From: Klebsormidium nitens
Lineage: Eukaryota > Plantae > Klebsormidiophyceae
Direction of reading: 5' to 3'
Assembly (NCBI GenBank): GCA_000708835.1
Contig: DF236983.1
Coordinates: forward strand, 124,001-188,000
Length of the DNA: 64,000 bases
Shown: in pieces, positions 1-64,000 of the stretch
How positions within the stretch are numbered: the first letter of the stretch is position 1
How the letters are laid out: the number at the start of each line of letters is the position of its first letter
The notes under the pieces: generated by a model
Seen by the model: the letters and a program-made list of their open reading frames with translations, nothing else
What the model was told of the DNA's origin: nothing
The model's database searches: none
Program-made: the position numbers and the translations under genes

Positions 1-578
1 TCTTCAAACGTCTGATGTATGAAAGGTTATGCACAGCGAAGTTGCCAAGATGAATATACGACATGTTGAGTCACTCCGCTTCACAGCTCTTTAGCTCTTT
101 ATAGATAGTTTGCAAACCGACCGGCCTTCAAAGATACCTCAAAAGATCCTTAAAAACAACCAGCGCACAAGCTGGCCGCACCCCCAGCACGTAAACTGGA
201 AAGGGGCAAACCCCAGCCGCCGGGCGGCCGCTGCAAAACCACAATGAGGCCCGTCGACTGCGGGCCGCGTGCAGCCTCCGACCGTCGGTCCTCATGTATG
301 ATCTGGCGGCCGCGCAGGCTAAGCGCCCGTCAAAAAGTCCCGCGGCCGGGCCGCGCCCGCGGTTCGGATCAGTAGATCCAGAACCCCGAGCCTCAGCTTC
401 TGGTGGTCGAAGCGGCGGCCGCACCTCGCGCTCAGATGAACAAAGGCAAGAGCAGAAACTTGCTCCTAATCAATTTGCAAGATCGCTTAAGACGAGAGCA
501 TACTTACTATAGTCTTGTAGTAGCCTGTCCCGCCAAATTCTCCATCGTACCAGCTATTATCTTCCCAGGGAGGGTTGG

Positions 579-1886
579 ATGGCGAGGTGTCATGAAGCAA
601 GCGCTTTTGAGGCGCTGTATCCTGAGCTTATAGACCACATTCTTGAGAAAGTTGTAGCCGAAGGTGGATCCGGATGGGAGAATCTCGCACCGGTAAACAA
701 AGCCTTCTTGGACTCTTTTCGCCGCTGCAGCACAATTCTGGTGATCAGGAGAACGGAGAGACACGCAATAAAACCAGAGTTGTTGAGATCGGACCTGCGC
801 CTAGACGCCTTGTCTGAAAGGCAGAAGAAGGCTAGATCCAAAGCTCGTGTTAAAGAAATTGGACTGCGGCCGGCCCTTTCAAAACTAGTCATATTTGAAA
901 GACCAGCTTCAAAGGAGCTTACGTCAGCCTTGTCCCAAATCCACTGGAGCAGCGTGACGACGCATCGTTGTGACGTGTGGCATCTTTTCAAGTATCTCTC
1001 TGGGTCCAAGTTCTCCCTGAAGAAGCTGGATCTGAACGTTATAACTGCAGGGGCATACCTTCCCCGCCGTGATGTTCACGACGACATCCAGCGCATTGTG
1101 CACGCTTTCCCAGCCTTAGAGAGCCTCAACCTCCACGTCACCGACGAGTGTAGCTACTCAGTCGAAGGGCCCTGGAGACCTGGCACTACTCTCAATAAAC
1201 TTACGGACTTGGCAATCTCAGGCGTTACTTTCTCACCTTGGTGGGATGCTCTCAGGGCTCTGCCGGCGGGTCTTACTGGCCTATCCAAGCTTGCTTTCCA
1301 ATGTGACGACAAGTCTAGTTCCATCCTTCCTCCAGAAGTGGACATTTGTTGCTTTGGCTTCACGTGCCTCCAGACACTCTCGCTAGAGGTTCGAACCCTG
1401 CATTCGACTGCTGCGGTGCTTGAGAGCGTGACAGAGCATTGTCCGTATTTGCGCGACCTCCAGGTCTGTGCCATTCCCCAAGGTTTCGAGCGCGTCACAG
1501 CACCGGCATTCGAGAAGAAGCTTCATCTATCAGCACTCGTCAAGAGCTGTCCAACGCTAGAGCGGCTCGTAATCAGCTGGGGTTAAGTTTTAGCGCCTAG
1601 AGACTTCTTAAGCCTTCTCCTCACCCGTAGGTTTGAAACAGATGCTCCTTATATGGTGTACCGGGTTGTTCTCTTGTCGATTATAGCTCTTCTCAGAGAA
1701 AGCTCTATGGAAGCAGAGCTCCTGGAGCTGTCTACCTCGTTGAAGATTGTATCGCTTTTCCGCTTCGTCGTACCAGCTGGCTCGCCCTGGTCTTGCCTGC
1801 GCCTAGACGATCCGCAGTTCAAGAAGTGGTTGCTGGGAGAGCAATGGGACAAACAACTCTGGTGCCAGACATTTTGCAGGGGGTAA
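579..1886 (+). CDS. F-box-like / leucine-rich-repeat protein (ORF 579..1586, probably extended by a short intron 1582..1641 into 1642..1886)
   Basis: F-box-like N-terminus (FEALYPELIDHILEKV) followed by LRR-type repeats (LKKLDL, FPALESLNL, LTGLSKLAF, CLQTLSL, CPYLRDLQV, CPTLERLVI). GT at 1582 and CAG at 1639-1641 join in phase with ORF 1653..1886. The second exon is less certain than the first. Confidence 0.65.
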
Positions 1887-2858
1887 CGTCTGAATGGGCG
1901 ACTTCGATGTTTTTTCTGTATATATGCCAGCTTCAGGCCTTTCCGAAGCAGGCCGTCTGTTCACAACCTTTGCTCAACGAATCAGGATGTTAAAGACTGG
2001 GTTTGTCTGGTGGCGGTTTATGCGACGCCGAAGCTTTGACACCTTTTATTGCTAACTTGAAAGCCTTATTACCTACCACCACACCCCGGACGCAAACCGT
2101 CTATGAACGCCAGGTGCCTGGCCGTCTTTGCAAGTGCAAGTTATGTCGTTGTATTGTTTCCACATGTCTCCAAGAAATCTTTAAAGTTTTAAGATCCGGT
2201 TCCACATGCACGTCGTCTACATGTGGCCGAACAAATTTCTCAATCAACCCATTCCGAGGCTGCAATGCAAAGGAAGATTGCGCGTTCGGGTTCGATGCAT
2301 TCATGCATCCAGCACTCTGCAGTCGCATACGCTCTCGTCCACAAAGCGACCTGCTAATTGTCGAGCAACCTGCCTTGCTCAGGCAGACATTCAGACCTTG
2401 AATAAACCGTTGATATATGCATATTGGGAGCATGAGAGTTGCGACAACTCAATCCAGTTCCGCGTGGCACATATGTAACAGTAGGCGGCCAATGTTAGTC
2501 CATGCTGATTTCACCCTGGTCATTACGTGACAAGGTAGAGAGGTGAGCCGAAGGATGTCAAAGGCACCTCGACCTCGACCTCTGAACTTGGTGGGTACTG
2601 CGAAAAGATGATCGGGATGAACACCCGACAAACGAACTGCGAATCGCTAAATGGTATCCCATTTTTATTGCAATATACGTTTATACATACGCGAGCCACT
2701 TCTGACAGTAAAGGAATGGACTCTTGTGCAGACAACTAAGTTGTATAAGTCAACGACGACACAGCCGGCGTTCAGATTTCCGCTCCTCAGAGGCAAGTCT
2801 TCTCAGTGGTTATTGGAAGTTTTCAATCTTGGCATTCCCTCCTTCCGCAACTGCTGTC

Positions 2859-2959
2859 CTACTTGGCATGCGGGTGGCGCAGCTTTGCGAGCTCCCAGTA
2901 GAGGCGTCGTTCCTCGCAGTTGACACTGCGACCCTGAACCCATGCCTTCTTCTGGCAGC
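2859..2959 (-). other. Diverged duplicate of the terminal exon of the MYND gene (alternative last exon or relic)
   Basis: Clear nucleotide similarity to 3962..4101. It keeps a TGCAG acceptor in the same phase and encodes CQKKAWVQGRSVNCEERRLYWELAKLRHPHAK*, versus CQKKAWAQGHSLNCEERRLYWERAKLRRPHT... Confidence 0.85.
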
Positions 2960-3504
2960 CTGCATAAATATCAAAGATCCTAAAAGCGGTCTGCCGATGC
3001 CCATGTTACGCTGCGAGAGTGGGCTGACTGCTAAAGCTGGCCGTTCGATGACACGATCGCACGTTCAAGATCTGAATTGTCAAAACTTCGAGGCACATGA
3101 GACGCGACGGCAATGGTGGCCCAGGCCGGAATACTTAGATTGAAATAGCGATGCATACTTATTATGCCTATGAGACTCTTGAGAGTTCGCGTGCTTCGAG
3201 ACGTGATGAGTGAGGTTCAGTAATACAACGAGCCGATGTATAGAATTGCGCCTTTTGGCGGATGACGGATTCCAAAATGTGCCGAGATAAATGCCGTCTG
3301 TTACGACGTTGCGGAGCGTACATGGCAGGTGCATTGAAACGCCTAGAGTTGACAAACCAAAACCACGTCTCTCAGTCGAAACATGAAACAGAATGGTTGA
3401 GACGACAAACAAACGGATATCCGGTCTTTTTTCGAACATGTACAAGTCACATATGTCTGCAATGTGCACCCGGCTGTCAAGAGTGTAGACGTGTTTGCAA
3501 AGGA

Positions 3505-3534
3505 TGTCCTGTCCTGTCCTGTCCTGTCCTGTCC
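3505..3534. repeat. (TGTCC)6 pentanucleotide microsatellite
   Basis: Six perfect copies, read directly from the sequence. Confidence 0.95.
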
Positions 3535-3961
3535 ATCGGCCAGTCTTGCATACGCATAAACCTGCCATCGACCAATGGAGCGCTGGGATTCCCATTCCTA
3601 ACTACGTTGCTGACGTGGTCCACTCATGTCGGGTGCAACTGAAGACCGGCGCGTTGAAGCAGGTAACAGAACAGAAAGCTTCTACCAGAGGCCTCAACTA
3701 CGAGTCGACCTCGACCTCGCGGTCTTTTCACTGGTCAGAGTCCACACGTAACATGGCGATTCCAACCGCGAGCTTATGATGGCACGATTATGACGATCCA
3801 AACGTCGCATTAGCCCGTCTTGACTGTATTTAGAGAAAAGATCGTGGTGACCCTCCTCACAATCTTGATTCGCAGGCTGTTCAATAACCATAATTTGTTT
3901 TACGGATTGATCAGTTAATCTTACGGCTTGCTACATTCTTTCCCAAACCTAGGGAGGAGCT

Positions 3962-6384
3962 TTATTTCCGGCATGGACTTTCCTTCGCAGCCACCGCTTT
4001 CTTTGTGGTGTGCGGGCGGCGCAGCTTTGCGCGCTCCCAGTACAGCCGCCGCTCTTCGCAGTTGAGACTGTGGCCCTGTGCCCACGCCTTCTTTTGGCAG
4101 ACTGCAGTAAAATCTCGAAAAGCTTCGTTTGAAGGTCTTTTTATATTCTACTAACCTTCAAGACGAGTCGTTAGAAAACGACTTGGCGTTTACCTATGGA
4201 CAAGCACTGAAGGAGACACAAGAAATTCAATTGCCTTCGGATCCATCTCAAATAAGGCCACGGTTGTAATCTAGCTCTGCAATTGGCTTGTATGATCGAT
4301 CTTACCACAGTCCCTCGTGACCACGAAAACAAATCAACACCGAAACAAATCAACAGCAAGTACTCTCCCGTTCAACTTTCCGGGGCTCCTTTCAGACCAA
4401 TATTCAAAAGCTTTCAGTGCAGAAGACGATCTGGACTCTGCCCCCCTGACCCTCACCTCTCGAGCAGTACCGGGCCTTCCTGCAGTTGGCGCACTTCTTC
4501 AGACTGTCGTACGGCTCACGGCACTGCATGGATCCAACAGTTTGAAGATGAAGTTAGGGGTCAAGTTCGAGGACCCTCCACCCTTCAATCATGTCCAAAC
4601 ATCCAAATCTTTTTCAACTGACCAGCTTCCTTCGAAGCGAGTGGAATTGGTGGGGTCACCTAGCCAGATAACATTACATCTCGAAACCTAATATCCTCGT
4701 ACCTGTTCCAAGCAACAACCGCAAGGAACAAGCATTTCGTCAAACACAGGGCTAACGAATACCGAGTCAAGGGCGTAAATGCAGATGCGTCTTCAGACCC
4801 CTTCAGTCCTTGTAGCCAGGACCTTCGTAAATAGGTCACCCTTTCACCTGCCAGCAGAGACCTTCGAGGAAGGCGCTCTCAGTAGAAACCTTGATTGGCT
4901 TCTCCTTCTTGGGTCGGGAGAGAGTCTTCTCGAGAAAGGCGAGGTCTTCTGTGGTGCGCGCGTACGGATAGAACACCTTCATCTTGCCTCCGTCCAGAGT
5001 CTGCACCGCCACGCGGCCGCCGTCCACCAAATAGGGCTCGAGCTCGACCAGTCCCTTGGCGTTGCGCAAGCTTCTCACCTGCGCATACGTACTTGCTGAG
5101 AGAAGTATAATGAACAAGGTGCTTTAAGAACAGATTGTCCACAATTACCAGAGATGGAAAGCACGATTTTGTTGGCCATGTGTCGAAGAAATGGAGATCA
5201 AGGTAAATGTGCAGACGTGCATCAAAGAAACAACTTAGAGCAGTTTGAGATTATTTAAAGCAAAACCTCCAACGACCTTTTGACTGATTCCGGAAGTATG
5301 CATCACCAATGACCATCTGTATGCCTACATCGAGTTACATAAAAGGTCGAGGAATGTTTCTCACCCGAAATGGACTGTGTGTCACTTTGTGCTTCGTGTG
5401 GAGGCTGTCCCCTTGAGCATCTGGGGCGAACTGATGGCGTGACATCTTGACCATGCTCTGGCAGTCTTCTCCGCAGGCAGTGTGAAAGATTCCATCCTCG
5501 AAAGGGACCACAACCAGAGATGTCGCGTCACATCTGAGCACCTCAGCCAATCTTTCAACAACCCGGGGGAGGAGCAGCCGAGGCAACGCGCGCTGATCGG
5601 AGAAGATGACTGACAAGGATCCACGATTTTCAGGAGATGTCACACCGGCCACGTCATGCAGAAGGCTTATCTTTCTGCTCGTGCTGCATCCTGTAGCTTT
5701 TTCAAACTCTGAAGATCTGCTGAATGATTTGCAGATGAGTTTGGCTGGTGTGATTCGGTCCAGATTTTTCACTGCCAAGTCGAAAGCCCCATCCTCTGTA
5801 AGTTTCCACTTTCCCAAGCACGCGGAAGGTATCCAAACATCAAGAAGCTCTTCGCCTCTTTCCATCCCAAGCACCAGCCCCACATAGATCTCCCCTGAGC
5901 CACCGCTGAAAGGGCGGAAAAGAAGCGTGTCTGTGAACTCCCCAGAGATTGGATCCCGGTTTCCTTCGTTGTAGCTTAAGATGAAGTTGTGCGTTTGGAC
6001 CGTTGGGTAAAGATTCTTGGGGAGTCCATTGTTCTGAAAGATGGATTGCTTTCCTCTTGAAAGCTCGTTGGTTTCCTCAAGGTGCGCTAAGATTGATTTT
6101 GAGCAGGTTGTGGCATCCATAAACTTCTTCTTTTCGTAGAGATTCTTGATGTTAACGATAAATTCATCTTTCCCTGGCGGTAGGCCTTCAAGCGTGTATC
6201 TCACCCGGTTCCTCCCTGCGTCATACTCCACATCTTTAGCACGAACTGACAACAAGGCCTTCTCAAGGATTGTCTGGAATTCTTCCCAGCTAACCAGGAT
6301 CTTGTTGGCGGGGATCTGCTGATTGGCATTTGTCCCGTCATTCCTGCGCGCAAGCTTCCCCTGTGCTATGGCTGGTATTGACAT
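3962..6384 (-). CDS. MYND zinc-finger protein with N-terminal DUF1444/YtpQ-like domain; exons 6384-5365, 5078-4848, 4523-4457, 4101-3962
   Basis: All GT-AG junctions are phase-consistent. Splicing assembles CWQCREPYDSLKKCANCRKARYCSRVCQKKAWAQGHSLNC, a complete MYND pattern. The DUF1444 resemblance of exon 1 is pattern recognition only. Confidence 0.85.
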
Positions 6385-8165
6385 TTTTGAAAGACTGTCC
6401 TAGTATTCAATCTCAATGAGGATTCTTGGCCTCTTTGTCGTCAGCAAAAGCTCAAAGGCTGCCTTCTGCGGTGCGCCAGCATAACAGGGAGATGACAGTT
6501 CGAAAACACAGCAAACTGACCCCTACTCATGCGCTCTTCCTCTGGCGCCTGCGCTGCATGAAGGCCGGATAACAAGGCAGGTTTGGCCTCGATCGGGTTT
6601 TGTATGAGGTTCTTCAAAAGTTGAATTGAAGTAAAAAAGGTAGAGTCAATGCGGATGGCTGGTGGTCAACTGCACTAGATGAGTGCAACTGCTCCAACGT
6701 CAAAGATTGATCAGCATGCGGTCTGTGCAAACTCAGCAGCTGGCGTGGCACGAGCCGCCAGCATGCTCGTGCGCAGGGCCACAAATCGCAGATCGAACCA
6801 GACGTGACAGCGCCAGTCTGCAGTGCTTCATCCCACAAGCTGCATATGTCGACAAAACATCGAACTTCCGGCCATTTCCAACAAGCCAAACGCTTGTGTT
6901 GTACTTAAATCGCAGAGGCTCCCTGTCGCAACGGTTGTTGAGGAACGACCTGCCATCACATGCTTTGCGATTGTCACGGTTCACGCACGGGACTCGCGCA
7001 GGGGCTCCTGCCACTGCGCAACTCTCAACCGTGTCCCCAAGATTAGTACTGCAAAGCCTCCTTATTGTAAAACTTTGAGTCATTGGTGAAGCGAGCAGAA
7101 TTTACGAGTCCATGAGCCGGCCAACCGAGCGGTGGTACTGAGTACATCTTACTAGATGCAGTCAAGCATTCATTTCATGGCCGGATGCGTCGAGCTGCAG
7201 TCAACTCGGCATCACTTTAGAATACGACGAGAGGCAGCCTGCATGCTGCAATTGCAGCAGACTTAAGCCATGCCGCCTGCACTCAGTTTGAGACGTGGTT
7301 GAGATGAACTTGATTTGTATATGCGCATGCATCCCACCACCACAACCTGCTGCTTCTCATTCATTAGTGCAGCGCACGGGTCATGCCGACCCTGAACGCT
7401 GCGCGATCTGCAACGTCCGGCCACAACTCTCTAGAGGCAGTCACTCTTCGTAGAGCGCCTTGGACGGCGGTTCTTGCTACGTATTGATTTGTTTCCGGCC
7501 GCTTTCTGAGTCCTGTTGCGTACCGATGCGCAGAAGGCACTTGCCATGGAAAGCTGCGCAAGGATACAAGTGGAATATGCTGGTGCGCAGACGGGTTTCT
7601 CAAGCGTATGCATAGCTTGCACAACAATTAGACAGTGTCACGGAGAGGGAGTTCCATGTACTTGCATGGTTGGAAGGCCGTTCTTGAAACCGCAAAATTC
7701 GGCTCGGTTGATTACAACCATCAATAATTTCAACGGAACCTTAGTCGGGTTCATTGAACGGCGTCCTCAGGCCGCTGCAGTGCGTGCGCGCGGTAATTTA
7801 TCCAACTGTCCAGCTATGAGTACCTATTCAACACCGTGACTGCCTGCACCCTGTCCCCAGTTTACAATGTTTTCAGGTCACCCAAGGTTCCTTATCCAGT
7901 ATACAACCTTTGGTCCGTTTGCGAGCTGGGCGGCTTGCACATGCTTGCAAATCGTCATGTGCTTCTTCGTCTACGCGTTCGATTATCACGCCCATAAGGA
8001 CCTTCTAGCCAACGCATGCGCGACTGCGATGTATTGCCTGGTCAGAATGCTCTTGACATGTCGTGGACATGGTAAGGAGCCGTGTCCAAATGCGAAGCCT
8101 TATCCAACCCGACCCTAGTCTATTAAGCAGAAATTGACCCCACACGTCTCCGTTTGCAGAAGCTC

Positions 8166-11100
8166 TTACGTCGCAGCGTCGAAGTAATGCAACACGACGT
8201 AACTGATGAACAGCGCGAGCCACCCCCCCAACACAACGCGAACGGCCGCCCGCCCCCAGGGCGCACCCCCGAGCTGGGCCGACAAGATCCCAAACGCACC
8301 CAGCGCCCCCGTACAAGTGGCAGTCAGGACCGCCAGCCGGGTGACGTAATCGCGGATGAAAGCGGCGGACAGGATCGCTATGAGCGCGCCGACGGAGAAG
8401 GAAAGCGCCGAACTGATGGCGGCCAGCCAGGGGCTGGTTAGGTCGTCCATGTCAATACCGATTTCGACCCTGGCGTACGACTTGACCGGGTCTTGCTTGT
8501 ATAGATGTTCCGCGACCTGGGAAAGGAGGAGGAGGCGACACTGAGGATCTTTCTGGAGGCACGACCAGCAATTGAGAAGGCTCGTGAGGGTTAATCTAGA
8601 TAGGCTGAGGTAACAGGGCGCGTTTCGCAGAACTTAACGAGTCATGGTGTACAGGTGCTCTGCGACGTGGACGCGGGGAGAGACCGAGAGAGCCAGGCAG
8701 GTTGGAAGCGAGAGTGGGGTTTTAGATAGCAAGTGAGACGCTCGAACTCGTTCTTCTTTGATGAATCTGATTGGTGGGAATATGGAAGCAGCACTGGGCG
8801 GAACGCAGAAACAACGGTGGTGTAAGGAGAAACGCCGAGCACGACAACGATGAACAAGGCCGGAGTCCGGCTGCAGCTCTCAACAGGAGCCGTCCGGTTC
8901 GCCTAAACCTCTGTCGAGGCCTGCTCGTTGCCACAATCTCCTTACGCAGATTGGAGCGTTTCAAGAGCAGGCCTGCTTCTTGGAAAGCGTTCGGGTGAAA
9001 ATTGCTCCTCCAAAAAGCGGCCCTGTCGAGTGCGAAATCTTCGCTTCAGAGACTTCGTCTCCACCACCTGAAAACCTGTAAGCCCTGAACTCTGCACCTC
9101 CTCACCTGGATACAAGACTCTGACGCGAGCCTCGCTTCTCCACAAATTGACGTGAGCATCTTCATAGCCCGCAAACAACGTTGCCAGACGTTACAAAAGC
9201 AACCTCCCCATGTTTACCTCAACTTCTCTCTACTCCGAACTCGCAAGCAACAATCCGCAACTGACCAAAACGTCGGATTGTGTGCTCACCTGAAGAGCAA
9301 GGACGCGCACAGCAAAAGCATGAGTAGTCTGATTGCTCGATTCGGCAGCCACGAAAAAGCATAAGCCCGCTCTCCAGTTTCGTACAGCTTATCAGGCCTA
9401 AACACTCCGAGTTCCAGATCCTAAATAAAATATGGTCGAACACAGAGGTGAACACCCAGATCATCAGCTCACCTGCTTTGCGAGGTTCGGGGGCAGGCCC
9501 TGTTCCTCGAAATTTTCCATCAGTTCCCGCAGCTGCGCGGCCTCCGCCGCAGGCCCTTGCGCGCGCCCGTCTGCCGTTCGCTGAATGTCGGCTTCTTCTG
9601 CATCTCGCTGGGAGGAAACAGAGACGTACTCCCCCGCCGCCATGCCTGCGCGCATCGTAGATAACCTGGTCAACAGTTGCTCAACACAATGAAACCGTCG
9701 AAGTCAAGAATCGCGAACCACTTCGGACCTAGGCTCCGTTGACCTTTCCCTAATTTGTCCTTCCAGGAGCTTGAGGCAGGTTTGTGGAGGTAAGCTTCCA
9801 CGAAAAAAGGCCACCATGTTTATCACCATCTTTGGTTTTCTATTGCCATGGCCCCTGCAAGCAAAGGGGTTAATCACAAAGTCGATAAAATGGTTGAACC
9901 ATTCGAGCAATCAGCGTCAAGTCAGTTCGTTACCAGCCGACATTGAAAACGAACTCCAAAATCCTCAACCCAACCCTTTGAAAGCTTACAAGTACTTGAA
10001 TTGCTCACGTTTCTTCAAGCCTCACGTCTCCTGAATGCTAAGGCTACATGTACAAAGAGGCAGAATTTGGAATATGACTGGCTTAGGTCTGGGAAGACCT
10101 TCGAGTCATCCGCAAAGACCTTGATTCTGTCCTCCATCTCAGAATAGAGTAGGAAAAGGAGAGGAATAACCAAACCCACATCAAATGAGGACGGCGTAGG
10201 GGCGACCAGTCCCCAGATGTCATATTGGTAACATGAAGCATGGGTTTCTGGTGGATTGTTGCCAAAAATTGGTAATGTCGTATTTGCCCCAACAGATTGG
10301 CCCTGCTTCGAGGTGACATTGAGGACATTGCGCAGAGGCCCTCTTTGAAAAAGGACAAAAGAAAAACCCTTTTAGCAATAAAGCTGGACACATATTTCAC
10401 ACTAGGTATTATCCCCAGCATTCTTTCACTGCTGCTCCCCCCAACTTCGAACTAGGAGATAAGCAGCAATTCATAACTCACTGAGTGCTCCTGAGACTAG
10501 TCCCGCAACTCCGCTGATGATCATCTTCCTTGGGTCTGCATCAGTAGCACTCACACCCATCTGCAAATAAAATGAAACTGGTCTTAGTGGACATCAGAAA
10601 GACGTGACGCACTTGAATAGGCGCCAGAAATGGAAGGGTCTGAAGAGCACTCAACCTCTTCAGGCTAATTCACACCCATGGGCAATCAGGCGGTCAGCCT
10701 GAAGTATGTTGGCACTTTGTGTCGATAGCCATATAGATACCGAGTCTGATGCAAGGTTCATAAAAGGTTCCTCTCCTTTAAATGCTAGATCACATGACTG
10801 TGCTGCTGTCACCTTTTTGCAGAATGAGAATGAGGCGCCGTTATGCAGAGGCCACAGATAAAAGCTCCCAACATCTTCCCGAATTGGAGCATCTGATGCA
10901 TTGAAGTGAGTACTTGCCAGTGGCGTCAGAAAGAAGAGTGACACAAGACTCAGCGAAATCTATTAAACCCTATTATCAATCTCTGAGATCCAAGTAAAAA
11001 TGCTCGAAACCATGGTAGCTGAATGTGGGTATTGGAACTTTCTGCTGACCATTTCTCTCACTCATTACATTATTGAAATGTTCAAGTGCCTTGATGTGGC

Positions 11101-11550
11101 CAGATTCCAACTCTGTTGACTGAAATAATGGCCCAGTTTCCAGCTGAGCGATGTGCATGCATGCAGACGTGACCACCACATGCTCATTAGATCCCTTTCA
11201 AACATTCACCGCTTGTTTTTGTACAACACGGCCCTCAGCATTTGACCTTCTCACAGCATAGTCCACGTTGTAAATGAATGGCCTTTTGTCAAACCTACCA
11301 TGATGCCTGCCGTGCTGATAAGGCCGTCATTCGCCCCCAGGACCGCTGCCCTCAACCACTGACTCCTCTGCGAGTAATGCTCCTGATCGACCAAAGGTTG
11401 CTCCAGCTGAGACTCTTCGTCATGAGAGGGGAGGCTGCCTCCAGGGGGTTGGCTCTGCTTGCGCTTCAGAGCTGGCAGGGACCCCTGCTTGCTCAAACTC
11501 CTTTGCTTGCTCAAGGAGCGGTCCAGACGCCGGCCTGTCGGCTGCGACAT
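8166..11550 (-). CDS. VIT1/CCC1-family vacuolar Fe/Mn transporter (VTL-like), about 284 aa; exons 11550-11299, 10560-10482, 9645-9473, 8516-8166
   Basis: Signature motifs WLRAAVLGANDGLISTAGIMMGV, GALSMAAGEYVSVSSQRD and PWLAAISSALSFSVGA. All junctions are canonical and phase-consistent. Confidence 0.93.
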
Positions 11551-13504
11551 GGCTCCTGATTGTAGCGTGGATACAATGCAGCCCCACCTGCAGTGCGAGG
11601 CAGCAAAAAATCGCGCTGAAACCTAGGACTCGGAGTAGGGGGGCACCTTTCTCCTTCTAGCGTGATGGGGCAGCCAGGAGCTCAGTTCAATTTTCCAAGT
11701 CCAGCTTGCGGCCATGGTCACCTGGAGCTTGGAGACACCTGCGTGTGACAAGTGTCGTTCTCAAGACTGCTTTCGAGTGCCCTCCAGGCCAATCAGACGT
11801 GAGTCGAGTTTGACTGCGAAAACCGCGAACTGATGAGCAAAAGCACTCCTTTTCAAAATGTACCCATCCCTTGCCTGCCGTCACAGACGGTCCTCGGATT
11901 GGTCGTTCACAACTTACAAGCCTGGAGACTGGACTCGTGAGTGAGTCGTGACTCTGAGACTGGAGTCTGGACTCTGGTCGCCAAACCGAATTCGCAATAG
12001 GTACCGGTACAATTCCGAGTCATCACATCATGATTTGCTTGAAAAGATGGGTACAATTTTATTTCTGTAAGATATTGGCGCGCGATTGAACGGCGACGAG
12101 CCACCCCAGCCTCGCTTTCTGACAGCAGTCTGACAGCACTTTTAATGCGGAAGTTGCTCACTCACGTGCGTTCCGAGAATTTCATCATACTCATGAAAGC
12201 CCACACAAATTGGCCCCATAGGTAATAAGATATTTACCCTGAAAATGGTTCCCGGTTGGTTCACCCGGGAATGGATACAGCATTCTGAGGCGCAAAACAA
12301 GCGGCCCGTATTTTCAAGAGTTTCTCCGGGCAAGCTCTTTGTCCACGAGCGCACCGAGATATCACAATCAGATACGATTTGTCTCTGACACATGTTCAGA
12401 AGGCGGGTGACATGTTGCCACCTCCGGGTATTGATGTGCAAACCAGGTACCGAGCAGCCGGCCGGGGAACCCACTCGCCCAAGTTCTATAGGATACTGGT
12501 CATGCAATCTATTTTCTCAGCATACCGGTACCGTCCTTCACCCGGTGCTTTGGCTTTGAACCGCAAGGATTGAAGTTCGTATTGAACGGTATCACAAGTA
12601 CCCGGTCGGGAGTGACCCGGGGGCGGGCTGAGCCGGGTCAGCCGGCCCGTTAAGTCGAATCTCCGTTTTTCCCGGAGCCTGTACACGTGGTTCACGATCA
12701 TTCTTGCATTGTGTCGGTTTCCTCCCCCATGTTGGGGGTGAGCTCAGAACACTTTCTTCGGGGCTACACAATGATCGCGAGATGTACAAAGGGCGACACA
12801 ATCGGAAGGTCAAGATGATACTGAGAGGAAAATGCGTCGTCGTTTTAGAGCTCAGGGGTTGGAACCGGGGGAAGTTGGCATCTGCAAATCTAGCAGATTC
12901 GACGCCAGACATTACGTCAGCAGCTTCCCCGCCATTCAAGATCTGCCACGGTCGACTTGCGATATGGAGCACTCTCAGGCCGGAGGTGTACACTGCACGC
13001 AGTGTGCTGGCACTGGGCAATGAAGGACAAGTTCTAAGGGCGATTTATCAATCGCGAAAAATGGCAATGCAGTCGCGAATGCCTGATTGTTGGTATTTGT
13101 TCGATCTAGTTCATGGCTTGTACGCGCGTCTTATGGCTACAGTCTGAGGCTACAGATGTACTACCCATCCGGCCCGATCCGACTCGCGCGCGCAAAATCA
13201 CCGATCGTACGCGGCGGTCGAGCGGCTGCCCGTGGTGGCTCAACCGGGCACTATTTTGATGCGCGGAAGCTGTACTGTTAGTGGCCGGGGCCGGCGAGAG
13301 TTTGAACAACTTTGAGAACCTGAATCTCAACTCGGATTCGTCCAAACTTTGAAATTGTGACACTATCGAGTCATATATGAACTCTCCGCAACAACTCTCG
13401 CTGATTTCGGCAACGGTCTGTGGAGGCGGAAACGGGAGAGGACGTACAGGTGTAATACAAGGCAATGCCACGCCTGACGGCGTTTGATGGCATTGCCAAA
13501 AAGG

Positions 13505-13522
13505 CATGACTCATGAGTCATG
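13505..13522. promoter_or_regulatory. Perfect 18-bp palindrome CATGACTCATGAGTCATG (two inverted TGACTCA bZIP-type sites)
   Basis: The palindrome is read directly, about 210 bp upstream of the F-box ATG at 13731. Regulatory function is inference. Confidence 0.35.
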
Positions 13523-13730
13523 AGCCCACATGACGTAGGACTGGAAATGGAAGGCTCGTCTTTTGGCAGAAAGCAGTGGGTATCGCGTCAGCATTGCAAG
13601 CAAGATTGGGAAGAAGCTTTGTATCTCGGTTCGGGGGACCCCACAAGTGGCAGCAAGGCCGGTCGAGCTAGGGCCGATCCTAGGACTTTCTCCAATTAGG
13701 TTGAGGCCAGCTTAGAGTAGGTAGCACATA

Positions 13731-15071
13731 ATGGAGGACCCGTGTTCCTTCGACCTGCTCCCAGATGCGGTTGTGCTGGACATTCTGAGCCGCTTTGCGC
13801 GCGCCTCTCTGCAAGATCAGGGGGCCAAGGCGCACATCCTCAAATGGGACGCCTGTGAACAGCTCATCCGGTTGCAGCTGGTTTGCCGACGGTGGCAGGG
13901 CCTCCTCTTTCTCCTTCCTGAGCTTGGATGGAGGCTCAAAGGCCCTGCAGACGAGCGGGGCCTTGTAAAGTTCCTGGCGCGCTCGCCAGGCTTCCTGCGC
14001 AGGCTGCGCCTGTCGCTGAGCACCCGGTACAAGGCCTCCCCCGAGTTGCAGGCCCGGTTGGCTGGTGTGTGCGGCAGCTTGAGAGAACTAGAGATGGTTC
14101 AATTGAGGGATCCAGAGGCGGGCCCGGAACAATGCCTGCTGGAGCCGCACTTTGACTATGTGGCGTTGCTCAATTCGCTGTCACCGGGGGGCGCTTTGCA
14201 AACCATCAGCTTCACTAGCCACGTCAGCCTCGCTTCAAGGCAGACGCTCCTGCCGCTCCCTTCCATTCTACACCTGAACTTAACCTCAGCATTCATCTCC
14301 GACAATACACTGCAAACCATCACAGACTGCTGTCCAAACCTGCGGACGCTGCACCTGGATTATGTCCGGGGGCTGCAGGACACTCTGATTCAGAGCCCCC
14401 CCCTGCAGAGCCTTAAGATTAGCACCGGGCCGTTCCCTGAGAGCCTGAGCATCGACGCAACGAGCCTCACATCTATGGACTTGTCAGTTGGAGAGATGCT
14501 GTCAATCGCAGCACCGAACCTGCGGACGCTGACTATCGGATCGGGGCTGCCGGAACTGGAGGTGCGGCAGCAGTGGAATGTGTCGACGTTGCAATTGAGA
14601 GGGTACTACTGGATTTGGGACTACATTGAGACGCTGCTCAGGGTGTGCCCGAATCTAACGAGCTTAGACATCGACGTGAAGAATCAATTAAGCCCGGGGG
14701 TAAGTGTGCCAATCCGGACGTTTCTTTGGGAGCTATGTCCAAACGTAAGGGAGGTGAAGCTGGCCCTGGGCGTCCTGGAGATCTTGGAGTGTAGCGAGGA
14801 CGATGTGGCGGGGGTTTCGGGCGAGCGGTTGCCGATGCGGACGGGTTTGTTTGAGGTAGACGGTGTGACAACAACTACGCTGAGGCAGATTGAGTTTTTC
14901 CTAAGGAGTGCGTCGTTTGAGGCGCTGCAATTGGTAGTGTTAGGGTCGAGCAGACCGGCATTGAACAAGGCTTCAGGCGCGCTTGCGGCGCTTCTAGAGT
15001 TGGAAGAGAGTTGGGCAGTTTTGGAAGTAACATTTGTGCCTGCTTGCCCTGGCTGGACACAATGGAGGTAA
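13731..15071 (+). CDS. F-box/LRR protein, single exon, 446 aa
   Basis: F-box motif FDLLPDAVVLDILSRF...LQLVCRRWQGLL and repeated LRR units (CPNLRTLHL, APNLRTLTI, CPNLTSLDI, CPNVREVKL). Confidence 0.88.
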   Translation: MEDPCSFDLLPDAVVLDILSRFARASLQDQGAKAHILKWDACEQLIRLQLVCRRWQGLLFLLPELGWRLKGPADERGLVKFLARSPGFLRRLRLSLSTRYKASPELQARLAGVCGSLRELEMVQLRDPEAGPEQCLLEPHFDYVALLNSLSPGGALQTISFTSHVSLASRQTLLPLPSILHLNLTSAFISDNTLQTITDCCPNLRTLHLDYVRGLQDTLIQSPPLQSLKISTGPFPESLSIDATSLTSMDLSVGEMLSIAAPNLRTLTIGSGLPELEVRQQWNVSTLQLRGYYWIWDYIETLLRVCPNLTSLDIDVKNQLSPGVSVPIRTFLWELCPNVREVKLALGVLEILECSEDDVAGVSGERLPMRTGLFEVDGVTTTTLRQIEFFLRSASFEALQLVVLGSSRPALNKASGALAALLELEESWAVLEVTFVPACPGWTQWR

Positions 15072-16254
15072 GAACGAACTGACCCAAAGACTTTTGTAGA
15101 TATACGGTAGCCTGAATAAATCCTGGCTTCACATTAGGTGCATTACATAAGTTTCGGGCATGATCAAAGGCCACACTACTTCCATTTGATAAATGAAGTC
15201 AACAATCATTCAGGGCAAGAAGCAAGAAGTGACATAACATCAGTATCGCACGAAGCTCAGAGTCATGGAGCGTCATCCTTGCATTGAGTTGGCCTGACGA
15301 CCGTATGAAAACAGCGTTACAGTGACGGCTGCGGCCCCCCTTAAAAAGTTCGAGGTCACACTCAAACTGGCTGCTAATCATGGCCGTTTTTCGGGCCCAT
15401 AGGCCTGAACAAATGCGATTATGCATGCAGGATCTTTTTGACGATGTTGAACACAAGTCGTGTTGTTTGACTAATCCCAACTACTATAAGAAGCAGCCAC
15501 AATCAATGACAGGGCATTTCTGATACAACTCGCCGATTTGTCACGCGTGGCATGACGGCCACTGTAGCTGATTGGCGAAGGGCCCGACGGCTGCGCTGCC
15601 TAGGCATATCAGGCACATGGTCCGATCTCATGCAGATAGCGCTGTAGATCTCGATATATTTGCTTTTACACATGTACTTGACAGCTACATGCACATACTT
15701 CACATCCGCTCATTTGTAAGACAGATTGCCAAATGTTTGAGCTTTCTAGCACTACCAGCCACCCAGATTTGATGGTCACGATCAACTCGAATGCTCTGTC
15801 AGCATCACGCTACGACCACCTTGATTCAGTGCATATATAGTCTGGCTAGATTAGCCGTCGCACCACGCACAGTAGCGTATGGCTTGCAAGCCACGATGGG
15901 TGAAAGGAGGCGGGTATAGCAAAGTGCAAGCAGGAAGAAGCAAGCGATAATTGGGGCTTGATCTGGCTTATTGTCTATCGCCACCGGCAACATACTTGCA
16001 CATTCCAGGTTGACTCGGTATGAAAACTTCTTTACCTGCAATGCCTTAACTATATCGTAGGTGACCCTGTTCCATTTTCATGCTGTTAGATCGTCCGCGG
16101 ACGCTCTATGATCGTAGAACTATCTATGCTTTCTATTGCCTGAAACCGACTGCAATGCAGCTGCCGAGCCTTCCTGACCTTAAATCCCTGATCAACACGT
16201 ACGTCCCTCCTGACAAAATCGTTCGAACTTCTCGAATACTGCTCGAAAAGACCT

Positions 16255-21651
<5,397 letters not shown>

Positions 21652-22449
21652 GATTTCACCGGTGATAGTTCGTGCAGCTGATCGGCGAGGCCAGAGCTTG
21701 AAGGAAAAGTAGGTGGAAGAAGTGCTCGTGTGCTGAAATTACCGCTCCTAGATTGCGTCCTTCACACCTCACCAATTTGCTGAAGACGTTTCTGGATGTC
21801 GCTTTCAGTCAGTGGCACTCACTCTCAATGCTGCACAGCCAGTTGCAGCTGCTGAAGAGAAATTTCAATTGGTGAAGTGCAGAGGATCTTGTTTCCTGAC
21901 GACGTATACGGGGCCGTGTCGCTGCGCGTATACGGGTCAACTTTCAACCCTTTCTCCCGCAGAATCTTGGTTCTATAATATCGAATATACTCGCGTAGAC
22001 TGAGCTTATGGGCACCAAATCCTGCAGATTGAAGGTGGGGGTAGTGCGCATGTTCATTAGTCGCGGTAATGGTGTCCGTCGAAGCCGGTACATGCGCGCT
22101 GGATGGGAATAATGTTCGACGTGGAATTGCGAGAGCTCTTCTTTTCTGTGACTCTTCCCGGTGTGACGTACCTACCTACTCAGGTCACGAAACATGCTGG
22201 GGCAGCCGGACCAACCTGACGCCATTTATGATTTTTCCAGTTGCCAATCGATGTCGGCAAAAGCGCCTGGGAAAAGACGCCATTGCTGCAAAACTGGTCA
22301 ACAAGACTAGCATGACCACGACCACAAGGACTGCATCAGCACTCGGCCGAATGCGTTCCCTCATGCTGCTCCGAAGCAGTCATTCTTAGCACCGCCTCTA
22401 AGATGTCATTCGCCGATAATAGATCTTTGTGATTTTCTTCTTGGACAAC

Positions 22450-24140
22450 ATGCAACCGACAGCGGCTGACAAGGTCAGCAGACCTGATGCAGATGACGAG
22501 AGTGCTCCATCCTCGTCAGGCACCAGTTCTCCCAAGTCTTACCTCCTGGTTCACAATGTCTCAAAAAAGCACAATATTGGCACTCTGTCAAGGAGCTGCA
22601 CCGCTTTTGGAGTAACGCAAGTCTGCATTGTGGGGCAGAACGCGTACAACACGTTCGGAAGTCATGGGGCTGCTGAGTATGTTGACATTCGGCACTTTTG
22701 GAAGTTGGAGGATGCAGCAAAGTATCTCAAGGTGAGTGATGGTCTCAAAAGAAGGGTGGTGTAATTTCTGCTAAAGAAGAAGTACTTTTCCTGCCATAAG
22801 CGCCAGTTGGCGCTGCCATGACCTCTATTGATTGTCAAAGCATTGCCTCGTCAATGCTTCCCTGGTTTTATCTTGATTATATTTTTTGGTCCTGCACCAA
22901 GCGCCGCCCTCAGAACCCTAATTTGCAACTTCATAATTTTGCCATATGTCCCTCTGAACGACCACCACCTCTTTATCATACTTGTATCTTGAGCTGTTGC
23001 ATTGCAAGCGTTGACTTGAAACTCCTACGCAGGAAGATTGTCAGTGTGACATAGTTGGAGTTGAGATCGTGGAGGGAGCCCTCGCTGTGCACAAGCGCCC
23101 TTTCAAGAGGAATACTGCTTTCATTCTTGGCAACGAGGTAAGGCCCCACTGATAAATATTGGTGGCATTGGTAGCATCAGTCTTTTGGGCGGCCTGTGGT
23201 ACACCAGTGTGTGCTCTGATTGTGCCTGTGCTTTTTGGTTTCAAACTCTCTTTAGCGACCTCCACTGTTGCCTGCAAAGATGACGGATGGAATGCAATTG
23301 ACGGAGTGCAGGCCCTCAAAGCCTTTCTGGGGCTTACCTCTCACAATACCTGTCAAGCAGCCAGAAGCGTTTCACAACTACCAGCCCCACACATATGCAA
23401 AAGGCAATCATGGTGGTTCACGTAATCAGGGTACGGTTATTGGAAGGTGTTGTCTTTTCTCTAACAAACATGTTGCGTTTGCAGGGCACAGGCCTCTCAC
23501 AGAAGCAGATCGAGATCTGCGATTATTTTGTGTATATATCTCAGTACGGGCCTGGTACTGCTAGCTTGAATGTGACGGTAGCTGCCTCCATAGTCCTCCA
23601 CGCATTTGCTGGTGAGCCATCTGATACCCCTTCAAGGCTTAAAGTGCCTTTGGACCATCTGCCCCGATTCTAGTCTTGAAATATAGCAGTGATATTTATT
23701 TCTTGCAAGCAACTTATGCTTGTGGAGGACGAGGCTTGGCTGACACTATTTGACCTTGTCTTACACATCGAGTTTCAATCTGCGAGTCTCATAACCTTGG
23801 CTACGCAATTCATATTGCTCATTTTCTTGTCGATCCTGCCTCGTTTGATTGAGGTGTTTCCTAACATCGACGACGCATAGCTGCTTTCGATCCCTCCTAT
23901 TCCTGAATCCTTCATCTGGTAAATGCAGTCTGGGCTGGGATGCCCGAAAGAGGCCGGGAAGGGCAGAAGTTCGTGGTGGCAGAGAGACCGGTTCGGCAGA
24001 CGACTAGACGAGTGTGTCAAGATTCGCCTGAGGATGTGGCGGCAGCTAGGAAAGAGAGACAGGCAGCCAGCCTGCAGGATCATAGTGACGATTTAGGACT
24101 GGGGAGCATTGACCTCGAAGATTCTGCAAGTAATGAGTAA
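22450..24140 (+). CDS. SpoU/TrmH-family (SPOUT) RNA 2'-O-methyltransferase, about 241 aa; exons 22450-22731, 23033-23137, 23485-23611, 23929-24140
   Basis: Motif 1-like VHNVSKKHNIGTLSRSCTAFG, motif 2 AFILGNEGTGL and motif 3 SLNVTVAASIVL. Junctions are phase-consistent; the start codon is uncertain. Confidence 0.9.
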
Positions 24141-24875
24141 GTTGCTGGCAGGATAACGTCAGCGCGTTCATATAAGCAGGTAGCTTAGGAGGATAGCTTA
24201 AACGGTGCAGATGCCGGTGAAGAGGCCACTACAATGAATTAGATATTTCTGATCAGGTACACGTACATCTCAGCCCCGGCGCGGCACGCCAGTGCAGATC
24301 GCTGAGACGTTTGATCTTTTCTGAAAACAGATGGCCCCGCCAGGCAGCTCCAGCTGGGCCGGCGTGCTGCTGGTCTACACCTGTAGGCCCTTGCTTGCAA
24401 GATTGTCCTTGTCATTCATGACTCGTATCATGAGGATACGCCGCATTATAGTATGCTTGATCGAAACGTACATAATTAGTCCATATATGACCTCTGAGCG
24501 CATGTCAGGCGTGGCCCATGTGTGGCGCATGCAATAGACTTCATCCGATCTGTGCAGCTGTCTGGCTCAGAGCAGGTTTGGAAATGCAATTCGAGATGCA
24601 TGCCGCCCATGTGGAGTTGCTCCTGCCTTGAACGGAAGGCAACTTTAGTATGGGCAATAAGAACTCTTTGTAATTGTAAGGTCTAGGTACATCTACTTCC
24701 TTTCGAGCTAGTAGACTTCAAAAAAATCTACTACAATCGAAGCATCAGTCTCTCTCAAGAGCGTATCGTTACATTGGCGGCCCAAGATCCGTTGCATTAA
24801 GCATGCCCAACAATTGACTTGTCAATGTCATCTGCATAATATCTCTCTCTTTCTACAGTGACAACAATGTACAGA

Positions 24876-27800
24876 CTATCGTCTAGCGCGCCCATCGCTC
24901 CTCCTATGCTCCTCAATTTTCCTCTTCTTTTGCGCCTGCCGCTTCTGCCCCGAGGCAATCTTCCTCTTAGCCACTCGCTCCGGGTCGACCAGAGCCGCAA
25001 TCGCCGCCTTCCGCTTCCGGTCTTCCCGTGAGACCTTCACGTCCTGACGGACGGCGTTGTATGCGGACACGAAATCGGACACGCCCACGGAGTCCCGGAC
25101 CAGGCCCATCACCTCTTCCGCCAGGGCCTTCAGATCATCTGCACAGCACAGGGGGGCCGTCAAACTGATGGAAGATGCGACCGAGCGATAAACGCTCAAA
25201 AGGGAGGTGGTAATACTCACAAGTGGTAGCGAGTGGAAAGGTCGTGAAACTTGAGGTGGGTGGACACCCATCAAAGTCGGGGCGTGTTTGCAAGGCACGC
25301 AGATACTTCGTCTCTACCCAAAATTCTGATTACTCTAAACAAAGTCCATGGCGTGCCCCCGGAGATCGACGAACCGTTTCCACAAGAGCTTGCAAGCGCG
25401 GACCATGCCGCCAGCGCACGACCACGAAACTCGCCAGCTTCTTGCAGTAGAGTTCGCGCATCCAGAAGAATAAAATGCATCCAATCGTCCGGGTAAAAGC
25501 ACGGGCCAAAAATGGAATATGGTACGCACCTGGCACGGTCTTGGCGGCGTTGCCCTCAGCGAGGCGGTAGAGGGGCACCACCAGCTCGGGGAGGTGGGGC
25601 CGCACCGCAGCGCCGCCCAGCGCGGTGGCCACCGCTGCAAACCACCGCAAAGCGGCCGCGCTCTGCAAATGCGGAAGTATGTTTGAGACCCTCTGAGCGC
25701 ATAGCTTTTGAACCGCTTGAAATTTCAGATCAGCTCCTACCGCTGCAAAATACGGCAAGGGGAGGCGTGTTCTCCCAGAGAGGGGAGGCTCCGAGGGGTA
25801 TGGGACTGACTTGGTACGGCACCCGAAGGTAAAGAAGATCAGCTGTACAAGAGCGGCATCCAAGCAGCGCCGGGCTCCTTCGATCCTCAAAACATCCGTG
25901 AGATGCTCCCAGTTTCGATAAGACGTAGCTCAGGACCCGCAGTGGGCAACAACCCTCCAAGGATACCAAGAACCTCATGTTGCTCGTAATACTAATAATT
26001 CTGTTCAAAGGCTGCGTCACTGCCTCGCGCAGAACCGGCAACGAACTGGGCTGACAATCGCGGATTGAACGTCAAAGAAACGCTGATTCCCTCCGTTGCT
26101 GGATTCGTGCTCACCTGTATTGGCTCCACTCTGAGAGCAATCCTGGCGATCCTCCGGAAAAGCGACTTCAGCGTGGGGCACCGATCCCGCTGCCACCGGC
26201 CCTCTTCCGACCCCGCCTCTAGTTCGTCCTCCTCCCCTGTCTCCAAACCCTCTTCGCCCCCGTTCGCTAACCCGTCTCCTAACCCGTTTCCGGCATGCTT
26301 TCCCTCACTCTCCAGACGCCCGTTCGCTCCATTAACCCCGGGCTTTACCCCGGCCTCCAGCACTGCGTGCATAGCGGTTGCGACGTAAACCAGGTTCTTA
26401 ACCCCCTGTTCCGCCAGCTTCTCGTCAACTACTTCCGCCTCTAGTTGCTGGCACAGCGACGCTGCCACGCGCTGCAGTCCTTCGGGGGGGCTCAGAATCG
26501 TTTCCCCCGCCCAGCCGGGGGGTTCCCTTGTGGGCTGCGGCAGGGCTGCGAACAGCCCCCCCACGAGGCGGCCGGCGGCTTTGCGGACCCACAGGTGACG
26601 ATGGAGCAAATGGGCGGACACGTGCTCCCAGAATGCCTGCGGAAGATCAGGGTTGGGTTTGAAAAGAACGAAGTGTATAAGTGGAGAGAGTTGTGGGGCA
26701 AGCCAACCCTAGTGTGTCTAGATCCGGTTACGATGAAGAGGTGCGGTAAGCAACGAGCCCAGAGGGCTTCGACTCTTGCCGGTTGAGTCAGAGCGGAAAC
26801 CACCTAAACCCTAAAAAGCTTAGGAACGAACCCCTTAAGAGCATGAACGACCTACACCTGAAGCGGCTCAGGAATGAATCTTGATACGAGGGGAACGGAA
26901 TCATGACAGCTGCGCAAAATGACCCGACTTGCCTCACAAAGAGACGTCCGGTGGGAAGAATTGGTGGGAGCACATCAGAGAGATTCCCAATGAAGATTTT
27001 TCGTCCGCAGTCTCCAGAAGGAGTCGGATGTCCCTATCTTCGCTTCATCACTTGTGCTCCAGTCAATAATCGCTTTTCTCGTTGAGGCAGAACATTTTTT
27101 TTGTATCGTTTAACGCCTCGTAAGGACAGCTAATCAGCTAATCAACTAATCAGCTCGAACAACACACGAGAGAGACAACGTCAAGGACTTGTAGAGGCAA
27201 CGTAAACGACTTGCTTGGAAGGCAGAACCGTCGGAGTCTTCAGCAGAAACAATTTGGACTTGCACGTCATTTAGATGTTGTACTTAAGGCGGAGCGAGTC
27301 GAACAATTGAAAGTATGCAGATTCAAGATAAATCTAGTCTTTAACACTAAAACAACCAGATTGCCGAGCTCTTCAGGTTACGACCGTATTGAGACGGATC
27401 CGGCAAAAGCAAGAACATTACTTGTTTGGCAACTGTAACTGAAAAGCTGTGCAGTTCATATGCCCGTTCCATAAGACGAACGCAGGGAGGCCCTGGCATG
27501 ATCAGACAGATTCTTAGGTGGAATAGGGGACTTATGATCACTTTACTTCCAGGTATAGACTCGAGCAACGGGGAGGGTGCGCATCAGAGAGATTCCCAAT
27601 GAAGATGTTTTGTCCGCAGTCTCCATAAGGAGTCGGATGTCCCTATCTTCTTTCATCACTTGCGCACACCTTAACAGATGAAGTACTCTCGAATGAAAGA
27701 CTATCAATGATCTCAGATACGGCCGACCGTTGTCTGGTAGGGACACAAGAAAACAAAGAAGCAGAATTACTGGATGACGAGTGGAGATTCTCAAACATTC

Positions 27801-30800
27801 GTGCTATCGTCTGATGATTTAAAACCCTGAAGAAGCGAGCCCGTTTCGCTAGATTCAGAGCGTTTCGAGACTTGACAGACCAAGACAAAGGAACCGTCAA
27901 GCCATCCCAACGGTGGCGAAGGCAGAAAACAGGAAAAATATCAAGCAGGGTACAAGTGGAGAAGGTTTGAAAACATTATATGACAATATGCATCCTGACC
28001 TGGAATTGCGCGCTCAGCACCAACTCTGGCAGCTTCTGGAAGAGCTTCTCCGCTGACGTCAGCGTGAAGTAAGCCTCCTGCCACATGGGCGCCGCGGGCT
28101 GGCCGTCATCCGAGGGGGATCCCTCCTCTGCTGCCGCCTCGGGGGATCCCTCGAGCGCGTTCTGGCAGCGGTCGAGCATCGCGAGCGCCGCGGCGCGCCA
28201 GGCTGCCACGTGGCGCTTGAAGGCAGGGCCGAGGACCTCGACACCGAAGCCCAGCACCTGCGGATGGGTCAAGAACAAGTTTCAGGAAAGATGAATGCAG
28301 AAACATGATTTTTGGATCAGCAAAGTTGGCAAAGCTTAGGAATAATGCTGACAGCTTGACAGCATTAAAAACCGAACCGGAGGTTAAGAATTTGAAGAAG
28401 TCGAAACAAACACCCAAATATAACAGTCTTCCTTTTCGATACCAATCCAGTTTGCTCTGACCAAGACTTCCGCTCAAGCCAGATGCAATAGACAAGGATT
28501 CAGTGGCTCCGACAAGAAGGACCGGGGTTCAGTAACGGTCGGAAAGTAATCAGAATGTCCCAAGGAAACAAACGAAAGAGCTTTTGCAGATGTTCTGTGC
28601 AGGTAGGTCTCTCACCTGCGCGGCTGGCCGCCACAGCTCGCGCCTCTCCCCTCCATACCACGCCATCGCAAAATCGATCATCCGCTGCCGCGCCGCGCTT
28701 CCCACCCGCCCCATCAGCACTTTCAGAACCGCCCCCACCATCGCGCGGCACTGCTGCTTATCGTCGTTAACCAGGCGGGTAACTAGGGGGAGGAAGAAAA
28801 AGTCGCCGTTCTCGTCGACGATCTCGGGCGGGAACTTGACCAGCACCGCGTGGATCATTTCGAGGGCGGCCTCGCGGCCCGACGGGTGCTCGTACGCGAG
28901 ATTCGCGGCGAGGAACTCTAGGTGTTGCTGCAGGCGGCGCTGGCCCAGGGGGAAGTCTAGAAGGAACTGGAGGAGCGTTTGGCTGCAGAGCGTTCGGACG
29001 GTCGTGTCCTGGCTCCGGACCATAAGCTGCCCGACTCGTATCATAAGATCGTACATCTCGGGAACGACTAGTTTTCGCCCGACGATCGCTTTCAGCAGCC
29101 CGAACGCCGTCGCTCTCGTCGTGCCCTCCTCCAAGTCGATGAAAACCGGCGCAATTAGGATAACCCGCAGCTGGGCTTCGGAAAACTTGGCCTCCTTCCC
29201 ATAGCGCAGCAGGGTGGTTAGGAGCTTCAGGCTTTCCTGAAGGAGAGGCGACGCGGCACGGCCCGACCGCCGAACGATCACAAAGAGCCGGTCCGCAATC
29301 TCGGGTTCCGAAGTCCGGATCGCGGTTAGCGGCGTCCGGACCAGATAACCCAGATTCTTCATCGCGAGGGCAAGCACCGAGTCGTGGCGCGAGTCGAGGC
29401 ACCGGTTAAGGAGCTCGACCATGGGGTTAAGGAGCGGCGCCAGCTTCGGATCTGAGCCGTTGATCTTGTTCCGCTTGAAGCAGCTGTGCATCAACTGCAA
29501 CCCGAACTCCATCAGCATCTGTTGGTTAGGCACGGTTGGCTCCTCCGCGGGGCCCTCTAAAGCTTCCCGCTTCCCCAGGCTGATGCCCACTTTGTCCAGA
29601 ACCGTCTTGAGGTTCCCCCCCGTGGACCGCGCCTGCTTGTCGTCCTTCTTCTTCCTCTTACTGGCCGCCTGATCCGCCTCCCAGGTTAACCCGTCCTCCA
29701 CTAACCCGTGGGTTAACACCAAAACCTCCAGCCCCCCAGTCGCGGGGTTTTGAATCAACCCCGACGCGATGTTCCTCAGCATCTCGTCGAGCTTCCCTTT
29801 GATCTTCGGGTTCAGCGACCGGGGCAGGTTAGCCCTAACCACCCCCACTAACTCCCTGCAAACCGCCGCAAACCCGCCCGCCTGCGCAAGTAACCGCAGG
29901 CTCTCGTACGACATCGTATGCCGCGTCTCCTTCATCTTCTTCGCCAGCCCCTCCACGTCTTTTTCCTCTCCCGTTTCGCCCAAAATGTCCTCTTCGATGA
30001 TGGGAGTCATTCCTCCCAGGCAGTAGTCGATCTCGCCGCTCTTAACCGACGGCAGGGTTTTGACGAGAACCGCGTGCAGGGTGTAGCCGAGCACGTGGAC
30101 CTGGTAGCCGCGAGTGAGGCTCGACGAGAGCGTCTCGACGATGAAGTGGAGGTACCTGAGGGATTGGCGAGAAAGTAGTGAACACGGGAAGCCTGTAGAC
30201 GTCCTTCGAGACCGCTTTTCTCCATAGTCAACCTAGCCGATCAAAAGTCTGATTGTTGAACTCTGACGGCCTTTGGAGGTGCGTAGCGTGATGGTGACGC
30301 GGGCTTTGGAAAAACGAATCAGCATCCACCTTAGTGAACGAAACTAGAACGTCGGCCGGCTTCAAAGTCCGATGTTTTCGTGGATACGAGTCACGAAAGG
30401 AGGGAATGTCAGATGCTGAGGAGTGAGATGTTCAGTTTCCAGCACTCAAGGTGACGCTCGTGATCTCGTCAGCTTTCGAACCGAGTCAGCTTCAAGTTGT
30501 TGCAACTCTAAGCGATTCGCCCGCTCTCACCTGGCCCCCAGCGCCTGCGCCGCCGCCACGATGGCCCCCCTCGCCGCGTCCCTGACCCACTGCGCGCGGC
30601 TCTTGAGCAGGTTCGCCACCTCGTGCAGCAGCCGCGGCAGCTCCACCTCCATCGCGCGGGGGGGGAGTAACGCCAGCACCTGGACCAGGGCCAGCGTTAC
30701 CGGGGTGCTCACCAGCCCGTCGTCGCCCTTCTTGTCCGGCTCCTCGATCATGCTCTTGCGCAGCTCGGGGAAGACGCGTTTCAGCAGCAGGGCCTGGATC

Positions 30801-33800
30801 GGCCCCGGAACGAGCCTCCCCCCGGCAGACTTGACGCCCGCATTTGCTGGAGTGGCGGTTCCGGGCGTTTCCGGCTCCGTTCCGGTACTTCCCGGCTCCG
30901 TTCCGGTACTTTCCGGCGTTCCGTTCGCTTCTCCGCCGTGGGCGCCGCTTCCTTTTTCCCCCGCGTCTTTCTCACCCTCGTTTCGCTTCTGATCGCCATT
31001 TTCCGTTCCGTTTGACTTCGCAATCTGACCCCCCGTCTGCGCGTCTAGCCCCAAAGTCACACCGGGAGGTGCAACCGAACCCCCCACCCCGCCCCCGCCG
31101 GTTCCGCCCCCCTCGCCTACCCCAAGGACTGTCCCCACGAAGCGCTCCTCGTTGGGACCCTCCTCCTCGCCGACAAAGAAGTGGAACCGTTCCAGCACCC
31201 CGCAAACCGCGCGCACGATCGCGCGCTGGTGCGGGACGCCCTTGCCTGACGTCAGCTTGAAGAGGCGCATCAAGAGGCCGTAGTAGGTGCCCCACTCTAG
31301 TTGGCCCGCCATGGTGGCGATTGCGGCGACCGCGGCCTCGACCAGGTTGCCTTCCTTGTCGCCCTTGGCCTCGAAGAGCGATTGCGAGAACAGCGGGACG
31401 AAGATGGTCATCAGCGAGCCCTGCAGAACAGTCGTCGGAGTGATGTTCAGCAGAGAGAAGAATGAAGCTGTGAGAAAGACAAGCAGAACCTGCGACTTCG
31501 TTCAACCAAAAGGTGTAGGCACCTGATTGTGCCAACGGCTCAGTAACTAGCCCAAGCACTGCAGACCTCCTTCTCACATTCTTGAGGGATCCGACAGACA
31601 GAGATCACTATTACACAAGAATATTGCTTTCGTTCGAGTGTGAACGTGTGGTACGAAAGAAGAGGCCCGACCACCTAACCCAGCAACCCAGCAAGCACCT
31701 CAAGAATGATTAAACGCCGTCGAGCTCTTGTCGTAGCCAACCGAACCCCATGCACATGTAAACGAAAGACTGGAAACCTTGCAAAACCTTGGAACCGTGA
31801 ACCCCGAAAGACGTGAGACCATTTTAGAGTTCCGAACTGCAACAAGCCCCGGATCGTACAAACCATGCCCACCTGATGGAAGTGGCCCTGGTCGCAAAGC
31901 GCTCGGAAGCGGCCAATGGCGCGGATACGACGGTGGACCTGCAGGTGCACGATGTTGTGGAAAACGTCCGCCTCTAGATCGTCGGACAGCAAGCTGCGTA
32001 GGCCGGCCAAGGACGGGACGCCGGGCAGCCGTGCAATCATCTCCCTGCAACAGGCACAGTACCCGAGAGTGTGAGTTTAACAGAAAAGTGGACTGGTGTG
32101 AGAATGTCAAATGAGGATGCCAGGGTGAAGGGTCGAAATCCACCCCCTCACAACTGAGCGGACATACCGATGGCAGAGCGCAATCATTTCTCTGCATCGA
32201 GCACCGTGCGGGGAGTGTTTCAGGACGACGACACTAGAGACCGGTCCAAATTTCTCAACAAGAGATTCGAATGAAGGGTTACGAACTGGCTCTAAGGATT
32301 GACAGGAGGATTGCAGTGTGGAAACTAACGGTGACATCAGCGTTGGCTTCTGCGAAAGGGGCAGGTTCGGCCGAATTTCGCAACCACTGCAGTCTGTAGA
32401 TTTGCAAAGCGGTGTGGCGAAGGAAACCGCACGAAGTCGTAAATAAGGATCACACAGAGAAAACCTGCCCGGGAACAAGGAGGTACGGCAGCCGTTTACC
32501 CACCTGAACAGCAGGACGTACTCCCGGCGCACGACCAGGCTCTCAGACGCCAATCCCCTCCGGACATGTGGCAGCAGCAGCCGGGTTACTAGAGCCACCG
32601 CACGGGGCCCATCCAACGGTCCATTCTCTTCAAGCCCTTCCGCGGCCCCCGGTTTCCCTACGACCGCATTCACGCCCGTCGCCTCCGCCTTAGCAGCAGG
32701 AGCGCTCACACCGCTGACGTCAGCGTCCTCTTTGCTGAAGGCAGCACCTTCAACGTCGTCCTCCTCCATGACGTCAGCCTCCGCGCCGCCGACGTCAGCA
32801 TCCGCCGCAACGAGCCCCTCGTCAGCGTCGACGTCTGCCCCCGGTGTGCCGGACTCCGCTATTGTCGCCATATACCGGATGAACACCTCGATTGCATGCG
32901 CGGCGGAACTGCGCAGCGAGAGGTCGTCCTCTTGCATGTCGTGCAGGCACTGCCCAAGCACCAGCTGCGCTTCGAGCCGCGTCATCTTCTCGAGTTCTCC
33001 CGACTCTAGTTTCCCGTATGCGTCCAGCCGCCGGCCATAGTCGCACTCGTCAATGCCCGACGGGTCCATTGCGTTCAGGTCAGAAAGCAGACCCGCGACA
33101 CGCGCTAACCCAAGCTTAACCCCGCTCGAACCTGCGGCATATCCGTGGGTTACTCTAACCTCCACGGGCTGAACGGCCGACCCCTCCGTGAGTTGCATGG
33201 GAGCAGCCCTTGAAATTGCAGAAACCTCAGGTGAACCTCGCCCGGCTAACCCCTCCAACGCCCCGCTGAGCGCTTTCCTCGCCTCTCTGGTTTGCAGCGA
33301 GATGAAGAGCGGAGCCAGGATTGGCACGCACTGCGCCACGCTCTCGGGTTCCAGAACCCGACCTAAACCCTCCAGAACCCTGAGCGCCGCCGCGCACGCC
33401 TCCTCGTCGATCTTGCGCTTCCCCCCGGGTGACCTCAGCAGCGGCATCAGCGCTGACGTCAGCTGCGCCGCCGCGTCGCCACCTGTCACGTGCCGGCTGA
33501 CGGTGACCAGGATCGCGAGCTCGCGCCGGAAGGAGGGCTTGCGGGTTTTGCCGGCCCCAGGGTGATCCCTCTGGAGCGTCAGAAGTTGCTGGAGGTTGGT
33601 CAGCAGCAGGGGGAGGTGCGGCAGTAGCAACTGGTCCTCTGATGTTACCCCCCCCTCCGAATCCATCTCCAGCAGGTTTTCTACTATCGTCAAAACCGTT
33701 CCGATGACGCCTTGAGAGGCGCCTGGAATCGAGAGAACGGACAGCAGACCGGGAACTAGGTTGGGGTCGAAAGCCAGGAGTGGCGCCAGGGCGGGGTGCC

Positions 33801-36800
33801 GGCTCATGGCCAAGAAACAGGTCAGCAGTGCGCTGGGCTTGTCGCTGCTGGCGGAGTCGTTTCTGATTCGGGCAATGGGCCCCGCCATTGCGGCGAAGAA
33901 GAGCGCCCAGTAGCTTGGGGGAGCTGCTCTTAGGGTGTTTCGCGCCTCGGGTTCTAGGGTCTTGGATTTCAGGGTTTCGACTTCCGGGGCAACTAGAGTC
34001 GGGAAACGGGAGAGCACGGAGGAGAGCACACGCAGGGACAGCGAGCGAAGGTCCTTGTCGTTGCCTCCCGCTGGATGCGAAGAACCCGCTCCTTGCTTTC
34101 CTGGCTTCTCGCTATCTTCCTTCCGTTCTTGGCTACCATTTTGACCTCCATCCTCTTCCCGCCCATCCGTCTCATTCAGTCCCGCCTCCAGCGCTTCAGT
34201 CGTCTCGATCCCAACCACAGCAGCCGCCGGCACTTCGCCGCTTTCGTCCGTGTGGCCCCCCTTATCTGCCCCGTCTTCGACCCCCCCGTTTTCCCCCCCG
34301 TTTTCCTCCCCGGTCTCCACCCCCCCCGGAGTTGCCCCGTCTTCCCACCCCCCACTCCGTCCAGCGCTCTCCAGAATCCTCACCGTCACCCCCAGAAGCC
34401 CATGCAGGTACGGCCCCAAAAGAGCTTCCCCCCAGCTATCAATAAGCTCCCGCGCCATATGCAGAAAGCCGACGCGCCGTTTATATGGCACGGCCGCCAG
34501 CTTATCCGGGTCCACCCGCTCAAGAAACGAGGCCCCCACTCCGCTTTCTAGCTCCCCCTCCCACGTTTTGGAACCGGGCTCGGTTTGCAAGGCCCCAAAA
34601 CCCGTAACTGGGGCCCCAGTTCTAAACGCGGGGCTCAGGGGCTGTAATAGAAGCTTGAAGAACGGAGCGAGCTCGCGCGGGTTCATCCTCGCCAAGAAGC
34701 CGAGCACCGCTGCGCGCGGCACGCCGGCAGTCGCCTTATTGGTCTGCTTGGTCGCCTTTTTCTTCAGCTTGGGGTACATGATGTGGATCACCACGCGCAT
34801 CAGCCCCCCCCGGTGCTCAGCCAAAACGGCCCCCCCGTCTGGGCCGATGTCCCAATGTGTGATCTCGTCACGCGCCGTTTTGGGCGCCACCAACCGCTGC
34901 AGGTTCTCGGCGTAGGGAACTAGATCGGGGTCTTTCCAGTTGAGCAGGCACGCAAGCGCCGCCTGCTGGACGGCCGGGTCGCTGTCGAGCAGCAGCCGTG
35001 ACGTCAGCAGATCCTTGACCTCCGCTTGCCGGAACAGCGAGCGCGCATTCCGCAGCTCCTCGAGCAGCGCCAGCCAGTGCTTCAGCCCCTCCCGCCACGC
35101 TTTACTTCCCCACACGATACCAGAAACTGACTCTCCTCCCTCTAGTTCGTCCATGTCTTCGCCCACGGTTCCGACGGCCTTGGACGGGCCCCCAAGCCCG
35201 AAAGTCTTGCTTTTCGGGATGTGAGCGAAATCTAGAAGAAGGGGGACCACGTGGCGGCTGTGGGCCTCTGCCACGTGGGCGGACTGTTGGAGAGTCCTAA
35301 GAAGGAGTCCGGTGACGGTGGGGAGGTCGGTGCCGTCCAAAACAGGAGAAGCTGCTGCTTCGAAAGAGGTCTCGAGATCTGCGGAAAGCAATGGAAGGGC
35401 TGCAATGTCAGCTCCAGGCGCTTGAGAGTGAACAGCTGGAGTATCGGGCATTTTTGACAGCAGAGAAAGATTTCTCATTGGAACAGAAAGCGTGGCGTTC
35501 TGAAGCTCGCGAATGACCCGTGCTCTCTTGACAACGTGCGTGCTGTCAGAAGTGTACCACCACACACGTTTCCTTGCTGCTCGGCAACCTATTGAACTGC
35601 TTCCTTCAAAGAGGACAGTCGCGGTCGAAAGTATGCCAGCTTTGAGGCAGCCAAACCCAGGCAGTCACATGCTTAAGCAATTCTGAATCTCGAAGCTCAA
35701 AGCAACACGTGATCGTGCCAAACGTCGGGTTCACAGACAGAAACTCTTCACAACCGATCGGAGCCAGGAAAACCCCGGTCAGAGCCAAGCAACGCCAAAC
35801 GCTGTTCTGATGACATCAGCCGCTCACCTTGCACTGCTTCTCCGCCGTTCTCTTCATCCCCTTCCGTCGGAGCCCCCCTTCCGCCACTCTCCCCCCTGAG
35901 CCACGCCGCCTGCGTCTCCTCCAGGTCAGCTAACACCGCAGGCCACACCACGAGGGGCTCCTTCACACCCTGACGCCCCCGAGCCTCTTCCTCCTTCTGC
36001 ACAGCGGTGTACACAGGCACTCAGAATTATCAGGAGTCGGGCAGTCGGGCAGTTGGGCAACCAAGTCAGCGGGCATCAGAACCGATTGGGTTGGGTGGCA
36101 GTTGAAAACTATTTGGTGGTGGAATTGAACCCGTTTAGGTGGCCAACACAGTTCCACTCGACATCATCACTGTTTACTCGCAACAAACTGTTGCTCTACT
36201 GCTCACGACCTCAGGATCAAGTCCTCAGAGCCTGGAAGTCGTCAGCATGTGACGCGTTACCAGCATTATATGACGTCAGGTCCTACCTGTAACAGCGCAG
36301 CCAAGGTCTCCCTGGCCGCGTCCCACAGCAGGCTGAACCGGATCCTCAGCACGCCCAGCATGGCCTGCGCCAGCGGCTTATGATAAGCGGCCGGTAGCCT
36401 ATCGGCGACAGCGTGGACGCGCAGGCGGGTTATGACGGAGCTGCTGTGGCGGCAGTCCTCCAAATTGAGAGGGGCGGTCTCAATCTCCAGCACTTGCTGG
36501 AAAAGCTGCAAGCAGAAAACGAAAGCTGGGATTTAGACATGTGGTAATTTGGAGGCAAAGGGTGTAAGGGGCTAACCATGTAGCCGAGTGCACTTGCAAG
36601 AACTAGCAGCTGCTAAAAGGCTGCCGAAAGCGAAGGCCTTGTGGGACATCGAAGGCTCGTTTAAGGGAATCTTCAGTGGCAAGAGGTTTCGTAACCTACT
36701 TCGAACAGGTGCTTGGTCAGTTTTTTGTTCCCTCTTGCGCCAATGACCCTTTTCGACACAGCTACCTCTAAGTTCCTTTTTGACACAGCTAACTCAACGC

Positions 36801-39800
36801 TTTGACTGCTTCCATTTCCCCACCTTAAAGTCACGCGCTCCTGGCAAGTCAAAATCCTCACGAATGAACCAAGTAACATACGTACTGTGGTCGAAAGCAG
36901 AAACAAAGAGCAAACACAAGCAACACGTAGGAAAGCAAAAGGACAAGGATTTTAAAGAATTAAACAGGGCTCAAAGCCCTCACCAGATACGGCTCCCCCG
37001 TGCTCTGCTCCTCCTTTTTCCGCTTCTTGCCCACTTTCCCAGACTGCGTCTCCTCCTTCTCCGCAACGGGTGACGTCAGCGGGTCGAAGGCGCCAAGGAC
37101 CCGGAGAGTGGCAATGCGCAGCTGCTTGACGGGGGAGCGCAGGTTGGGGTGCAAGAGTTCGATGAAGGCCAGGCCGTCGTTTTGGGAGAGGAGGGGCCGG
37201 GCCTTGGACAGGTGCTTGGGGGACCTGCACGACAATTCTTGGTCGGTTAGACAGGTCTGCGTATGATAGACTTCTGCAAGAGCAGGGACAAGGAGAAACA
37301 GTGTCTGCACGATCGGGTCCGAGGACACCGGTGGAAACGTATTTGTGACGTAAGGCTGGCCCCTAAGTTGGTTCCAAGCATCGGATGGTCTCGAGAACGC
37401 AAGTTGTCGGTTCAAGTGACACCCTAAGTGGAACCTGCACGGGTTGAGCCTTGGTGTCTCCGAGGCACGTGGGTAGATTGAAGCCGTCATATCTGCGTCT
37501 TGAAGCATTAAAGCCTGAGGGCACCCGCCATGGCACCAAAGTCCGACACAGACACCGTACGTCCAAACGCGTCCCCGGCTTCGATTCTGCGAAGACTGTT
37601 TCTCCTTTCCGGGCTCTGAGAGACACTCGCGTCCTGGCGGAACATCTTCCAAGATGAGAGCTGGTTCCAATGGGAAACGAACGGTGTTTTCAGAAAGCGA
37701 CGGGAGGCTCACAAAGCTGGAGCGAACAATCGCCGACTCTCCAAACACCGTGCAGACCGTATCAAAAGTATCGAGGAAATGATGCCTGATTGTAGTTCCC
37801 GTGCAACAAAAGCGTCCATTGTCTCCGAAACCTCCAGTAGACACCTCGAGCAGTAACGGACGACTTGGACGGTTGATATCAACACAAAACTCGCTCAAAA
37901 CGCCAACGACAGGGAGACCCTTACCCTCTGATGATCCCTAGAAAGTCCGCCACAGCTGCCATAACCTGCGGGCTGCTGTATGCACTCTTCGCAAGCTCCA
38001 AGTACGCCTCCGTGTGTTTCACCAGGCTGCCCTGCTTGCTCCGCTGTAAGAATGCGGTGTGGACTTCAAGAGCCGCGCCCAAGAGCGCCTCGAGCCGCGC
38101 CGTCGCCTTGCCGGAGGGTTTGGAGGGTTTAGACGGGGGAGCGTCAGGTTGGCTGCTGCTTGTGCTGGCTGCAGAAAAGTGGGCGTCGTCGGTTAGAAGC
38201 ATGCCACAAAAGTTGTTGAGCGGATGCAATAAAAAAGTGATGAGACGACTTTTCAGAGCTTTGAAGAGAGGATCCACAACTCCACGGGAAAACACTCTCA
38301 ACGAAAGGCCAGCTTTTCTGTGTTTCAAGGCCTTGAGGAGACGTTGAGAATGGAAAACGAGAGCTGCTAAGCTGTCGTGACCACCTTCGGTACAAAGCGG
38401 ACTAATTGTGTGATCAAATCGTGAGGACGAAGTAAGCTCCATAAGATTTATCGTCGTTGCTTGCAGAGCAGCCTCCACAACAAAAACGAAGCGTGATGAA
38501 GCAAGCCGTACCTTGAGCATGGGACTGCTGCCTCTCCGCGTCAGGTTTGTCGCCGTCCCCCAGCTGCGCCCTCACACTTTGCACCAAACCCCAAACCCTC
38601 TGCGCGCCCGCGTCCGCATCGCCCTCCGCATACGGCAAAAGTCGCACGGCAGCCCAAACCTCCGCCAAACCCTGCCCCTCTGCCGCCGTATATCCCGCCA
38701 CCGCATTGGTAAGATATCGCACCAGATTCTGGTGCTTCCCGTCTCCCCCTCCTCCGGACTGAGCCAAAAGCAGGGGGGTAGCCAAGGGCGTGGGCTCGAT
38801 TCGCCGGCAGGTTGCCAGGAGCAACGGAAGCACGGGCGTCGGATGGCCGCCGATCAGACGGTCCAGGGACGTCAGCATCGAGTGTGCGAAGAACGGCAAT
38901 GAATATGCTCGGGCGGGGCTCAGGAGCGCTTGGAGAAACGGGATGAGGTTCCGAGGGTTGGAGAAGTCGAAGGCGGGCTGCCACATGGTAGCAGCTCGCG
39001 CCACGGAGGAGGGCCCTTGGCTGGCGCCCGCAATGCGCTCGTGGCTGGCGATTAACGCCAAGAGTAACCGTAGGGTTTCTTTCTGGAGCGTCGGGGTTTC
39101 TTCGAGTTCGGTCCCCAAACCGGGTGCTAACCCGGTGCCTGAACCATCTTTGGTGTTTATGAAAATCTGCGGCTGCAGCAGTGACTGAGCGAGAGCGAAG
39201 AGTGGTCGGTAGTCCAAGACCCGAGAACCCCGGTGGTGCTCCACAGCGTTGTTCAGCAGATGCAGCGCCCGGGCCAAGTCCTCCCGAGCACTCCCCCGGT
39301 CTGCACCTTCAGCTGCGTCCGAACCGCCCATTACTCCGTCCGGTTTGTCCGAAACCTTGTCCGAGGCGTCCTTAACCCTGTCTGGTTCATCCAGACCCTT
39401 CTCCGAAACCATCTCTAATAGCCCGTTGACTTCCCCTAACAGGCATTCCCACATAACCCCGCTCTTTTCCCGGGTCGTGTTCTGGCACACCCGCTCGACC
39501 GCCTCCGCGACCACCGCCACCGATACTGCTGCATTCGCGGCCGCGTCCTTCTGGGGGTTTCCTTCCGCTGCCATTGTCACCCCCCCGTTCAGGGTGGTTC
39601 TGTCCAGCATCAGTTGGAGGAGCTCGGGGGCCTTGCTATGGAGGCCTCCCTTGGCGCCTCTGACGGTGTAAGCGAGAAGAGCGCCCATGCCGGTTATCTT
39701 CTCTTCGGTGGGGTTCTTCTGAGCCTCCTTCATAAGGTGGCGTACACCTGCAAACGGAGACCAGGTCTTATAAGCTTGAGCAGCTAACTCGGGCATTAGA

Positions 39801-42800
39801 TCGGCACGTGATGCTCAACCACTCGTCTTTGGGATGCAGAACCAGAGGAAGTGAAATCACAGTCTATACAGAATGGTACAGACACTGTAACCCACTTGTG
39901 TCGAATCCATTGAGCGAAGATACATGCAGGGTTGGAAATGCAATCTGCTTGGCAACAGCAAACATCGGTACGCCTGCCAGAGCTGCCAGAGCGTACAATT
40001 ATACATTTTAGGAACGGTCTTTTGAAGCTTTCCCTCCTCAATAACCCTGAAAAAACATCTTTCGGCTACACCGAGCTCCGCTGCCATGTGCCATCGTCGA
40101 GTACACCAGAATCTATCGAATTCTGAATGGCCTGTATTTCAGCATTTTATCGAGCGACCAGTGTTTAGAATCGGGGTTACGTTGCTCTCACCTTTGATGA
40201 GCTGCTTCAGGGGGGCATTGCGGAAGAGGAAGGACACTGCCTCAGCTGCGAAGTCCCGGACGTAGTCCCGCCGGTGGTAGCGGATCAGCCGGGTGTATCT
40301 GCAAGAGGAAAGAGCTTAACGATTGAGTCATTGCGAACCTGCACGATACGTGAAAGGGACAGCCTCCCTTCTAGGAGTCGTTTGAGAAAAGGGAAGGCTT
40401 ATTGAATTGTTTGAGAAAAGGGAAGGCTTATTGAGAATCCATACATCTCTTCCGAGTGGCCTAACGAACAGCATTTTGCAAGCGGCAGCAATTTTTTGTG
40501 GACGTGACCCAGGAGTTGGGCCGAGAAAGCTAGATGTAGCGACACCCTGTGCAAACATGTGCCAACCCAGTCCTGCGTTTCGAGTTCACCAACTGCAGCC
40601 CTCCGCTGACAGAAGCGGAAAGTCATATCAGAATTAGCCTCTGGAAAGCTTTTGGAGTTGTTGATAGACTCTTTGGAGGAAACTGAAGAGACATTTGGAC
40701 GAACGGAAAGGAATAACAGCTAGACTTTTCTGGATATCATACCATTCCGCTGCATCTTCCCACTGGCATGAAAGACGGGAAACAAGAAATCAGGTCAGAC
40801 CCTCACTTGAGCGCCTGCGTGAGGTCTTTTGCGAGGTACTTGACGAGGTGCTTGAAGACGTACGACACGGACGTGAAGATCTGCTCCAGGACGTCCGGCT
40901 CGCGGTCCGCGCCGCCCTCCAGCAGCCGCAGGCACGCGCCCAGGAACGGGGCCACGAACGGGAGGAAGTCCTCGCGGAGGTCGCGCGAGAGGACGGCGAT
41001 CAGGCTGCGGAGGACAACGAGTGTGCTCTAAGACTCTGCTTTAGAATTTCAGTTTTTCACGGTTGAAATGTTTGACAACATTACTGCTCAGAATCGGAGG
41101 CCGACGTAGGGCAGAAAATGAAGTCGGTAGATGTGAAAGAACAGGGTGGTTTTTGCAAGAAGGAGGGTGTTAGCTTTTAGCTATTCAAGTGTCGAGGACA
41201 AAAGGGGTAGTAACTTTCAGCCAGACGGCCTGAAAACGGGCTGAAGACGATCGATTGCTCTTGCAAGGATTGCCGACGGGAAAACCCAACATTAACAAAG
41301 GAAAACCGATGCAGCAGGTTTGCGCTTTAGCTTTTGCAATCTGGACACTTCGTTGACACCTCATGAGAGAGAAACAAAACCTGGCCGACTCTGAGTAACG
41401 ACGTTAAGAGAGGTCTGACAGAAAATCGTCCGAAAAAGCGACACCGGCACAACAGCCTCGCTACGTTTTCGACCTCCAACTGCTGACAGTGCGCATCAGA
41501 GAGATTCCCAATGAAGATTTTTCGTCCGCAGTCTCCATAAGGAGTCGGATGTCCCTATCTTCGTTTCATCACTTGCGCACTGTCGCCTCTCATGAGTTCT
41601 TTCACGAGAATTGCTCGAGAACCTGAGAATCTCCCAAAAGGCTCCAACGATCCAAATTTGAAAAGTGAACATACGACTCCGAATCCTGCTGAAACAACAT
41701 CTGCATCTGTAGAACAAGCCTGCCAAGTCAGAACCAACCTCAGAGTCAAGAACAGATAGTGTGATTTGCTATACTGGCCCGTTCCTCTGGCCAAGAGCTG
41801 ATTCCGGCACCGATCTCCAAAGCAACAACCCGGCAGATGCAGTGTTCACAGTTCTGTGACCCCCCTTCGCTAACCCGTTTGCTGAAGATCTTCTCCACCT
41901 GAAAATATCCTCACGTTGAAAGTTCACTCAGCCCTGCCGGTAATCCTGTTACCCCTGAGTGCGCCAGCCCCAAAACAGTTCCGACTCAGAAATTGTCGAT
42001 CCTAGGAATCCGAACCACTTGGAAGCAGGAGCATCCACAAGTATCATTACTACACAGATCGCTGCGGGGCTCCCAGACTGCTTCCTACACTGACCTGCAG
42101 GGCAGGCTTTTGTTGAAATCATACCTGCTTTGCTTCTCTCAGGAGCTGCGACAAATGCAAGCTTGCTATTTCCAACCAGATTTTGCAAGACTCTCCGGAC
42201 TGACTGACCTCAGGACGGGCTCCAAAGAGAGGAGCGCTCCAATGTGCATCCTGGCGAGCAGGGCTCGAACGACCGTCTTCTTGTGCAGCAGCAGCTGCGG
42301 CAGGCTCTGCACCAGCGGGTACACCTCGCCATACAGCAGGTTGAAGTCGGCCGCAGTGTTGAGCTCCTGCAGAATGGGACAATAAAACCGTGTGCATTCT
42401 GTCAACTTGGGTGTCTGTTGTAAGAGGAAGACCCCCAGATCTAAGAGTTGAATGACTTGATATTGAGAGGGGGGCCAGGGGTGGCGGAGCATATGATAGA
42501 ATCTTGCATATATATATGCACCCACTCAGAGACAGGAAGAAGCACGTTGTAAAGCCAGCTCGAGCTCCTTCTCAATCGGTGTCAAACGACTGCTGTCCAC
42601 CAGCTAAGCCTGTCACTCTCTCAAAACTTAGATCCTAACAACACTCTGAACCCAGTCTGTGCGCTGCATGAAAATTTCCTTCGGCAGTGAATCACTTTTA
42701 CACCACCACCACCAATATCCACAATACGAGTAAGTCATTTTTAGGAACTTGAATTTCCCCTGAACGCTTCTGATCACCAGGTGATCAGACTGTTCGCATC

Positions 42801-43676
42801 GCCGCTTCTACATATTCAGTGTGTATGTGTAACTAGGTTGGGCACATATGTCCTGCCACTCACCCTCCATTGCAGCAGATTCTCTTGGAAGAACGATGTC
42901 CCGGCGGTCGGTTCAAACTTGACGGGCGCAAGGCTCCGGAACACATCGACGTCGACGCTGGCGACCCGCTGGGCAAAGCTCTTGAACTGCACGAGCGGGG
43001 GCAATCGTCTGAGAAGCGACGACAGAAACTTGTACGATGGAGTCCTTCTCTGGTCCTGAAGCAATCTTTGAAAACTAAGGTGGGAATTACAATTGAAAGC
43101 ATGAAAAGCCAGTGAGGTGGTATGGCCAATGACTGAAATAAGCTCAATAGGGAATGTAATCCTTGATGGTGGTAATATTAGAAACCAAAAGTTAGAGCAC
43201 AAATTTGCATGCTGCACTGTCCAACTGCATGATTCAACTTTACCAAGAAACTGAGGCTGATGGAATGCAACATCAGAAGTGCCCTGTCAAACAAAGAAAC
43301 TTCCATGTAGGTATGGTTGAAACCCGCAACGTTTGCGGGCAAAGCTACCACTGCCTCTGTGAACCTTGACAAGAAGAAGCAACCACCACCCTTCAATCAT
43401 AATAAGCCCTATCGACAAGGAACTTGGTGGTGTTGCAACATGGAATACTGTCAACACCACCAATTCGAGTCACTGCCACCACTACTTTCAAAAATCTCCA
43501 GCACCACCATTACCAAAATCTGCCTCACAGTTCCTTCAATCAACCAGTACAGCATGGTGCACCATCAACCGTGACCAATGCTGCGACAAAGTTGGTGGCA
43601 AGCTTACCACAAAGCGCTTCGTCCCTGGCCCGGAGTAGGACTTGTTGAGCGACTTGATTTGTCTTCCAGACGCCAT
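24876..43676 (-). CDS. UTP20: U3 snoRNA-associated protein 20 (SSU processome HEAT-repeat protein, DRIM domain), about 18 exons
   Basis: N-terminus MASGRQIKSLN...KRFV|FKSFAQRVASVDVDVFRSL...FFQENLLQWR|ELNTAADF. DRIM-region motifs include LTRGYQVHVLGYTLH, KMKETR and LAYEHPSGREAALEM. The basic C-terminal tail is ALVDPERVAKRKI...KKRKIEE. The large ORFs 38414..39796, 32107..35565, 30527..31411, 28550..30094 and 25992..26621 are exons. Confidence 0.93.
26967..27060 (-). ncRNA. Intronic box C/D snoRNA, copy 1 (dual guide for LSU rRNA; U79/U74-snR64-equivalent sites, plant snoR44-like)
   Basis: Minus strand reads GGAGCACA a GTGATGA...AGATAGGGACAT CCGA...TGGAGA...CATTGGGAATCTCT CTGA TGTGCTCC. It has boxes C, D', C'-like and D, an 8-bp terminal stem, and two guides antisense to the conserved LSU segment GAGAUUCCCACUGUCCCUAUCU. 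Confidence 0.9.
27127..27155. repeat. Short tandem repeat, about 3.5 copies of CAGCTAAT
   Basis: cagctaatcagctaatcaactaatcagct, read directly in the UTP20 intron. Confidence 0.7.
27577..27667 (-). ncRNA. Intronic box C/D snoRNA, copy 2
   Basis: Same boxes and identical guides as copy 1. Terminal stem GTGCGCA/TGCGCAC. Lies in the same UTP20 intron (about 26640-27998) as copy 1. Confidence 0.9.
40380..40434. repeat. Local tandem duplication (26-bp unit, 29-bp period) in a UTP20 intron
   Basis: gtttgagaaaagggaaggcttattga occurs twice. Confidence 0.9.
41487..41582 (-). ncRNA. Intronic box C/D snoRNA, copy 3
   Basis: Same boxes and identical guides. 9-bp terminal stem CAGTGCGCA/TGCGCACTG. Lies in UTP20 intron 3 (41005-42208). 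Confidence 0.92.
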
Positions 43677-44468
43677 CCTTGAGAAAGTTATAGCTCCTGA
43701 TGCAGCCAAAGAGCGGCCACAATCAACCTCCACCCATTGAGCAGTCTCTTCAAGCTTTCGTCCTGCGCACTTCAGATTTGAGCTTCTGCGTTCACCCCCC
43801 CATCAACTTCCACTTCAACTTCAAGCTGGGAGTGGCTGCATGAGATCAGTTTGGAGTCTGAGGCTTCTTAAAAGTTTAGAAGCCTGACATCGAGAGTCAA
43901 GGTCTGCCTGAGCATGTCCGGTAACGATTCTTCGTGTATGGGAACGGTTTGCGTCAGGACCTGGGCTACGTACCCATGACTCTGAGCTCATAGAGCTCTG
44001 CGATTGAGGTGAAGGCGGACGCAGTTTTGAAGAGAGGCTGGGGCGCTCGAGTGGCAGGTTGATTGGCGCCCGGCACAGTTGATAGGACCTTGTCGCTCTG
44101 CATGGGCGCTGGTTTAAGCTGCCATTCTTTGGCGAAGGTGCCTCTAGCACGTGTCTAGCACACGGTTGATTGCTTCGCTTGGAACAAGCACGGCAGTTCC
44201 TCGAGAGCGCTGGTCCAGTTGCTCCGCATGCAAGTTAAGCGTGTGATGTGACCCCTTGTGCTGCTGCTTATAGACGACGTGTGTGTAGCGGGAAAGATCT
44301 AGCCGGCGTTCATAGGTTGGAGCTTAGGTGCAACACAGACACTGTTTCATAGAGAGAGATCTGCACTTACCGAGGGGCGGGCTGATTGTTTGCGCAAATA
44401 TTAGAGATTTTTGGTCGTTACCAGCAGTGGTCAGCAGCGGAAACAAGGGTCATTCAGCTCAGCCAGCT

Positions 44469-45546
44469 ATGTCTGGGGTGGATCACGGGCGGGAGCCTTG
44501 CCCCGACCGGATCTTGGATGACATCGGCGGTGCGTTTTCCATGGGTGCCATCGGGGGCTCAGCATGGCATTTTATCAAGGGAATGAAGAACTCGCCCAAG
44601 GGGGAGCGCTTCCTTGGCGGGACTCAGGCGGTGCGGCTGAACGCGCCCCGGATAGGCGGGAGCTTTGCGGTGTGGGGGGGGCTATTCTCTACTTTCGATT
44701 GCTCGATGATCTACCTCAGGTAATCGGACTTTCCTCTGTTCGCTGTCGTAATAAAACCCTACTCTTCAGTCAGGGGGCTTTGGCTGAGAAGGTCCCTGTA
44801 GTTTTTCCCCCCCTCGCGCGAAGATTTGTTTCAAGCAATTCTTTGCACACCTCCGTTTGAGCGGCGACTTGCTGTATCGTGACAACATCATGCAGGTGAA
44901 TCCGACAGTGTGGTGTCTAGCACTCCGATAGTGTGATATAGCACTAGCGATGCGCTATCTCCGTCCGTTGAGGCGGATGCTTTTTGCAAATAGTTCTCTG
45001 TCTCGGAGCTATCCCAATGTTCTGGGCCTTACCCTTTCTGATTTGTGCAGGGGTAAAGAGGATCCATGGAACAGCATTGCAGCCGGAGCAGCAACTGGTG
45101 GGTTCCTGACACTGAGACAGGGGATGAGGGCCAGTGCCAAAAGCGCAGCTTTCGGGGGCGTCCTTCTGGCCCTGATCGAGGGGGCAGGGATCATGTTGAA
45201 CCGCATGACGGCGAACATGGCGCAGCCTCCGCCTGAGCCTCAGCTAGCTGGCGTGGGGGGCCCAGCCATTCCCGGGGGCTATAGAGCACCCGCCACTACT
45301 TACCAGCCCGCCGCAGCAACCCCGTCCTACTACCAGACCACCCCCAGCCCTGCCCAGCCCTATCAAGGTCAAACTCAGACACCCCCCTCAGCCGCCGGTC
45401 CGGAGCAGAGCACGGGGTCTTGGTTCGGGGGCTTGTTTGGAGGTAGTGCAAAGAAGGAGACGGAGGAGAAGAGCCCGTTCAGCTTTGACACGGCGCCGCC
45501 ACCCATGCCGCCAGAGTTTGCGGGAGATGATAGCAGATTTAAGTAA
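44469..45546 (+). CDS. TIM17: Mitochondrial inner-membrane translocase subunit TIM17, about 248 aa; exons 44469-44719, 45051-45546
   Basis: [47 protein letters not shown] and R|[19 protein letters not shown], followed by a Pro/Gln-rich C-terminal extension. Confidence 0.96.
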
Positions 45547-45818
45547 GTGATCTGAGGCATGGATATTGAGATGCCAAGTAGACGGGGCAGTGCCGAGGGC
45601 CTTGCAACGTACGAGATACTCTTGAAGCATGAGTGCACGAGGTAATGTAGTCGCTTGCTTGGGGCTCTGGCTGACGATGAATATCCACTTTTGGCATGTG
45701 CTGTTGCTAAACCGAGGGCATCTTTAGCATCGACCTTTCCGAACGCGGAAAGTGGTGGATTATGAAGTACTGGTCTGGTTGTTGAGTCGTGCTTGGTCTG
45801 TCTGTGCTATCATCACTT

Positions 45819-45871
45819 GGCAAGCAAAACATTGACGGCTTTTTCAGGCAAGCAGAACATTGACGGCTTTT
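45819..45871. repeat. Local tandem duplication (about 25-bp unit) downstream of TIM17
   Basis: ggcaagcaaaacattgacggctttt and ggcaagcagaacattgacggctttt differ at one position. Confidence 0.85.
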
Positions 45872-46874
45872 AAATGCACATCCGACTACTATCACCATCT
45901 TCTTTTCATTCGGATACTAGGTTTCATATGGACGAGTTGTGACATGCTAGGCGTGTCTTCATGATTTGATAGTCTTGAATGTGAGTGCATTGACTTGGAG
46001 AACTTTAAATGCCCTACTTGGCAAAATGTTTTTGTGTTGCCACGCGCTGGCCATGCTTCGCTCGAAGTCCTCCAGCGCATGTGGTACGGTACACAAGACT
46101 GTGCTCATTATAGAACCTTTTCTGTCTTGTTGTGACGAAGACATCTTGATTCTACGATCCTGACCCGAAGCATTGACACAGCTAGATAAGCATGAAAAGA
46201 TACCAAAGATAGTCGAAACAATGCCAGCATGCATACTTAGGGACCGTCACCAGAGAGTGTAGACCCATTCAGTTCTAATGGACATGGAACATGATACCTA
46301 TGCGTACGCGCTCGTCCTGTGACTCACTGAACATTGTGCAAGAAGAGCAAATACAAAGTGCATGGTGGACAATACGAACAAGCTTCTCCCTGCCTGCTCG
46401 CTGCCTCGAAAAAGGGAATTTTTCTTTGGCGCTCATGCATTCATGAGCGCAGCTCACTAATCAGATCACATGTCAGGGTTTCTTCAAACAAGGCCTGGTC
46501 TTGGCGACGTTCTTGTGACACTTCTCCTACAATTCGTGCCTATCGCCCGGCCAGGTTGTCAGTTAGTGTCCAAACTAGGCGCTCTAAAAACTCACGCCGC
46601 GCCAACCCGAGCTGACTCTTGCCAGAGCTCGCTTCAAGGTGCGAGAGACAGACTGTTCTGCAAGCCGTTCTGCAAGCATTCCAGTTAGTGTTCAATCTAG
46701 GTAAGCTGCACCAAGCAGAAAGCAAGTCGCTATTGGGGCCAGCCACAGGTGCACTGTGTAGAGCTTGGGCGGCCATATTTGACGGCAGGCACCATTGTAC
46801 GGGGTAAGATCCTGGAATATTGCACGGGGTAAGATTCGGGAATTTGGCCCAAGAAGGTGAAACAGCTTTACACG

Positions 46875-47998
46875 ATGGGGGCCGCCCAGAAGCTGATGGG
46901 GACGGCGGCGCAGCAAGCAAAGCGGGCGGAGATTAGCCTTATCAAGGAGATTGGGTATGGCTTGTTAATCGGTATTGCGTGTAAGTTTGCGGCAATCATA
47001 CGCTCTTCCCTGCATTCCTCGTCAGATTTGCACCGCGCCGACTTTATCAGAGCTCAATGATTCCCTCGTTTTGCCTTGTTTGTTTGAGTGTTTGATCGGG
47101 GTACAAAGTGAAGTCGGACTGGAAGTCGGTTTTATCAGCTGCACCAAGCGGCTAATTCAAAAAGACACGGTGACACGTCGCAGTAGAGTATATCTGGGTT
47201 CGCTCAGTCCGCTATGGACGATTACTTGGAAGCAGACTTGATTTTCGTGTTAGTGTGAGGAGTAGTTTCCTCAGTTGCAATTCAGGAGGGCATTGCCATT
47301 GCGCAAAGTAGGTCAGTACACCCACATCATGCAACTTAGCCAATTGATCTTTGAGGCAGTTTCGAATGCACCTTACTGGAATCGCCAAGTGTGGATGGAA
47401 CAAGGATTGGAGAGATCCAGAAATGGATCCAGCGGGAGTTGGAAAGATTAGGGTTTGCTGAAGGGAGACTTTTAGAGCCCGGTGGATTTTGAGTAGGATC
47501 GTCTGGTTCTAATAATTTGGAGGTCATTCTCTAGAAGCAGGCTCAATCACAAGTTCTTGAAAGCTTGGGTAGTATGAGGTGGTCAAGGTGTCCGAAGGAA
47601 GCTTAGAACCGCAGATGCTAGATAAGTCCATCACATTTTAGATTAGTGCTTGCGTATGTCATTGCTTCATTCTACAGGTTTGCAGGTTACATACTCTGTC
47701 TGCGATCCATTGGCCGCTGTCATGTAACAGCCTGCTAAGAGTTGAGCATGCCCGGCCCTTGTTAGTGGCACAATATTCCAGATTACAGTAGATGTCTTTT
47801 GTGTAATGCTATAAGATGCTGCAAGCTATACCTGTTGGTTACTTGCGCGGTCGCTTGGATATGAAAGGCTAACTGTCTCCATCTAATTCAGGTGGGGCCG
47901 TTTGGAAGGTGAATCACTGGAACGAGCGGAGAAAGGTCGAGGAGTTTTATGCAAACCTTGAGGCAGGCAAGATTACCACCGTGAAAGAGGAGTCATAG
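46875..47998 (+). CDS. COX5C: Cytochrome c oxidase subunit 5C, 70 aa; exons 46875-46980, 47892-47998
   Basis: Spliced product MGAAQKLMG...SLIKEIGYGLLIGIACGAVWKVNHWNERRKVEEFYANLEAGKITTVKEES matches the plant COX5C pattern (KE..G...G..WK..HWNE.RK...FY..LE.G.I). The ORF track misses exon 2. Confidence 0.9.
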
Positions 47999-49340
47999 CA
48001 GAGGTAAGAACCTTGCCCAAATAATATCCCCATATCCTTCATTATATAGCAGATGTGAGCATCACTAACGCAGCACAGATATGGTTCTATCTTGCAAACT
48101 TCCGCGGAGCTCGTATCTTGTCTCGTATGAAGTTTGACGAGCACGGCGGATTTGTTCGAGTCGAGTCGCTGCGCTATGCAACGGGTAACACAAACCTTCA
48201 AAAAGTATGGTTCTCTCACCATTTGTCAGTATGCAATATCTTGATCATTGATCTGGCATGTGCCTTGCAGATTACACATGGATTCAGATCAAGCCCCGTT
48301 TTATAGAGGAACTTCAGATGGCTTCTTTAGTGATAGAAGATGGAAGACGTATAACAGGTTGTGAGATGGTGATGACTCAGTTCGTCATAAGCACACAAAA
48401 AGGTGTGTTAGAAGTGCCGTCTGTGCTTCTACACAAACAAGCAAGCAAGTCCATCCTTTCAAGCTTTCCTTAAGTTGACAGTTGGGAAACAAATACGGGC
48501 GTTTCATCGGTCACTTGAGCCCCTGAGCTTTCCAAGCGTCCCGCTTTTCGGACCTACTACTCAGTGAGGTCAATGCAATCATGTCAAGTCCAATACTGAG
48601 CTGGAAGCCTAAGGAAGAGCAAAGCAGGATTGCAAACCAGCTCTTGGCATGGTCAGTCAAGTTCATGTGTGCTCTTATCAGGGCCATAGAAATCCTTAAA
48701 CATGCCCACATGCATGAAATGTAGCATGTGCAGTTGCACCTTTTCGCAGTCAGGTGCAGACATGATCATGCTCGCGTGATTTCGCCGCGCTGCCGCCAGC
48801 CGCCATAGCTGGCGTATAGCCTGTCCTGAGCTACATCTGAGTACTATGTACATGCCGCGATGTAAGATCACAACCAGTCGATTATCTTTATGCAGTTGCA
48901 AACATGTACTACTAATCCGGGCCTGCAAAAATTTATATGGTGCATGCATGCTAGATTGATCCAATTCATGCGACACCGTACATATCATTGCGGCACAGTA
49001 TTCAAGCTCTGCATGCTTCAAGGCAGACGACTGTTGTGTCTTAATCCTAGCTTTCTTCGCGCCATGAATCTGGCTGGCTGGACTGACCAGCAAGTTGCAT
49101 CCGATGCATCCGATAATCATGTGCCAATCGTGTAAGCTGGGACTGCCACGTAGTAAATAATATGCATATAATCTTAAGCTGGTCGCATCTGGTAATATTA
49201 TTTTGACGGTTTATTGACAACGATGCCATGATGCATATGTATGTTTGCTGAACTCTACGGCTCTTGAAGTGCCGGTGATCATGAGTAATATATCCAACAC
49301 GTACGCAGTCGTGAGTGTTGTTGAAGCGCCTTCTACAGGT

Positions 49341-52300
49341 TTACGGATGGCGGAAGTCTCGGAGATGGTCTGGATTTTTCCTGCACGGTCGACGAAGTAA
49401 CGTAAGGCCAGTGCAACCTAGACGTGCGGATTTCTTGAAAAGGTAAAAGAGGACTTACCGCATTTGATTGAGCGATGGAAATACAGACTGAAGAATGGCC
49501 GCAGCGGGGTAAATGCAATGATCTAAGTCACCTCTCATGCATCGAACTTCGACGAATCTTTTCATCCTCAAGATTCGCTCACAAAGTCACGTGTCCTTGT
49601 CTTCAACAAACACAACGCTTCCGTTGCCTTCCGTCTCGAATCCAAGCGAAAAACGGAGGCAGACAATCTGGCCCTGCCTTTTGCAAAGCAGAGCAGACGG
49701 CACGCGCCTTCCCAAGAAACGGCCTCTAGTCAGAACCAGCCAGGATATTTATTAAGTATTGACACTGTCTTTATGTTGAGAGACGGACAACTCAATACAG
49801 AAATAGCAAGCCCAGAAGCACCTTGAGGACAAAGCAAGTAGAAACCGGCTTACTGCGAATCAATCGTCTCCTCAAAAATAGATGAGTGGAGACCTTGTGG
49901 CCTCTGCACATCACGTACCTGTAACACTTGCCGCCGTACTTGCACATCGGCCGCGTATCTGTGGCGGCCTGCTTTCCCTTCGGCTTCCGCTTTGGCGCAT
50001 TTGGATCCTCCTCATCCTGCACCACGTGATACGCCTTGATTAGAGCTCACTCCCAGTCAGCTTCCGAAAGTCCGTTCTTGTACGTACCGCTCTCTTATAT
50101 TCTGCTCATCTGGAACCCGCCTCGTAAACTCCGCTTTTTTGCACCCTGCTTTTTGCGCTTCGCCCCTCCGTGGGTCAGCTCGCTTGGAATCCAATTCGTT
50201 TCGTCTCTTACTCTCTGCTCTCTTACGATCACCTACTGAATGTCGCTGGCTGATCCTGATGCTCCATCGCATCTAGCTGAAACACGTACACTCACGAGCA
50301 CAGACCAGCATCCCGCCCCTCTACGGACACTGAATTTTTTTCGATGCTCGCCATGCTCAGATTGTCAAACCACTTGACTAGGTTGGGAGATGAAAGTCTC
50401 TCGAAATTACTCACAAAAAATAGATAAATATAGCTCAGAGGCTCAATAAATCGGTAATCAAGAGCTTGAATCAAAAGGGTGATGGCGCCACCTATTAAGA
50501 AACTTCAGGGGACTGTCTTCGAGAAGGTAGAGACGAAAACAGTGGTTTGGCCATGCACGAATCTGGAGCAGAGTCGAATACTTTAATTGCAAAATGTGCG
50601 GGTCAGCACAGATTGAAAACCGCCCAAAACGAACTCATTCTTACTTCCCACTCCTCTTCCTCGTCTTCGTCGCTCGCCTCCTCCTCCTGCTCCTCTTCTT
50701 CATCCACGATGAAATCCAGATCCTCAGCGGTTGGCTCGTCCTCTCCAGACTCCTCTTCGCTCTCGCTCTCCTTCCTCCCTTTCCGTCCGCCCGTCTTTTC
50801 CGCCGAAGCGGGCGCCTTCCTCCCTGCTCCGCCTTTACCCTTCGGCGCCTCCTCTTTCTTCCCACTCGACTTGGCCCCTTTCGCACTTCTCCTTCCCCCG
50901 CTTCTTCCTCTCGCAGAAGTCCCCTCGTCCTCAGATCCCCCCTCGTCCTGAACTTTGTCTGCAACTTCCTTTGCCTTTCTCGACTTCGCACTTTTTGCAC
51001 TTTTCTCTTTCTCTCCCCTCCATCTCCGACTGAGTTCTTTGTCCTCAGACTCATCAGCGACCTGCTTTCTCCGGCCCCTTGACCGGTCGTGCGACCTTGT
51101 TGCGACAGCTGGCGCCCGCCCCGAACCCCTCAGACCCTTCTCCACTTCTTCGACCTCCTCCGCTTCTTCTTCCGAATCGCCCGTCCACTCATCCTCATCG
51201 TCTTCCCCCTTTTTACTCCTCTCCCTCGCCGCGCTTTTCCGGGGGCCTGCTTTTGCGCCTCCCCGCGCCCCCCCTCGAGGCGCTCCCCCCCCCTTTTCTT
51301 GCTCTTCCTCGTCGAATGGTTCTTCGTCCGAGTCGTCTTCCTTTTTGGACGGCCCGATCTGCCAGGTCCAAGGACGCGTGTTGTGGGCCTTCTTCTGGTC
51401 GTACTGGTCGAACTCCTCGCCTTCAACAAGAAGGCCGTATTCTGCAACCACAAACGTCTCCGTCAAGGTCTTTTTCTCCGCCATTCCCTGAGCACACATT
51501 TCCGGGGGTTTCACTTACCGCTTCTCGGCCGCCTCGGTCGACATAAGAATCTTGGATCATGAGCTCCGTAGATGCAGATTCCATGGTTCTCTGCAATTCT
51601 ATATTCGCGTTCTGCGAACTCGGAACTCTTCGAAGATCAGTTCTGAAAGCAATGGTGAAGCGATCGATTCATCAACTTAGAAAGGCTGCCACTCAAACCG
51701 AACTCTTTCTAATCGACCGGGGGACCCCCATCTGAAATTGTTCTGGACGTCCAAACCGGATAGTCCAAAGCATCACGTTGCTTTTAAATCCAGGAAGTCC
51801 AGAGCATTGCGTTCTTGCCGAAAGGGACTAGCTGTCAAACGGACTTCGAGAAGCGCCAGCACGGTTGATTTGAGAAAGCTTCCTACATCGACTCGTTTCC
51901 CAATTTACTCCCGGACGGACAGGAAGTCTCGCTGGCTCCGCAACATCTCACGTTCTACTTCATATCAGCGGTAAATGCAGTATGGCCTTTCAGCTAAACG
52001 TGCTCAGAGCAGCGAAAACCAAGAAGAGGACAGACATTCTTGGTGGAGCAAAGGATCTGAAAGTCTGTAGTCCTCAGACGGGAACGTAACCACGTCCTGC
52101 GGATGTTTGCGCTTGCCTTTGATTGGGTCAAACGCAGCCGGCGGCCCCGCTTCTTGCTGGCCCACTCCAGATCTCCGCCCCCGCTTCGAGTCTGGAGGCG
52201 TGCCCTCATCAGCACCTCTCTCCCTGTCGCCATCCTCGTCGCCACCCAAGTCTAGTTCCTTATCCCGTTTACCTTTCCGCACATCCGACTTCTGTACTGC

Positions 52301-53056
52301 GCTCCCAACTGCCCGCATATCTGCCATCCTACCAACGTCCTCAACTTTCTGCTCTCGTCTTCGCTTGCCGTCACCTTGCACGCCAATCTCGTTCCCCTCT
52401 CCTCGCCCTCTCTTGCTTCCCGCCTTTCCCCCATACTTCGACGAGTGTCCGCTGGCTGCCTTTTCATCGTTGGGCTCTTCCTCGTACGCCCCCTCTTCCG
52501 TGCCCACCGCCCCTGTAGCATGCTCTTCTTCCCCCTCTTCCCCTCCTCGGTCTCTACGCTTTCTCTCTCCATGCTTTGTCGACCCTTCCATCGCTTCTTG
52601 CACCCTCCCTGACAGCCCTCTCTTCTCGGGGGCCCTCACTGTGTAAAAACAAGGCTTCACTATCGACAGTGAGACTCGGTCTCCAGGGTCCAGCCAGCAC
52701 CCCTCCCCCTGCTCCAGAAACCTCACCTCCGTCTTCCCCCCCACCCCTTTCTCCTTACTTTCCACCTCCCCTTGGAGCAAAACGCAAATTGGGTTTGGCC
52801 CCAGTGCCTCCACTCTAACCCTGTGCTTCTTTCCCCCCTTTCCGGAACCCCCTCTGAGCGGAGCCTTTTCCCACCAGTTGTCAGGGGGAGGCGCATCGTC
52901 TTCCTCAGTGAAGACCTCCTCTGCTTTTATGGAAGCTTGGTTCTTGGCGATGGTGCGGTCTTCGGTGGAGATCCCGGAGCCCCGCCCAATCAACTTCAGG
53001 GAGGAGAGGGGCAATTGGACGAGGGTGCCGTCGTCCCCAACAATCTCCATGGCCAC
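49341..53056 (-). CDS. APLF-like protein: FHA-like N-terminus, acidic/basic disordered middle, C-terminal PBZ zinc finger, about 624 aa; exons 53056-52117, 51441-50645, 50016-49919, 49380-49341
   Basis: The last two exons splice to CKYGGKCYRKNPDHLRDFRHP*, the PBZ consensus. The N-terminus LIGRGSGISTEDRTIAK...VEALGPNPI resembles the FHA domain of the PNKP/APTX/APLF family. The intron 1 donor is predicted to be GC. Confidence 0.82.
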
Positions 53057-54195
53057 TGTCGATCAGCAGTCTGCAAGACCGAAGGCAAGGGGTTAACAGG
53101 AAGGGGCATAGAGAAGTCGGGCATGGAGAAGGTGTTGCAAAAAGTATTTGCTCGGAGGCTAGCCTATGGCCCATTCAGGGGGTCCTTCTGATGAAACATA
53201 GTTGATTGCAGCTTTGTGAAAGATTTGGATGCTGCGAAGCACTGTGTACCAGAGTTGTTTGGTATGAGGCTGATCCAAAAGGAAGGGTGTCCAAAGAGGA
53301 CGGAGCGAAACTCAGCGAGTTCTACATTCGAGCCATCTTTTCAGAAGCAGATGCTCGATCCTTGGAACCTTCCAGAAGGTAGCACTGAAACTAAAAGGCA
53401 TCTTCAGATATAAGACGGAGGGTGAGGCCCACCCCGTTGGGTCTGCCAGGACTTGTGCAGGAAGAAGCTAACGGTCGAACAAGCTGATTCAAGGGAAAGA
53501 AGGGTTGCTTACACTTAGAACAACCACTTCTTAAAATCCTGCTTGCAAAAAGTGGTTACAAAGTGCAGCTTGGTCGGCAGACCCTCCCTGCCCCAGTTTT
53601 TCGATGAGCCCAAAGGCCCCTTGATTCCTGACACTCCTTCGCAATGAGACACCGCCGCTATCAGATTCACAGTGAACAACTGTGCCTTCGTCTGAAAATG
53701 CATCCAAGCGGGATACTTTTAGTCCATTGAGTCAAATGAAGAGCAAGACACAGCTTCAACACTGCGAGAAAACTTCTAATGCTGCCTCTCAGCCTTTTCT
53801 TACTGGGGCAACGCGAACCACTGGAATATGGATTCCAGCTCACCACTTATTGCACACTGCGGCTGGACAGCTCCGCCCTGAATCCTGCGCATTACTGTGT
53901 GTGGACTCTGGAGCTCCTCCTCAGCCTGCTCTGCACAGCTCGCATGCATGCTCGACTTTCCTTCCTTGTGAGGCTCAGCTAAAAAACTCGGTCCTTAATT
54001 TTCAAAAATACACATAAGTACTGGATTTCAGCTCAAATTGGGAAAACCTGGGGTTTCAACCGGCTGCCGGCGCGCTTAAATCGAGAACCGGCGGCTCTCG
54101 CCACCGCCGGTGACGCTGTTCTAGCTTGGTTCTGCCCTGGTTCTGCCGTCTTTAGCAACCGTCGACTCTCGTTCATGCAAGTTGCAGACCTCGGG

Positions 54196-54241
54196 ACGAG
54201 GGCCCGCGGGATTTTATCGTCAAATTCCCGCGGGCCCTCGT
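54196..54241. other. Inverted repeat/hairpin with perfect 16-bp arms
   Basis: ACGAGGGCCCGCGGGA, 14-nt spacer (partly pairing), TCCCGCGGGCCCTCGT. Located about 460 bp upstream of the antiporter ATG. Confidence 0.85.
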
Positions 54242-54700
54242 GTCCACACGAATTTTGTTGATCTCAACATTGTCAATGCTGAGCAGCCAAAGTTGTCACT
54301 GTCAGCCGCCAGCAGGCAGCTCCGACAATGCCAATGGTGTGCGTGTGAATTGGAGCTCCATCCTCAGTCCATGATTCTGTTGCTTTGATTTTGCTCTGAT
54401 CTGAGCTACCCCTAGCTTGAACCGCAACCTTGAAGCCATGTCTCTGATCGCGTGTTGTGTCCCAGCCTCTTGAAGTTCTTTCTAGTTCCACCAACCCTTT
54501 GTTCTAGCACAATCTCAGCACAATAAGCTGTCATGTTCTTTCCTGTCAATGTGGCGAACGTGGCTTGCCTGTGGGGATCTTCTGGCTGCTTAGAAATTCT
54601 CTCTGGCTGGTGCGCTGTCGAGATTATGCGCTGCTAATTGAATGGAACAGTATCCTTGGGCCTCATCAAGCTACATAGTTGATGCTGCAAAAGTAGAGCA

Positions 54701-57700
54701 ATGGCTGGCGACGCTGCGGCAGCAGATGGTGCAGCGGCAGTCACATTTGTGGGAGCAGTGGCCCTGTTGCTCGGTGTGGTCACCTTGAAACTGCAAATGT
54801 GGCTGCCACTCCCATATACGGCCCTCTTATTGGTAAGCACAATATGCCTTCTGGATGGCCTTCACATAGGTACGTACTTGCCAGTCAGCTGCGGTGCAAT
54901 TGAGAGGCTGAAATGGTATCTCATAGACTGTACCTGCTGATGTTACTGAAGTGAGCTGAACTTGCAACCTGCAAATGCTCTTCGTCCACCTGGAATATAT
55001 TAGAAGAAGGCCTATCAAAGATCCTCTCGTTGAGAGACAGTGCCAGAGACTTGAGTTAATGCTGCTAGGTTGTCCAGCTTCACCAACGCCAACCACTAAC
55101 AAACAGTCAAGCAACAGGGGTTTGTTCTTCAGCCTTACTCATAGTATCCATGTGACAGCTCGTTGTGCGTTCTCTCCTGTAGATCTGGGGCCTGGTCCTT
55201 GGCATCTGCAACGAGACATTCACTAGCGGCTGGGGTGTCTACGGCGAAGGCGTCACAAGTTGGCGGGTAGGCATCTGTTTCCAAAGTATTCCCTTCACTG
55301 CCGCTTACATCGAGGGGGGTCCAGCCTCTTAAAGGTCAATCTTCTCTGGTTCCGTTGCTGACGTTCTTGTTCATCCCAGGCACGTTTCTGAGTGTGGGAG
55401 AACTATACAACGAGTCACTGTGGTTTACCCAAAACTTAACGCTGCGTGTCCTGCAGAACATCCCCCCTCACTTCATCCTCAGCGTTCTCCTCCCTGGCAT
55501 CTTGTTTGGCGCCACCTTCGCAATGCCCAAGGCTGTGCTGCGGCGCAGCTTCCCGCACATCCTCTTACTGGGCGTCCTTGGCGTTCTCATGGGGATTGTC
55601 CTGACTGCCGTGTTTGCTCGCTACGTCCTTCCCTACGATTGGACCTGGCACGAGTGCCTGCTCTTCGGCTCAGTGCTGTCGGCAACGGACCCAGTCGCTG
55701 TTGTGGCTGTACTCAAGGAGGTGAGCAAGCGGTGCCTCTAGTCTTCTTTGAACAGAGTTCGTACAAGAGCCAGGTATGGCTGCTGACGATTAGGCCTTCT
55801 TGTTGTTAGGACATTGCATTGATTCACAAGCTTGTCAGGCTCCGCAATTGCGTAGAAGACTGGTCCTTATCACCTCAGCGGGATCTGTGTGTTATTCGGT
55901 GTTAATCCGCCACTAAGCCTCTCTTCGCGTTAGCTAGTCTTGGAATCCTCACTTGTTCGCATGTGCCTCTCCAACCTGTTTGCATGTGGAGTTTCAAGCC
56001 TGGAAGTCGATTGAAGCATCGAAGTTTGTTCGCTCTTTCCTGATACATCAGGCGAAGTAAAGAGAACCGGTATGCTTCCAGCGTGCAGCTTCGGGTACCG
56101 GATGAGTTGACCGTCGTGGTGGACGGCGAAGCGCTTGTCGATGACGGCGTGGCTGCGGTTATGTACATCGTGTGCACTGTGAGTGCGGCTTTGCCCTCTT
56201 CCCTGAATACAAAGACGGCGATACGCGAGATTGCATCCCGCTCTCAATCCCGGTTCGAGTGCTTCGTTGCCTTTCGTCGCGTGTCGTTGCTTCGTGAGCT
56301 GAAGTCATCATCTCGCTGTTCATACTTCCTGCTCAGGTCATTGATTATCTTCGTGAACCCTGGCCAATACTACGATTATCAGTACTGGACAGAAAACGAT
56401 TGGTCAATTTGCAGGGCCTCGTACAAGGAAACGGCACAACTGCGGGCGCTATTGTGCGCACGCTCTGCCGCCAGTCGCTTGCCGGCCCCGCTATCGGGCT
56501 CGCCTTTGGGCTGCTCTTGGTATTCGGAATCGATTACTGGCCCGCCGACGGATACATCACGGAGCTCGGCCTGACTTTGGCGGCGAGCTTTGGGGCGTTC
56601 ACGCTTGCAGAAGACGTTCTGCAGAGCAATGGCATCTTGTGTGTGGTTACGTGCGGCTTCGTGTACGCATTGCTCGCGAAGCGGGAAGAGAGCGCGGCAA
56701 AGGCGCTGGAGTCCTTTTGGTGAGCTTTGAGTCACCTCCATACTTTCAAATTGTGTTCGTATCTGCACAGCAAGTCCGAATGTTTCACTCCGTCGCTGCT
56801 TCGAGAGCAGGGTCTCAGCGCATCTATGCCACGTGTACTATGAGGCACCGAAGAACAGCGTCGCGTCAGGAAGCTCTTATTCTAGATTCGGCCTTCCGTG
56901 CGCTCTCCCGTTCCTATATCCAGAAGATTTTCGCACCATCTGTTAGGGCAGCCTAATCAAGCAAGAATTTGCGGATTGAGCGAAGTACACACGGTACTAT
57001 CACCGCGAATGGCTTCCCGCCGATGGACGGCCGCTTAGACAGCTTCTCAAACGAACGTGAGAACGCGTCCTTTGCTCATGGTGATTTTGCTTCTTCTCTG
57101 CCTTTCAGGTCTTCGTTAGAGTGGTGCCTCAACACGTTGCTGTTCGTGTTGATCGGTGTCGTGGTGGCGGGGCGGACATACGAGGGGCATGATGTGTTGC
57201 CAGGCAATGACAACATCGATTTGAGCGACTATGGTTTCGCGGTGTTGCTGTGGCTGGCCTTGCTGGTAAGCACGCATGCCGCGCGCTTTGGATGCCCATC
57301 TATTCGACTACGCTTTCGACGAGCGGCCTTCACCAACGACTCTAAGCGCGAAGTGCTGTTTAAAGCTTGTAAGCTGACTTCGCAGAAGTTCTTCACCGTC
57401 GTAGTGGGGTGATAGACAGCAGAAGCACAGGGAGAACACAGTCTTCCAAAAACTTGACTTCGAAGCAATGAAGAACAACTTGCACGTCAAGATTCCAATC
57501 CAACGTTCGGGCCGTCCTCGCAGGGCAGTTGATCAGAAAGCCACTAATGTTAATCTCAATGACATCGGGGTCCCACTGAGAAGTACGTTAAAACTGCCGG
57601 CCTTGGAGCACACTCCGCACGTTCGATGCCTTTCTAGACAATGAGCCGCCGTTGCAGTCTGAACCATAGTGCAAGCCCGGTGATCACCTGGGAGCCGTCT

Positions 57701-58393
57701 TGCCAATTTTTCTGATCTATCTTCCGCAGGTAGTCCGGACGATTGATGTAGCACTCCTTTGGCCCTTGCTCGCGCACACCGGACATGGTTTCTCTATAAA
57801 AGGCGCTCTGGTAACCATATGGAGTGGGCTCAGGGGAGTCGTCGGTGTCGCACTCGCGTTGCTGGTCTTCTTAGACCCGGCTATTTCTAACGAGGGGTAT
57901 AAACTGCGGGTGCTTTTCTTTATGGGTTCCACGGTCTGCCTGACCGTGCTCGTGCAAGGCAGTTTGATCACACCACTCCTCAAGGTGAGTTTATTTCATT
58001 GACTCTCCGTTTTAGGAGTATGGTGATGGAAGGATCGAGCACGGATATGCTCAGTCTTTGGAGTTGGTGGAGACTCCTCACATCTTTTTGTGTGGAACTT
58101 CTCCTATCTTCGTCTCTGTTTTCCATTCTAAGTTGCAATTGCGAGTGAAACGCTTTGGCGCTGATGTCGGTCGGCTACCAAGACGTCAATCCATGATGTT
58201 TCTGTGCAACGTCTTTCCATGTGTATGTTGTGCAGCATAAATCAATGGGAATGTTGTGCAGGTACTGCAATTGGTAGACACCACCGGAAGTTTCCCAGGC
58301 GCCCAAACCCCTTCAGATGAGTCAGGTCGGTCTGTGACCCGAAGTACCGAGTTGACGGCAATCACGTTGCAGCCGAAGCAAGAATTGCGTTGA
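54701..58393 (+). CDS. SOS1/NHX7-like CPA1 Na+/H+ antiporter, membrane domain only, about 472 aa; exons 54701-54832, 55183-55266, 55457-55720, 56089-56178, 56415-56719, 57109-57265, 57730-57984, 58262-58393
   Basis: Colinear with SOS1 transmembrane segments: LPYTALLL, LLPGILFG, LLFGSVLSATDPVAVVAVLKE, DGEALVDDG, FW..LEWCLNTLLFVLIG, WSGLRGVVGVALAL and TVLVQGSL. Junctions are phase-consistent; the last exon is less certain. Confidence 0.88.
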
Positions 58394-58412
58394 CAAGCCT
58401 CTACAAAGGTGG

Positions 58413-60773
58413 TTAAACATAGTTATCCGAGGGTTTCCGCTTTCTAGGTCTGGTTGGCGCACGCATAAGTAGAAGGTCGTGACTCTGCGAGTTTGTTGAA
58501 TCACTGATTGCTGCTGCTTGACTTTTTTGCATGAGAAGCAAAGTGACTTTTTTTAAGTCAAATCGCTCAAAAGTGCCGCATGTTCTGGCTTCAGCCTTAC
58601 AGTAAGTTTGCAGTTTTGATGTGTGGATGCAGCCGTGTGCAACATTTGTCTTGTACTCTGATGCTTTGCAAGTTGTGCAGCATGCAAGTCGGTAGTCATG
58701 CACCATCGAATCCATATGCATCAGATACCATGATGTTATAAATCTTTTGCTCAATTGCTACACGAAATTGGATCATGCTCTCCGGGCATACGTTACACGA
58801 ACTTCTTCATGCATGTGTATACCGGTATATTTCATGACGTCAAGGAGCTCTCAAGCCTTGAGATTGTGACTGACGGCATCACAGGCTGGGGTCCTGGAAC
58901 TGGGACGCATGCGGAGATGCGGTGCTGGAGCAAGCACCCCTCTGGAGTCTGGACGAGCAAGATTTGAAGCAGACTGGCGCACATGTGCGCTGGTTATCCA
59001 ATCAGAATGGCTGACCTTGTACGACGTGTTCCACGTGGACTCCTCTGAACGAATCACAATCGAGCCTCGGCTCGAGCGTTGCACTGAACATTTCAAATCT
59101 TCCGGGTGGCCTGCTTGCTGCTCACAATTGCTGAATTGTGATTGACAAAGCATGCAGACCCAGGTCCAGGACTGGGATGCAGGAGGTACTTTGCACGTCC
59201 TCTGAGACGATATTTTGCCAATGCTACCCTTAGCGACCAATTGTGCACGATGTTGCAGCTTGCAAGGCTGGTTTGATTCAGCGCTGGTGGACGGTTGCGG
59301 GCGGTGTTGGCCTGTGAAAGGCACATCAGGCACTTTCCGTTTTGACTGGACCACAAGTCTGGGGAGCAGGGCGGACGAGACAAGATGGTATGCTTTCACT
59401 TGTCCGAAGTTCTTGCTGGAGTAGCTCTTGAGTGTTCACTGCGATCCCTTCAAATCAGCAACTTTTAGCAAAAACAGCATAAATCACGGCTGTCTTGTCT
59501 GGAATCCAGACACTCAAGTGCAGTGCAGAAAGCATTTGCCTGTGTTTGGGGCTCTCGCATGCAACTCAAAGACCTTGAGGCAGCATCGGGTCATTGTGGC
59601 CCTATGCCTTCATGGTTCACCTTTCAATTTGAAGGGGACACTTTCAATCACATTTCTGACTTGAGAGGGCACTTGCTTGATCACTGTAACTTGTAAAACA
59701 TTGGCTGCTCTTACACACCAGCTACCTTCAGGAGCGTGGCGTCTAAAAATTAGTGTCGCGCCTACGAATCGCTGAAGCATACTGGGGTACCCCCTCAAGT
59801 TGCTCCTCATTTGGTTTAGTTGAAAGCTTGGCCAAGACGGCCACGGATCGTCACAAGAGTCCGTTGGACACCTGTCCTATTGGTCACCCTTCTCTCAAGC
59901 ATGCCCCATTTTAAACCATGCCCTCAGCCACCTCTATCTCAATCATGCCCCAACTGGCATCCTACGCTCTGCTTATCAGCGCAGCTGGACCGATTGCTTT
60001 GGTGACTCACTGCAAATCCCATTCCGCTGCAGGCGGAGGAGTCAAAGTCCACGCTTTCGACATTCCTTGATATGCTCCGTGAGGGCAGGTCATTGGACGC
60101 GGCTCAGCAGTTTGGCGAGCTCGTTGGTCTGGTGTGCCCCTCTGGGATGCGCATGACGGAGCAACAGGAGCAGGCGCTGCAGCTGAAACCCACCCCACCC
60201 TACAAGAAGGTGCGCTGATGTCATCAATCCACCCCGCAAAGGATTCTGGAAGATGTATCGTGGTGCTTCACGTCTGGCATGACTTAGGAGGGCGTTGAAG
60301 AAGGCTTTAGTTTGAGAGTGCTCTGGGTTCCTGCTGACATGTACAGGGGTGTTTTCAGAACGTGTGGTGGAAATTAGATCAGAATCGAGTGCTTGAGTTC
60401 TGAACCTCCGTAATGGGTTGAGGCCACAGATTGGATGTAGAGTGATTGTCATGACCACGATAACCACGTCTATAAATGGGCACAAAACATATTCTTGGGA
60501 TCTGCTGTAGCACCGCTTCACAATTCCCTTCTCTGGGTGTATTTGTGGCGCAATGTCCTGCTCCACTTTGGTTGGTTCCCTAATTGGGCTTGTGTTTATC
60601 CCTTTGGAACGCTGCCAGCAAACATGCCTAAGAATCACAGTATCTGGTGCCTTCTTTCCCTTTGGTTTACCCCTTGGTTCAGAAAAGTCCATTCCGGAGA
60701 AAGCAACCTTTGAACCCTCAAAATCGACCTGTTTCATCAGCTTGAGGATATCAAAGCACCGCAACAAACTCAC
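58413..60773 (-). pseudogene. Possible decayed or unresolved gene (ORF fragments 60090..60773, 58851..59399, 58413..58754)
   Basis: Three long same-strand ORFs (227, 182 and 113 codons) that are not shadows of a recognised gene, separated by stop-interrupted sequence. One contains a C-x2-C-x3-F-x8-H zinc-finger-like spacing. I could not build a coherent splice model. Confidence 0.25.
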
Positions 60774-61313
60774 AACTTCGATTCCAGTTGCGGAAGCTGA
60801 CGGAAAGCAGAGACGTCGTGGAGGGTCTTTTGTCCATCCTTAGCCACGACGGCGAGGCGGCTTACCTGCTGCTCGACTCCATCTGCCTTCTTTCAAGTGC
60901 TCCTGGCTTCGCAACTCGGGTAAGAGACTTGGTTCTCACGGCGGAGCGCTGAAGCCGCCTTTGGACGCCTGGATCATACTCTTAATGCCATCTGACGGCT
61001 TTCTCTTAGCTTCACTCAGTTCCGGACGTTCTTCTCAGTCTTTGATTGAAGCGTAAGGTGAATATATACAGCAGACAGGAAACATGTTTCCTATGACAGG
61101 CAGCTGGACGAACGAGCTCTTCTTTCACGAAGTTGTTATACGTCGATCCAGATACCTCTTGGTGTCTTCAGCAGTACTGTAACATTTGAAGACCCGTGAT
61201 GCAGAGGATAATCTGACGGCCTCGTGATATTGCTAGAGTACAAAGAGCGCCCAACAGGATCAGGCGTTCTGTTCTGTTTGTTGGAAGGTTTAAGCTTTAC
61301 CCTGTTTCCAGCG

Positions 61314-63479
61314 ATGGGTAAACAGTGGGACGCCATGTGGCAACCGAACGGTCTTGTCAAGCTTCTCGCGTTAAATCTTGCTGTAACGGTGACACTGAGA
61401 AAAGCAACGAAAAAGGCACCCTTGGTTTCTCTGTCCTCTCTTTCCTTTCTTTGTTTCTTTTCCTGATCTCACACCAACTCATCAAGGAGGATAGGTTCTG
61501 ACCAATAGAATCGACGTTCATCCTTCGCTGGCCGTTCTTCTGACCAATGTATTGAGCATTCCTAGCTCGTCCACATCCCGCAGATTGGTGACTGCGGTCT
61601 GGCTGCCGCCCTCCTCGCTTGCGGCGGCTGGCTCTTCCCCCGCACTAGTTCTTCCCTCCAAAGCCCCGACCCGCGGCGAGCGCCCCCGCTCAGCCCCCTT
61701 GACGAAAAGCTCCTGCGAGCCGCAGGGGCCTTTGTGAAAAGCGTGACGCTTTGTGTGGACCGCAGCAAGCAATTTTACGAAGAGGCGCTGGAGTTGGGCC
61801 TGTTGGACGCGATCATGGCCTTTTTCCCGTGGGGGGATCCCCCTCGGGGCCGGCGCAACGCCGAGCGCAATACCTTCGTTCTTCTCCTGGCTAAACACGT
61901 CGCGAAAGCGTTCAGGGGATTCGTCGATGAGCCCGGCAAGGAGCAGCGGCTGATTGGTTGTAACGCGGAGCTCACAGCGTGGCTGGTGCGTTACGTCCAC
62001 TTTTTGACGCGCACCGCAGAGGCGCTCGTGCCCAAGCCGGTGTACGAGCAAGAGCATTCGGACATCGGAACTGCGGCGCAGAATGTCGTCGAGATGTTTA
62101 ACAGGGGCCGAAACTGTCAGCTTCTGCTAGACTACACACAGTTGGAGGAACTAGAGCGGGCGGTTAATGCGCTTCTGCCCCACCTGGAAATGGGCGCCAA
62201 GTTTCAGGTGGAGGGTTTCTTGAGCACCGTTCACGGCCTGCGGTGGGATGTTCCGCTGGAGACAGAAGTCGCCATAAGCGGTTTCGTTGACCTTAACGAA
62301 GAGCTCCAATCTCTTGTGTCCCTCGTCTCTCAAGACCGCCGCGCATTCTCTGCCCGCTTTGACGCCTTCTACAAAGGTTACAGAGTCCTATCAACGGAGT
62401 CCTGTCCCCGTGGGTTAATTTCCAAGGAACTCTTAGACGTTCTAACAACCGGGTCTGTGGAGCGGGTTAAGGCCCCGGGGCGACTCTCCGAGGAGTCTAT
62501 AGCAGTCCTCCGGTCGCTCAAGAATGCTCTGCGAGTAGCCCTCGACGCAGGTTTCGAGCCCGAAGCGTTTGACGACGTGGCACTGCCGCTGGTGCGCCAC
62601 GTGGAGCCTGCTCTAACTAAACTGGGCGGCATGGCGTTCCAGCACCTTCTGGGGGGGCTGATAGAGTGCTACAAAGGGGGGGGGGAGCGCACGCGGCCCG
62701 CGAAGCTGTGGGCGCCGCTCCTGATCTCCGTCCTCGAACTGGATATCGACCAGACCGCGCTGCGCTTCGCGTGGCACTTTCTCGCGGTCCTAGTTGGCGC
62801 CTCCCAGGGTTTCGACATTGCGCTGTTAAAGGCTAAGGGCGTAGATGACGGACCGGACGAGCCCCCGGGGGAGTGTACCGGTCGCCCGCTTGCCCCCCCG
62901 GAAGAAAGGCGCGCGCTCGCGACCGACATTGGCTCCAAGCTGCGCGCGCGGATATTCGCGCCCGCGTGGCGCGTCTACTCGCACCACGCTGACTTCGGCA
63001 TTTCGGACGGGGACCGCGTCGAGGACGTGTCCGGCGTCCTGCTCTGGTGCTGCGCGGATTCCGGCCTGGTGGAGCGGAAACTGCTGCCCAAAGCGGGGCT
63101 CCTCGTCCGGATCCTGGCGCTCGACTACGGCCGGCTGTCCGAACGGTGCAATCGGGACGCCACGTCAGCGTTTGTGAGGGATCCCTGGCCGGACAAGTGC
63201 CGCCCGCTGGCCGCGATGCTGCGGCTGGGGTTTGAAATAACTTTCGACAACCGTCACGCGAGAAAGGCGCTAGTGGAAGATGTTTCGCGGAGCGGGGGGG
63301 TAGAATTGTGCCGGGCGGTGGAGAGGGACGCGCGGAAACCGGGGGTTCTGCGGGCGGGGGCGGTGAATGAGCCGGATTTGGCGTGGGTGCCGAGTTTTCA
63401 GGCTTTATGTGAGGAACTGTGGGCGGCGATCGCGCTGCGGTTCGGGTTGAAGGAGTGCAGTAATCCGGTAAGCCGTTAG
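61314..63479 (+). CDS. Hypothetical alpha-helical protein, about 654 aa; exons 61314-61382, 61584-63479
   Basis: The 581-codon ORF is open upstream to a CAG acceptor at 61583 and joins in phase 0 to an upstream ATG-bearing exon. It is GC-rich and Leu/Ala-rich, and I recognised no family. The true start is uncertain. Confidence 0.7.
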
Positions 63480-64000
63480 CAGTTTGTCTGGTGATTGTTT
63501 GTTGGATGGAATCACGTCGCAAGGATCTGAAGAGAGGCTGTTGAGAACTTTGTGTTTGCTGTCAGAGTACAAGATTCTGACAGCATATCTCAGACGAAAG
63601 GCGTGCTCTTTCCTGTGCGGCTGGTTGCAAGGCGGATGTCATCGAGTAGCCCTTCGCTGGAGTTCTGTGGTGAGCTTCACAGTTCATCCAGGCTTCTGGA
63701 TTCTGGCGACTACCGGTTTTGGTAATTCCAGTATAGGTCCCATGTCGTCTGTGCCTCTGACTTGAATGATTCTAAAGATAGTGGTAAATCCCCGCCTGAC
63801 ACCTGTCGCACCGACTAGGTAGCTCGGAAAGGTTGAATCTACTGTCAGTTGTAATATAAGCTCAAGATTTGCTACTTTGATGGGTGGGGTAAACAAGCGG
63901 GTTGTGGGTGGCACGGGGTGCGGAGCAGGTAAGATTTCCAAGTTCAACCCTTAGGTCAGCTCCTTCTCATTGCAACTTGAGCTCTTTGTAACTAATCTAG

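Follow-up and report, generated by a model that had tools for sequence, protein, structure and literature searches.

A dual-guide box C/D snoRNA of the snoR44/J54/Z268 family occurs three times in UTP20 introns of Klebsormidium nitens

In vertebrates, intron-encoded snoRNAs are found some 65-85 nt ahead of the 3' splice site, and GAS5, a non-coding gene, carries both human U79 and human U74 in its introns. In Chlamydomonas and rice, the intronic clusters of Chen et al. 2008 and Liang et al. 2002 reportedly hold more than one snoRNA per intron, which implies endonucleolytic separation. Land plants produce most of their snoRNAs from clusters that are transcribed independently (PMC5122169; PMC7671301). 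A green alga with snoRNAs in introns of ribosome-biogenesis genes is already on record: in Ostreococcus tauri, 72 of 131 snoRNAs are intronic, and 33% are hosted in ribosome-biogenesis genes (PMC7671301). The human Am3809 and Cm3820 positions (old numbering), the C being served by snR64 in yeast, are listed among the targets of C/D snoRNAs traced to the last eukaryotic common ancestor (PMC3511168), and Am2327 and Cm2338 of Arabidopsis 25S rRNA were experimentally mapped and assigned to snoR44 (PMC8583080; PMC8053127). One survey dates snoR44/U79 only to flowering plants and detected hardly any homologues of land-plant snoRNAs in algae (PMC5122169). Our literature search found no dedicated study of Klebsormidium nitens snoRNAs.

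In the window (the whole 64-kb stretch of K. nitens DNA analysed here), three elements of Rfam family RF00357 lie within the UTP20 gene. The features are as follows, with A, B and C denoting the three snoRNA copies.

24876..43676, minus strand: UTP20 host gene, approximate CDS span with an inferred start codon, from Pfam and collinearity with a relative
26636..27998, minus strand: UTP20 intron with copies B and A, 1363 nt, GT..AG, from spliced contigs
26969..27058, minus strand: snoRNA copy A (RF00357), Rfam 54.9 bits, 3' member of the tandem pair along the RNA
27578..27666, minus strand: snoRNA copy B (RF00357), Rfam 57.8 bits, 5' member of the tandem pair along the RNA
41005..42208, minus strand: inferred UTP20 intron with copy C, 1204 nt, donor AG/GTCAGT and acceptor ..CCGCAG/C (slashes mark the splice sites)
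41490..41579, minus strand: snoRNA copy C (RF00357 snoR44/J54/Z268), Rfam 61.7 bits

The covariance-model search suggested in the initial annotation assigned all three segments to RF00357, at 54.9-61.7 bits, above the gathering threshold of 48 bits, and each ~90-nt copy matches the full model (positions 1-97 of 97). Including its 11-bp terminal stem, copy C spans ~41485-41584. A 36-nt core pattern with <=3 mismatches recovered exactly copies A, B and C in the window, where 0 matches were expected by chance, and a scan of both strands of the window for box C, box D and a terminal stem returned the same three only. Further snoRNAs were found in the window neither by a relaxed Rfam search (E <=1) nor by the box C/D scan. 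The positions and single strand initially annotated are thus reproduced by the Rfam, core-pattern and box scans. On the other hand, the element is not the hidden new RNA it had been taken for, but an RF00357 member, orthologous to Arabidopsis snoR44/U79, to U79 and U74 of human and to snR64 of yeast. The UTP20 RNAs add new members to a known family, and the kind of arrangement they show is known as well.

Similarity between the copies is confined to 88-95 nt, with pairwise identities of 90.5% (A-B), 95.5% (A-C) and 96.7% (B-C), and ends at flanks that are unrelated, as had been noticed, and unalignable. Between boxes C and D, five positions vary among the copies, all of them in spacers or the loop (P ~0.005 for random placement). 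The boxes, the guides and the hairpin stem are free of inter-copy variation, in agreement with the earlier remark that the differences spare boxes and guides.

Copies A, B and C all contain the annotated box C (GUGAUGA), D' box (CCGA) and box D (CUGA), and their boxes C (RUGAUGA) and D (CUGA) are juxtaposed by a terminal stem, as in RF00357 members. This stem comprises 8 bp in copy A (GGAGCACA/UGUGCUCC), 7 bp with an extension on the outer side in copy B, and 11 bp in copy C, whose fold with this stem has z = -3.3. Compared with copies B and C, the stem of copy A carries double changes that preserve pairing, G-C to A-U at one pair and U-A to A-U at another. Among 20 family members, 10 of the 11 terminal-stem pairs are altered on both sides; 0 of 500 shuffles reached the observed values, and slid controls were lower. 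The compensatory covariation proposed for the terminal stems is borne out by both the copy A changes and the 20-member analysis. The proposed C' box, TGGAGA, was rejected, since this segment is the 3' strand of a CUCC-UUAU-GGAG hairpin located internally between D' and C'. In an alignment with 17 homologues, their C' box (AUGAUGA/AUGUUGA/AUGCAGA) falls on CUGCGGA directly after the hairpin. The C' (UGCGGA) and D' (CCGA) boxes of the UTP20 copies are degenerate.

Each copy carries two guides, and the D' guide pairs over 11 bp and the D guide over 10 bp with a published 28S top-strand oligo, an insect reference (PMC1919474) rather than the alga's own 25S rRNA; a yeast primer confirms part of the stretch. 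By the fifth-nucleotide rule, the guides select C17 and A6 of the 28S oligo, and this 11-nt distance on the oligo is that of an RF00357 dual guide. Since the predicted C and A, 11 nt apart, are the equivalents of Arabidopsis Cm2338 and Am2327, the target is the snoR44 site, and these predicted pairings support the annotated role as an LSU guide RNA. The U24 site, at first considered for this stretch, was dropped, since the literature and the 11-nt spacing give the snoR44/U79/snR64 site. The D' guide occurs in the variants GAUAGGG, GAAUAGGG and GACAGGG. A scan of viral contigs for the rRNA target stretch gave no match.

The UTP20 exons were searched one by one rather than as a joined spliced protein. 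Pfam UTP20_N, UTP20 and UTP20_C match minus-strand exons, the N-terminal exons were identified separately, and a protein atlas look-up confirmed the identity of the host. Contigs from 4 runs in 4 studies contain a spliced joint of 26635 to 27999, which places copies A and B within one 1363-nt intron. These contigs are assembled, apparently from mRNA (long-RNA) libraries of a type unsuited to resolving a discrete ~90-nt RNA; depth is 29-300 in the exons and 0-8 in intron 26636-27998, which appears as low-depth pieces only. The copy C intron is based on homology and splice consensus rather than reads. Its flanking exons correspond to residues 57-107 and 110-169 of human UTP20 and 56-107 and 110-171 of yeast Utp20, they are contiguous in both proteins, and the exon blocks are collinear in a related alga. 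The Pfam exons, the splice joint and the human and yeast alignments together uphold the annotated location, with all three copies sense-oriented within introns of UTP20, a Pol II host.

The UTP20 gene of the related alga, reached through protein search (exon 69% identical), shows that hosting is conserved: it holds three RF00357 copies, two of them in the orthologous 3' intron. The tandem pair thus occupies the orthologous UTP20 intron of both algae, and the genes are collinear. The relative's gene also holds U24 and two Z103 snoRNAs, with both Z103 and one R44 in one intron and two R44 in another, and all six snoRNAs are on the sense strand. The conserved non-exonic blocks between the two UTP20 genes are the snoRNA copies only. 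In moss-like metagenome loci, the RF00357 RNA is located in an HSP90 intron, in one case (L014) as a degenerate family copy below the Rfam threshold, and angiosperm-like loci hold tandem clusters. The UTP20 exons of the window had no tblastn match in the 76 metagenome loci with the family guide pair, and its RF00357 variant was absent from all 76.

We consider it very probable that the three copies are functional paralogous genes of one dual-guide snoR44/J54/Z268 box C/D snoRNA, transcribed with the UTP20 pre-mRNA. The analysis itself shows to which family the copies belong, how they are built, that their guides are complementary to rRNA, that they lie in introns and that they are conserved in the relative; RNA accumulation, methylation at the target sites in the alga and the processing route are what we infer from it. 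Copies A, B and C would be transcribed as part of the UTP20 pre-mRNA, and boxes C and D, closed by the 7-11 bp terminal stem, would recruit the core snoRNP proteins, among them the methyltransferase fibrillarin. The stretch that precedes D' would pair with LSU rRNA ...UGUCCCUAUCU... and the stretch that precedes D with LSU rRNA ...GAGAUUCCCA..., and 2'-O-methyl groups would be placed on the C and the A 11 nt apart that correspond to Arabidopsis 25S Cm2338 and Am2327. Copy C would be freed from its own intron, and copies B and A from a single other intron. Since two snoRNAs in one intron are not both releasable by end trimming, the release of B and A would need an endonucleolytic cut in the 519-nt spacer between them, as in plant and algal intronic clusters.

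The initial annotation had described the arrangement as vertebrate-type intron-to-intron duplication. The sense intronic placement agrees with this description, but copies A and B share intron 26636-27998 instead of occupying one intron each, and the distances to the 3' splice site are 333 nt (A), 942 nt (B) and 485 nt (C) rather than 65-85 nt. The 5' splice site precedes copy B by 332 nt, and B and A constitute at least two same-strand snoRNAs in one host intron. Since A and B are in one intron and far from its 3' splice site, the layout is that of a plant/algal intronic cluster, not the vertebrate one-per-intron layout. A coupling of small- and large-subunit maturation via UTP20 hosting, also put forward initially, is speculation.

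The long distances from the 3' splice sites (333-942 nt) would also suit copies that are driven by their own intronic promoters, as in many plant snoRNA clusters, with the position in UTP20 being incidental, and land-plant snoRNAs are indeed mostly produced from independently transcribed clusters (PMC5122169; PMC7671301). However, 3 of 3 copies here and 6 of 6 snoRNAs in the relative's UTP20 are on the host sense strand, and low-depth contigs span the intron continuously with the host transcript, and we regard own promoters as improbable. It is more improbable still that one or more copies are decaying duplicates of a working gene elsewhere in the genome. The copy count covers the 64-kb window only, the C' and D' boxes are degenerate, and the sub-threshold copy in the moss-like HSP90 intron shows that degenerate family members exist. 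Against such decay, 3 of 3 copies have kept their boxes intact, their guides unchanged and their terminal stems paired despite unalignable flanks, and the tandem pair is kept in the same intron of the relative. The compensatory changes in the stem of copy A argue for selection on copy A itself.

A dispersed mobile repeat, for example a snoRNA-derived retroposon that has fallen by chance in UTP20, could explain a duplicated unit of exactly snoRNA size whose flanks are unrelated. Yet the 64 kb contain only three copies, in one orientation and in one gene, rather than the high-copy repeat in both orientations and at non-intronic sites that the initial annotation had named as the contrary case. 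No A-rich tails or flanking direct repeats were found around copies A, B and C, the guides match rRNA, and 0 of the 76 metagenome loci holding the family guide pair carry the variant. This origin is hardly credible.

For functional snoRNA genes transcribed with UTP20, a wider evolutionary reading may be tentatively drawn. UTP20 could be a long-standing, evolving 'nursery' host, with intron-to-intron spread, gene conversion that keeps the copies similar within a species, and dosage tied to the transcription of UTP20 as an SSU-processome factor, although we hold this to be rather doubtful. If it is true, the lineage would be intermediate between an intronic snoRNA organisation as in animals and a polycistronic one as in land plants, and the same RNA would have changed its host to HSP90 in mosses and, in angiosperms, gone over to independent clusters. 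The UTP20 introns of two algae, the moss-like HSP90 intron and the angiosperm-like clusters provide a small, clean example of an ancient guide RNA that switches hosts while its targets stay fixed. The present analysis adds annotated, target-assigned snoRNA genes for K. nitens and places snoR44/U79 in an alga, in contrast to the survey that dated it to flowering plants (PMC5122169). The general understanding of snoRNAs is unchanged by the UTP20 copies.

The UTP20 copies share with AtsnoR44/AtU79 the covariance family RF00357 (snoR44_J54, clan CL00069), the dual guide with targets 11 nt apart in 25S rRNA, and the internal hairpin between D' and C'. The angiosperm genes are arranged in tandem polycistronic clusters and have 4-5 bp stems, as in the angiosperm-like locus L009 with three R44 copies, Z267 and snoR122 in tandem, whereas the UTP20 copies lie in introns of a protein-coding gene and have 7-11 bp stems. 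The C' box of the UTP20 copies is more degenerate than that of angiosperm snoR44, and their D' guide reads GAUAGGG instead of the GACAGGG of the angiosperm-like loci. Human SNORD79 (U79) and SNORD74 (U74) and yeast snR64 belong to the same clan as RF00357 and act at equivalent rRNA positions. In human, the two guides are split over the separate U79 and U74, while each UTP20 copy combines both in one RNA, and the host in the alga is a protein-coding ribosome-assembly gene, unlike the host of human U79 and U74. In O. tauri, consecutive introns of one host may likewise hold two or three snoRNAs (PMC7671301); those snoRNAs are almost all single-copy, whereas in K. nitens one host carries three RF00357 copies, two of which share an intron.

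Copies A, B and C of one snoRNA lie on the minus strand of the window, within the span of UTP20 (minus strand, ~24876-43676) and at the three places proposed by the initial annotation:

26969-27058, minus strand, copy A, in intron 26636-27998
27578-27666, minus strand, copy B, in the same intron
41490-41579, minus strand, copy C, in the putative intron 41005-42208

All three are full-length matches to the model of Rfam family RF00357 (snoR44/J54/Z268, clan CL00069); they score 54.9-61.7 bits, above its gathering cutoff of 48. Relaxing the E-value limit to 1 brought up no other Rfam family in the window. Allowing ≤3 mismatches, a 36-nt core pattern has exactly three matches in the window, where none is expected by chance, and a both-strand scan of the 64 kb that required a box C, a box D and a terminal stem of 5 bp or more returned just copies A, B and C. 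Pairwise identities are 90.5% (A-B), 95.5% (A-C) and 96.7% (B-C). This likeness is confined to the ~90-nt unit and stops at its ends; the flanks are unalignable, in agreement with the unrelated flanks initially noted, and neither A-tails nor flanking direct repeats were found around the copies.

In the predicted folds, the terminal stem has 8 bp in copy A and 11 bp in copy C; that of copy B has 7 bp and is extended further out. Every copy also has an internal hairpin (CUCC-UUAU-GGAG). The compensatory changes claimed for the stems hold: two base pairs of the A stem are changed on both sides relative to B and C, with pairing preserved. Between box C and box D, five positions vary; each is in a spacer or the loop, and the boxes, guides and hairpin stem have none (P about 0.005 for randomly placed changes). 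The initial annotation had likewise noted that differences avoid boxes and guides. Its C' box requires correction. In an alignment of the three copies with 17 metagenome homologues (20 sequences), CUGCGGA occupies the column of the homologues' C' box (AUGAUGA, AUGUUGA or AUGCAGA); the C'-like TGGAGA is therefore the 3' arm of the internal hairpin. Across these 20 sequences, 10 of the 11 terminal-stem pairs are altered on both sides; 0 of 500 shuffles reach the observed values, and slid controls are lower.

The Pfam domains UTP20_N, UTP20 and UTP20_C were found on minus-strand exons of the window, searched one exon at a time. Contigs from four runs of four studies were placed on 26400-28300, and in 4/4 runs they join 26635 to 27999; the 1363 nt left out begin with GT and end with AG when read on the minus strand. 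Depth is 29-300 in the exons versus 0-8 in the intron. Since the contigs make this joint, A and B share one intron, in which 519 nt separate them. For copy C, a donor (AG|GTCAGT, 42209/42208) follows an exon ending ..LSLEPVL, and an acceptor (..CCGCAG, 41005/41004) precedes an exon starting (S)LIAVLSRDL... The two exons align to residues 57-107 and 110-169 of human UTP20 and 56-107 and 110-171 of yeast Utp20, so the two must be consecutive exons. From these splice sites and the flanking-exon homology, we infer that copy C lies within a UTP20 intron.

In run X5, a contig at 26833-27054 over copy A has a depth of 8.4, versus about 2.5 in adjacent intron contigs, and stops about 4 nt within the 5' end of the copy. 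Since RNA ends cannot be read from contigs, this is no more than a hint that a processing intermediate exists. Upstream of UTP20, a divergent Tim17-family gene (44328-45546, plus strand, at least two exons) has its coding start roughly 0.8 kb from that of UTP20, which suggests a shared promoter region.

In box C/D snoRNPs, the core proteins assemble on the C/D kink-turn, and the target nucleotide that fibrillarin methylates is the one pairing with the fifth guide position counted upstream from D or D'. By analogy with these established particles, the algal RNAs would carry the core proteins on their kink-turn and direct methylation at two predicted LSU sites. The initial annotation likened the hosting to the vertebrate pattern; the vertebrate route, in which each intron yields a single snoRNA and release is coupled to splicing, does not fit two copies in one intron. 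With A and B sharing an intron and each copy at a considerable distance from the 3' splice site (A 333 nt, B 942 nt, C 485 nt from the inferred site), release probably proceeds by endonucleolytic cuts followed by trimming, the plant and algal route. The outer stems are long, each made of unrelated flanking sequence, and fit a need for splicing-independent assembly, an idea that comes from mammalian intronic snoRNAs.

The target sites were predicted on a published 28S rDNA top-strand oligo, ACGAGATTCCCACTGTCCCTATCTACT (PMC1919474), an insect sequence standing in for the alga's own rRNA; a yeast rDNA primer spans the same stretch. The D' guide forms 11 bp with the oligo and the D guide 10 bp; counting five nucleotides upstream from each box selects a C for the first and an A for the second, 11 nt apart. 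Arabidopsis snoR44 (= AtU79) shows the same behaviour as predicted here from the oligo: its two antisense elements guide Am2327 and Cm2338 of 25S rRNA, both mapped by RiboMeth-seq (PMC8583080; PMC8053127). Equivalents in clan CL00069 are human U79 (Am3809) and U74 (Cm3820) and yeast snR64 (PMC3511168).

Used as query in a full HMMER search, the large UTP20 exon hit a fragment of 69% identity, whose contig (L077 and L078, JGI metagenome 3300060284) bears a UTP20 gene of a related alga, collinear with that of the window and 72-87% identical in exon DNA. It hosts the following snoRNAs:

L077:8288-8372, plus strand, UTP20 sense, intronic SNORD24/U24 homologue (61 bits)
L077:16938-17029 and 17366-17457, plus strand, UTP20 sense, two intronic snoZ103 (44-47 bits)
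L077/L078 contig 17689-17778, 21949-22038 and 22727-22816, UTP20 sense, three RF00357 copies

The last two RF00357 copies share the intron after the exon ending ..ELVLSAQFQ, the orthologue of window intron 26636-27998, and RF00357 copies alone form conserved non-exonic blocks between the two genes. The relative's counterpart of the copy C intron has no snoRNA, and its three-snoRNA intron corresponds to an empty 370-nt intron in the window. Its U24 and Z103 introns have short, empty window counterparts, so the hosted set differs between the two species. In the window-L077 alignment, the copies are more alike within than between species, which points to gene conversion or repeated duplication. 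Species-specific differences common to the copies, such as GGAGACUGCGGA in the window versus GGAGGGUGCGGA in the relative, suggest concerted evolution of paralogues inside one host gene. In the relative, the C boxes read UGAUGG in place of UGAUGA. In the UTP20 gene of another NCBI assembly (L079, 37% identity), no Rfam snoRNA was found.

Metagenomes were also scanned with the two family guides, GGGACATC and TGGGAATCTCTCTGA, separated by 25-55 nt, which gave 97 copies in 76 loci; UTP20 exons are absent from all 76. Individual copies include:

L025:6044-6128, minus strand, RF00357 snoRNA, sense in an HSP90 intron
L014:4439-4507, plus strand, degenerate RF00357-type copy, same intron position in another HSP90 gene
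L035:287-373, 1139-1225 and 1313-1399, minus strand, RF00357 and two snoR1 (RF00345), clustered, in a metagenome organism
L007:5687-5790, minus strand, RF00357 copy interrupted by a long insertion, flanked by a BipA/TypA-like gene and an RPB1 gene lacking introns

In four moss-like loci (L025, L043, L073, L054), one copy (RF00357, 53.9 bits) is found on the same strand between HSP90 exons that span Pfam positions 125-205 and 204-254, and hence inside an intron of that gene; the guide RNA thus has another host here. The L014 copy, with C box GGGGGATGA, AGC after the D box and telomere-like CCCTAAA repeats inserted mid-copy, is below the Rfam threshold and probably a decaying paralogue; L021 and L030 hold similar degenerate copies without the repeats. 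Angiosperm-like loci bear tandem clusters, such as three R44 (RF00357) copies with Z267 and snoR122 in L009. The L007 copy appears intergenic, in a genome that looks compact and algal.

The RNA belongs to a known family and clan, with known targets. UTP20 as a snoRNA host, the snoRNAs of K. nitens and snoR44 in an alga each appear to be new, as none was found in the literature searched; a survey traced the snoR44 family no further than the flowering-plant ancestor (PMC5122169). The proposal that UTP20, by hosting this RNA, links the maturation of the small and large subunits remains speculation. Intronic hosting in ribosome-biogenesis genes, as with UTP20 here, has already been described in the green alga Ostreococcus tauri, in which introns hold 72 of 131 snoRNAs and ribosome-biogenesis genes are the hosts of 33% (PMC7671301).
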